Source: a virus
Taxonomy: Duplodnaviria; Caudoviricetes
Reading direction: 5' to 3' (one strand)
Length of the DNA stretch: 42,089 nt
IMG/VR virus record: IMGVR_UViG_3300048574_000397
Location: 1 to 42,089 of that record
The stretch's first letter is position 1. The number at the start of each line of letters is the position of its first letter. Of the stretch, positions 1 through 42,089 are shown piece by piece. The notes beneath the pieces were generated by a model that did no database searches, was not told the DNA's origin, and was given only the letters and a program-made list of their open reading frames with translations. The position numbers were made by a program, and so were the translations under genes.

Positions 1-774
1 TCAGGCGCCGAGGGCGTGACGCATCTTGTCGAGGGCGCGCTGCCGAATCTTGTAGACGCTGCTCCGGTGCAGGGACAGCCGGCGGGCGATCTCGGCGTCG
101 GGGAGCGGCTCGTCGTCGTCCGTGTCGAACCCGTAGGCCAGGCCGACAACGGAGCGCTCGACGCCGTCGACTGCGTGAAACGCCTTACGCACGAGGTCGC
201 GCTCCTCGGAAGAGAGGCGCTCGCGGCGGGAGTACGGCGAGCGGGCGCCGGCCTCCCAAGCGCCGTGCTCGACGTTGTCGGCGAGGCGCTCGACGGAGTC
301 GACGGCGCTGGCCTCGCGGATGGCGCGGAAGACCTCACGACTCATGTGGTACAGCGGGGCGACCTGCTCGGCCTCGTCGAGGTTGCCGTCGGCCTCGGAG
401 ACGATGGACAGGTAGCGGCGCCACGTGGCGTTCGGGACCTTGATGCCGGCACGGATGGCCTGGGCCTCGTCGATGAGCGCGCGACGGACCTCGTCGCCGA
501 CGCGGGAGGACAGCCGGCCGACGCTCGGGTCGCTGACGGCGTTCCAGAGCCCGACGAGGACGGTCTGCCGGAGGTTGTCCTCGTCGCGGAGAGTGGGGCG
601 GAAGGCGGCGGCCAGGCGGCGCAGCATTGGGGCGTAAGCCTGAGCGATGCGGCCGAAGGCATCGGCGTCGCCGTCACGCGCCGCGGTGAGGAGTCGGGCC
701 TCCTCGTCGCGGGTCAGCGTGGCAACGGTGGGGGAGTAGTGGAACAGGCGGTCGAGGTTGCGGGTGGTGAACAT
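1..774 (-). CDS. Sigma-70-like RNA polymerase sigma factor / DNA-binding protein
   Basis: Region 1.2/2-like LTRDEEARLLTAARDGDADAFGRIAQAYAPML and region 4 HTH LPDAEIARRLSLHRSSVYKIRQRALDKMR. ATG at 774 follows GAGGAG. Confidence 0.85.
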   Translation of the reverse strand: MFTTRNLDRLFHYSPTVATLTRDEEARLLTAARDGDADAFGRIAQAYAPMLRRLAAAFRPTLRDEDNLRQTVLVGLWNAVSDPSVGRLSSRVGDEVRRALIDEAQAIRAGIKVPNATWRRYLSIVSEADGNLDEAEQVAPLYHMSREVFRAIREASAVDSVERLADNVEHGAWEAGARSPYSRRERLSSEERDLVRKAFHAVDGVERSVVGLAYGFDTDDDEPLPDAEIARRLSLHRSSVYKIRQRALDKMRHALGA

Positions 775-899
775 CGTGCGATCTCCTCTGTGCGTAAGAC
801 GTCGCACGCGGCGACGTCGCCGGGTCCGCGGGTGAAGTTCCGCGGCATCGGTATCAGGGTCGCTCCGTGCGACCTCTTACGCAAGAGGACACGCGCACG

Positions 900-1250
900 T
901 CACTCGTTCGGCCCAACGCCCTCCCACCGCTCGACGGCCGTGTCGACGTGCCGGGTGAGGCGGACGAGATAGGCGGCTTGCAGGCGCAGCGCCCGCATGG
1001 CCTCCTCGACGGCCTCGCGCACGGCCAGCCGGCGGACGTCGGTGACGGTGTCGAGGACCGGGTCGGAGGCGACGCCGCGGGACCGCTCGGCCGTGTCGGT
1101 GTGGGCGCGGAGGATCGGCGCCGGGAGCCACTGGACGTCATTGGCTCGGTCGAGCGCCTGAGCGAGATCGAGGGCTGCGGTGACGACGTCGCCGAGCGCC
1201 TCGCGCGCAGCCTGGGTGGTGGCAAGGGTGGTGGTCTTCGTGGTGGTCAT
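900..1250 (-). CDS. Conserved phage hypothetical protein (116 aa)
   Basis: C-terminal part of ORF 900..2174 starting MTTTKTT at 1250, right after the Pol I stop; phage-like codon usage. Confidence 0.7.
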   Translation of the reverse strand: MTTTKTTTLATTQAAREALGDVVTAALDLAQALDRANDVQWLPAPILRAHTDTAERSRGVASDPVLDTVTDVRRLAVREAVEEAMRALRLQAAYLVRLTRHVDTAVERWEGVGPNE

Positions 1251-1252
1251 CC

Positions 1253-3097
1253 TCAGTGAGCCTCCAACTCCGGCGGGCAGCCGTAGAGGCTGCCCCAGGA
1301 CCGCTTGCCGATCTCGGGGTCGGTGATGATCTCGACGCCGCGGAAGGTGGAGGACATGAGTCGAGCGATCTCGCTGGCGATCTCCTCGGCCTCGGCGGCG
1401 GGCGCCTCGGCGATGATCTCGTCGTGGATCGGCAGGAGCAGGTGGTCGCCGAGCCCGGCGTCGAAACAGTCGACGATGGCTTGGGCGAGGAGGTCGCGCG
1501 CCGTGCTCTGGACTACGTAGTTGGTAGCCGCGTACATGCGATCTCGGTCGAGGGGCAGGTGCCGGCCGCTCGGCGTGATGACCTCGCGGCGGCCGTACTC
1601 GGCGGCGCGCTGTAGTTGGCGGCTGTAGCGGCGGATGCCGGGGAAGGTCCGGTCGTAGGCGGCCATTGCCTCTTTGACGCGCTCGGCCGGGGCGCCGGTC
1701 TGGCGGACGACGGTGTCGACGCCGCCGCCGAAGACCTTGCCGAAGCCGATGGCCTTGGACACCTTGCGCTCGTGAGGCGTGAACTGAGGGCCGAAGACTC
1801 GCGTCGCCGTGAAGTCGTGCAGGTCGAGGCCGTCGGCGATAGCGCCCTTCATCGTGGGCTCGTCGGAGAGGGCGGCCAGGACGCGCATCTCGACGGCGCT
1901 GTAGTCGACCGAGATGACGACCTGGCCCGGCTCGGCGACGATGGCACGACGGATGCGCCAGTCGGACGAGGGGAGTTGTTGCAGCGGCGGCCGGGCCACG
2001 GACATGCGGGCGGTGCGGGCCTGCAAGGTGCCGATGGTCGGATGCACGCGGTCGTCGGCGTCGCGGAGGTCGAGGAACGCCTGCGCATAGGCCGTGGCCC
2101 ATTTCTCCGACCGCTTGGCGTGAAGCACAGCCTCGGCGAGCGGATTGGGCTCGCGGGCGCCGATGCGCTCCCAATCGCGGTCAAGGTCGGCCAGCGGCAG
2201 GAGGACGGCCTTGTCGACCTTGAGGAGCCCGGAGCCGGTGCGCTCGACGAGCGGCTCGCCCATCGCTGCGAGGGTCGCGCTCACCTGCTGCGTCGAGTTG
2301 ACGTTCGGGACGCCGAGGTCCGCGGCAATGGCACGGTAGCGGGCGGCGTCCTCGTCGAGGTCGTTGACGAGGCTCTCGGTGTAGTCGACGTCGAGCAGGA
2401 GCCCGCGGCGCTCCATCACGGCCGCGAGCGTCTGAAAGTGATGCTCGAAGGTCGAGAGGTCGCTCAGGCCGAGGCCGCCGATGACGGCGCGCAGTTCGTC
2501 GAACAGGCGCGTGACGAGGATGGTGTCGAGGCCGGCGTAGAGGACATAGGTCGGGTGGTCAATGGGGATGTGCGCCCAGCCGGTCGCCTTCGTCCAGCCC
2601 ATCGAGTTAAAGACCTTGGTGAGGCCCTCTTCGGTGTCGGGCGCGTCCGGGTCGACGTAGATGGCCGAGAGCGGCTTGAGTTTGAGGCCGGCGCCGCCCT
2701 CGCTCGTCTGCCGCGGGTCGACGAGATGGGCGAGGATGCGCGTGTCGAAGACGCGGGAGGCCAACTCTTCGAGCGTGACGCCGAGATGGTGGTCGACGAC
2801 CAGGAGGTCATAGGGCGCGTTGTGGGCGACGTAGTAGCGCGGTTGGCGCAGCGCGGCGGCGATGGCGTCGCCAAAGAGGTCGGCGCGCAGGACCCATGCC
2901 TCGGTCCGGTTGCCGAACTGTGCGAGGCGCAGTTCGTGGCCGGGGGTGAAGATGTCGAGGCCGGTCGTCTCGGTGTCGAAGCCGATCACCTTGTCGCCGC
3001 GGGCGAGGAAGTCCCAGAACCCGCGCAGGTCTTCGGGCCGCTCGGGGTAACGGACGACGATGTCCTCGCCGGCGATGCGGTGGCGGAACTCTAGCGT
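1253..3097 (-). CDS. DNA polymerase I (family A, with 3'-5' exonuclease); start uncertain, best RBS precedes ACG at 3097
   Basis: Exo I FDTETTG, Exo II AHNAPYD, Exo III YAGLD; ARTARMS; motif A DYSAVEMR, motif B RKVSKAIGFG, motif C PIHDEI. Confidence 0.93.
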   Translation of the reverse strand, partial: TLEFRHRIAGEDIVVRYPERPEDLRGFWDFLARGDKVIGFDTETTGLDIFTPGHELRLAQFGNRTEAWVLRADLFGDAIAAALRQPRYYVAHNAPYDLLVVDHHLGVTLEELASRVFDTRILAHLVDPRQTSEGGAGLKLKPLSAIYVDPDAPDTEEGLTKVFNSMGWTKATGWAHIPIDHPTYVLYAGLDTILVTRLFDELRAVIGGLGLSDLSTFEHHFQTLAAVMERRGLLLDVDYTESLVNDLDEDAARYRAIAADLGVPNVNSTQQVSATLAAMGEPLVERTGSGLLKVDKAVLLPLADLDRDWERIGAREPNPLAEAVLHAKRSEKWATAYAQAFLDLRDADDRVHPTIGTLQARTARMSVARPPLQQLPSSDWRIRRAIVAEPGQVVISVDYSAVEMRVLAALSDEPTMKGAIADGLDLHDFTATRVFGPQFTPHERKVSKAIGFGKVFGGGVDTVVRQTGAPAERVKEAMAAYDRTFPGIRRYSRQLQRAAEYGRREVITPSGRHLPLDRDRMYAATNYVVQSTARDLLAQAIVDCFDAGLGDHLLLPIHDEIIAEAPAAEAEEIASEIARLMSSTFRGVEIITDPEIGKRSWGSLYGCPPELEAH

Positions 3098-3189
3098 TGG
3101 GGATGCCCCTCTCTGGGCGTGCGTGGTAGCGCCCGGCAGGCACGGAGTCGAGTCGACGTGCCCGCCGGGCGTGGCTTCGTTGCGCGGGG

Positions 3190-5640
3190 TCAGACCTCGG
3201 TGAGGTCGGCGCCGGCATACGGGGAGGGGCTTGTAGGAGTAGCCGCTCCCGTGACAGGCGTGGTTGCCGTGACCGTCGCGTCGGCGTGGTCGCTGGGTCG
3301 GGCGCGCCGGAGGCCAACGAACATGCGCTCGCCGTGGGACTTGACGCGCTCGAAGCCGCGCTCCTCGACGGCGGCGTAGAACGCCCGCGAGGACCACTTG
3401 CGCAGGTCGCCGAAGTTCTCCTCGTCGGCCCACGCTTGGAAATCGTGGAACAGGGTGGTGGCCGGGACGCGGCCAGCCGGGTCGGGCAGGTATCGGCCGC
3501 CCTCGCCGATGAAGTCGCCGAGGACGTCGCTCTGCTCGCGGTAGCCGCGGACGGCAGCGCGAATGACGTCGGGGTCGCGCAGGCCGTCCCTGTACCACTC
3601 GCCGGCGCCGCGGACGGCCCACGCGAGGATGCCGGGCGCCTCGGCAACGAGGGCGTCGGAGAGGTACGGGTCGCGCTCGTCGGGGGCGAAGTACCGGACC
3701 CAGGGGACCAACTTGACGCGGCGCCAGAGGCCCTCGTCTTGGCCCCGGAACTGCGGCCGGTGGTTGGTGGCGAGCAGGAGCAGGAACGTCGGGCGGAACT
3801 CGAAGAACTCGCGGCGCATGAAGCGGGCTGAGATGAGGTCGTGGCCCGTGACGCGCTTGAGGACGGACTCGGCCATCGGCTTCCCGCGCTCGCCCTCGGC
3901 GGCCATGACGAGCCGGGCGCCCTTGAGGGCGGCAAGGTCGTTGGGGATGCCGCCGGTCGGACGCTCCTCGAAGGTCTGGAACGGGGTGGTGACGGTCAGT
4001 TCGCGGAAGACCTGGGTGAGGGTGTCGGTGAAGACGCTCTTACCGTTCGCACCGGTGCCCCAGAGGACGACGAAGCATTGCTCGCTCGTGTGGCCGGTGA
4101 TGCCGTAGCCGACGAGCCGGCGCATGTAGGCCGGGAGGTCGGGCTCGCCGGGGAAGACCTCGTCGAGGAAGCGGAGCCATCGGGGCGCCTCGGCCGTCGG
4201 ATCGAAGTCGAGGTCGACGCGGCGGGTGAGCATGAGCGAGGCGTCGTGCGGTCGGAGGGTGCCGGTGCGCAGGTCGACTACGCCGTTGCGGGTGGCGAGC
4301 AGGTCGGCGTGGCGGTCGAACTCGTCGGGGCTGGCAGGCACACCGCGGACGGCCTGCAACTCGCGGACCATCGCGTCGATGCCGCGGGAGGTCTGGGCGT
4401 GCTCGGCGTAGCGCCAGAACCGTCCGGCGCGGGCCTTGTCGGCGTCGCGGTTCGACTCGCGGTAGACGTCGAAGGCGGCGTCCGCGAGGGACTTGACGAG
4501 GTCGGCGACTTCCTGGGCGTAGGTGCGGACGGACTGTCGCTCGTCGGGGCGCCAGACGCCGCGGTCGAGTAGGTAGAAGCCCATCTCCTCGACGTAGCGG
4601 ACGCCGCTGCCGAGAGACTCGATGTAGTCGCGCAGGTAGCGGGCGGCGCCGAGGTCGGACAGGGCGTAGCGGTCCTCGTCCCAGGCGAGCAGGGCAGCGG
4701 CGCGGCTCTCGATCTCCGGGGTGTTGGTGACGAGGTCGCGCAGGGCGTCGGCGAAGTGGGCCGAGTCGTTCTCGCGCCAACTCGTCAGGTCGACGCCGTT
4801 GGGCAGGGGGAGCACCTTGACGCGGAGCCCGGAGTCGGCGAGCGCCTTGGACAGGGAGGTCGAGAACTTCCGGCCGGCCCCGTCGCCGTCGCCGGCGAGG
4901 ATGACGAGACGGTCGCCGACGAGGTCCGCGACCTCGGCCGCGACCGTTGGGCTCGTGAGGCTGGCGCCGCGGACGGCGATGGCGTCGTAGCCCGCGACGG
5001 CTGCGGTGAGCGCGTCGCCGGGGCCTTCGGTGATGAAGACCTGCGGCCAGTCGGTGCGGCTTGGGAAGTATCCGACCTTGGTCCATGCCCGGCCGCGCGG
5101 GGACCGCGGCCCTACCCAGCGGTGGTCAGGGTCGCCGTCGTCGAGCGAGCGCGCTTGGAAGCCGCGCGCGACGCCGTCGCGGTCACGGAACGGGACGACG
5201 AGGCGCGGGCCTCCCATGAGGTCATCTGCCAGGCCGAGGCCGAGGCGCTCGAAGTCGACGCGGTCGACGCCGAAACGCCGGCGGGCGTAGTCCTGGGCAG
5301 CCTGGGCGCTGTCGTGCTTGGCGGCGGCGACGTAGCGCGCCAGACGCCGGGTCAGGGTGGCGACGTCAGCGTCGGTGGCGGGCTCGTCGGTCGAGGCGGC
5401 CACGGGGACCGCAACGTCGTCGACCGTCATCGTCGTCAGGTCGTGCATGGTCAGGTCGAGCGCATCGAGCACGGCCTCCGTCTCGCAGCCGGCGCGACAC
5501 TTGAGGAGCACCTTGCCCGTCTTGCCGACGGCGACCCTCAGCGACGGATCGGTGTCGTCGTGCGCGGGGCAGCGCGCGAGGAAGCCGTCGGCGGTGCGCT
5601 CGACGGCGTCGAGCCGGCCGAGGAGGTCGGAGAGGTTCAT
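3190..5640 (-). CDS. DNA primase/helicase (Zn-binding + TOPRIM + D5/P4-type SF3 helicase)
   Basis: CPAHDD..PSL..CRAGC zinc motif; TOPRIM ITEGPGDA...DGD; Walker A GTGANGKS; KRVTGHDLISARFM; LATNHRP. Confidence 0.93.
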   Translation of the reverse strand: MNLSDLLGRLDAVERTADGFLARCPAHDDTDPSLRVAVGKTGKVLLKCRAGCETEAVLDALDLTMHDLTTMTVDDVAVPVAASTDEPATDADVATLTRRLARYVAAAKHDSAQAAQDYARRRFGVDRVDFERLGLGLADDLMGGPRLVVPFRDRDGVARGFQARSLDDGDPDHRWVGPRSPRGRAWTKVGYFPSRTDWPQVFITEGPGDALTAAVAGYDAIAVRGASLTSPTVAAEVADLVGDRLVILAGDGDGAGRKFSTSLSKALADSGLRVKVLPLPNGVDLTSWRENDSAHFADALRDLVTNTPEIESRAAALLAWDEDRYALSDLGAARYLRDYIESLGSGVRYVEEMGFYLLDRGVWRPDERQSVRTYAQEVADLVKSLADAAFDVYRESNRDADKARAGRFWRYAEHAQTSRGIDAMVRELQAVRGVPASPDEFDRHADLLATRNGVVDLRTGTLRPHDASLMLTRRVDLDFDPTAEAPRWLRFLDEVFPGEPDLPAYMRRLVGYGITGHTSEQCFVVLWGTGANGKSVFTDTLTQVFRELTVTTPFQTFEERPTGGIPNDLAALKGARLVMAAEGERGKPMAESVLKRVTGHDLISARFMRREFFEFRPTFLLLLATNHRPQFRGQDEGLWRRVKLVPWVRYFAPDERDPYLSDALVAEAPGILAWAVRGAGEWYRDGLRDPDVIRAAVRGYREQSDVLGDFIGEGGRYLPDPAGRVPATTLFHDFQAWADEENFGDLRKWSSRAFYAAVEERGFERVKSHGERMFVGLRRARPSDHADATVTATTPVTGAATPTSPSPYAGADLTEV

Positions 5641-5737
5641 CCTGTCCTCTTGGGGAACGTTTTACGGAAGGCGCTCTAGACTGCCGCCATGACCTTCGTC
5701 GAGGTCCCGTGTGACTGTGGGGAAGGCTGCCCCTGGG

Positions 5738-6220
5738 TCACTCGGGTCTACTCAGATGGGTCGTCGGTGCGGCGTCTGGGCTTGTCGGCCACGGGGCGCG
5801 GGAGTCTTCCTGCGTCCGTGCTCGGTGCTGTTCCGCGACTGTCGGATCAAGCGCCGCTAGGAGAGATTCCGCACGCCGCAGACGGAGCAGGAGACGCGCC
5901 CACGTCGCCAGGGTCGTCACGGCGTATGCCGAGCCGACCGGGCGGCGGGCTCGCTTGACGACGACGACGCCGTAGTCCTCGCCGGCGGTGACACGTTGCT
6001 CCTCGGCCCCATCGAGGCCGATGCGGATGGCGTCTTCCCAGGAACGCCAGTCTTTCGCCTGCACGATGAAGGGCGAGACACCGTGAATGTCGCCGGAGTC
6101 GCGCGCGCCAGTCGGGGCGGCGCGGTGCGGGTCGAGGCCGTACTGCCTGCCGAAGGCGGCTGACAGAGCGGTAACGACCTCGCGCTCCCAGCGGGTGCCC
6201 TTGGCCTTTTCGGCGGTCAT
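5738..6220 (-). CDS. Holliday junction resolvase (PD-(D/E)XK type)
   Basis: KAKGTRWEREV...DSGDIHG...IVQAK motif; position upstream of the primase. Confidence 0.8.
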   Translation of the reverse strand: MTAEKAKGTRWEREVVTALSAAFGRQYGLDPHRAAPTGARDSGDIHGVSPFIVQAKDWRSWEDAIRIGLDGAEEQRVTAGEDYGVVVVKRARRPVGSAYAVTTLATWARLLLRLRRAESLLAALDPTVAEQHRARTQEDSRAPWPTSPDAAPTTHLSRPE

Positions 6221-6609
6221 GCAGCGGCTCGGATGTACGGGACGATCTCGGCGTCGCCGAAGCCGACCCAGGTCTTGACGGCCGAGACCGGCATGCCGAC
6301 CGCGGTGGCGAAGGCGACCTCGGCGCGGGCACCGGGGGACGTGCGCCAGCGCGGCAGCGTGGCGATGCCGTCGACCTCGTGCGCCAGGATGTCGATGTCG
6401 TGGAACAGCGTCTCGCGGTAGCGGCCCTGGGTTGCCGGGCTTGGCGGCTGCTCGGGGTCGAAGCCGGCGGCGAGGTCGATCTCGTGCGGGGAGATCACGA
6501 CGAAGCCGTGACCGCGGAGCCTGGCCGTCGCGCGCTCGAAGGCGTCAAAGTTCCAGCGCGGCAGGCCCGTCATCGGGCCGGCGATGTAGAGGCGCATGCG
6601 CGGAGGCAT
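6217..6609 (-). CDS. Nucleoside 2-deoxyribosyltransferase-like (DUF4406-like) protein
   Basis: LYIAGPMTGLP..NF.AF...SP...W.TSPGARAE motif. Confidence 0.8.
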   Translation of the reverse strand: MPPRMRLYIAGPMTGLPRWNFDAFERATARLRGHGFVVISPHEIDLAAGFDPEQPPSPATQGRYRETLFHDIDILAHEVDGIATLPRWRTSPGARAEVAFATAVGMPVSAVKTWVGFGDAEIVPYIRAAA

Positions 6610-6638
6610 GGGCTCGCCTCCTCTCGGGGGTGAGACGA

Positions 6639-6683
6639 CGAAGGCCCCCGCCCCCGGCGCGGGGCGGGGACGGGGGCTCTTCG
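6639..6683 (-). terminator. GC-rich hairpin downstream of RDF, possible terminator
   Basis: Imperfect inverted repeat CGAAGGCCCCCG...CGGGGGCTCTTCG in the intergenic gap. Confidence 0.45.
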
Positions 6684-6690
6684 GGGTCTG

Positions 6691-7416
6691 TCAGAACGGA
6701 GGCTCGTCGGACGAGCCGCGCGGCTTGGCCGCGACGCCGGCCGCAAGGCCCTTGAGGCGGAGCGTCGGCTTCGTGTAGGACACCGTCTGGCCGGCGCGAG
6801 GGCCGCCCTTGGCGATGAACGACACGGGCTCAAGCGCGAGGGTCGCCTTGACCGGGCCGTCGGCGTCGATGAGGTCGGCCTCGACGTTGTTGTAGTCGAG
6901 GTCGCTGGCGAACGACCAGGACGACGACCGGAACTCGAAGACGCCGAGGTCGGGGTCGTCGGCGAGGCGGACGTCGACTCGGATGTCGGGCACGGGGCCG
7001 ATGCCCTGGCGGGCGCGTTCCTTGCGCTCGGCGAGGGTGAGGCTCGCGTCAGGGTCCGGGCTGCCGTCGTCCTTCGTCACGCCGTCGGTGCGGTAGATCG
7101 GCTTGCCGTTGCGGCCCCAGAGCACGAGGGACTCGTGCAGGGCCTCCGGGCCGTCGAGGATCACGTCGAGCGACGGGGCGTTCGTGAAGACTTCGAGGTT
7201 GTCCTCGCCGGTCGCTTCCCACTCCTGCGGGTCGCCGCCGTAGTGCGAGGCGATGAAGGCGGCGACGTCGGGGTCACCCGTGGTGACGCGCCACTCGGTA
7301 AGGGCGGCGGGTCGGCCGCCGATCTGATAGCCGGAGCGCAGGCGCCCGACGATGTCGTCGGCGAACGGCCGACGAGCGGGGGCGTCCTCGTGCTCAGGGA
7401 AGATGCGCAGGCCCAA
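6691..7416 (-). CDS. Recombination directionality factor (phiC31 gp3-like)
   Basis: DIVGRLRSGYQ...WRVTTGDP..A...RLADDPDLGVFEFRSSSW...YTKP pattern, position downstream of a Cas4-like exonuclease, and a serine integrase in the same genome. Confidence 0.75.
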   Translation of the reverse strand: MGLRIFPEHEDAPARRPFADDIVGRLRSGYQIGGRPAALTEWRVTTGDPDVAAFIASHYGGDPQEWEATGEDNLEVFTNAPSLDVILDGPEALHESLVLWGRNGKPIYRTDGVTKDDGSPDPDASLTLAERKERARQGIGPVPDIRVDVRLADDPDLGVFEFRSSSWSFASDLDYNNVEADLIDADGPVKATLALEPVSFIAKGGPRAGQTVSYTKPTLRLKGLAAGVAAKPRGSSDEPPF

Positions 7417-7501
7417 CGGGGCGCGCTCCTCTCAGTGTTCGTGTGCGTGCAGCGGGAGTCGCTGCGAGGGTGTAGCCGCTCCCGTCAATGACGGGGTTGC
7501 C

Positions 7502-7909
7502 TCAGCGGCGAGGCAGGACGAGCGCCGTCGAGGGCGCCGGCGGGATGCCGGGCGGGGCGCCGATGCGGGGGCCGGGCATGGAGGCCGACCGGCGCTTGCC
7601 GAGCGCGGCGTGTCCGAGGACGGTGGCGATCTTGCCGGAGCGTCGGGAGCCCATGTGCGGCAGGAGGTCGAGCATGATCTCCGCGGCGCGGGCGCCGCTT
7701 ACCTCGGTGTGCCAGGTGGCTTGTGCCGGCGCACCGTGCAGAGAGAGGCGGACCTGCGTGCCCATGATCGTCGCGGCGCGACCGATGGTGTCTCGGTCGG
7801 TCATGCCGATACGGATACGCGGGTAGCGCCCGCGGTGCAGGTCGAAGGTCGCCTCGCCCTCACAGAGGCCGGCGAGCCACAACAGGTCGTCGTGGTCGCC
7901 GTAGATCAC
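7502..7909 (-). CDS. Single-motif LAGLIDADG endonuclease-like protein
   Basis: WLAGLCEGEATF motif followed by PRIRIGMTD. GTG at 7909 overlaps the upstream TGA (GTGA). Confidence 0.75.
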   Translation of the reverse strand: MIYGDHDDLLWLAGLCEGEATFDLHRGRYPRIRIGMTDRDTIGRAATIMGTQVRLSLHGAPAQATWHTEVSGARAAEIMLDLLPHMGSRRSGKIATVLGHAALGKRRSASMPGPRIGAPPGIPPAPSTALVLPRR

Positions 7910-8724
7910 GCCGCGCGTCCCTTCCGGGGCGCCGGGGTGCGGCGGGATGGGCTCGGCCCACGGAGGCCGCCGACGGGGTCGCCGATGACGGTGGCCTTGC
8001 GCTCGCGGTCGTAGTCGAAGACCTTGCGGAGGGCGAGGAAGTCGTCGAAGACCTCGTCGTCGATCCGCACCGGGTAGACGCCCCACTCCTCAGGGCGAAT
8101 CCACACGCACGCGCCGGCCTCGGCGTGAGGCAGCGGGACGCGCGTCCCGTCCGGCCGGAGGATGTAGTCGGCGTGGGAGTAGGCCGCGAGTTGGAGGGCG
8201 ACCTCCTCGTGTACGCCGGAGCGCGTGGTCTTGTAGTCGATCCATGTGAGGTCGCCGTCGATGATGGCAAGGGCGTCGAACGAGCCGGCGTAGTCGTGTG
8301 TCTCCGACCAAACCGTCTCCTCCATGAAGAGGTACTCGGGAGAGAACTCGTCGATGAACTCGCCGAAGTGACGGACGAAGGGCTCGACGTCCGGCGGGAT
8401 GCGGCCGGCCGGCTCGCCCTTGGCGAGGCGCTCGAAGATGTCGTGAGCCGCGCCGCCGACGGTGGCGGCCCGGTAGGTATCGCGGTCGGGCGCCCGCTTG
8501 AGATGGTCGATGGCGGCCTCTCGGTCGCGGAGCGTCATCGTGACGATGGTGCCCAACTCGTCGACTGCGGTGGTGGCGACTTCCTTGGCTGCCCAATAAC
8601 GGAGGAACGGCTTGGGGAGCATGTCGAGAATGGACGTCACTCCGGGGGCCTTGGTGCCCGTCTCGGGGTTGACGTAAAAGCGCGATCCGCCACGCTTGAT
8701 CGTGCTTACCTTCGGGGTCGTCAA
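7906..8724 (-). CDS. Cas4-like / PD-(D/E)XK exonuclease
   Basis: PGVTSIL...G..AH...E...YAGSFD...IDYKT...QLAAY. TTG start after GAGGAGG. Confidence 0.85.
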   Translation of the reverse strand: MTTPKVSTIKRGGSRFYVNPETGTKAPGVTSILDMLPKPFLRYWAAKEVATTAVDELGTIVTMTLRDREAAIDHLKRAPDRDTYRAATVGGAAHDIFERLAKGEPAGRIPPDVEPFVRHFGEFIDEFSPEYLFMEETVWSETHDYAGSFDALAIIDGDLTWIDYKTTRSGVHEEVALQLAAYSHADYILRPDGTRVPLPHAEAGACVWIRPEEWGVYPVRIDDEVFDDFLALRKVFDYDRERKATVIGDPVGGLRGPSPSRRTPAPRKGRAA

Positions 8725-8795
8725 ATGACGGCCTCCTCTCTGTCTGAGCAGAGATGGAAGCCGCTCCGTACAATGGTGGCGTTGCCGCCGGAGGA

Positions 8796-9386
8796 TTAGC
8801 GGGAGCCGACTGCCGAGCGCAGCCGCTCGCGCTCCTCGACAACCGCGTCGAGCGCCTCGGAGACTGCCCGGCGCTTGGCCGGGGTCAGGCCGCCGAGGGC
8901 GTCGGCGGGAATGCGCGCGAGCACGGCGCGAGCGGTCTGCGCCGCCATTAGCATCGCGTTTGCGTCGAGGAGTGGGCCGCCGGTGAGGATGGCGAGCGTC
9001 TCCGACCTAGCCGCTCGGCGCGTTCGGGCGCGCTCAAGGGCGTCGGTGTGGCCGGTGAATCCGGCGTCCTCTAGTTCCTCGTGTGGGACTCGCCGGCGTA
9101 TGTAGTTGTTCGTGTGATATCTAATGGCGGCCTGCGCCGATGCCATCTCGTCACGCGGATAGCCGGCCTCGGCGTAGACTTCGTGAACAAAGTCACGAAA
9201 CGCCCCTGTTCGGCCTGACCAATCCGGGTCGCCCTTGGGCGTCGTGAAGTATTCGCGGATGTCAACGAGTGCCTCGGCTGCTCGGCGGCGCGCCGTGGTG
9301 CGAGTCTCGTCGGTCGCCGTGCGCGCTGTACGCAAGGCGTCGATGATCGTCGCTCTGAGTACCTCGAATGCTGGCGTGTGATCCAT
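8796..9386 (-). CDS. Putative immunity repressor (phiC31/BD-type), 196 aa
   Basis: Lies between dNMP kinase and Cas4-like exonuclease. Motif REYF...G.PDW.GR...R..V.E.Y..AG...AIRYH resembles my recollection of this repressor family. Start chosen at the internal ATG 9386. Confidence 0.55.
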   Translation of the reverse strand: MDHTPAFEVLRATIIDALRTARTATDETRTTARRRAAEALVDIREYFTTPKGDPDWSGRTGAFRDFVHEVYAEAGYPRDEMASAQAAIRYHTNNYIRRRVPHEELEDAGFTGHTDALERARTRRAARSETLAILTGGPLLDANAMLMAAQTARAVLARIPADALGGLTPAKRRAVSEALDAVVEERERLRSAVGSR

Positions 9387-9429
9387 GACGCCCAACCGTA
9401 ACAGAGCGGGGCGCCTAGCGTGAGCCGTC

Positions 9430-10071
9430 TTACGCCACACGGACGGGTGATATAGCCCTGACCAGGCGCTCGACCTCGAAGCGGAGATCGTCGAGCGTGC
9501 CGTCATTCGAGATGGTCCAGTCGGTCGCCGCGGTGTCGAGCGCCGTCTCGCTGGCGTGCGTCGCGCCGAAGATCACGGGCGCGCCGGGGCGCAGGACGCG
9601 GACGCGCGTGCCCTCGGCCAGATGAATCGCAGTGGCCTCGTTCGGGAACCGGACGTCGGTGACAACGACTGGCGTGCCCGCGGCGCGGAGGCGGGCGGCC
9701 TCGGCCATCGGGCCGCGGACCCAGACGTCGCGGTCGGCGTGGTCGCGGATGGCGGTGCCGAGGCGCTGCAAGAGCCGGCGCACGTCGGCGACATCCTTGG
9801 CGCGCTCCCAGCCGACGGCCCCGACGATCTCGGACAGCCGGACGTGGCGATACCACGCGGCGTCCTGCGCGAGGGCCTCGCCGAGGGCGTCCTCCTCCTC
9901 GACGTTGGCCGTGCTCTCGATGACGGGGTCGATGTCGAGCGCGGCTGCCTTGAGGGAGTCAGCGAACGCAATGCGCGTGTAGCCGTGCTCGCGGATGAGG
10001 AAGCCGGCGACAGTGTCCTTGCCGGTGCGGGCGTGCCCGATGAGGCCGACGAGGGGCGGGAGAGGGGTCAT
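9430..10071 (-). CDS. Deoxynucleoside monophosphate kinase
   Basis: P-loop GHARTGKDT, FADSLK, RRLLQRLGT, TDVRFPNE, HASE. Confidence 0.9.
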   Translation of the reverse strand: MTPLPPLVGLIGHARTGKDTVAGFLIREHGYTRIAFADSLKAAALDIDPVIESTANVEEEDALGEALAQDAAWYRHVRLSEIVGAVGWERAKDVADVRRLLQRLGTAIRDHADRDVWVRGPMAEAARLRAAGTPVVVTDVRFPNEATAIHLAEGTRVRVLRPGAPVIFGATHASETALDTAATDWTISNDGTLDDLRFEVERLVRAISPVRVA

Positions 10072-10107
10072 GCCTCCGTAGCCGCTCCCAGGAATCGGCC
10101 TGTTGCG

Positions 10108-10357
10108 TCAGGCGGTGCCGGCGCCCTCGCCGCCGTCCGGGTCGTCCGGCTGGCCCACGGTGATCGTGTAACGTCCGCGAGCCGTGGAATCGGCAGCCGT
10201 CGGCCACGGCCGTCACGGGGTCGTTCTGCGTCATCTCGACGGTGGCGTCCGCGGTGTCGCCGACGAACGCCGCGACCTTGTCGGCGAACGCCTGACGGAC
10301 CTCGGCGAGGTTCTCGCCGTATGCCTCGACGGTGAGGATGAAGACTTCCTGAGCCAT
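10108..10357 (-). pseudogene. Small hypothetical gene with an apparent +1 frameshift near 10196
   Basis: MAQEVFILTVEA... has phage-like codons to about 10200; thereafter the +1 frame (YTITVGQPDDPDGGEGAGTA, stop at 10108) carries the GC3-rich codons. Confidence 0.5.
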
Positions 10358-10381
10358 GAGTGTCATGCCCCCAGATATGCG

Positions 10382-10426
10382 AAAACGCCCCCGCCCTGCC
10401 AGCGTAGCGCCGGCAGAACGGGGGCG
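10382..10426 (-). terminator. Intrinsic terminator after the lysis cassette
   Basis: Minus strand CGCCCCCGTTCTGCC...GGCAGGGCGGGGGCG followed by TTTT. Confidence 0.65.
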
Positions 10427-10439
10427 AGTGGGTGAAGCG

Positions 10440-10691
10440 TCAGGCGGCTTCCTGCGGGTCGGCGGTGGCGTCGGCCGCAGGGGTCGCGGTGTCCTTGCCT
10501 CGGCCGACCGCAAACGCCTTGAGAATGGCGATCACGCCGGCAACGCCGCCGACGCTGGCGATGTCGCGCCAGCCGGCCGCGGTGAAGAGGCCGAACCCGG
10601 CCGCCGTCACGACGCCGAGGGCAGCCTGAGCGAAGGTCGAAACGGCGCGCTCGGCAAGGTCAACCCAGAAAGCCCGGGTAGCGAAAAACAC
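10440..10691 (-). CDS. Holin (r1t-like)
   Basis: FWVDLAERAVSTFAQA motif and two hydrophobic segments. GTG at 10691 after GAGGAG. Confidence 0.85.
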   Translation of the reverse strand: MFFATRAFWVDLAERAVSTFAQAALGVVTAAGFGLFTAAGWRDIASVGGVAGVIAILKAFAVGRGKDTATPAADATADPQEAA

Positions 10692-10699
10692 GGAACTCC

Positions 10700-10987
10700 T
10701 CAGTGATGCAGGACTTGGAAGAGGATGGGCCAAATGGCGCCGACGGCGACTGCGATGGAGCCGGCCCCGCTCCAAAACTGCCGGGGCGAAATGGTCGGCT
10801 TGTGCTCTTGGTCGCTGAGGCGCTGCTCGGCCGTGCGGAGCCGCTGCTCGTGGTCGTCGAGCGTCGCCTTGTGCTCGTCCGTCTCTTGCTTGAGGAGAGC
10901 GATGGCGGTGTCCAACTTGCCTTCGAGCCGGGCCAGCGTCACGGCGGTCGACTCCCGTGCGGGGAGTGGCTGGTCTTCGGCGGACAT
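10700..10987 (-). CDS. Membrane protein of the lysis cassette (coiled coil + C-terminal TM)
   Basis: LARLEGKLD...DHEQRLR coiled coil and hydrophobic C-terminus; lies between endolysin and holin. Confidence 0.7.
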   Translation of the reverse strand: MSAEDQPLPARESTAVTLARLEGKLDTAIALLKQETDEHKATLDDHEQRLRTAEQRLSDQEHKPTISPRQFWSGAGSIAVAVGAIWPILFQVLHH

Positions 10988-10988
10988 C

Positions 10989-11960
10989 TCAGAACTGCCC
11001 CCGGTTGAGCCGGGTCTGCATCTCGCGGACGCACGTCGAGACGGCGTCGATCACGCCGTCAGCGGGGGTGCCCATGCGGCGCTGCAAGGCGGTGATCGTC
11101 AGCGGGCCGAGGAGCCCGTCGACCGTGAGGCCGCCGAGCCATGCCTGCATGGCGCGGACGAGTGTCGAGCCGCCCTTGCCCCAGGCGCACGCGGAGATGT
11201 GCTGATTCGAGGCGCCCTTGATCTGCCCGGAGATCACGCCGTCGACCGGCGTGCCGAACCGACGCTGTAGCGTCTTGGTCGTCTCCGGCCCCCACTGGCC
11301 GTCGACCGTCAGTCGGCCCCACGGGGCGGGCTCGGCCGGGGCTGGCGCGGGAGCCGGGGCGGGAGCGGGCGGCGGTGTGACCGGGTTGGAGACGGGCGTC
11401 GCGGGCTCGCCGAGAATCTCCTGAGCCCGCGCGAAGATGCGCGGAACCTGGGCGATCTTGGCGTCGCCGGGGCACACCTTCCCGCGGCTCGTGCTGTAGT
11501 GCATCCCGTCGGCGACGCGCCACGGGTCGATGCCGAGGCGGTGCCACGAGAGGCCATGCGACGAGTCGGCGTTCCGGCTGTCCGTCGCCATCTTGAGCGG
11601 GATGCCGTGGGTCTTGACGGCCCAGGCGTAAATCTGCGCGAGCGTCTCGATCTGGGCATCCGTCCAGGGCTCGCCGTTCGCATTCGTCACGCCGCCCTGC
11701 GTCTCGATAGAGATGCTGGCGTCATTGCCGTCGAGGTCGGCCTCGGCGCGAAGGCCCGTGTCGACATACTGCTCGCAGGTGCCGTCCTTGCGGACGTAGA
11801 AATGCGACGAGGGCTTGCCGGTCGAGTTAAAGTACCCGTGCAACGAAGACGACTCAGAAACGGCCACGTGTAGATTCACGCGGTTGTAAATAGTGAGGGC
11901 CTTGCCGCTGAGGAACTGCAAGTCAATCGGATTCCACTCGGCGCCGGGGAAGCGGGCCAT
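10989..11960 (-). CDS. Endolysin: N-acetylmuramoyl-L-alanine amidase with peptidoglycan-binding repeats
   Basis: NLH...SSHFYV..DG..EQYVD...SISIET...WH...CPG; Pro/Ala linker; repeated VDG..GP.T..LQ. Confidence 0.9.
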   Translation of the reverse strand: MARFPGAEWNPIDLQFLSGKALTIYNRVNLHVAVSESSSLHGYFNSTGKPSSHFYVRKDGTCEQYVDTGLRAEADLDGNDASISIETQGGVTNANGEPWTDAQIETLAQIYAWAVKTHGIPLKMATDSRNADSSHGLSWHRLGIDPWRVADGMHYSTSRGKVCPGDAKIAQVPRIFARAQEILGEPATPVSNPVTPPPAPAPAPAPAPAEPAPWGRLTVDGQWGPETTKTLQRRFGTPVDGVISGQIKGASNQHISACAWGKGGSTLVRAMQAWLGGLTVDGLLGPLTITALQRRMGTPADGVIDAVSTCVREMQTRLNRGQF

Positions 11961-12005
11961 TCGGGCTCCTTTCGGGAGGCGACGTGCGGAGGGCGTCTTA
12001 CGCGG

Positions 12006-13043
12006 TCACCCGCGCCAGGCGCCGTTCCAGTAGACGAAGATGCGGGCGTCGTGCCAGGCGCCGTTCCAGTAGACCTTGACGATTCCTTGGTGCCAGGCGT
12101 TGACCCAATAGACCAGGATCGAGGAGAGGGTGGTAAAGGAAGAGGTCGCCGACCAGGCGCCGGCGCCAATGGCATTCTTGGCTCGGACACGGACGTAGTA
12201 GGTCGTCGAGGGCGTGAGGCCAGTGAGCGTGCCGGACGAGAACGTCTGGACATTGGCGGTGAAGCCGGTGTTTGTGGCGATCTGGACGTCATAGCCCGTG
12301 ATGGACGAGCCGCCATTGTTCGGGGCGCTGTAGGCGACGAGCGCCGACACGGCAAGAATGTTCGAGATGCTTGTGATGCTCGGAGCATCCGGGGCCGTGG
12401 CCGCGGTAGTGAACGAGCCCATTCCCGCCCAGCCCGACCAGCCGGCAGCATTGTGTGCACGTGCCGTGTAGTAATAGGTCGTGTGCCGGGTCAGACCCGA
12501 AGCCGTGCCCGTGCCGCCGGCCCACGACGCGACGACGTTGCCGCCGCTGCCAGGCCACGCATTGTTGGTCAGGACGTAGGCTTCGTAGGCGTCGATTCCG
12601 GCGCCGCCGTTGTAGCCGGGCGCCGAGACGACGATGCGGGCGCTGCTCGACGTGATCGAATCGACGCCCGTGCCGGGCGGATTCGGAACGACGGGCGGGA
12701 CGGTGTAGGTCGCAGAAACGGAGGACGCCGCGCCGCCGCCGCTACCGTCGGCCAGACCGGAGACGGAGGCGGAAATCCCGTAGGAGCCGCCGGGCGTCAC
12801 GCCAAAGGTGCCGCTCCCGACAGCCACCGTCTCGGCGCCGGACGAGGAGTAGTTGTGGTTGTTCGCGCTGCCGGCCGAGCCGCCAACATTCCACGAGCAG
12901 GCGTTCGTGGAGTCGTAGAGGGAAACGTTGTGGACGACGTAAACCGTGTAGGAGCCGGTAGAGCCATTGTCGCCGACGTCGACCCTAATGTAATACTGCC
13001 CGGCAGAGCCGTAGGAGACGGCATTTCCGGTGTACGTTGCCAC
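12006..13043 (-). CDS. Minor tail protein with two fibronectin type III domains
   Basis: P.NGG..I.GY...GLT..TTYY...RA.NA.G...WS occurs twice. Confidence 0.8.
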   Translation of the reverse strand: MATYTGNAVSYGSAGQYYIRVDVGDNGSTGSYTVYVVHNVSLYDSTNACSWNVGGSAGSANNHNYSSSGAETVAVGSGTFGVTPGGSYGISASVSGLADGSGGGAASSVSATYTVPPVVPNPPGTGVDSITSSSARIVVSAPGYNGGAGIDAYEAYVLTNNAWPGSGGNVVASWAGGTGTASGLTRHTTYYYTARAHNAAGWSGWAGMGSFTTAATAPDAPSITSISNILAVSALVAYSAPNNGGSSITGYDVQIATNTGFTANVQTFSSGTLTGLTPSTTYYVRVRAKNAIGAGAWSATSSFTTLSSILVYWVNAWHQGIVKVYWNGAWHDARIFVYWNGAWRG

Positions 13044-13049
13044 GTCGGG

Positions 13050-13769
13050 TCAGAGCACCTTGACCCAGAGGTCGCCTTGCGTGGCGGTGCCGCTCGGGTC
13101 GGTCGTCGCCGTGGTGATCGTGCGGCCGTCGAGGGTCGACGTCGTCGGCTTGCCGGTGAGGGTCGCCCACGTCACGGGCGCCGGGATGAGGTTGGCCCAG
13201 CCGGTAGGCGTGTAGAACTCCCATGCCTGGCTGGTCCGGTTGTAGCCCAGCGTGCGGAACGGGATGGGCGGCGTCGGGTTGCTCGCGCCGCCGGGACGGG
13301 TCGCGGTCGTCCAGTTGCCGACGTTGCCGCCGAGGAGGACGCGCTCGTCGGTGATGTCTGCGGAGGCCAGGCTTGCGGCGCCAGCGGCCACGGCGATCTG
13401 CGCGAGGGGCATCTCGAAGATGCCGGTGTCGGTCTGGGTGAGCGCCGGCGGAGTGGTCGACGTGCCCGTCAGGACTTCGAGGGTGACGGTGTTGGCCGAC
13501 GGGTTGACGCGGACGACGATGCGGTCGACGCGCGCCGAGGAGCCCGCCGGCGTGAGGGTCAGCGTCGCGGCGCTCGGGTTGTCGAGGACGAAGCCTCGGA
13601 CGAGCGCGCGGCCGACGGCCACGGTGACGGCGAGGCCGGTGCCGGGCGAGACGGCGAGCGAGGAACCGTCGGTGTAGGTGACGCCGGGGTCCAGCATCTC
13701 CCGCATGAGATAGGAATACTGAGACTCGGTCGTGTCAGCATTCTCAAACGGCCAAGAGGTCGTGGGCAA
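13050..13769 (-). CDS. Minor tail protein
   Basis: SWPF...V..GRALVRG...RVDRIVVR...P.LTQ......EMPLA pattern. TTG start after GGAGGAGG. Confidence 0.8.
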   Translation of the reverse strand: MPTTSWPFENADTTESQYSYLMREMLDPGVTYTDGSSLAVSPGTGLAVTVAVGRALVRGFVLDNPSAATLTLTPAGSSARVDRIVVRVNPSANTVTLEVLTGTSTTPPALTQTDTGIFEMPLAQIAVAAGAASLASADITDERVLLGGNVGNWTTATRPGGASNPTPPIPFRTLGYNRTSQAWEFYTPTGWANLIPAPVTWATLTGKPTTSTLDGRTITTATTDPSGTATQGDLWVKVL

Positions 13770-13839
13770 TGTGGGCCTCCTCCGAGGTCAGGAAATGAGG
13801 GCGCCGGGGAAGCGTGGGCGCCGCCTCGCGCGCGGAAAA

Positions 13840-13865
13840 TCGCCGAGATGCCCGCGCACTCGCAC
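13840..13865 (+). repeat. Shufflon crossover repeat C (26 bp, inverted relative to A and B)
   Basis: TCGCCGAGATGCCCGCGCACTCGCAC on the plus strand; identical to the minus-strand copies at 14318-14343 and 14536-14561. Confidence 0.92.
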
Positions 13866-14153
13866 ACCACTCCGTCGCACACTCACACGGTGACTGATCC
13901 GGGCCATCAGCACCCGATTGTTCACGCCGCTACCGGCATCACCATGGCCGTGATCCAAGACGGTGTAAACGATGGAACGGTGTCGAACCGCTGGCACCTT
14001 GCGGACGGTGTGGCGGGCCTCGTCACACAATCGGGCACTACCGGGATCACGATCCCCTCGTCCGGCGGCGGTACATCTGGCAGCGCGGGAAGCGGTGGCG
14101 CGCACGGCAACATGCCGCCATTCATGACCCTCACCTACCTCATTCGGTTGTGA
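13842..14153 (+). other. Silent alternative tail-fibre C-terminal cassette 3 (103 aa, inverted)
   Basis: AEMPAHSHTTPSHTHTVTDPGHQH...GSGGAHGNMPPFMTLTYLIRL*; same boundaries as the C-terminus of 14353..16068. Confidence 0.88.
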
Positions 14154-14177
14154 CCGCGTCACAACCGAATGAGGTAG
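14135..14177. repeat. Perfect 20-bp inverted repeat joining the convergent ends of cassettes 2 and 3
   Basis: CTACCTCATTCGGTTGTGAC-CGC-GTCACAACCGAATGAGGTAG. Confidence 0.9.
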
Positions 14178-14341
14178 TTGACCGTGGTGAACGGCTGCAA
14201 GTTGTTGTGGGCGCTGCCCCCGCCGGTAGACGTGACCGACGAGTTGTTCGCGTTGCCGATGACGTAGTTGCCCGGCACATTCGCAACCGTCGAGATAGAG
14301 CCGCCGAGTTGTTGAGTGTGCGAGTGCGCGGGCATCTCGGC
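14159..14341 (-). other. Silent alternative tail-fibre C-terminal cassette 2 (60 aa)
   Basis: Manual translation: AEMPAHSHTQQLGGSISTVANVPGNYVIGNANNSSVTSTGGGSAHNNLQPFTTVNYLIRL*. Confidence 0.88.
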
Positions 14342-14343
14342 GA
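14318..14343 (-). repeat. Shufflon crossover repeat B (26 bp)
   Basis: Plus strand GTGCGAGTGCGCGGGCATCTCGGCGA. Confidence 0.92.
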
Positions 14344-14352
14344 AAGGCTCGC

Positions 14353-16068
14353 TCAGAGCCGGATGACGTAGTTCACGGTCATGAACGGCGGCAGGTTGAC
14401 GTGCGCCGATCCGCCTCCGGCCGACGAGATGCTGCCAAGGGCCACGTTCGTCGCATTGATCGGACCATCGGAGCCTGTGAAATCGTCACCATTGGCGGCC
14501 GTGTCGGAGTGCGCACCGACATTCGCATGCAGTACGTGCGAGTGCGCGGGCATCTCGGCGACCGTGAGGGTATGTGTCTCCTCGCCCCCGGTCGATCCGA
14601 GCGCATGATTTGTGTGACCCGCGGCGCCGGAGTCGCCGACTCCCAGCGGGACGCGGCCCTTGAGGTTCGGCAGGTTAAAGGTCGTGCTGCCGTTGCCGGC
14701 GCCATAGGTTGTGCCAATGACGCCGAAGAGAGCCGAGTAGGTTGTGCGAGAGATGGCGGAGCCGTCGCAAATGGCCCATCCGGGCGGGGCAGCGGCGCCG
14801 GCGTACATCCGAATCTCGCCGGGAAAGCCTGCGTAGAGCGGGGTGCCGACCTGCGCGCCAGGGAGCGTGCCAGTGATGGCGGCGGCGTCGATGGTCGTGG
14901 GCTGCTCTGCGTTGCGTTCGAGCGCGGAGAGGCGGCTCTCGGCCTGGGTGACGCGGTTGTTGAGGCTCGACGATGCGGAGGTCGTGGCGATGTCGCCGAA
15001 GACTGCGCCGACCTTGATGCCGTCGGAGTTGGCGACGATGGTGGCGGCCGAGACGGTCGTCGTGTCCTCGTCGCCGTCGACCACGAGGGCGACGAGGTCG
15101 CCGACGTTCCAGTCGAGGGCGTAGCGCATCGTCAGGTCGTCCGAGGCAACTGCCGATGCCGAGAGGACGCCGGCGGCGTCGGCGAGGGCCTTGTCGCCGG
15201 CCTGCTGCAACTCGACCGCGTCGTCGGTCTGGCGCTGGTCGACGAACGTCTCGATGCGACCCCAGGCGCCGTAGTCCGTCTCGGCCTCGGTCGCCTCGAC
15301 CGTCGTGCGCTCGACGAAGGTGCGCAACTCGCCCTCGCCTTGGCCGGCGACGATGGCGCGAGTCACGGCGGGAGCGGTGCGGGTCGTCGAGGTTGACGAG
15401 AGGGTGCCGTTGTGGAGGTCGAAGCGGACCTCGCCACGGCGGTCGGCGATGGACAAGACCTCGAAGAGGAGCGTGTCGTCCGACTGCGCCAGGCGGAAGC
15501 GGAGCCCGGAGACGGTGGCGATCTCCGCGAGGAGGTTGCCGAGGACATCGAAGCGGGCCGACTTCGAGACGTTGCCGCCGCGGGCCAGGTCCGGGGCGAG
15601 GGTGAGGGCGTTTACACGCCGAACGGCGGGCGCCGAGGCGCCGAGGTTGGCGTCCACGTAGGCCCGCATGACCGTCTCGGCGGCGCCGCTGCGGACGTCG
15701 TAGGCCGCGGTCTGGGCTGTGACGTCGGCGGTCGTCGGGGTCGGGTAGGCCAGCCGGTTCCAGAGGATGACGTCGTCGGTCGTGCCGGTGAACGTCACGA
15801 TGCCGGTGGGGTCGGTGAGGTCGGCGTCGACCTTCGGGGCGCTCACAGGGCCGGAGAACAGGACGCCGCCGGGGCCGGTGACGATGATGCCGGCGCCCGG
15901 TGCGAGCAGGTAGCCGACGGCGTCGTCCTCGACGGGCAGGCGCAAGGTCCACTCGCCGGGGGCGCAGTCGCGGATGGTGGCTCGGATGTCGAGCCGCTCG
16001 GGGACGATCTGGGCAACGCGGATGAGGTCGCGGTTGCGGACCTCGACGAGCAGGTCTGTCGCCTGCAC
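14353..16068 (-). CDS. Minor tail protein (Gp37-like baseplate hub domain) fused to a tail-collar domain and variable tip; likely receptor-binding protein
   Basis: N-terminal ...IVAGQGEG..R...E.FVDQR...Y..DWNVGDLV; collar domain PGEIRMYAG...P.GWAICDG...SRTTYSALF.VIGTTYG.G.GSTTFNLPNLKGR; tip AEMPAHSH...PPFMTVNYVIRL. Confidence 0.88.
   Translation of the reverse strand: MQATDLLVEVRNRDLIRVAQIVPERLDIRATIRDCAPGEWTLRLPVEDDAVGYLLAPGAGIIVTGPGGVLFSGPVSAPKVDADLTDPTGIVTFTGTTDDVILWNRLAYPTPTTADVTAQTAAYDVRSGAAETVMRAYVDANLGASAPAVRRVNALTLAPDLARGGNVSKSARFDVLGNLLAEIATVSGLRFRLAQSDDTLLFEVLSIADRRGEVRFDLHNGTLSSTSTTRTAPAVTRAIVAGQGEGELRTFVERTTVEATEAETDYGAWGRIETFVDQRQTDDAVELQQAGDKALADAAGVLSASAVASDDLTMRYALDWNVGDLVALVVDGDEDTTTVSAATIVANSDGIKVGAVFGDIATTSASSSLNNRVTQAESRLSALERNAEQPTTIDAAAITGTLPGAQVGTPLYAGFPGEIRMYAGAAAPPGWAICDGSAISRTTYSALFGVIGTTYGAGNGSTTFNLPNLKGRVPLGVGDSGAAGHTNHALGSTGGEETHTLTVAEMPAHSHVLHANVGAHSDTAANGDDFTGSDGPINATNVALGSISSAGGGSAHVNLPPFMTVNYVIRL
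14536..14561 (-). repeat. Shufflon crossover repeat A (26 bp, inside the expressed gene)
   Basis: Plus strand GTGCGAGTGCGCGGGCATCTCGGCGA; encodes AEMPAHSH in frame. Confidence 0.92.
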
Positions 16069-16080
16069 GGAGGGGCCTCC

Positions 16081-16971
16081 TCAGAGCATGAGCCAGCGAC
16101 GCGGGCGCCACGAGAACACGACGGAGGAATTGGCGGCGTCGGTGCCCTCGGCGTTCGCGGTGGCGACGGACAGGCCGGGCGGGATGGCCCAGAATCGGGG
16201 CGCTGGCCCCAACTCGGGATAACAGTTGGTGCCTGCGGCGTCCGTGACGGTGCCGGCGGCGTGGTCGAAGATGCGGACCTCGCCGATGTCGAGGCTGCCT
16301 TCCCACGAGATCGTTTCGCCGGCGGGGGAGATGAGCGAGAGCGTCGTCGCGGGGCCGTGCAGGATCGTTACCGGCTTGACCTCGGCGTCGCCATCGTTCT
16401 CGATGTTGACCGTGCCGATGACCTGGCCGGAGGCGAGGCGCAGTTCGGACAGGGAGCCGCCGGGGCGCAGGAGCCCGCGGCCAGCGCCGGCGGCACGGAC
16501 GACCAAGGTCGACGGCGCCTCGCGCGTCCAGAGCGGGTCACCTGCGGCGGTGAGCGTCAGGTCGAGCGTGAGCCACGTCTCGCGGTCGGTGCCGGTGCGC
16601 TTCGAGTCGGAGCGGACGACGCGGATGTCCCAGGCGGTGCCGTCGGGCTCGGCGTAGGTCAGCGTGGCCGGGGCGTTCCGCGGGTCGAGGATGCGTGCGA
16701 GGGTGGACGCTCGGACCTTGAGGCTCGGGTAGTCCGTCGCGGTGAGCATGACCGAGAGCGGGATGTCGCGGCCGGTGACGCGGGAGCCGCGGTAGGTCTG
16801 GCCGTCGCCGGAGCCGACGAAGAAGCGTGGCGACTGCGGCGGCAGGTCGAGCCCGGTGAGGCCGTCGTCGTTGTCGAGGACGGCGGCCCCACCCAGGGGC
16901 GAGCGGACGAGGTAGTCGTCAAGGCCAAGCGTCACGCCGCCGGCGGCGAGGGAGAGTCGGGCGGTGCTCAC
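16081..16971 (-). CDS. Distal tail (Dit-like) minor tail protein
   Basis: Immediately follows the tape measure (GTGA overlap); ...A.DPLW...N.GDA...P....GP...PRFWAIPPG pattern. Confidence 0.8.
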   Translation of the reverse strand: MSTARLSLAAGGVTLGLDDYLVRSPLGGAAVLDNDDGLTGLDLPPQSPRFFVGSGDGQTYRGSRVTGRDIPLSVMLTATDYPSLKVRASTLARILDPRNAPATLTYAEPDGTAWDIRVVRSDSKRTGTDRETWLTLDLTLTAAGDPLWTREAPSTLVVRAAGAGRGLLRPGGSLSELRLASGQVIGTVNIENDGDAEVKPVTILHGPATTLSLISPAGETISWEGSLDIGEVRIFDHAAGTVTDAAGTNCYPELGPAPRFWAIPPGLSVATANAEGTDAANSSVVFSWRPRRWLML

Positions 16972-19493
16972 CACGAGGCCCTCCCTTCGTCGAGCGGGGT
17001 GACGGTGCCGTTGGAGACGCGGCCGGCCTCGACGCGCATGCGGCCGATGAGCGCGCCGTCGGCGTCGCGGATGACGAGGGTGTCGGGCACGGACGGCTGG
17101 GCTGCGGCGAGTGCCGCGACCAGGCCGCCGCCGTCGACCGAGGGGGCACCGAACGACGGCGCCGCGGTGGCGTAGTTCACGCTGGCGATGGCGTCGGCCA
17201 TGCCCTGCGCGGCGTCGACTGCGCTGCCGACGTTGGCGTTGATGCCGACGGCCAGGCCCTCGGGAATCCAACGACCGATCTCGTCGCGGAACACCTTGGA
17301 CGGCGAACCGATGCCGAGGAAGTGCTTGGCGCCGTTAATGACGTCGCTGACCGCATCCTTGACTGCCTGCACGGCAGCCGACACCTTGCTCTTGATGCCA
17401 TTAATGAGGCCGTTGATGATGTCGCCGCCGGCGTCCTTGAGCCAGTTCCAGGCGTTCGAGAACACGCCGAGGACGGCCTGCGGGATGGCCGCGAGGATGT
17501 CATTGAGGCCGCGGATGGCGTCCTTGATCCCGTCCCAGACGGACGAGAACATTTGCTTAATGCCTGCCCATGCCTGCGACCAGTTGCCGGAGAACACGCC
17601 GGTAATGAACTTGATGAGCCCTTGCAGGTAACTCATGAGGTCATTGATGACCGGGAGCAGAGCGTTAATCACGACCGCGACTAGTTGCATGATCGGCGGC
17701 AGGACCGCGGCGAACAACTGGACCAGTGGAGGCAGGAGGGTCGTGATGAGGCTGAGGATGGGAGGCAGGAGCGGAACGAACGCCGCAACGAGGCTCAGGA
17801 TCGTCGGAATGATCGGCAGGAGCGCTTGCAGAAGTTCCATAATCAGAGGCGTCAACTGCTCGATGACGCCAATGACGATGCCGATGATCTGCGCCAGGGG
17901 CGGCAGGAGATCGGCAATCAGGCTGGCGAACACCGGCAGGAGCGGCATGAGAGATGCGAGCACCTGATTAATGACAGGGAACAACTGCGCTACGACGCCG
18001 ACGATGCTGAGGAGCAGGGACGCGATGGGCGGCAGGAGCGAGACGACGAGGTTGGCGAGCATCGGCAGGAGCGGCGCCAGGGCTGTCACCCAGGAGACGA
18101 GCATCTGTCCGAGGGTCTGCACGATGGGGCCGAGCCCGTTGAGGGCCGTGACCAGCACGGAGCCGAGCACGCTGACGATCTGCGAGACGGCCGGCATGAG
18201 GGCCACGAACGCCTGCGCGAGGGTGCCGACGATGAGCGAGGCCACCTGCGAGAGGACGGGCAGGAGCGGAGCCGCCGCTTGGATCAGTTCGGCGACGACC
18301 TGCGCCAGCATCGTGACGATCTGCGGCAGGAGCGGCGCAATGGCCTTGATGACCAGGCCCAGCGGGTTAAACAGGCCGACGACCTGCGTAATCTGCGGCG
18401 CGAGGCCGGCGAGCATCGGGCCGATGGTGCCGAACGCGCTCTGGACGGCCGGCCCTATCTCGGCGAAGATGCCGGAGCCTGCGCTCTTGAACTGGTCGAA
18501 AACGGCCGTGACCGCGTCGCGGAGGTCAAACAGGAAGGCGACTGTGGCCGAGTCTTCCGAGAGGTTAAACGCCTCGCCGAACTGCGCCGTAAAGTCACCA
18601 TTGACGAACAGGTCCTTGAGCCCGGTCAGGCCGTCGACCATGCGGTCGACGAACGGGATGAAGGTCTGCGCGCCGAAGACGGAGACGTCCCGCATCGTCG
18701 GGAGGAGCAGGTCACCCAACTTGCCCTTGACGTCGGCCCACTCGGACGCGGCGATGCGCTGGGAGTTGGCGAGTTGGTCACTTGTGTTGGCAAAGTCGCC
18801 TTGCACCTGCGCCGTCTGCTGCATGAGGACGCCGTAGGTCGCTTGGATTCGCTGCGCCTCGGTCAGTTCTGCGCCCTGCTCGGCAATGCCGTTGGCGTAG
18901 GCGTAGGCGGCCACAGTGGCAGCCGACGTGTCGATGCCGTACTGACGAATGGGCCGGGAGAGGCCGGCCAGGGAGGACGAGAACAGGTCGACGGCCTGGT
19001 CGACGTCGATGTTGTAGACAGAGGCGAAGTCAGCCGCGCGGTGGGTGAGGTCGTCCATCGTCTTGACGACGTCGCCGCCGGGGCCGGCGATGTTCTTGGC
19101 GAAGTTCGAGAACTTGACGGTGAGGTTGTCGAACTGCAACTCGGACAGGCCGAGGGACGTGGCCGCATTCTTGCCCAGGTCCATAATCCCCTGGGCCGCC
19201 GGGCCGAATGTCACGTTAAGGGCGTTGACCGCTTCGTTGAGGCCAGACGCCTCGGTGACTGCGTCCTTAAAGAAATCGGCGATCTTGTCCGCGGCGAACA
19301 GCGCCGCGAGCGGGGCGATGAACGACTTGACGGAGGCGAGCAGGCTCCCGCCGAAGCCCTTGCCGCCCTCCTCGCCAGCCTTGGTGCCGGCAGCGGCAGC
19401 GGCCGGGAGCATCTGGCCGGACAGAGCGGTCCCGAAGCCTTCGGCAGTTGGAACGATGTTGAGGGTGGCGTAGCCGACGCTGGTAGCGGGCAC
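16968..19493 (-). CDS. Tape measure protein
   Basis: 841 aa, Ala/Leu-rich 11-residue-like repeats, NWSQAW, C-terminal LGIGSPSKV...GRWIPEGLAVGI. Confidence 0.93.
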   Translation of the reverse strand: MPATSVGYATLNIVPTAEGFGTALSGQMLPAAAAAGTKAGEEGGKGFGGSLLASVKSFIAPLAALFAADKIADFFKDAVTEASGLNEAVNALNVTFGPAAQGIMDLGKNAATSLGLSELQFDNLTVKFSNFAKNIAGPGGDVVKTMDDLTHRAADFASVYNIDVDQAVDLFSSSLAGLSRPIRQYGIDTSAATVAAYAYANGIAEQGAELTEAQRIQATYGVLMQQTAQVQGDFANTSDQLANSQRIAASEWADVKGKLGDLLLPTMRDVSVFGAQTFIPFVDRMVDGLTGLKDLFVNGDFTAQFGEAFNLSEDSATVAFLFDLRDAVTAVFDQFKSAGSGIFAEIGPAVQSAFGTIGPMLAGLAPQITQVVGLFNPLGLVIKAIAPLLPQIVTMLAQVVAELIQAAAPLLPVLSQVASLIVGTLAQAFVALMPAVSQIVSVLGSVLVTALNGLGPIVQTLGQMLVSWVTALAPLLPMLANLVVSLLPPIASLLLSIVGVVAQLFPVINQVLASLMPLLPVFASLIADLLPPLAQIIGIVIGVIEQLTPLIMELLQALLPIIPTILSLVAAFVPLLPPILSLITTLLPPLVQLFAAVLPPIMQLVAVVINALLPVINDLMSYLQGLIKFITGVFSGNWSQAWAGIKQMFSSVWDGIKDAIRGLNDILAAIPQAVLGVFSNAWNWLKDAGGDIINGLINGIKSKVSAAVQAVKDAVSDVINGAKHFLGIGSPSKVFRDEIGRWIPEGLAVGINANVGSAVDAAQGMADAIASVNYATAAPSFGAPSVDGGGLVAALAAAQPSVPDTLVIRDADGALIGRMRVEAGRVSNGTVTPLDEGRASW

Positions 19494-19508
19494 CTGCTCG
19501 CCTCCTCG

Positions 19509-20128
19509 TCAGGTCGTGGGGTCCGAGCGCGCGGCGAGGCGCGCACGCTGCGCGAGCAGGCGCTTGTGGAGCGCGGCGGCGCGATGCGTGACGGGCGTGG
19601 GGCGGCTCGGGTAGGGGTGGCCGGCGAACAGGTGGAAGAGGTCCGCGAGGACCAGGGCCGCCGTGTCCCAGCCGGGGGCGATGCCCGCCAGCGCCGCGGT
19701 CGTCATCGAGTCACGGGGCAGGCCGTGAACGAGGACCGACAGGCGCCGGGGCGAGATGGCTCCTCGCCAAAAGTCGCCGAGGTCGACTCCGTAATAACGT
19801 TGGAGGTCGACCTCGACGGCGTCGGAATGGTCCCGAATCAGGACGAGGAGCGCGGTCAGTTTCCCGCAATACCCGCGGCGCTTTGCAGCGCCTCGATGAG
19901 GGCGGCGGCGTCACGGACGGTGGGCTTGGTCGCCTTAAAGGCGGCGTACTGCTCCGGGCCGAGCAGGCCGCGGAGAATCGCGGACACCTTGCCGTCCTCG
20001 AACGCCTCGATGACCTCGAAGGGCCAGTCCATAGAGGCGGGAACGGTGATGGCGAGCCCGCGGAAGTCGAAGGTGATGGGCGCGCTGCCCTGCGCCTCAA
20101 CGGCGGCAGGGGTCTTGGCGGCGGTCAT
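19509..20128 (-). CDS. Tail assembly chaperone, -1 frameshifted long form
   Basis: Slippery GGGAAAC at 19865-19859. The -1 frame reads LTALLVLIRDHSDAVEVDLQRYYGVDL...LP.DS into ORF 19509..19706. Confidence 0.8.
19856..20128 (-). CDS. Tail assembly chaperone, short form
   Basis: Lies between major tail and tape measure genes; ends AGN* on the slippery site. Confidence 0.85.
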   Translation of the reverse strand: MTAAKTPAAVEAQGSAPITFDFRGLAITVPASMDWPFEVIEAFEDGKVSAILRGLLGPEQYAAFKATKPTVRDAAALIEALQSAAGIAGN

Positions 20129-20234
20129 GCTGGGTTGCTCCTAGCGTGGGTCGGAGATGCGTGGGAGGGAGTGCGAGGACGGGGCGGCCCCACGCGAGTC
20201 GCCCCGCCCTGCGGGAGACGTCTTACGGTCGACG

Positions 20235-20789
20235 TCAGGAGCCGGAGCCCGCGGGGTCCGTCTCGATGTCGGTCCAGAGCGTGCCGTCGGCGTCGGGGTA
20301 GATGACGACGGTGAACTCGTAGACGGTCGGGTCGCTCTCGCTGTCCTTGATGTCGCCGAGGTCGGTGACGGACGCGGCGGAAGCGATGCGCCGGCGGACA
20401 CGGTCGCCGTCGTGCGTCTCGAAGCCGATGGCGAAGCGGTGGTCGCTCGGGACCTTGATGACCGACGTGCGAACGCCGGAGGCGGTGGTCCGGGTGCTGC
20501 CCGGCTCGCGGAGGCCGAAGACGACGTCGTTGTCCTCAAGGGCAACAAACTTGATGGTCCGCTTGTGGTGGGAGCGGGTGTGCCGGTAGAGCAGGCCGCC
20601 CCACGCATACTTGTCGGACGTGTCCTCGGAGCGGGACTCGGTGAAGCCCTCGTCGCCGTCGAGCAGACCCGCGGCGTGCCAGTCGGCCGCCCATGCGGTC
20701 GTCAGGTCAGTCGGGCCTTCGGTGCCCTCGGGAGCGATGTAGACGTCGGCGTTGTCCCAGATGTGGGTGTTGGTGGCGTTGCCAGACAT
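20235..20789 (-). CDS. Major tail protein
   Basis: W..ADVYIAP...W...GLLDGDEGF...AWG...F.ALEDN...Y..T..IYPD; synteny. Confidence 0.85.
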   Translation of the reverse strand: MSGNATNTHIWDNADVYIAPEGTEGPTDLTTAWAADWHAAGLLDGDEGFTESRSEDTSDKYAWGGLLYRHTRSHHKRTIKFVALEDNDVVFGLREPGSTRTTASGVRTSVIKVPSDHRFAIGFETHDGDRVRRRIASAASVTDLGDIKDSESDPTVYEFTVVIYPDADGTLWTDIETDPAGSGS

Positions 20790-20799
20790 GGTGTCCTTG

Positions 20800-21213
20800 T
20801 CAGATGGTCAGCGGCCGAAGGTGCGCCGTAAACCGGAGGAAGGCGACGGGGTCGCCGGTGTCCGGGTCTTCCGTCGGGATGGGCGAGGCGTAGGGCTCGG
20901 TCGAGCGGACGGTCGCGGTGTGTGCGTCGAGCACGAGGGCCTCGATGAGGCCCGCGAGGTCGAGCGCGAGGCCCTCGTCGCGGTGGTAGACCGTGACGCG
21001 GAGGAGCGCCGTGCCGTCGAGGCGGGCGGTGCGGCTGGCGCCATCGAGGCGGACGAGCACGTAGGGCAGGCCGGGCAGGTCGTCGCTGGTCGCGCCGGGG
21101 ACGACGGTGTCGACGACGACGCCAGCGGCCTCCGGCTCGGGACGCCCGACGAGGAGCGCGCGGATGAGGTCGCGGCCGGCCGTCTGCCCGTCAGGGAAGC
21201 GGACAGCGGTCAC
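20800..21213 (-). CDS. Tail terminator
   Basis: Immediately upstream of the major tail gene; typical size. Confidence 0.7.
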   Translation of the reverse strand: MTAVRFPDGQTAGRDLIRALLVGRPEPEAAGVVVDTVVPGATSDDLPGLPYVLVRLDGASRTARLDGTALLRVTVYHRDEGLALDLAGLIEALVLDAHTATVRSTEPYASPIPTEDPDTGDPVAFLRFTAHLRPLTI

Positions 21214-21572
21214 TTGCGGGCCTTCCGCTTACTGCCGGCGCTCGGGGTCTTGGCGACGACGGTGCTCGCCCCGATGCTCTCGGCGGCGCGGACGAGGATG
21301 CCGTGCTTGGCCTCCATGCCGACCGCGGCCGGGTGGAGCACGACGACGCTCGCTGCTGGGCGGGCGCTCTTGAGCCGGCCTCCGGGCTTGGCGGTGTACG
21401 TCTCGACCGTGGCTTCGAGGCCGCCCTTGGCGCCGGGGCTCGACGGCTCCGGGTAGTGGGCGGCATCGGCGATGGCACGCGCGGCGTCCTCGACCATCTT
21501 GGCGACCTCGTCGCTGGCGAGCGCCGCTGCGATGCCGTCGTGATCGAGGACGATCTTGATGGCTCCGGCCAT
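21210..21572 (-). CDS. Head-tail/neck region protein
   Basis: LDH.GIA..L.S...EAKHG.L.RAA pattern; synteny. Confidence 0.65.
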   Translation of the reverse strand: MAGAIKIVLDHDGIAAALASDEVAKMVEDAARAIADAAHYPEPSSPGAKGGLEATVETYTAKPGGRLKSARPAASVVVLHPAAVGMEAKHGILVRAAESIGASTVVAKTPSAGSKRKARK

Positions 21573-21584
21573 GTGCTCGCCTCC

Positions 21585-21941
21585 TCAGCCGACGACGCGG
21601 ACGAGCCGGGCCGTCGTGTAGGCACCGGCCAGCGTCAGGCCGTTGTGGGCCTGCGGCTCGCCGTCGATGCGGTAGGTCAGGTCGCCGACGCGGACACGGT
21701 CGCGCGCGGTGAGCGTCTGCCGGGTGCCGGGGACGAACAGCGTGAGCGTCGTCACGACGCGGCTGCTGCCGTCGCTCGTCGACTCGATGGACGAACTGCG
21801 CTGAGTGGTCGCGCCGTGCAGGACCGTCTCGACTGCGGGCGGCACCGTCCAGACGTCGGCAGGGTGGCCGCGGGAGTCGGTGTCGTCGCCGGGATGGACG
21901 AGGACGACGGGCTGCGGTCGCGGGTCAGTGAGGAAGGGCAT
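21585..21941 (-). CDS. Head-to-tail stopper
   Basis: D..G....W...DRV.V....Y.IDG.P pattern; synteny. Confidence 0.75.
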   Translation of the reverse strand: MPFLTDPRPQPVVLVHPGDDTDSRGHPADVWTVPPAVETVLHGATTQRSSSIESTSDGSSRVVTTLTLFVPGTRQTLTARDRVRVGDLTYRIDGEPQAHNGLTLAGAYTTARLVRVVG

Positions 21942-22062
21942 GGCCTGGCCTCAGCGCCCAAAGGTCCGACTCGTCGAGGAAGGCGATAGGGTCGCCTCCC
22001 GACTCGTTCGCCGGCAGGTAGATCGTCCCGTCCTTGCGAATGACGAGGCAGGGGTCGGTCAT
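21925..22062 (-). CDS. Small hypothetical protein (45 aa), not in the ORF track
   Basis: ATGA overlap with the adaptor stop; MTDPCLVIRKDGTIYLPANESGGDPIAFLDESDLW... Confidence 0.5.
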   Translation of the reverse strand: MTDPCLVIRKDGTIYLPANESGGDPIAFLDESDLWALRPGHALPH

Positions 22063-22484
22063 GGCTCCCGCTCTCCGTTCCAGAACGCGGCGTCAGCGGG
22101 CCAGCGCCACGGGACAGGCGTGCGGATCGAGCCCGTGAAGCCGATGCCCGTAAGGCCGGCGGCGCGACGGACGCGGGTGACCTCGTCGGGGGCCAGCGCA
22201 CGGCCGGTCGCCTCGACGGTGACCATGTGCTCGCCGAGTTGCTCGGTCTTGGTGCCCGACGGGTTCTCGTAGCGGCGCTGGGCGACGTCGAGGACGGTCG
22301 TGACGATGATGTCCGGCGCGTTGAGGCGCCAGGCCGTCGCCTTCATCGGAGCCTCGGCGAGGACGAGCGCGACGGCGTCGGTGAGGGCCTGGGCGGCGCG
22401 TGCGAGATCGGCGCCGGCGAGGGTGCCCGCGTCGAGGCCGAGGCGCGTTTCGAGCGCGCTGACGGCCGGGGGAAGTGCGGTCAT
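22059..22484 (-). CDS. Head-to-tail adaptor
   Basis: L..RLG...RA..AL.DA...V..RRYENP.G...EQLG pattern; follows the capsid gene. Confidence 0.78.
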   Translation of the reverse strand: MTALPPAVSALETRLGLDAGTLAGADLARAAQALTDAVALVLAEAPMKATAWRLNAPDIIVTTVLDVAQRRYENPSGTKTEQLGEHMVTVEATGRALAPDEVTRVRRAAGLTGIGFTGSIRTPVPWRWPADAAFWNGEREP

Positions 22485-22510
22485 CGGCTCGGCCTCCCTT
22501 CGGCAGGGGC

Positions 22511-22561
22511 AAGACGCCCCGCGGCGGGGCCGTCGCTAGAGCGGCTCACGCGGGGCGTCTT
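22511..22561 (-). terminator. Hairpin after the major capsid gene
   Basis: 13-bp perfect inverted repeat AAGACGCCCCGCG / CGCGGGGCGTCTT. Confidence 0.6.
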
Positions 22562-22571
22562 ACGGAGTTGG

Positions 22572-23513
22572 TCAGCCCTCGTCGACCGTGGTCACGCGGA
22601 ACGCCGCGGGGACGTCCGTGTAGGTCGCGGTCGTCTTGTCGAGGCGCTTAAACGGCAGCGCGGTCACGCCGGCGAAGGTCGAGACGATGCTGCGGTCCTG
22701 CGTGTGGGTGGCGTCGTAGTCGCGCAGGTAGCGCAGGCTGTAGCCGCCGCTCGACATGCTCTGGCCGAAGGTGGCGCCAGCCGGGACGAGCGGGGCGCGC
22801 ACGGCCAGGGTGAAGGCGTCGCGGTGGAAGATGACGATGTCGTTGTCGCCCACGCGGGTCGACTCGGCGATGGTCATGCCCATGAGGCGGCCGACGTTGC
22901 CCTCGCGGAGAGCGTCAGTCGAGCCCGACTGCGAGACGTCCACGACGGCCTTGGCCTTGAGCAGGTCGGCATACACGCCGACGCCGCAGACCACGCGCAG
23001 CGCGTCCGAGGGCACGCCGCCCTTGCGGATGAGCCGGCGAAGGTCGGTGAACGTCGAGACGGGGTTGTCAGGGTCGTAGGCCGGGATGGTGCCAGTGGTG
23101 CCCATCGTGGTCAGCGCGACGCCGTTGAGGGCCGCCGCGACCATCTCCTCGACCTGCTCGACCACCGCGGACACCTGAGGCGCGAGCACCTGGGCCGCGA
23201 AGTCGGCGATGTTGAGGGAGAGGTCAGCCTCGGACAGGCCGACAGCGCTGTAGGCGTGCGTGCCGAGGGTGATGGAGACGGTCGTCTCGGTCAGGTTGTC
23301 GACGGTGAGGGCGTCGGTGACGTTGTCGACGGTGCGGGTGTGGCCGACGAGAGCCGCCGGGACCTTGATGTTGACGGTGCGGCCCTTGCCGCCGCCGCCG
23401 AGGAGGTCGCTCTCGTAGTTCCGGTTGACCAGGGCGCCGAGGTAGGAGTCCTCGACCGCGAGGGCCACCGCGGTCGAAGCGACCTGGGTGGGGGTGTAGA
23501 ACGTGTTAGCCAT
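22572..23513 (-). CDS. Major capsid protein
   Basis: 313 aa following the scaffolding gene; G.TVNIKVP...ALREG.VGRL.G..I.ES...FH.DAF.LA.R..SLRYLRDYD pattern. Confidence 0.88.
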   Translation of the reverse strand: MANTFYTPTQVASTAVALAVEDSYLGALVNRNYESDLLGGGGKGRTVNIKVPAALVGHTRTVDNVTDALTVDNLTETTVSITLGTHAYSAVGLSEADLSLNIADFAAQVLAPQVSAVVEQVEEMVAAALNGVALTTMGTTGTIPAYDPDNPVSTFTDLRRLIRKGGVPSDALRVVCGVGVYADLLKAKAVVDVSQSGSTDALREGNVGRLMGMTIAESTRVGDNDIVIFHRDAFTLAVRAPLVPAGATFGQSMSSGGYSLRYLRDYDATHTQDRSIVSTFAGVTALPFKRLDKTTATYTDVPAAFRVTTVDEG

Positions 23514-23539
23514 GAGAGGCCGGTGTCCTTAGTCGGAGA

Positions 23540-24100
23540 TCAGGACCGAGCGCGCGCTGCCTTGGCAAGCGCGACGGGGTCGAAGGGCTCGGTGGACGTG
23601 CCGCCGTGCCCAGGGGTCAGGGCCGGGGCGGGTCGGCTGCCAGCCGGCGGCGTCTCGCCACTCGGCGCGGCCTTGCCGCGGTTCGCCAGGCGCTCGGCCT
23701 TCCGCTTGATCTCGTCTTCGGTGTCGCCGACCAGGAACTCGGCGTCGTCGTCTTCGAGATGGTTCGTGCGGAGGGCTCGCTCAACCCAGAGGGCTCGCTG
23801 CGCCGACTTGGCAGCCGTCTCGGCTGCGGCGATGCGGTCTTCGAGGCCCTTGGGCGGCTCGGGTGCCTTCGGAGCGGGCGGAGGGGTCGTCTTGGCCTTT
23901 TCCGCGGTCAGTTCGTTCCGAAGGTCGGTAATCAGTTCCCACGCGCGCGCCGGGTCGAAAGGCTTGCCGTCGCGCTCCCACGGGGGAGTGTTCGCCGGGG
24001 GCGTCTGCGCTGCGGGCGTCTCGCTCGCGGGCGGCGTCTGCGCCGGCGGGGTGCTGGCGGCGGGGTCGGGCGTGGTCGTGGTTGCCGGGGTGTCTGGCAT
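23540..24100 (-). CDS. Scaffolding protein
   Basis: Pro/Thr-rich N-terminus; PW....FDP.RAW.LI..LR; FL.G.TE.EI...AERL. Confidence 0.82.
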   Translation of the reverse strand: MPDTPATTTTPDPAASTPPAQTPPASETPAAQTPPANTPPWERDGKPFDPARAWELITDLRNELTAEKAKTTPPPAPKAPEPPKGLEDRIAAAETAAKSAQRALWVERALRTNHLEDDDAEFLVGDTEDEIKRKAERLANRGKAAPSGETPPAGSRPAPALTPGHGGTSTEPFDPVALAKAARARS

Positions 24101-24165
24101 GTGGGGTGTCCTCCTGGGACAGCGGAGCCGGCTCCTGGCCGGGCGCGGGCAGCGGACGACGCACG

Positions 24166-24196
24166 AAAAACGCCCTACGCATCTCGCGCAGGGCGT
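24166..24196 (-). terminator. Intrinsic terminator-like hairpin upstream of the scaffolding gene
   Basis: Minus strand ACGCCCTGCGC-GAGAT-GCGTAGGGCGT then TTTT. Confidence 0.55.
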
Positions 24197-24283
24197 CCCG
24201 TGTGTGGTCCTACCGGGGCGAGGGCATTTGGCCCTCAGAGAGGCGCGCAGCGGCCTTGTCGGGCCGATTTCTGCGCGGGGTCA

Positions 24284-25081
24284 TCACGCCGCGAGGGCGA
24301 AGTCGTCTTGGCCGTCCTTGTAGAGGTCGGCGAGCGCGGCGCGAAAGTCGGTCGGGTGGAGGCCGGTGCCGGACTTCGAGCGCCCGTGCTCGGGCGTCCA
24401 GCCGTCGTCGTCCTCGTAGAGGCGACGCAACTCGACGGCCTGGTCGGTCCAGCCGGAGCCGTAGCCGGTGCGGAAGACCGGCATCGGCTCGCAGGCGCAG
24501 CCGTCGTGTGCGAGGAAGCCCGCGGTCCCGGCGGAGTAGACCGGACCGCGGGAGATGAGCATTGCGCAGAAGGCGCAGGGCGTCCGCGCGCTGACGCGGG
24601 CGTAGCCGACAGCGTCCTTGTCGCGCGCCACGGCGGACATGAGCGTCGTGCGCCCACCTTCGAGGACGGCGCGCTCGGTGTAGCGCTCCGTCGCGGCGAG
24701 GGCGAGGGCGCCGGCCTGCGGGATGCTGAGGCCGGTCCCGGTGAGGCGCTTGACGGTTGCCGGGCCGGTGACTTGGAGCGAGGTCAGCGCGCGCGCCGGG
24801 TCGAGCGTCGACTCCTCGAAGTCGACGAAGTCGTCGGGGTCGAGCCCGGCGGCGGCGCGGGCCTTGCGGTAGAACGCCGTGCCGGCCTGGGACGACTGCC
24901 GGTGGCCGACCGCGAGGACGCGGGTGGCGGCGGCGCCATAGCGCGGGAACGTGCGGTCGAGGTCGTAGAGGTCGAGGGTCGTGTCCCAGACCTTGCCGAG
25001 CGCCCGCTCGATCACGACTGCGCCGCGGACCTGCCCGACGCGGAAGGTGTCGACGGCCTGTAGTTCCTCAAGGGTCGGCGT
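24284..25081 (-). CDS. Capsid maturation / MuF-like minor head protein (probable ACG start at 25081)
   Basis: GYARV....CAFCAMLISRGPVY...H.GC.C motif; lies between portal and scaffold. Confidence 0.78.
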   Translation of the reverse strand, partial: TPTLEELQAVDTFRVGQVRGAVVIERALGKVWDTTLDLYDLDRTFPRYGAAATRVLAVGHRQSSQAGTAFYRKARAAAGLDPDDFVDFEESTLDPARALTSLQVTGPATVKRLTGTGLSIPQAGALALAATERYTERAVLEGGRTTLMSAVARDKDAVGYARVSARTPCAFCAMLISRGPVYSAGTAGFLAHDGCACEPMPVFRTGYGSGWTDQAVELRRLYEDDDGWTPEHGRSKSGTGLHPTDFRAALADLYKDGQDDFALAA

Positions 25082-25101
25082 GGCGGTGCCTCCTCAGCGG
25101 G

Positions 25102-26592
25102 TCAGGCGGCGGCTCGTGCCGGGGCTGCCGGCGGCGCCTGCGCAGGGACCGCGGGCACCGTCGGAGACGGTGTGACCGCGGCCTGCGTCTGGCGGGTGAA
25201 CTCGGCAGCGACGGCGGCGAGCGGGTCGGCCTCGTCCTTGAGGGCCTTCCAGCGGGTGAGCGTTTGGTCGGTGATGCCAGGCACCATCTCCCAGAGCGCT
25301 TCGACCGGGACTTGCAGGCCGGTCGCCAACTTCGTTAGTGCGTCGACCGTGGCTGCGAGGCCGTTGCCGTCGGTGTCACGCCAACGGACCTGCGCCGTGA
25401 CGTCGGGCTCGGCGGTGTCGCCGGCGGCGATGGCCGAGAGCCGGAATGCCTGCTCCCACGCCTCGCCGAAGAGGGTTTGGTACTCCTCGCGCTTGCGGAA
25501 CGTCTCGGCCTGCAACTGGCGGGTCGTGTCCTCGGAGACGTTCGAGATCGTCATGTCGCCGAAGAGGAGGCCAGGGTGGACGCCGGCCTCGTTGCCCATC
25601 GCGCGCAGGGTCGCGGCGAAGAGGGCGAGGTAGCCGGTGATGTCGGTCTGCGCGAAGTCGCCGAACTTGGCGTCGGGGTTGTCCGTCACCCAGAGGCGGT
25701 CGACTGCGGCCTTAAAGGGCTCGACGGGGTGCCCGTAGTTCGGGTTGGGGACGGAGATCGTCGGCGAGTTGCTCTCGCTGGGCTCGGCGTTCGGGTCGTA
25801 GGCCGGGTTGGGGACGGTCATCGTCTCGTTCTCGTCGACCGGGATGGCGAGGCCGGTCGCCCAGCGCTGGCGGAAGACGCCATATTGCAGGGCGACCATC
25901 ATGGCGAAGACGACCTCGTTGAGCCGGTCCTGCGTCGTGATGTACGGCGCCACGAGGCCGACGGCCTCCTCGCCGATGCGCTCGCGGAAGCGGACGACCG
26001 GGACGAAGCCGAAGGGGTGGCCCTGCGGCGCGCCGACGGTGATGGCGCCGTTGCCGGCCGCGCGCGAGCACTCGTAGAGCGCCTCGCGGTCGACGATGTC
26101 GAACAACTCGTCGCCGGCGACGGACTTGCCGCGCTTGGCGAGGAAGTAGTCAGGCCACTCGGCGTCCTCGTCCTCGTACCACGCCATCGAGCGCAGGGGA
26201 GAGTACGGGCGCCACACGGGCTGCGGCTTGCCGGGCAGGATGAGGAGGTAAGAGGTCCCGTACTGCAAGGCGCCGCGGTGGACGATGGACTGCCGCGCGT
26301 CCATGCCGTTCGCCTGCCAGGCGTCCCACGCCGGGGCGTTGTCGCTCGCGCGGGCGGCGCGGTAGCCGTCGACAAAGAGCGCCTTAGCGAAGGTGTCGGG
26401 GATGCGCGGGAGGACGTTGGTGATGCTCACCTTTGCGGTGTGCTTGTACTCCTCGCGGGCGCCGCGGGGCATGTAGGGCTCGTCGTGCTCGCCCTTGAGG
26501 TAGCGGCGCACCTTGCCGAGCCGGGCGTCCCGCGAGAGGTCCGCGTCGAGCGCGCTGAGGAGACGCGCGGCGAGGGCCGCGTCAACGGCCAT
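25102..26592 (-). CDS. Portal protein (SPP1 gp6-like)
   Basis: W..WQAN.MDARQ...HR.AL.YG.SY; HPFG.VPVVRF; QDRLN; F.QRW.TG; FGEAWEQ. Confidence 0.92.
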   Translation of the reverse strand: MAVDAALAARLLSALDADLSRDARLGKVRRYLKGEHDEPYMPRGAREEYKHTAKVSITNVLPRIPDTFAKALFVDGYRAARASDNAPAWDAWQANGMDARQSIVHRGALQYGTSYLLILPGKPQPVWRPYSPLRSMAWYEDEDAEWPDYFLAKRGKSVAGDELFDIVDREALYECSRAAGNGAITVGAPQGHPFGFVPVVRFRERIGEEAVGLVAPYITTQDRLNEVVFAMMVALQYGVFRQRWATGLAIPVDENETMTVPNPAYDPNAEPSESNSPTISVPNPNYGHPVEPFKAAVDRLWVTDNPDAKFGDFAQTDITGYLALFAATLRAMGNEAGVHPGLLFGDMTISNVSEDTTRQLQAETFRKREEYQTLFGEAWEQAFRLSAIAAGDTAEPDVTAQVRWRDTDGNGLAATVDALTKLATGLQVPVEALWEMVPGITDQTLTRWKALKDEADPLAAVAAEFTRQTQAAVTPSPTVPAVPAQAPPAAPARAAA

Positions 26593-26594
26593 GC

Positions 26595-26747
26595 TCAGTC
26601 CTCCTCGTTCGGGCTAAAGCCCGCGCGGCGGCGCCTGCGCGCCGGCCAGTCGTCTTCGTCGTGCTTGGGTGTCGGGGGCTTCGACTTCGGCACCCAGCCG
26701 ATTCGGAGGGTGAGGAAGAGGCGCCAGACTTGGAGGGCAAGGACCAC
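26595..26747 (-). CDS. Small hypothetical protein (50 aa)
   Basis: GTG at 26747 after AGGAGG; fills the terminase-portal gap. Confidence 0.55.
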   Translation of the reverse strand: MVLALQVWRLFLTLRIGWVPKSKPPTPKHDEDDWPARRRRRAGFSPNEED

Positions 26748-26781
26748 GGGGGCGCCTCCTGGACGTTTAAACGGTGTTCGC

Positions 26782-28434
26782 TCAGAACCCGACCAGGCGG
26801 CCGGCCTTGGCGTGGCGGTGTCGGAGGGCGCCCTCGCCGAGGACGCGCTCACGCGCCATGCGGGCGAGGATGAGCGCCGCGAGAGCGTCGACCTTGCGAG
26901 GGCTCTCGCGGGACTCCTTGCCGAAGCCGATGCCGTAGCGGTTCGGGCGCCGGCGCGCGTTCTCGATGTGGCGGACGAGCGCTTCGAGCCCGTCGCGGCC
27001 GTCGTCGAGGCGGTGCGGGATGAGGGGCAACTCGCGGTCGACGATGGCCCGATGCACGGCCTCCGTCGCGCGGACGGTGTCGGCCTGGTGCTGGCGCATG
27101 TCCCACGCGACGGCGTGCCGCATGGTCGCCTTGACGAGCAGACGCTCGCCGTACTCGGCGCGCCAGTGGTCGACGTCGGTGTCCCACTCGGCTACGTCCG
27201 AGAACATGGCGACGACGTCGTAGACGTCGAAGACATTGTCGACGACGCCGCGGACGACTTCCTTGTCCACCTGCCAGCCGGAGCCGGCGGGGCCTTCGGG
27301 CTTTTCCCAGAGGCCGAGGATGAACGGAGCACCGTCGGAGACGCGGACGCCGACGAGAGCGGTCGAGTCGTCGGTCAGGGAGCCATCGAAGCCGAGGGCG
27401 AGCGTGTCGCCGGGCATGAGCGGGGTGCCGTCGGCCTTGCGGTTGCGGTCGACCTCGTGTGGGGCGACCCAGGCGTCCGCGGCGGCGACGACTTGGTTGA
27501 GGTAGAACCGGCGCGCTTCCTCGCGGGACGTGTTCGGGTCGTTGATCTCGGCGACGATGCGGTCGAGGTCGACCCAGGTCGAATCGCCGTAGACGCCGAG
27601 CAGAGCCTCACGGAGGGCTGCCTCGTCGTCGAGCGCGATCTCGCCGGGGGCCTCGACGGAGTCGTAGAGGAGATCGGTGGCCGACGCGCGGCCGTCGCGT
27701 TGGGCGCGATAGGCGTCGAACGACTCCTCGGCGACCGTGTGTTGTCCGGGCTCGTGGGCGTTGGTCGTCTCGATGCTGCGGGCGGTGCCGCCGGTGCGCT
27801 TGGCGAGGTTGCGGCGGATGACCTTGGCGAGGGCTGCCCCGCCGTTGGTCTTCGTCCACCAATGCGTCTCGTCGAGGATGGCGAAGGTCGGGCGCGCGCC
27901 TTCCTGGGTGGCGCTCGACGCCGTGATCGGGAGGAGTTTGCCCCCACCGGGGAGCAGGATGCGCGTAAGGCCGATGTCGAGGCCGTAGAGGTCGACGAGG
28001 TCGCTGTCCTCGGCCATCGCGCGCGCAGCCGACATCGTGAACTCGGTCTGTGCCTCGCTGACGCCGGCGACGACCACCCAGGGCATCGGCTCCTCGACGC
28101 CGATGGGCTCGCCGTCCTCGTCCCAGCCGCCGAAGCGGACGGGGCCACACAACTCGGCGAGGGCGAGCGCCGCGAGGAACGGGGACTTACCCCAGCCCTT
28201 CGAGCGGCGCAGGACGGCGCGACGGTAGGTGAAGCGGCCGGTGACGTCGACCGCGTACCACCACAAGAGGAAATTGAGTTGCTCGCGGGTGAGGCGGAAG
28301 GGGTCGCCAGCGTGCTCGCCGTCGGGCTGTAGGAGATGAGCCTCGATCCACGCGGCCACGCCCCAACCGAGGGTCTTGACGGAGCCATCGAGAGGGAAGT
28401 CGGGGACGGTGCGGATGGGCTCGCGGCGGGTCAC
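26782..28434 (-). CDS. terL: Terminase large subunit
   Basis: Walker A RSKGWGKS, Walker B ILDETH, TTNA, RRFYLNQ, nuclease GFDGS..DDSTAL, KVDA. Confidence 0.95.
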   Translation of the reverse strand: MTRREPIRTVPDFPLDGSVKTLGWGVAAWIEAHLLQPDGEHAGDPFRLTREQLNFLLWWYAVDVTGRFTYRRAVLRRSKGWGKSPFLAALALAELCGPVRFGGWDEDGEPIGVEEPMPWVVVAGVSEAQTEFTMSAARAMAEDSDLVDLYGLDIGLTRILLPGGGKLLPITASSATQEGARPTFAILDETHWWTKTNGGAALAKVIRRNLAKRTGGTARSIETTNAHEPGQHTVAEESFDAYRAQRDGRASATDLLYDSVEAPGEIALDDEAALREALLGVYGDSTWVDLDRIVAEINDPNTSREEARRFYLNQVVAAADAWVAPHEVDRNRKADGTPLMPGDTLALGFDGSLTDDSTALVGVRVSDGAPFILGLWEKPEGPAGSGWQVDKEVVRGVVDNVFDVYDVVAMFSDVAEWDTDVDHWRAEYGERLLVKATMRHAVAWDMRQHQADTVRATEAVHRAIVDRELPLIPHRLDDGRDGLEALVRHIENARRRPNRYGIGFGKESRESPRKVDALAALILARMARERVLGEGALRHRHAKAGRLVGF

Positions 28435-28880
28435 GCCGGGCGCCCGGCCATGCGGGCGCGGAGGTCTTCGGTGCCGGTGGCGCCGGCCGGAGTGTCGCCG
28501 TTCGACGACGCGCCAACAGCGACGCGCATGCGTCGGCGGTCGCCGAAGGTCGCGCCGAGTGCCGACTCGGTCAGCCGGACCTCAGTTGCAGCCGCCGCGG
28601 TGGCGGTGCCACGCGAGATCGTGTCGACGAGCGGCGCGATGCGCGCCAGCGTCGTCCAGTCGGTCGGCTCGAAGTCGCGCGCCCAGGGGACGCGGCGCCA
28701 CGCCTCCCACCACTCGACGGTGGCGGGGTGGAACTCGCTGGCGGCGCGGTGGGTTGCCTCGGGGAGTGACGGGCCGTAGACGGAGCCGTCGCGCTCGTAG
28801 GTGGTGAACTCGCGCTGACGCCGGCGCTCGTCGCGCTCGCGCTGACGGTGGGCCTTGGGGAGAGGTCCGCGTCCTGCCAT
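28431..28880 (-). CDS. terS: Terminase small subunit
   Basis: MAGRGP.PK...WW..W...DW...E.RL....LGAT..DR.R; overlaps the terL start. Confidence 0.85.
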   Translation of the reverse strand: MAGRGPLPKAHRQRERDERRRQREFTTYERDGSVYGPSLPEATHRAASEFHPATVEWWEAWRRVPWARDFEPTDWTTLARIAPLVDTISRGTATAAAATEVRLTESALGATFGDRRRMRVAVGASSNGDTPAGATGTEDLRARMAGRPA

Positions 28881-28899
28881 GTCGCAGCCCTCCCTAAAT

Positions 28900-29075
28900 A
28901 GAAATAGGACCCTCGCATTTGCGATAGGCCCTAAACGGTCTGCTGAGTCGGTATTGATTCGATGCCGGGGGTCAAAGCCTCAGACTCGCGCGCGCCGGCT
29001 CTTGCTATGTCGCTCCGGTGTCGGGGCGGTGGGAGCGAGAGCCACGCCCCACCCCAACCGCGTCGCTGCGTCGTC
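28900..29075. other. Probable cos/packaging-end region
   Basis: Non-coding gap between HNH and terS, the usual cos position in cos phages of this architecture. The exact overhang cannot be identified from sequence alone. Confidence 0.4.
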
Positions 29076-29080
29076 GCAGG

Positions 29081-29374
29081 TCAGCGCGCTTCGGGCTCGC
29101 GGAACCGGCCTGGTCGAGGATGCGACTTACGTGCCTCAGCACCTTCGTTGCTCGACTTGCGAGCATGATGCCAGGCACAGAGGGCTTGGAGGTTGGCCTC
29201 GTCGTGGTTGTCGCCAGCGACGACGTGATCTACCTGATTCGCAGGTCGACCACAGACTGTTCCCATCGAGTCGCGCCACTCGCATCGGTACTGCGCTCGG
29301 CGCAGGACTCGGAGGCGACGTGCCTGCCAGTCGCGGGGCAGACGACTCCGTCGGTCGCTCGTTTCCCAACCCAT
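29081..29374 (-). CDS. HNH endonuclease (packaging-associated)
   Basis: RC.W.....C...A.QVDH....D.H...NLQALC..HH..KS. Confidence 0.9.
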   Translation of the reverse strand: MGWETSDRRSRLPRDWQARRLRVLRRAQYRCEWRDSMGTVCGRPANQVDHVVAGDNHDEANLQALCAWHHARKSSNEGAEARKSHPRPGRFREPEAR

Positions 29375-29729
29375 CGAAGCGACCACCTACCTAGATACGT
29401 CAGGGCCGGGCGTCTCGACGTCGGAGCGCGGGAGAGGGCACGCTCAACAACGGAGAGCCCGGCCTTGCCTGGGTGGGGGTGCGTCATCGTACCGGGGGCG
29501 CTCTTGCCGAAATGCAAGGCCCGGACCACCCAGGGGGCAGGTTGTCGCTGGCGCGCCGGGGAGGAGCGCGCGGTCAGTGGGACATCCCTGCCATGAAGTG
29601 CCACCGTGCCCGCCGCCCTGGGCGGGCGCAGCGCGCTCGGCACGGTGGCCCGCCGAGCGGTCCTCGCGCATCGGCTAGGACGCGCCGACTGCGGGGCAGA
29701 CGGCCGAGCGCTCGACCATCTCTGTTGCG

Positions 29730-29804
29730 TACCGACGGCGGGAGTCGAACCCAGCGCTCGTGCCTTGAGGGGGCACCGTGCTTGCACCGCTACACCACGT
29801 CGGC
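29730..29804 (-). tRNA. tRNA-Glu(CTC), atypical
   Basis: Acceptor GCCGACG/CGTCGGT; anticodon stem GTGCC/GGCAC with loop CCCTCAA; T loop TTCGACT with a bulged T stem. Confidence 0.7.
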
Positions 29805-29863
29805 TCGATGTCCTTGGCTTGACGCTCGGCGTTGCCGGTGGCGCGTCAGCGGCCAAGGACTCG

Positions 29864-29953
29864 CGGAAGGGGCGGGGGTCGAACCCGCACGCCCCGTTAG
29901 GGGCAGGCCGCTTTCGGGGCGGTTGTCGGCGCCGTCTCTCGACTGGCCCTTCC
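29864..29953 (-). tRNA. tRNA-Ser(CGA), atypical, long variable arm
   Basis: Acceptor GGAAGGG/CCCTTCC with G discriminator; loop CCCGAAA; variable arm GCCCC-TAAC-GGGGC; T arm GCGGG-TTCGACC-CCCGC. Confidence 0.75.
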
Positions 29954-29957
29954 TCAG

Positions 29958-30029
29958 TTGCGGAGTCGGGACTCGAACCCGAAGCGCCCGGCTTATGAGG
30001 CCGGCATGCTGCCGTTGCACCACTCCGCA
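29958..30029 (-). tRNA. tRNA with CAT anticodon (Met; Ile2 not excluded)
   Basis: Acceptor TGCGGAG/CTCCGCA; anticodon arm CCGGC-CTCATAA-GCCGG; T arm TCGGG-TTCGAGT-CCCGA. No encoded CCA. Confidence 0.85.
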
Positions 30030-30352
30030 CACGTCCTCGCCGCGAGCGCCGCCGTCAGTGGCGGCCAGACTCCGCGAGGTCTGCCAGGGGGCCGCGCCCG
30101 GAGCGCCTTGCCAATCGGCGACGAGCGGCGGCAGAGCGACAAGGGATGACCCTGGCAGGTCGGGCCGGCGCAGTCTCGCGGTCGACGAGGCGCCCTAGGA
30201 ACCGGCCCGGAATAGCGAGGCCCCGTCTGTAGGCCAGAGGCCCAGAGCGGGGCGGGAAGTGCCTACACCGTCGGTGGCGACGGGTCAGCGCTTAGGGGCT
30301 TGCATAGGTAGTAGCCGCTCCCATGTTGCCCTAGAAACCCTGGTCAGAGGGC

Positions 30353-30391
30353 AAAAGGAAGGCCCCGTCCAGGGGGTAGAGACGGGGCCTT
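30353..30391 (-). terminator. Intrinsic terminator
   Basis: 11-bp inverted repeat AAGGCCCCGTC/GACGGGGCCTT followed by CCTTTT on the minus strand. Confidence 0.65.
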
Positions 30392-30403
30392 ACGTCGACC
30401 AGG

Positions 30404-30667
30404 CTAGCGCGCGACGGCCGGGCGAGATGGGGGAATCGGACGCCGATCTCTGGCGTGCATCTCGGGAAACGGGCCGCCCTGGGCGCGGATCACACCGACC
30501 TCGTCGAACGTCTCGCCGGGAAGCGTCAGCGCCGGGCGGATGGCCGAGTCGACGGCTCGGTGGGCGGTCGCGGCGTCGTGCGGGCCGTCGGCACGCATGA
30601 TGCGGTGCGTCACCCGGTCGCGCGAGACGGCGTACCACGCGACGGCGTCGGTCTTGGGATAGGCCAT
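30404..30667 (-). CDS. Hypothetical protein
   Basis: ATG after GAGGAG; phage-like codon usage. Confidence 0.65.
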   Translation of the reverse strand: MAYPKTDAVAWYAVSRDRVTHRIMRADGPHDAATAHRAVDSAIRPALTLPGETFDEVGVIRAQGGPFPEMHARDRRPIPPSRPAVAR

Positions 30668-30707
30668 CGCTGCTCCTCAGTGAGGCGTCTTACGGTCGAA
30701 GGGGCGC

Positions 30708-31307
30708 TTACTCGACTTCGACCATTCGACGCTTGTGGCACGGGCACAACGGGGCGCCGTACTGCGTGAGCCACGTCCGGGTGATGCGGACCTTGTAGCC
30801 GCTGCCCTCGATGCACTCGACCTTGAGCATCCGCGTCCCTTGCTTCCGCGGGCCGTCGGCGCCCTCGACCTCAGCGGACAGGGCCGCGTGGGGGTACGGG
30901 CCGAGCGAGGCGGCGATGCCGAGGAGCCGGAGTGCGAGCGCGTCGCCGGCGTGCGTCGCCGTCGCCGGGCCTTCGAGTCCGATGCGGCGAGCGACCTTGA
31001 CGAACCGGCCGCGGTGACCGTGCTGGCAGTCGTCGAGGGCGTGGATCAGTTCGTGGGTCAGGACCGCGAGGACCGTCGGCGCGTCGTCGAGCACGGGGGA
31101 GATGAAGACCTGCGAGACGCCGTCGGCGGCGTGGTCGGAGCGCCAGCATTGGCCGATGACGGCCGACTTGGGGCCTCGGCCGCCGGGCCAGCCTACGGAG
31201 ACGCGCACCGCGGGGACCGTCTCGTCGATCTCGGCGAAGAGCGGGCGCAGCGCGTCGATGGCGGCGACGAGCCACTCCTCACGAGTGGCGTAGGGCTTGC
31301 GGGTCAT
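30708..31307 (-). CDS. SprT-like metalloprotease
   Basis: HELIH zinc motif, HGH.G.F, C-terminal C...GY..R...W....G.PLCP. Confidence 0.85.
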   Translation of the reverse strand: MTRKPYATREEWLVAAIDALRPLFAEIDETVPAVRVSVGWPGGRGPKSAVIGQCWRSDHAADGVSQVFISPVLDDAPTVLAVLTHELIHALDDCQHGHRGRFVKVARRIGLEGPATATHAGDALALRLLGIAASLGPYPHAALSAEVEGADGPRKQGTRMLKVECIEGSGYKVRITRTWLTQYGAPLCPCHKRRMVEVE

Positions 31308-31336
31308 GGTGGGCCTCCTCGGTGCGTGTAAACGCC

Positions 31337-31369
31337 AGAGTAGTTACGTGAGGCGTCTTACGCAAGACG
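31337..31369 (-). promoter_or_regulatory. SigA-like promoter overlapped by an operator-like palindrome
   Basis: Minus strand TTGCGT-N17-TACTCT (31365-31337); palindrome CGTCTT-ACGC-AAGACG at 31354-31369 covers the -35 box. Confidence 0.6.
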
Positions 31370-31522
31370 TCAAGCCCTGCGGCTTGTGTGGCGATGAGCA
31401 AGGCGCAGGGCTTGAGGGGCGTGGTCGTGCTCGGCACACGAGCACACCCAGCCGTCGCCGCCGGGGTGACAGTGGGAATGGTCGCCGGTCAGGCACCATC
31501 CGCAAGGCGCGTGGGAGGTCAT
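31370..31522 (-). CDS. Small Cys/His-rich protein (50 aa)
   Basis: Manual translation MTSHAPCGWCLTGDHSHCHPGGDGWVCSCAEHDH...; ATGA overlap with the upstream gene. Confidence 0.55.
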   Translation of the reverse strand: MTSHAPCGWCLTGDHSHCHPGGDGWVCSCAEHDHAPQALRLAHRHTSRRA

Positions 31523-31650
31523 CGGAGACTCAGCCGGTGCTCGGATTCGGGCTCGCCGCAGTAGGTGGCGTCGGTGCCGTCAGCGCGGTACGTACATTCG
31601 TCGTCGTCCGGGTGCCCGGCGACCGGCAGGAAGGCGTGGTCGACGATCAT
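31519..31650 (-). CDS. Small hypothetical protein (43 aa)
   Basis: Manual translation MIVDHAFLPVAGHPDDDECTY...YCGEPESEH; GC3-rich codons. Confidence 0.55.
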   Translation of the reverse strand: MIVDHAFLPVAGHPDDDECTYRADGTDATYCGEPESEHRLSLR

Positions 31651-31659
31651 GCGGGCCGC

Positions 31660-32217
31660 TCAGAGTGTCGAGAGGCGACCGTCGAGGCCGCGGTAGATCG
31701 AGCCGTCTGAGATGAGGCGCCAGTAGACGCCTCGGACGTCGGCGCCGGGGTGCCGGGCCGAAACGACGGGCAGCACGGTCGACGGGCGCGGGTTGGCCTC
31801 GGCGTTGATCGTCCTGAGGAGGTCTTGGACGATCTCGCCGTCTTCGTCGACCGACGAGTAGCGCCGGTCGGTGCCGGGGACCTTGGCGTCGCCTGGGCGG
31901 ACGTCGAGCGGGTCTTCGGCGTAGTGGACGATGGACCGGAGGCGCGCCTCGACGATGGAGAGCGTCGCCGAGCGACGGAAGCCCTCGGTGTCGTCGAGGT
32001 CGTGGAGGAGCATCTCGATCCCGCGGCGGTAGGTCGCGGCGCGCTCCTCGGCACGGGCGAGCGTCTCTTGGGCGAGCGCGAGCGCCCGGTCGTTCGCGGC
32101 GACGGCCCGGTCGACGACGTCGTTGAGGTCAGCGGTCAGGCGAACGAGCGGCGCGAGGTCGGCCTCGTCGGTGTGAAGCGTCAGCGTGACCGGGACGCTA
32201 CGGGGAGAGCGGGCCAT
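31660..32217 (-). CDS. Hypothetical protein, possible C-terminal winged helix
   Basis: ATG at 32217 (MARSPRSV); coiled-coil N-terminal half. Confidence 0.6.
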   Translation of the reverse strand: MARSPRSVPVTLTLHTDEADLAPLVRLTADLNDVVDRAVAANDRALALAQETLARAEERAATYRRGIEMLLHDLDDTEGFRRSATLSIVEARLRSIVHYAEDPLDVRPGDAKVPGTDRRYSSVDEDGEIVQDLLRTINAEANPRPSTVLPVVSARHPGADVRGVYWRLISDGSIYRGLDGRLSTL

Positions 32218-32218
32218 G

Positions 32219-32617
32219 TCAGCGCCACTCCATCCGGGTCTTGCCAGTCGGCAGGAGCACCATCGTCCGCACGCCGGGCAGCGTCGGCGCCTCTCCGGTC
32301 TTGCGGCGGCGGTGAACGCCTTGGTGGTCGCCGGCGGCACGGTTGCGGCCGTGCGAGGCGTGCAGGTACTTGTCCTTTAGGCGGATCGGCACCGGCGGGA
32401 GGAGGAACGCCGCGCCGGCGACGGCGATGTGAACGCCGAGCCACATGAAGAGGACGCCGAGGGTGATGATCCACACCCAGCGGCCAGCCTTCGTTGCGGT
32501 GTGGAAGAGCCCGCGGAGGTTCTCGCTCAGGGTGTCACCCTTGCGCTTCGAGACGATGCCAAGCGTCTCGAAGACGACGAACCACGCGGCCCAGACGACC
32601 CAGGGCCACCACGTCAT
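32219..32617 (-). CDS. Membrane protein
   Basis: MTWWPWVVWAAWFVVFE...GDTLSE...R...W..HI; two TM segments. Confidence 0.65.
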   Translation of the reverse strand: MTWWPWVVWAAWFVVFETLGIVSKRKGDTLSENLRGLFHTATKAGRWVWIITLGVLFMWLGVHIAVAGAAFLLPPVPIRLKDKYLHASHGRNRAAGDHQGVHRRRKTGEAPTLPGVRTMVLLPTGKTRMEWR

Positions 32618-32865
32618 TTCTCTCGACCTTCCTCGATGGCAGCACGAGCGCGAGCGGCGCGGGTGCCCTTGCGGGACTTCGGGGTGTGCGGCGATGCCGC
32701 CGAGGAGCGGCGCAGTTGCCGCATGGCCTCGGCGTAGAGCGGGTTGGCAGCGTGGCGGCGCTGGGCGCGCGGGACGCCGTCGGCCTTGAGCCGCTCGTCG
32801 AGGGCCTTGCGGCCGGCGCGCTCGATGGAGCGGACGACAGGGCGGATGCCGGTGTCGCGGGTCAT
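32614..32865 (-). CDS. Small basic hypothetical protein
   Basis: ATGA overlaps on both sides; MTRDTGIRPVVR. Confidence 0.55.
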   Translation of the reverse strand: MTRDTGIRPVVRSIERAGRKALDERLKADGVPRAQRRHAANPLYAEAMRQLRRSSAASPHTPKSRKGTRAARARAAIEEGREK

Positions 32866-33143
32866 GGCTCGTCCTCGTCGTTGCCAACGCCGGCCCAGCG
32901 CTCGACGCCGACCCAGCGGCGCGGCGTGTGCGGCTGCTGCGGGCCGACGATGATGCGGAACAGCGGGGCACCGACCGGCCAGATGAGGGCGAGGACGACG
33001 AAGATGCCTAGGTCGACTGTGTCGATGCCGATGTGCGGCCACTGAGCGCATGCGCGGCGGACGAGCCACGCGAAGACCTCGCGCGCCGCCAGGACGTAGA
33101 AGAGTGCGGCGAGCGCGAGGACGTAGAACAGGAGCGGGGTCAT
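32862..33143 (-). CDS. Membrane protein
   Basis: Two hydrophobic segments; 4-bp overlaps with neighbours. Confidence 0.6.
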   Translation of the reverse strand: MTPLLFYVLALAALFYVLAAREVFAWLVRRACAQWPHIGIDTVDLGIFVVLALIWPVGAPLFRIIVGPQQPHTPRRWVGVERWAGVGNDEDEP

Positions 33144-33418
33144 CGCAGATGCCTCTCGTCGAGGAGCCGCTCGACGGCCGCGGAGATGTCGCGGACCAGG
33201 CGGTCGCGGTCAGCGGCCGTGCGGTACTCGGCGGTGATCTCCGGGTGGTCGCGGATCGAGAGCGGGACGGGGCCGTAGCCGATGGCGACCGTGATGGCGT
33301 GGGCGATCTCCTCGTCGGTCACCCCCGGCGGCGCCGTCTCGCCGGCGATCTGCCGGCGGGTCGACGAGATCATGTAGGCGATGGCGAGGAGGGCGAGGAC
33401 GACGTAGAGGCCGATCAT
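33140..33418 (-). CDS. Membrane-anchored hypothetical protein
   Basis: N-terminal TM; 4-bp overlaps. Confidence 0.6.
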   Translation of the reverse strand: MIGLYVVLALLAIAYMISSTRRQIAGETAPPGVTDEEIAHAITVAIGYGPVPLSIRDHPEITAEYRTAADRDRLVRDISAAVERLLDERHLR

Positions 33419-33672
33419 TCGAGGTCGAACTCCTCGACGATGGCCTCCCGCTCAAGGCGACCGAGGTCGCCGTCGCGGAGCATGGCCCACGTCGCCGGCC
33501 AGGACACGGGCCAGGCGGCGGCGTTCTCGACGAGCACGGCGACTAGGCCGGCAGTCGAGCCGAAGACGCGGCGGACCTGGCGCCAGGACCACACGAGCAT
33601 GACGGCGGCGCCGAGGAGGTAGATGGCAGCGACGCCCAGGGCGACGCCGGTGGCGAGGGAGGAAGGGCTCAC
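33415..33672 (-). CDS. Membrane protein
   Basis: Hydrophobic segments and WP motif; 4-bp overlaps. Confidence 0.6.
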   Translation of the reverse strand: MSPSSLATGVALGVAAIYLLGAAVMLVWSWRQVRRVFGSTAGLVAVLVENAAAWPVSWPATWAMLRDGDLGRLEREAIVEEFDLE

Positions 33673-33935
33673 GACGGGACTCCGGTGTTGTTGAGGAGGG
33701 CGCGCTCGTCGATCTCGACGGACCAGCCGGCGGCGCGGAGGGCGGACTCGTGCAGGGCGAAGTGGTGGGCGCAGAACGCGAGGACTACGGCTGGGTCTGC
33801 GTCGTCGGACATCACGACGTAGGCCCGCACGCCGCAGGCGTCGCAGCGGACGCGGAGGGTCTGCTCGTCGTCGGTGGCCGGCTGGGCGGCGCGCGACGAG
33901 CCGTAGCGGACGGGGATGCGAACGGAGACGGGCAT
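33669..33935 (-). CDS. Small zinc-binding hypothetical protein
   Basis: RCDACG.RAYV...L.FCAHH motif. Confidence 0.7.
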   Translation of the reverse strand: MPVSVRIPVRYGSSRAAQPATDDEQTLRVRCDACGVRAYVVMSDDADPAVVLAFCAHHFALHESALRAAGWSVEIDERALLNNTGVPS

Positions 33936-34029
33936 CGTCGTATTTGCCTCTCAGACGGCCTCGCGGCGGCGGGGCGGTGTGGTTGTAGCGGAGCGGTACG
34001 GAAATCGTCTTACGGAGGCGCGTGCGGCC

Positions 34030-34239
34030 TCAGGCGACCATTTCCGGGTGGCGGCGACGGGCGCGGGAGCCCAGGCCGCCGGCCGCGACCTTGAGGTCGT
34101 GCAGCGTGTCAGCCTCAGCGCGGCGCGCGGCCTTGCGAGCCTCGCCTCGGCGCCACGAGGCGGCGCGAGTGGCCTTGGCCCTCTCGTTCGTCGTGCGCTT
34201 CGGCAGGCCCTTCGGGACTCCCTTGCCCTGGCCGGTCAT
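34030..34239 (-). CDS. Small basic hypothetical protein
   Basis: ATG after GAGGAG. Confidence 0.55.
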   Translation of the reverse strand: MTGQGKGVPKGLPKRTTNERAKATRAASWRRGEARKAARRAEADTLHDLKVAAGGLGSRARRRHPEMVA

Positions 34240-34480
34240 CGGTGGTCACTCCTCGCTTGCAGTCGGGACAGGTGCCGACCGGGATCGAGCCGCGGCCGGC
34301 CTTCGGGTTGCGGACCCAGCGGCCCTCGTCTCGGTCGAAGACCGGCGCGAGGACGCGGACGACGACGCCGGGGAGCGGCCAGCGCGACCACACGGCGCCG
34401 CACGACGGGCACTCTTGGACACGGGCCGTCGGGTCGGTGCGGGGCTTCGGCGGCCGGACCTTGCGGCGTCGGTCAGGCAT
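34115..34480 (-). CDS. Zinc-ribbon hypothetical protein
   Basis: CPSCG...CPDC; the 3' part overlaps the next gene. Confidence 0.5.
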   Translation of the reverse strand: MPDRRRKVRPPKPRTDPTARVQECPSCGAVWSRWPLPGVVVRVLAPVFDRDEGRWVRNPKAGRGSIPVGTCPDCKRGVTTDDRPGQGSPEGPAEAHDEREGQGHSRRLVAPRRGSQGRAPR

Positions 34481-34769
34481 GGTCCGGGTAGTCCTTGTCG
34501 ATGGTCAGGACCGGCGTCGTGATGCGCCACTTGCCGTTGGCGAAGACGAGTTGGGCGCGCTGACCGACGACGATCTCCGGCTTGCGAGCGAGCGGAAGGA
34601 ACTCGGCGTCGGGGACCTCGACGTAGTCGATGCCCGGCGAGTAGGGGCCGTCGAGACGCGCGGCCTCGCCGTACTTGCCGCCGGAGCGGATGGCGTAGTG
34701 CGCGCCGCTCTCGGTGGTGAAGTGCTGCACGAACCGGGCGGGAGGCTCGGACGGGGAGCGCTTGGGCAT
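34473..34769 (-). CDS. Hypothetical protein
   Basis: MPKRSP..F.TESG..Y...TTPV; ATG after GAAAGG. Confidence 0.6.
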   Translation of the reverse strand: MPKRSPSEPPARFVQHFTTESGAHYAIRSGGKYGEAARLDGPYSPGIDYVEVPDAEFLPLARKPEIVVGQRAQLVFANGKWRITTPVLTIDKDYPDHA

Positions 34770-34771
34770 GG

Positions 34772-35116
34772 TCACACCAACCTTTCGAGGCGCCCGATGA
34801 CGGCGTTGAGCCGCACGAGCGTTTTGACGAACGGAGTGGAAGCCGACCGGACGAGATCGGCGCCGACGAGGGGCAGCGGCTTCCGAGCGCGGCGGCCGGT
34901 CAGGGCCGAGCGCAGGAACCAGGGCTCGCATCCCCACCACATGCCGCCGCGGTTGTCGGGCTCGATGATGGTGGTTCGGTACTGCGAGGCGATGACGCGC
35001 GCTTCGGTGCCAACGGCGGGGAAGTCTCGAACTGCCCGACGGGGCCGGGCGGCGACGATGACGACGTCGCCCGGTTCCCACGGGTAGAGGCGGGACTTGG
35101 CGTGACGGGCGCTCAC
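34772..35116 (-). CDS. Hypothetical protein (SH3/KOW-like N-terminus)
   Basis: EPGDVVIV motif; 4-bp overlap. Confidence 0.5.
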   Translation of the reverse strand: MSARHAKSRLYPWEPGDVVIVAARPRRAVRDFPAVGTEARVIASQYRTTIIEPDNRGGMWWGCEPWFLRSALTGRRARKPLPLVGADLVRSASTPFVKTLVRLNAVIGRLERLV

Positions 35117-35349
35117 GGCTCGGTCAGGGCGTCGAGTGCGCTGGCGTCGTAGACGTACTCGCCGAACGGGCCAGCGCCATCTAGCACGACGGCGATGTTG
35201 TTGCCGAGCGAGTCAGCGTCGTCGGTGTTGTTCGGGGTGGCGGTGACGGTTCCCGTCTTGCCCCACTGGTCGGACGGGACCTCGAAGCCGCCGTCGAACG
35301 TGGCACCGTCCTTGACGACGACCCGGTCGCCGACCTTGAGGTCGGCCAC
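35113..35349 (-). CDS. Small SH3/KOW-like protein
   Basis: LKVGDRVVV..GATF...G.TGTV. Confidence 0.65.
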   Translation of the reverse strand: MADLKVGDRVVVKDGATFDGGFEVPSDQWGKTGTVTATPNNTDDADSLGNNIAVVLDGAGPFGEYVYDASALDALTEP

Positions 35350-35350
35350 G

Positions 35351-35629
35351 TCACGCCTCGTCGAGGACGGTGAGCGAGTCCGAGCCGACGAGGAAGTCGT
35401 AGAGGCCCTCGTCGCCCCCGAACAGTTCGACCAGGAACTCCGGGGCGCGCTTGTCCTCGGGGATCGAGTCGACGTCGTAGCGGACGACGGTGTTGTCGCC
35501 GTCGATGTCGAACACGGTGCCCGTGGCGCCGATCTGCCAGGCGGGGACGGCCTCGTTGGTGCCGTCGGCCGTGACGAACGTGGCGCCGGCGGTGATCTGG
35601 ACGCGGGTGCCCTTGTCGAGCGTGGTCAT
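35351..35629 (-). CDS. Small SH3/KOW-like protein
   Basis: KGTRVQI..GATF...GATGTV; strong RBS GAGGAG. Confidence 0.7.
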   Translation of the reverse strand: MTTLDKGTRVQITAGATFVTADGTNEAVPAWQIGATGTVFDIDGDNTVVRYDVDSIPEDKRAPEFLVELFGGDEGLYDFLVGSDSLTVLDEA

Positions 35630-35658
35630 GCTGAGTCTCTCCTCTGGGAGGTTGGTCG

Positions 35659-35859
35659 TCAGGCGGCGACGTCTTGCACGTCGTCGGCGAGGACGATGGC
35701 GGGGCGACCGCGGCGGCCGGTGCGGATGCTGTACGCCTCGCGGCCGAACTCGTCGGCGTACGGGACGGGCTGGCCCGTGAAGGTCTTGCCGTCCTTGCGG
35801 GTGACGGTGACGGTCAGGGCGGACAGAGCGGCCTCGGCGAGGCGCTCGGTGGCGGTCAT
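35659..35859 (-). CDS. Conserved small phage protein
   Basis: RBS GAAAGGA; V.V..KDG..F.G....IRTGRRGRP. Confidence 0.7.
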   Translation of the reverse strand: MTATERLAEAALSALTVTVTRKDGKTFTGQPVPYADEFGREAYSIRTGRRGRPAIVLADDVQDVAA

Positions 35860-35898
35860 GTGAAGTTGTCCTTTCGAGGCGGCGTGCTTACGCGCCGC

Positions 35899-36168
35899 TC
35901 ACTCCTCGGAGTCGAGGAGGTCGAACGAGTCGGCAAGCCGGCTCAAGTGCTCGTTGAGTCCGAGCCGGCTCTGAGGACCGAGGCCCTGCGACTCGGCGAC
36001 GAGATCGAGCGCCGCCGAGAGGGTGCCGATGGCTGTCTCAGGACCGACGTCCTCGGCGTAGTCGGCGAGGGCGTGCAGGAGCGGGACGATGCTGACGTCG
36101 TCGCCGGGGAAGTCGTCGGGAGTCGACGAGCGCCAGCGGTCGACGAGGTCGGCGAGCGTGTCGCCCAT
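35899..36168 (-). CDS. Hypothetical protein, paralog 3 of a tandem triplet
   Basis: RWRSSTPDDFPG...VPLLHALADYAEDV. Confidence 0.65.
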   Translation of the reverse strand: MGDTLADLVDRWRSSTPDDFPGDDVSIVPLLHALADYAEDVGPETAIGTLSAALDLVAESQGLGPQSRLGLNEHLSRLADSFDLLDSEE

Positions 36169-36500
36169 CACGCCCACTCCTCCGGGTCGAGGAGCGACAA
36201 CTCCTCGTCGGTCAGAGCGTCGAGCGCGTCGGCGATGGCCTGCGCCGTGGTCTGGGCGGGCTCCTCGTAGATGGCCTCGTAGACCGCGGTCGCTGCCGCG
36301 CTGACGATGCCGGAGAGGAAGCCGACGCCGTGCTCGTCGTCCTTGACCGCGTCGATGAAGTCGGCCAGGGCGTGCAGGTACGGGATGACGGCTTCGGCGT
36401 GGTCCGGCCGGTGCTCGACCGCGCCGGGGCTGTCCGGGTGGCCGGGGTAGTCCGACGGCGACGCCTCGCGGAAGCGGGCTGCGATCTGTTCGAGGGTCAC
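36168..36500 (-). CDS. Hypothetical protein, paralog 2 of a tandem triplet
   Basis: RFREASPSDYPG...IPYLHALADFIDAV. Confidence 0.65.
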   Translation of the reverse strand: MTLEQIAARFREASPSDYPGHPDSPGAVEHRPDHAEAVIPYLHALADFIDAVKDDEHGVGFLSGIVSAAATAVYEAIYEEPAQTTAQAIADALDALTDEELSLLDPEEWA

Positions 36501-36817
36501 AGCACGCCGCCCAGACCGGACGTGTGACCGAGAGCCTGCGCGACGGACGCGGGGTCGCCGGTGTCGATGGCGCCGGCGAGGTAGATCGAGTCGCCGACCT
36601 CGGCCAGGCCGTGCAGGACGCCGCCGATGCACGCGGCACCGTCGTAGCCCTCAGGCACGACGGCCTCGATGAAGTCGGCGACTGCGCCGAACAGGGTGGC
36701 GACCGCGGCGGCCTCGGTGTCCGAGATCGGGACGCCCATGCCGTCGTGGACCGCGTCGGGCGTCGTGCCGCGGAGCGCGGTCACGATGTCGTCGGTGGCC
36801 TGCTGCAAGTTGCTCAC
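36497..36817 (-). CDS. Hypothetical protein, paralog 1 of a tandem triplet
   Basis: ALRGTTPDAV...VATLFGAVADFIEAV. Confidence 0.65.
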   Translation of the reverse strand: MSNLQQATDDIVTALRGTTPDAVHDGMGVPISDTEAAAVATLFGAVADFIEAVVPEGYDGAACIGGVLHGLAEVGDSIYLAGAIDTGDPASVAQALGHTSGLGGVL

Positions 36818-37182
36818 AAGTAACCTCCGGGGATGTAGGGCTCCTCCGGCGGCACCGGACGGGGCGGGGTAACGGGGTGGCCGAACGTCTGCGGCGTCGG
36901 CGGCTGCTGCGCCGGGGCGACCTCGGCGACGAGCGTCTCGGTGACCTTGGCGAACGAGGCGACGAGGGCGTCGAGCATCACGAGCCCGTCGAAGCCGCGC
37001 TCGGTGATGACCTCGTCGAGGAGGTCGGCGAGGGTGTGCGGGAGGACCGCGACGCGATCGATCTGCTCCGGCGTGAACTCGCCGAACAGTTCGAGGCTGA
37101 GGCGGAACATCCGCGCCGAGGCGCCGGCGGCGCGCAGGTTGGCGATGACCCGCTCCTGCATCTCGGTCTTGGCGGCCATCAC
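36814..37182 (-). CDS. Hypothetical protein
   Basis: 4-bp overlaps; phage-like codon usage. Confidence 0.65.
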   Translation of the reverse strand: MMAAKTEMQERVIANLRAAGASARMFRLSLELFGEFTPEQIDRVAVLPHTLADLLDEVITERGFDGLVMLDALVASFAKVTETLVAEVAPAQQPPTPQTFGHPVTPPRPVPPEEPYIPGGYL

Positions 37183-37727
37183 GCCACCGCTCGGACGAGG
37201 TCGGAGATGGGCCAGACGAACGAGAGCCCGCCGAGGCCGTCGGGGCGGATGGCTCCGTTGGCTGGCGCGATCTCGACAAGGCCGTCACCCATCGGGCCGG
37301 ACGGCTCGACGACGCAAGCCGGCATGCCTGCCCAACCCTGTGTCGGCTGCGTCGCGCCGACGATGCGGACGAGGTCGCCGATGTGGAACGAGTGGGCGAG
37401 CGGGGTGACGGGAACGCTCTGGGTCAGCGTGCCGGGCTCGGCATCGCGGAGGATGGCGGCTTGGCTCACCTGCGCCCAGCGCTCGGCGTCGACCACGGTC
37501 ATCCCGCGGCGGGCTGCCTCCTCGCGGAGGTCGTCATCGGACACGGCGGCGAGGCCGTCCTCGACGAGCGCATAGGTCCACTGGCCGTCGGCGAAGACGG
37601 CCGCGGTGCGGTCGCAGTCGGAGACGTACAGCACGCCGCCGGTGACCTCGACGTCATCCGCCGGGATGATGACGGGCGCGGCGTCGCGGAACTGGTCAGG
37701 CGAGGGCCGCTCAACACGAACGGTCAT
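37179..37727 (-). CDS. Hypothetical protein with C-terminal SH3-like domain
   Basis: ATG at 37727; FHIGDLVRIVG. Confidence 0.6.
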   Translation of the reverse strand: MTVRVERPSPDQFRDAAPVIIPADDVEVTGGVLYVSDCDRTAAVFADGQWTYALVEDGLAAVSDDDLREEAARRGMTVVDAERWAQVSQAAILRDAEPGTLTQSVPVTPLAHSFHIGDLVRIVGATQPTQGWAGMPACVVEPSGPMGDGLVEIAPANGAIRPDGLGGLSFVWPISDLVRAVA

Positions 37728-37734
37728 GGGTGTC

Positions 37735-38094
37735 TCACTTCCTGGCGAGCGCCTTGGCAGCGCGGGCCTTGGCGAGTTGCGCGGCGACAGTCGCCGGCGA
37801 TGGAGGCGTAGCCGCCCCCGACACCGGGTTTGTTGCCGCCGGGGTGACGGGCGGACGAGGAACGGCCAGGCCGCCGCCAGGGCGCGCGATGGTTCCGCGC
37901 GGCGCAGGCGCCGAAGGCTCGGCAGCGCGCGATGTCTTACGCACGGGCTGACCTCGCCGCGGGGCACGGGTCACGCGAGAGCGGACCTCGGACAGCGGCA
38001 CGGAGAACAGGTGCGCGAGAGGCTGGTCGCCAGCGACGTGCTCGCGGCGCTCGCGGTCGCGGCGGCGGAACTCCTCGGCGGTGGCGGTGGTCAT
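37735..38094 (-). CDS. Hypothetical protein
   Basis: ATG after GAGGAGG. Confidence 0.6.
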   Translation of the reverse strand: MTTATAEEFRRRDRERREHVAGDQPLAHLFSVPLSEVRSRVTRAPRRGQPVRKTSRAAEPSAPAPRGTIARPGGGLAVPRPPVTPAATNPVSGAATPPSPATVAAQLAKARAAKALARK

Positions 38095-38106
38095 GGCTGG
38101 TCCTCC

Positions 38107-38424
38107 TCAGTCGTCGGTGACGATGACGCCGTGCTCGATACGGCCGTCCGCGTAGATGACGGCGCTCTGCTCTCCGGGCCACGGGAAGCGGGCCGGGTTG
38201 CGCCAGTCGAGCGGGAGGTCGTCGAGTCGGTCGTACTCCGAGGCGTACGACCAGCGCGTGCCACAGCACTCGCAGTCGACCTCGTAGAACGGGTCGAAGT
38301 AGACGAGGCCGGAGTTGGTGGCACGGTCGTCCGCCTGCTCGGCGGAGTCGGCCTCGACATAGACCTCGTGCGGGCCTTGGAAGACGCCGAACGAGTTGTT
38401 CTGGGAGTAGGCGTAGAACGCCAC
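38107..38424 (-). CDS. Conserved phage hypothetical protein (Cys-rich)
   Basis: FY.YSQNNS.G.F....VEA.S...A..RA...G.YFD....DC.CCG.RW. Confidence 0.75.
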   Translation of the reverse strand: MAFYAYSQNNSFGVFQGPHEVYVEADSAEQADDRATNSGLVYFDPFYEVDCECCGTRWSYASEYDRLDDLPLDWRNPARFPWPGEQSAVIYADGRIEHGVIVTDD

Positions 38425-38427
38425 GAG

Positions 38428-38746
38428 TCAGCCCTCCTCGGAACGGTGCATGAGGTCGACCTCGGCCCACTCCTCGGCGACGTCGAGGAAGACTTGGTCG
38501 ACCGTCTTGGGCAGGAAGCCCACGGACAGGAGCGCGCCGCGACCGGCGTCGAGGATGGCGCGCCAGAGATCGTCAGCGCCGTCGGCCTCGCCGAACTCGA
38601 CGGAGACGTGGACGGAGTGACGGAAGCCGTGCTCGTCGCGGAAGTACGACGAGCCGGTGCCCCGCTCTCGGAACTGCGAGACGGCGCGGGGCGGCAGACA
38701 GCGCCAGGATGACGAGGAGGCCGACGGCCCAGATGAGGCCGCGCAC
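38428..38746 (-). pseudogene. Signal/TM-bearing small gene with an apparent +1 frameshift near 38690
   Basis: GTG 38746 reads MRGLIWAVGLLVILALSAA; phage-like codons then continue in the +1 frame (RAVSQFRERG...RSEEG*). Confidence 0.45.
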
Positions 38747-38747
38747 G

Positions 38748-39044
38748 TCACGCCTCGATGTCGCTGAGGAGCGCGAGCGCGTCGTCGGCGTAGTGCATCC
38801 GGTAGGCGTCCGGCCCGTAGAACATCTCCATGAGCGGGTCGCGGGCGTCCTCGGGGAGCGTGTCGGGGTCGACCTGGACGCTGACGTTGTCGGCGCAGTC
38901 GGGGCAGTCCTCGGTGATCTCGTGGACGCCGACGACCGTGCCGACGGCGCCGAGGTCGGAACCGTCGCCCTCGCTGCGGGTGCCGTCGTGGTAGTAGGCC
39001 GAGCCGACGACCTTGACCCGGTCGCCGATGTTGAAGGTGGACAT
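38748..39044 (-). CDS. Small SH3/KOW-like protein
   Basis: FNIGDRVKVVG...GAVGTVV; RBS AGGAG. Confidence 0.7.
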   Translation of the reverse strand: MSTFNIGDRVKVVGSAYYHDGTRSEGDGSDLGAVGTVVGVHEITEDCPDCADNVSVQVDPDTLPEDARDPLMEMFYGPDAYRMHYADDALALLSDIEA

Positions 39045-39216
39045 GGTGACTCTCCTGTTGGAACGGGCCTGAGGAAATACGGGTCGACGACGCCGGCCGC
39101 GCTCAGGCAGGGCGGGAACTTGCAGGGGTGGAAGGTGTAGGGCTCGGGTGTAAGGTCACGGCCCCGCCCCGGACGCGCCGATGGCGCCGGGGCGAGGCGA
39201 CGGGCCGGGCGCCCGA

Positions 39217-40245
39217 TCAGATGGCTTCGAGGAGGAAGCCCGCCGGGAGAGCGACCGTGCGCCCGGCGTGCGGGCCGAGGAGCGGCTTGACGACGTACCG
39301 GCCATACACGCCCGGCTCGACGCTGACGACCTCGGCGCTGCCGTCCCAGGTGCCGTCATCCCAGCCGTCGACCGTGACGAGGTCACCCGGCGCGGGCTCG
39401 GCGATCTCGGGGCCGGCCGGCGTGAGGCAGGCGGCGGCGACGAACTGCTCGACGAGGCCGCCGTTGGGGAAGCCGTTGTCGTCGAGCGCACGGGCACGGA
39501 CGAGGACGTCGCCGTCGGAGTCCGCGGCCTGGGTCACGACGCCGGTCGTTCGGCCGCCGAAGTACACGCCTCCGGTGCCGGGGCCGGCGACCGACGTGTA
39601 GGCGTCGGCGGGGACGAGGACGAAGGTGCCGACCGGCGGCCAGGCGGCGTCCGGCTTGGCGGGCTCGTCGGCGAGGACCGGGGTGACGAACCGGCGCGCG
39701 ACGATCTGCGGGACCTCGGTGCCGATGAGGCCGGCGGTGTGGGCACGGAAGCCGTCGAGCGTCTCGCGGATGCCCAGCGCCTTCATCGTCTTGTGCAGGG
39801 CGAGGATTGCGTCTTCGTCGACCGAGAGGAGCGGGGCGACCGTGACGACGTCGTCGGCGGTGGAGTAGCCCACGATGCGGCCGACGGTCGCGCTGCCGTG
39901 GATCGAGCGAACGTGCGCGGTGGACTCGGCGCCCGGTGCCTCGATGCGGACGGTGGTGCCGACCGGCCACGGGGCCTTGGCTTCGTGCTTGGTCGAGACG
40001 ACGTCGCCTGTGAGCGGCCAGACGTAGTCGGTGACTCCGTGCTCGACCTCGGTGAGAGTCGACGGGTCGACGTCCGTGCGGGTGGTGACGAGGACGGCCG
40101 TGACCCCTTCGAGGCCCGGCTGCGGGCCGGGGTGCCCGGTGGAGCGGACCAGCGTGCCAGGCTCGAAGTCCTGGCCCTGGGTGACGTGGACGACTCGCAG
40201 CGACTCACCCGCAGGGATCATGGCGGGGAACTTGGACGACGACAT
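39217..40245 (-). CDS. Hypothetical protein with several SH3-like repeats (342 aa)
   Basis: Repeated EPGTLV / PVGTTVRI / PVGTFVLV / APGDLVTV; RBS GGGAGAG. Confidence 0.7.
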   Translation of the reverse strand: MSSSKFPAMIPAGESLRVVHVTQGQDFEPGTLVRSTGHPGPQPGLEGVTAVLVTTRTDVDPSTLTEVEHGVTDYVWPLTGDVVSTKHEAKAPWPVGTTVRIEAPGAESTAHVRSIHGSATVGRIVGYSTADDVVTVAPLLSVDEDAILALHKTMKALGIRETLDGFRAHTAGLIGTEVPQIVARRFVTPVLADEPAKPDAAWPPVGTFVLVPADAYTSVAGPGTGGVYFGGRTTGVVTQAADSDGDVLVRARALDDNGFPNGGLVEQFVAAACLTPAGPEIAEPAPGDLVTVDGWDDGTWDGSAEVVSVEPGVYGRYVVKPLLGPHAGRTVALPAGFLLEAI

Positions 40246-40544
40246 GGCGGCTCTCTCCCGAAGTCAGCGCATTTGGTGACGGGGACAGAGCCGCTCCGAG
40301 CCGGGTGATTGTTGCCCTGGGGTCGAGAATCACCCGGACGGGTGAGTGGCCGGTTTGTCGGGGCAGGTTCGGACGCACGCATTTCTCGAGCCCGGTGCGC
40401 TGACCTGGGCGAACACGTTTGCGGGGGTCGGTGGGGCGCTAGGGGCGGGTCGTTCTGTTCTGTCTCTCCCTGGGAGTTGGCCCTATGGAACAGAACCCAG
40501 GGGGCGTGTTCGAGCGGCCCCTTCCGCCCCCGGCGTGCCGGCGC

Positions 40545-42089
40545 TCAGGCGGTGGGCTGGCCGACCCAATCGAGATGCACACGGCCGGGGTCGAAGTGGG
40601 CGCCTGAGTAGGGGGCGGGGTCGACTTCGACTCGCGTAATGGCGAGGCGCAGGAGCCCGCGGGCCTCGGGGATGGGGGCGGCCATGATGGCGGGGAGCGA
40701 GATGTCCGGGTCGAGGAGCGGGCCGAGGTCGACCTCCGGCTTCGGCAGGTCGGCCAGACGCGCGAGCAGACCGTCGATGCGCTGGCGCAGACCCGCCGTC
40801 ACCCGGTCGTGGCGGTCGGCGTCGAGCGTGCCGCGCACGTAGTAGTCGTCGTCGGCCTGGGTCATCCGAGCGCGAGCGTCGGCGAGGTCGGCCGTGAGGT
40901 CGGCACGTTCCTTGAGAGGGGCTGGGTCGTGGCGGACGAGCCATCGCTCGGCGACGGCCGCAAGGATCGGCGAGTCAGGCTCAAGCGCGGCCAGGCCATA
41001 GGCCCAGCGCCGACGGACCTCGTCGTCGATGGTCTTGATTCGCACACTGAGCGGGCGCGCGCAGCCGTCGCCGACCTCGTGCCAGCGCCGGCAGCGGTAG
41101 GAGTCGCCGAACGAGTTGGCATGCCGCTTGCACGTCGCGCAGTAGATGAGGCCGCCGAGGAGGCTCTGAGGTTGGCGAACGGGGCGCATGCCTCGACCGT
41201 AGCGACGGAGGCGGCCGTCGAGAACGTCGAGGAGTCGGAGACGTTCGGACTCGGTCACGATGGGCTCGGCGCCGTCGGCCATGATTGAGACTGTCTCGCC
41301 CGTCTCCGGGTCGCGCCACGCCTCCGTGCGCGTCGACCAGCCGCCGTCCGTGTCATCGCGGCGCTTGCTCGGCATGAGGCCGACGAGGGCGGGGGACCGG
41401 ACGATCATCGAGAGAGTCGACGAGCGCCAGACCGGGCCGCCGCGACGGGTCGGGATGCCGCGCTCGTTCCAGTCGCGGGCGACGGCGAGGAGCGTGTCGC
41501 CGGCGAGGAGGCGGTCCACTAGTTCGCGGACGAGTGGCGCCTCGGTCGGGTCTTGGTGGAGTTTGCGGTCCTCGTCGACCGTGTAACCCATCGGGGCCGA
41601 GCCGCCGAGGTAGCGGCCTCGGCTGCGGTCCTTTTCCTTGCGGTCGCGGACGCGAAGCGACGTGTTCGCCGACTCGGTGCGGGCCTGCTCGGAGACGAGC
41701 ACGATGACCATTCGGTGACCGGGGACGGACGAGTCGAGCGAGTCCATGAGGAAGTACAGGCGGCCGTGCGCGGCCTCGACAGCGTCGAGGAGTAGGCCGA
41801 CCTGCCCGGCGCCGTGGCGGCTGAGACGGTCGAGTTTCCAGACGGCGAGGGTGCCGACCTCGCCGGAGGTCACGGCGGCGACGGCCTGCTCGAAGTCCTT
41901 GCGGTAGACGTCGCGGTAGGCGCTCTTGCCGGGGTCGCGCCACACGCGGCGGACGGTCAGGCCCTCACGCGCCGCCCAGGCGCGGAGGTCCGTCTCCTGC
42001 CGTTCGAGCGAGTCCTTGCCCTCTTGGTCGATGCTGAGGCGAAGGTAGAGGTCGACGAGGTTGGCGACGGGCGTCTCGGGGCGAGCCAC
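40545..42089 (-). CDS. int: Large serine recombinase (integrase)
   Basis: Catalytic YLRLS, SLERQ, KLDRLSR, GGSAPMGY recombinase domain, zinc ribbon CATC...YRC...C, coiled coil. Confidence 0.95.
   Translation of the reverse strand: MARPETPVANLVDLYLRLSIDQEGKDSLERQETDLRAWAAREGLTVRRVWRDPGKSAYRDVYRKDFEQAVAAVTSGEVGTLAVWKLDRLSRHGAGQVGLLLDAVEAAHGRLYFLMDSLDSSVPGHRMVIVLVSEQARTESANTSLRVRDRKEKDRSRGRYLGGSAPMGYTVDEDRKLHQDPTEAPLVRELVDRLLAGDTLLAVARDWNERGIPTRRGGPVWRSSTLSMIVRSPALVGLMPSKRRDDTDGGWSTRTEAWRDPETGETVSIMADGAEPIVTESERLRLLDVLDGRLRRYGRGMRPVRQPQSLLGGLIYCATCKRHANSFGDSYRCRRWHEVGDGCARPLSVRIKTIDDEVRRRWAYGLAALEPDSPILAAVAERWLVRHDPAPLKERADLTADLADARARMTQADDDYYVRGTLDADRHDRVTAGLRQRIDGLLARLADLPKPEVDLGPLLDPDISLPAIMAAPIPEARGLLRLAITRVEVDPAPYSGAHFDPGRVHLDWVGQPTA

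What the first reader, a model, noticed from the sequence alone, without database searches (positions are those of the whole stretch)
13840..14561. Three-cassette tail-fibre shufflon that can swap the receptor-binding tip
Seen in sequence: an identical 26-bp repeat TCGCCGAGATGCCCGCGCACTCGCAC occurs three times. Copy A (14536-14561, minus) is in frame inside the collar-domain tail gene, copy B is at 14318-14343 (minus) and copy C at 13840-13865 (plus). Each copy heads an open, in-register cassette that begins AEMPAHSH and ends in G.AH.N..PF.T..Y.IRL*. The middles are unrelated (68, 60 and 103 aa). Inference: an A x C inversion (about 720 bp) fuses cassette 3 to the 503-aa constant part, and B x C followed by A x C brings in cassette 2. 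This would give 571, 606 or 563-aa proteins while leaving the RBS of the downstream gene (13769) outside the flipped segment. Established: Mu Gin, P1 Cin and p15B Min systems switch host range this way, and hix/gix sites are 26 bp. I do not know of such a system in phiC31-like actinophages.
Basis: partly seen in the sequence, partly recalled or inferred. Interest (0 to 1): 0.93.

Follow-up and report, generated by a model that had tools for sequence, protein, structure and literature searches.

The report
Phage tail-tip shufflon lacking an invertase
A soil-type actinobacterial prophage keeps two spare, intact tips for its central tail protein between identical 26-base repeats, so DNA flips would swap the likely host-binding tip. 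Unlike the known switches of this design it encodes no flipping enzyme of its own, and no flip has been seen.

Summary
There are three exact 26-bp repeats, three open in-register tips (68, 60, 103 aa), and predicted products of 571, 563 and 606 aa. The layout is that of the Rin and Min tail shufflons. Spare tip B is 63-74% identical to tips of intact proteins elsewhere, so it is no decayed relic.

- The protein is the central baseplate hub carrying a collar and needle, not a side fibre.
- The repeat has no hix/gix-like symmetry.
- The phage is closest to Arthrobacter cluster AZ.
- Actinophage shufflons, including an invertase-less one, are published (PMC6109161).
- This prophage encodes no invertase, only a large serine integrase.

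Best reading: a usable switch driven by an outside recombinase (0.4). Rivals: homology-driven swapping (0.27) or a frozen orphan (0.25). No reads were listed, so inversion is untested.

Five other phages carry cassette arrays of the same tip family. Three have an adjacent tyrosine recombinase. Two have none, and their crossover sites mimic the host dif site, pointing to host XerCD. The window's own repeat matches only the XerC half of dif.

The scan had noted Rin/Min-type switches on other DNA; none matched this sequence.

The parts
14353..16068 (-). Tail-tip gene as assembled (571 aa): baseplate hub (Sipho_Gp37, res 8-359), helical linker, collar (417-474), needle tip A. Constant part = 14560-16068 (503 codons)
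   Evidence: Pfam; model; fold matches to Douge and Bxb1 tail-tip hubs
14536..14561 (-). Repeat A, in frame inside the gene (expression-site crossover, inferred)
14353..14559 (-). Cassette A, the currently fused tip, 68 aa
14318..14343 (-). Repeat B, direct copy 9 bp after the stop of cassette A; shares 28 bp with C
14159..14341 (-). Cassette B, silent tip, 60 aa, GC3 0.87; 63-74% identical to tips of four intact proteins
14135..14177 (.). Perfect 20-bp inverted repeat joining the stop codons of B and C (hairpin z about -8 to -10); no U-tract terminator match
13842..14153 (+). Cassette C, silent inverted tip, 103 aa, three HxH motifs; about 40% identical to tips of five longer proteins, four of them with a collar domain
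13840..13865 (+). Repeat C, inverted relative to A and B
13770..13839 (-). 70-bp spacer with the purine-rich RBS of the next tail gene; the place where related arrays carry their recombinase gene
   Evidence: sequence; comparison with L210, L606, L629
13050..13769 (-). Next minor tail/virion gene, outside the invertible segment
   Evidence: PHROGs
40545..42089 (-). Large serine integrase, the only site-specific recombinase found in the prophage
6691..7416 (-). Gp3-like recombination directionality factor (this family is a ssDNA-binding protein in phage TG1)
   Evidence: PMC11795197 passages
7906..8724 (-). PD-(D/E)XK exonuclease (possible helper for homology-driven exchange)
5738..6220 (-). 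RusA-like Holliday junction resolvase

Best explanation
This is a three-tip cassette array at the end of the phage's central tail-tip gene, bounded by three identical 26-bp repeats and with no invertase gene in the prophage; it likely still flips, probably using a recombinase supplied by the host or another element, and would thereby swap the predicted receptor-binding needle. Shown: the sites, frames, product lengths, absence of a detectable invertase, and preservation of the spare tips. Predicted: the collar and tip form a homotrimer in which the conserved last strand of each cassette folds back onto the constant collar, so every cassette must keep the same head and tail while the middle forms the distal tip. 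Inferred: A x C inversion expresses C. B is reached in two steps (B x C then A x C, or A x C then A x inverted B). B and C always stay tail to tail, and the downstream genes keep their orientation. Inferred: a site-specific enzyme rather than general recombination, because A x B are direct repeats whose recombination would delete tip A. Host-range switching is inferred by analogy with T4 gp37 and Rin.
For: Three exact repeats, 0 by chance. Identical codons, p about 3e-4, against a synonymously diverged 3' block. Spare frames are open, with in-frame GC3 0.87 and 0.76 against 0.47-0.60 in the other plus-sense frames, and codon adaptation 0.59 and 0.42 against 0.47 for the expressed tip. B matches intact tips at 63-74% including the middle. 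The layout equals that of Rin, where inversions were seen in reads, and the same paper reports an invertase-less tail inversion (PMC6109161 passages). Three closest syntenic relatives have 25-35 nt where the window has 583, so the array is an insertion; five others have 256-1814 nt with no tip cassette detected. The same tip family forms cassette arrays in five other phages: L210, L606 and L629 with an adjacent tyrosine recombinase, and G552 and G453 prophages without one but with dif-like sites. In L629 the shared site lies at the same codon position as here. Trimer model: score 0.92 against best control 0.00, runs agree in at least 85% of contacts, pLDDT at least 82; the mark was reached by 21 of 30 solved pairs and 0 of 23 single chains; a like complex is solved (8kec, 1ocy), so the pass may be from likeness. 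In T4 gp37 the needle is an insertion into a collar fold and its tip binds receptors (PMC6957217 passages).
Against: No inversion is observed: no second orientation is on record in any relative, and no close relative was found (best homologue 60%). The driving enzyme is unidentified. The site has no dyad (5 pairs; 92% of random 26-mers reach this) and is not a full dif mimic (ranks 1506 and 3769 of 84,124 positions). It is longer and more perfect than the 8-17 bp cores of Rin and of the other five arrays, which fits homology-driven exchange better. The host genome is not held, so a trans-acting enzyme or further copies of the site cannot be looked for. The record is about 95% complete, so a gene at the prophage edge could be missing. 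Receptor binding by this tip is untested, and the phage has other tail genes (FN3 protein 12006-13043) that may set host range.
Confidence: 0.4

Rival explanations
1. Homology-driven switch: the 26-28 bp perfect repeats are substrates for general recombination (host RecA or the phage's exonuclease, ssDNA-binding protein and RusA), giving rare inversions, occasional deletion of A, or gene conversion from silent cassettes.
For: No invertase. Repeats are perfect, long and without dyad. Heads of tips of different origin are homogenised. Exonuclease, Gp3-like SSB and RusA are present. The 3' ends are also partly homologous (76% over 72 nt).
Against: Direct repeats A and B would delete tip A as readily as A x C inverts, eroding the array. 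26 bp is near the lower limit for RecA-type recombination (recalled, not from a call). No RecT/Erf/Sak annealase was found in the ORFs scanned. All five other arrays of this tip family look site-specific.
Confidence: 0.27
2. Orphaned shufflon: a Rin-like module was acquired with a tyrosine invertase beyond cassette C, the invertase was lost, and the array is now frozen with tip A.
For: In L210, L606 and L629, and in Rin, the recombinase gene sits directly beyond the outermost cassette; here that place is a 70-bp spacer. The array was found in no syntenic relative.
Against: No remnant of a recombinase. Repeats show no mutation and both spare frames are intact with phage-like codon use, so any loss must be recent.
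Confidence: 0.25
3. The phage's own large serine integrase, with its directionality factor, flips the segment as a side activity.
For: It is the only site-specific recombinase in the prophage.
Against: Such integrases act on 40-50 bp dissimilar attP/attB sites (abstracts). The repeats are identical, 26 bp and lack dyad. The att sites lie outside the record, so no direct comparison was possible.
Confidence: 0.04
4. Assembly artefact that concatenates tips of co-occurring phage variants, or a fold-back chimera at the B/C hairpin.
For: Metagenome-derived provirus on one contig; no reads could be laid.
Against: Unique 9-, 5- and 70-bp spacers. The hairpin arms diverge after 20 bp into two different open frames. 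Variant tips would give alternative paths, not a tandem plus inverted array. The same layout recurs in five unrelated phages.
Confidence: 0.04

Closest known systems
Rin shufflon of Bifidobacterium prophages (PMC6109161, passages read) and Eggerthella lenta prophages (PMC8778435, passages read)
   Same: Actinobacterial prophage; constant N-terminus plus silent variable C-termini; one site inside the gene, a direct copy right after its end, inverted copies beyond; asymmetric sites.
   Different: Rin has an adjacent tyrosine invertase, 8-11 bp sites and TP901-1-like or H-lectin tips. Here there is no invertase, the site is a perfect 26-28 bp repeat, and the target is a baseplate hub with a collar-and-needle tip.
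Invertase-less inversion in Bifidobacterium prophages 689b-1 / Bb423phi2 (PMC6109161, passage read)
   Same: Tail-region 3' end swapped by inversion with no flanking recombinase; trans supply proposed.
   Different: Two states, 8-bp site, gene of unknown function, and both orientations seen. Here three tips, 26 bp, and only one orientation on record.
Gin (Mu), Cin (P1), Min (p15B) (as described in PMC6109161; site details recalled)
   Same: Swap of a tail-protein C-terminus by inversion; Min has multiple cassettes; site length 26 bp.
   Different: They need an adjacent small serine invertase and dyad-symmetric sites; neither is present here.
BV01-like phage tail-fibre shufflon (PMC13596623, passages read)
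   Same: Three cassettes at the distal end of a tail gene.
   Different: Bacteroidota host, flanking recombinase, 10-bp motifs, activity shown by reads.
T4 gp37 / gp12 and cyanophage A-1(L) long tail fibre (PMC6957217 passages; PDB 8kec, 1ocy)
   Same: Collar fold with a histidine-coordinated needle inserted into it and a returning C-terminal strand.
   Different: Here the module is fused to the central hub of a siphophage and is cassette-encoded.

Membership tests
Gin/Cin/Min serine-invertase systems | Small serine invertase next to the segment | tested here: not met
   Only PF00239 match in the prophage is the N-terminus of the 514-aa integrase, 26 kb away
Gin/Cin/Min serine-invertase systems | 26-bp dyad-symmetric crossover site (feature recalled) | tested here: not met
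   Length fits, best dyad is 5 pairs, reached by 92% of 2000 random 26-mers
Gin/Cin/Min serine-invertase systems | Constant plus variable tail-gene segments fused in frame at the site | tested here: met
Rin shufflon | Adjacent armless tyrosine invertase | tested here: not met
   No PF00589 match at E<=1 in six frames (control rings in 14 of 14 genomes); no tblastn hit with four related recombinases
Rin shufflon | Site inside the gene, direct site after its end, inverted site(s) beyond, silent C-terminal cassettes | tested here: met
   against the description
Rin shufflon | Alternative orientations in reads or relatives | not testable with these tools
   No run was listed; no close relative
XerCD/dif-type site | XerC arm, 6-bp centre, XerD arm | tested here: not met
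   Window repeats rank 1506 and 3769 of 84,124 with a matrix from 33 host sites. XerC arm alone is in the top 45-231 positions, XerD arm unmatched. The XerC-arm likeness overlaps the Ala-Glu-Met codons.
Large serine integrase att sites | Similarity of the repeat to attP/attB/attL/attR | not testable with these tools
   Record ends at the sigma-like gene stop and the integrase start; host flanks not held
Receptor-binding needle (T4 gp37-like) | Trimeric collar with HxH needle insertion and returning C-terminal strand | tested here: met
   Collar by Pfam, HxH in all tips, homotrimer model with residues 558-569 packing on collar residues 469-477 (prediction only)
Receptor-binding needle (T4 gp37-like) | Binding to a host receptor | not testable with these tools
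   analogy only

The most novel reading that the evidence does not exclude
Collar-and-needle tail tips are shuffled by a widespread class of cassette arrays, and in actinobacterial prophages this class has dropped its own invertase and borrows host housekeeping recombinases. In two prophages found here the sites mimic dif and point to XerCD; in the window a host enzyme would act on a site that keeps only a XerC-like half. Phage host-range switching would then be tied to the host's chromosome-segregation machinery.
Probability: 0.25. Interest if true: 0.8.

Novelty: new variant of a known kind. Interest (0 to 1): 0.5.

Why it matters
If active, it extends tail-tip phase variation to AZ-like soil actinophages and to the central hub protein, and gives a case in which the switching enzyme is not phage-encoded, which has been proposed once (PMC6109161) but not shown. 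It offers three natural tips on one scaffold for finding receptors in Gram-positive actinobacteria. Scans that look for shufflons by their invertase would miss such loci. The side finding, dif-mimic sites in two other prophages, is directly testable and more novel than the window locus itself.

Tried and rejected
Reads: the look-up of sequencing runs listed none; this is no evidence either way.

Relatives: the 24-nt core of the repeat gave 0 matches in viral contigs. Of 206 loci around hub homologues, 17 had a tip, all single. Of 434 sequences (433 loci, partly redundant, plus the window), 153 had a tip and 27 had several; all but the window and one gut phage (L210, also as L337 and L338) were full-length paralogues or one long frame with two tips. 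Pattern scans for tandem and convergent cassette junctions (115 and 15 loci) gave only L210.

Genome samples: 401 genomes of the order with the tip profile, 9 matched. Family samples: 23 of 301, 24 of 301, 0 of 5, 34 of 301 and 18 of 401. In some searches only the 30 loci cut out were examined. Most hits were the common three-gene collar clusters; arrays were found only in G552 and G453. tblastn of cassette B in GenBank phages gave no match. The short-protein search was dominated by full collar proteins.

Rejected: hix/gix likeness; full dif mimicry for the window; a sigma-70 promoter or U-tract terminator in 12900-15000 (0 found; weak test for actinobacteria); B as a stand-alone gene (gene callers list it as 58 aa, but it lacks the collar it folds on); a diversity-generating retroelement (no reverse transcriptase among the 42 and 60 ORFs scanned).

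Literature: ten searches. None of the listings showed a XerCD-driven phage tail inversion or a shufflon in AZ phages (0 occurrences of invert, inversion or shufflon in bioRxiv 10.1101/2025.05.26.655371). The library lacks most subscription papers, and no supplements were read; those of PMC9881135 may list similar loci.

Full report
Observation. The 26-bp repeat occurs exactly three times, at 13840 (+), 14318 (-) and 14536 (-), with no weaker copies and none in shuffles. Each copy heads an open frame that starts AEMPAHSH and ends in the conserved collar-protein tail, of 68, 60 and 103 residues. A lies in frame in the 571-aa gene 14353-16068, B starts 9 bp after A's stop, C faces B, and 70 bp separate C's repeat from the next gene. 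The identity is not explained by the shared peptide. The chance of the same codons in three copies is about 3e-4, the equally conserved 3' block is synonymously diverged, and 0 of 55 homologous tips carry this octapeptide. The last codons of B and C form a perfect 20-bp hairpin; I infer quasi-palindrome correction of two abutting homologous ends.

The host element. The window is a whole provirus record, about 95% complete, on a 77-kb metagenomic contig. Capsid and primase are 62-64% identical to those of Arthrobacter phages Elezi, Liebe, London and others, several of which are assigned to cluster AZ (abstracts). It encodes a large serine integrase, a Gp3-like directionality factor, an exonuclease and a RusA-like resolvase. 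It has no tyrosine recombinase and no small serine invertase.

The protein. Residues 8-359 are Sipho_Gp37 and fold like the baseplate hubs of mycobacteriophages Douge and Bxb1, so this is the central tail tip. A collar follows, related to the A-1(L) long tail fibre and T4 gp12. A three-copy model of residues 407-571 scored 0.92 against 0.00 for the best of three controls. Runs agreed in at least 85% of contacts, with pLDDT at least 82. The mark was reached by 21 of 30 solved pairs and 0 of 23 single chains, and likeness to solved fibres may explain the pass. In that model the last strand packs on the collar of a neighbouring chain, and the variable middle (about 517-542) makes no confident contact. 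In T4 gp37 the needle is likewise an insertion into a collar fold and its tip binds receptors (PMC6957217, passages). This explains why each cassette keeps head and tail and varies in the middle. Receptor binding here is inferred.

The spare tips are intact. In-frame GC3 is 0.87 for B and 0.76 for C, and codon adaptation is 0.59 and 0.42 against 0.47 for the expressed tip. B is 63-74% identical over its length to the tips of four intact proteins of 180-1057 aa. C is about 40% identical to tips of five longer proteins.

Relatives. No close relative exists in the collections searched (best homologue 60%). Among 206 loci around hub homologues, 17 have a tip, always single. Three syntenic relatives have 25-35 nt before the next gene where the window has 583; five others have longer gaps without tip cassettes. 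Searching by the tip rather than the hub found five unrelated phages with cassette arrays of the same tip family. L210 (3 sites), L606 (7 sites) and L629 (4 sites) have a tyrosine recombinase directly beyond the last cassette; in L629 the shared site sits at the same codon position as here. The prophages in G552 (5 sites) and G453 (3 sites), drawn from the order of a Microbacterium genome, have no recombinase beside the array; the nearest are tyrosine integrase-family genes about 3-4 kb away.

The dif lead. A dif-type core is present in 124 of 151 genomes of that order, mostly once, and agrees with the printed Frankia site (PMC3025954, passage). With a matrix from 33 such sites, the five G552 cassette boundaries rank 1-5 of 76,684 positions and the three G453 boundaries rank 1, 3 and 6 of 74,310, each set sharing one 6-bp centre that differs from the host's dif. 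Both hosts have one dif and a XerD over the family cut-off. The peptide these sites encode occurs in 0 of 163 collar homologues at that position, which argues for selection on the DNA. The matrix is biased towards the fixed core used to collect it. The window's repeat does not pass this test: ranks 1506 and 3769 of 84,124. Its first 11 bases resemble a XerC arm (top 45-231 positions), but these overlap the Ala-Glu-Met codons and there is no XerD arm.

Mechanism. A x C inversion (722 bp) would express C; B needs two inversions; products are 571, 563 and 606 aa. I put 0.40 on a site-specific enzyme in trans, because the array persists despite direct repeats, the spare tips are intact, and invertase-less arrays exist in related prophages. 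Homology-driven exchange gets 0.27, because the repeats are long, perfect and without dyad. A recently orphaned, frozen array gets 0.25, because the usual invertase position is a bare 70-bp spacer. The phage integrase and an assembly artefact get 0.04 each. No sequencing run was listed, so no orientation other than the assembled one has been seen.

Comparison with what is known. Rin in Bifidobacterium prophages has the same site layout and shown inversions, and the same paper reports an invertase-less tail inversion (PMC6109161, passages). Rin also occurs in Eggerthella (PMC8778435, passages). A collar-domain inversion target is known in a PilV fusion (PMC9881135, passages). The locus therefore works like Rin or Min but fails membership of both on the invertase. 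I also read passages of PMC2731167, PMC11795197, PMC13596623 and bioRxiv 10.1101/2025.05.26.655371 (no mention of inversion in AZ phages); other papers were seen as listings only, and no supplements were read.

Verdict. Real, well-formed, untested for activity; a new variant of a known kind. What remains of interest is the missing enzyme and the dif-mimic arrays found alongside. Interest 0.5.

Noticed in passing
G552:C1:484500-486420 (L454; L494:10093-12400); same prophage as L596: Five-tip collar-needle array whose five boundaries are the five best dif-matrix hits of the 38-kb region, with a shared 6-bp centre and no adjacent invertase: candidate XerCD-driven tail shufflon.
   Followed up: partly
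G453:C8:32030-32970 (L453, L495): Three-site array with dif-like boundaries (ranks 1, 3, 6). The expressed frame runs past the usual stop, so the current tip may be frameshifted. A 292-aa tyrosine recombinase lies 3 kb away.
   Followed up: partly
L606:3140-6002: Seven-site collar-tip shufflon with a 267-aa tyrosine recombinase directly adjacent (Rin-like).
   Followed up: partly
L629:3443-6151: Four-site Gp10_C tip array with a 337-aa tyrosine recombinase; shared site at the same codon position as in the window.
   Followed up: partly
L210:2547-6187: Gut phage tail gene with two inverted tip cassettes and a 298-aa tyrosine recombinase.
   Followed up: partly
window 14135-14177: Perfect 20-bp hairpin at the joined stops of B and C. 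It would sit at the gene end whenever B or C is expressed and lies upstream of further tail and lysis genes.
   Followed up: partly
window 12014-12074: 22-bp exact direct repeat in the C-terminus of the FN3 tail protein, encoding repeated VYWNGAW-type motifs.
   Followed up: no
window 1-807 and 40545-42089: The record ends at the sigma-like gene stop and the integrase start, so the attachment site probably lies between these genes, outside the record.
   Followed up: no
proteins P0275, P0329, P0366, P0392: 57-61 aa database proteins that begin at the same Met as cassette B: possible headless cassettes elsewhere, or contig-edge fragments; context not available.
   Followed up: no
G111:C37:493-962: Two identical dif-type cores in inverted orientation 450 bp apart: possible further invertible segment.
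   Followed up: no
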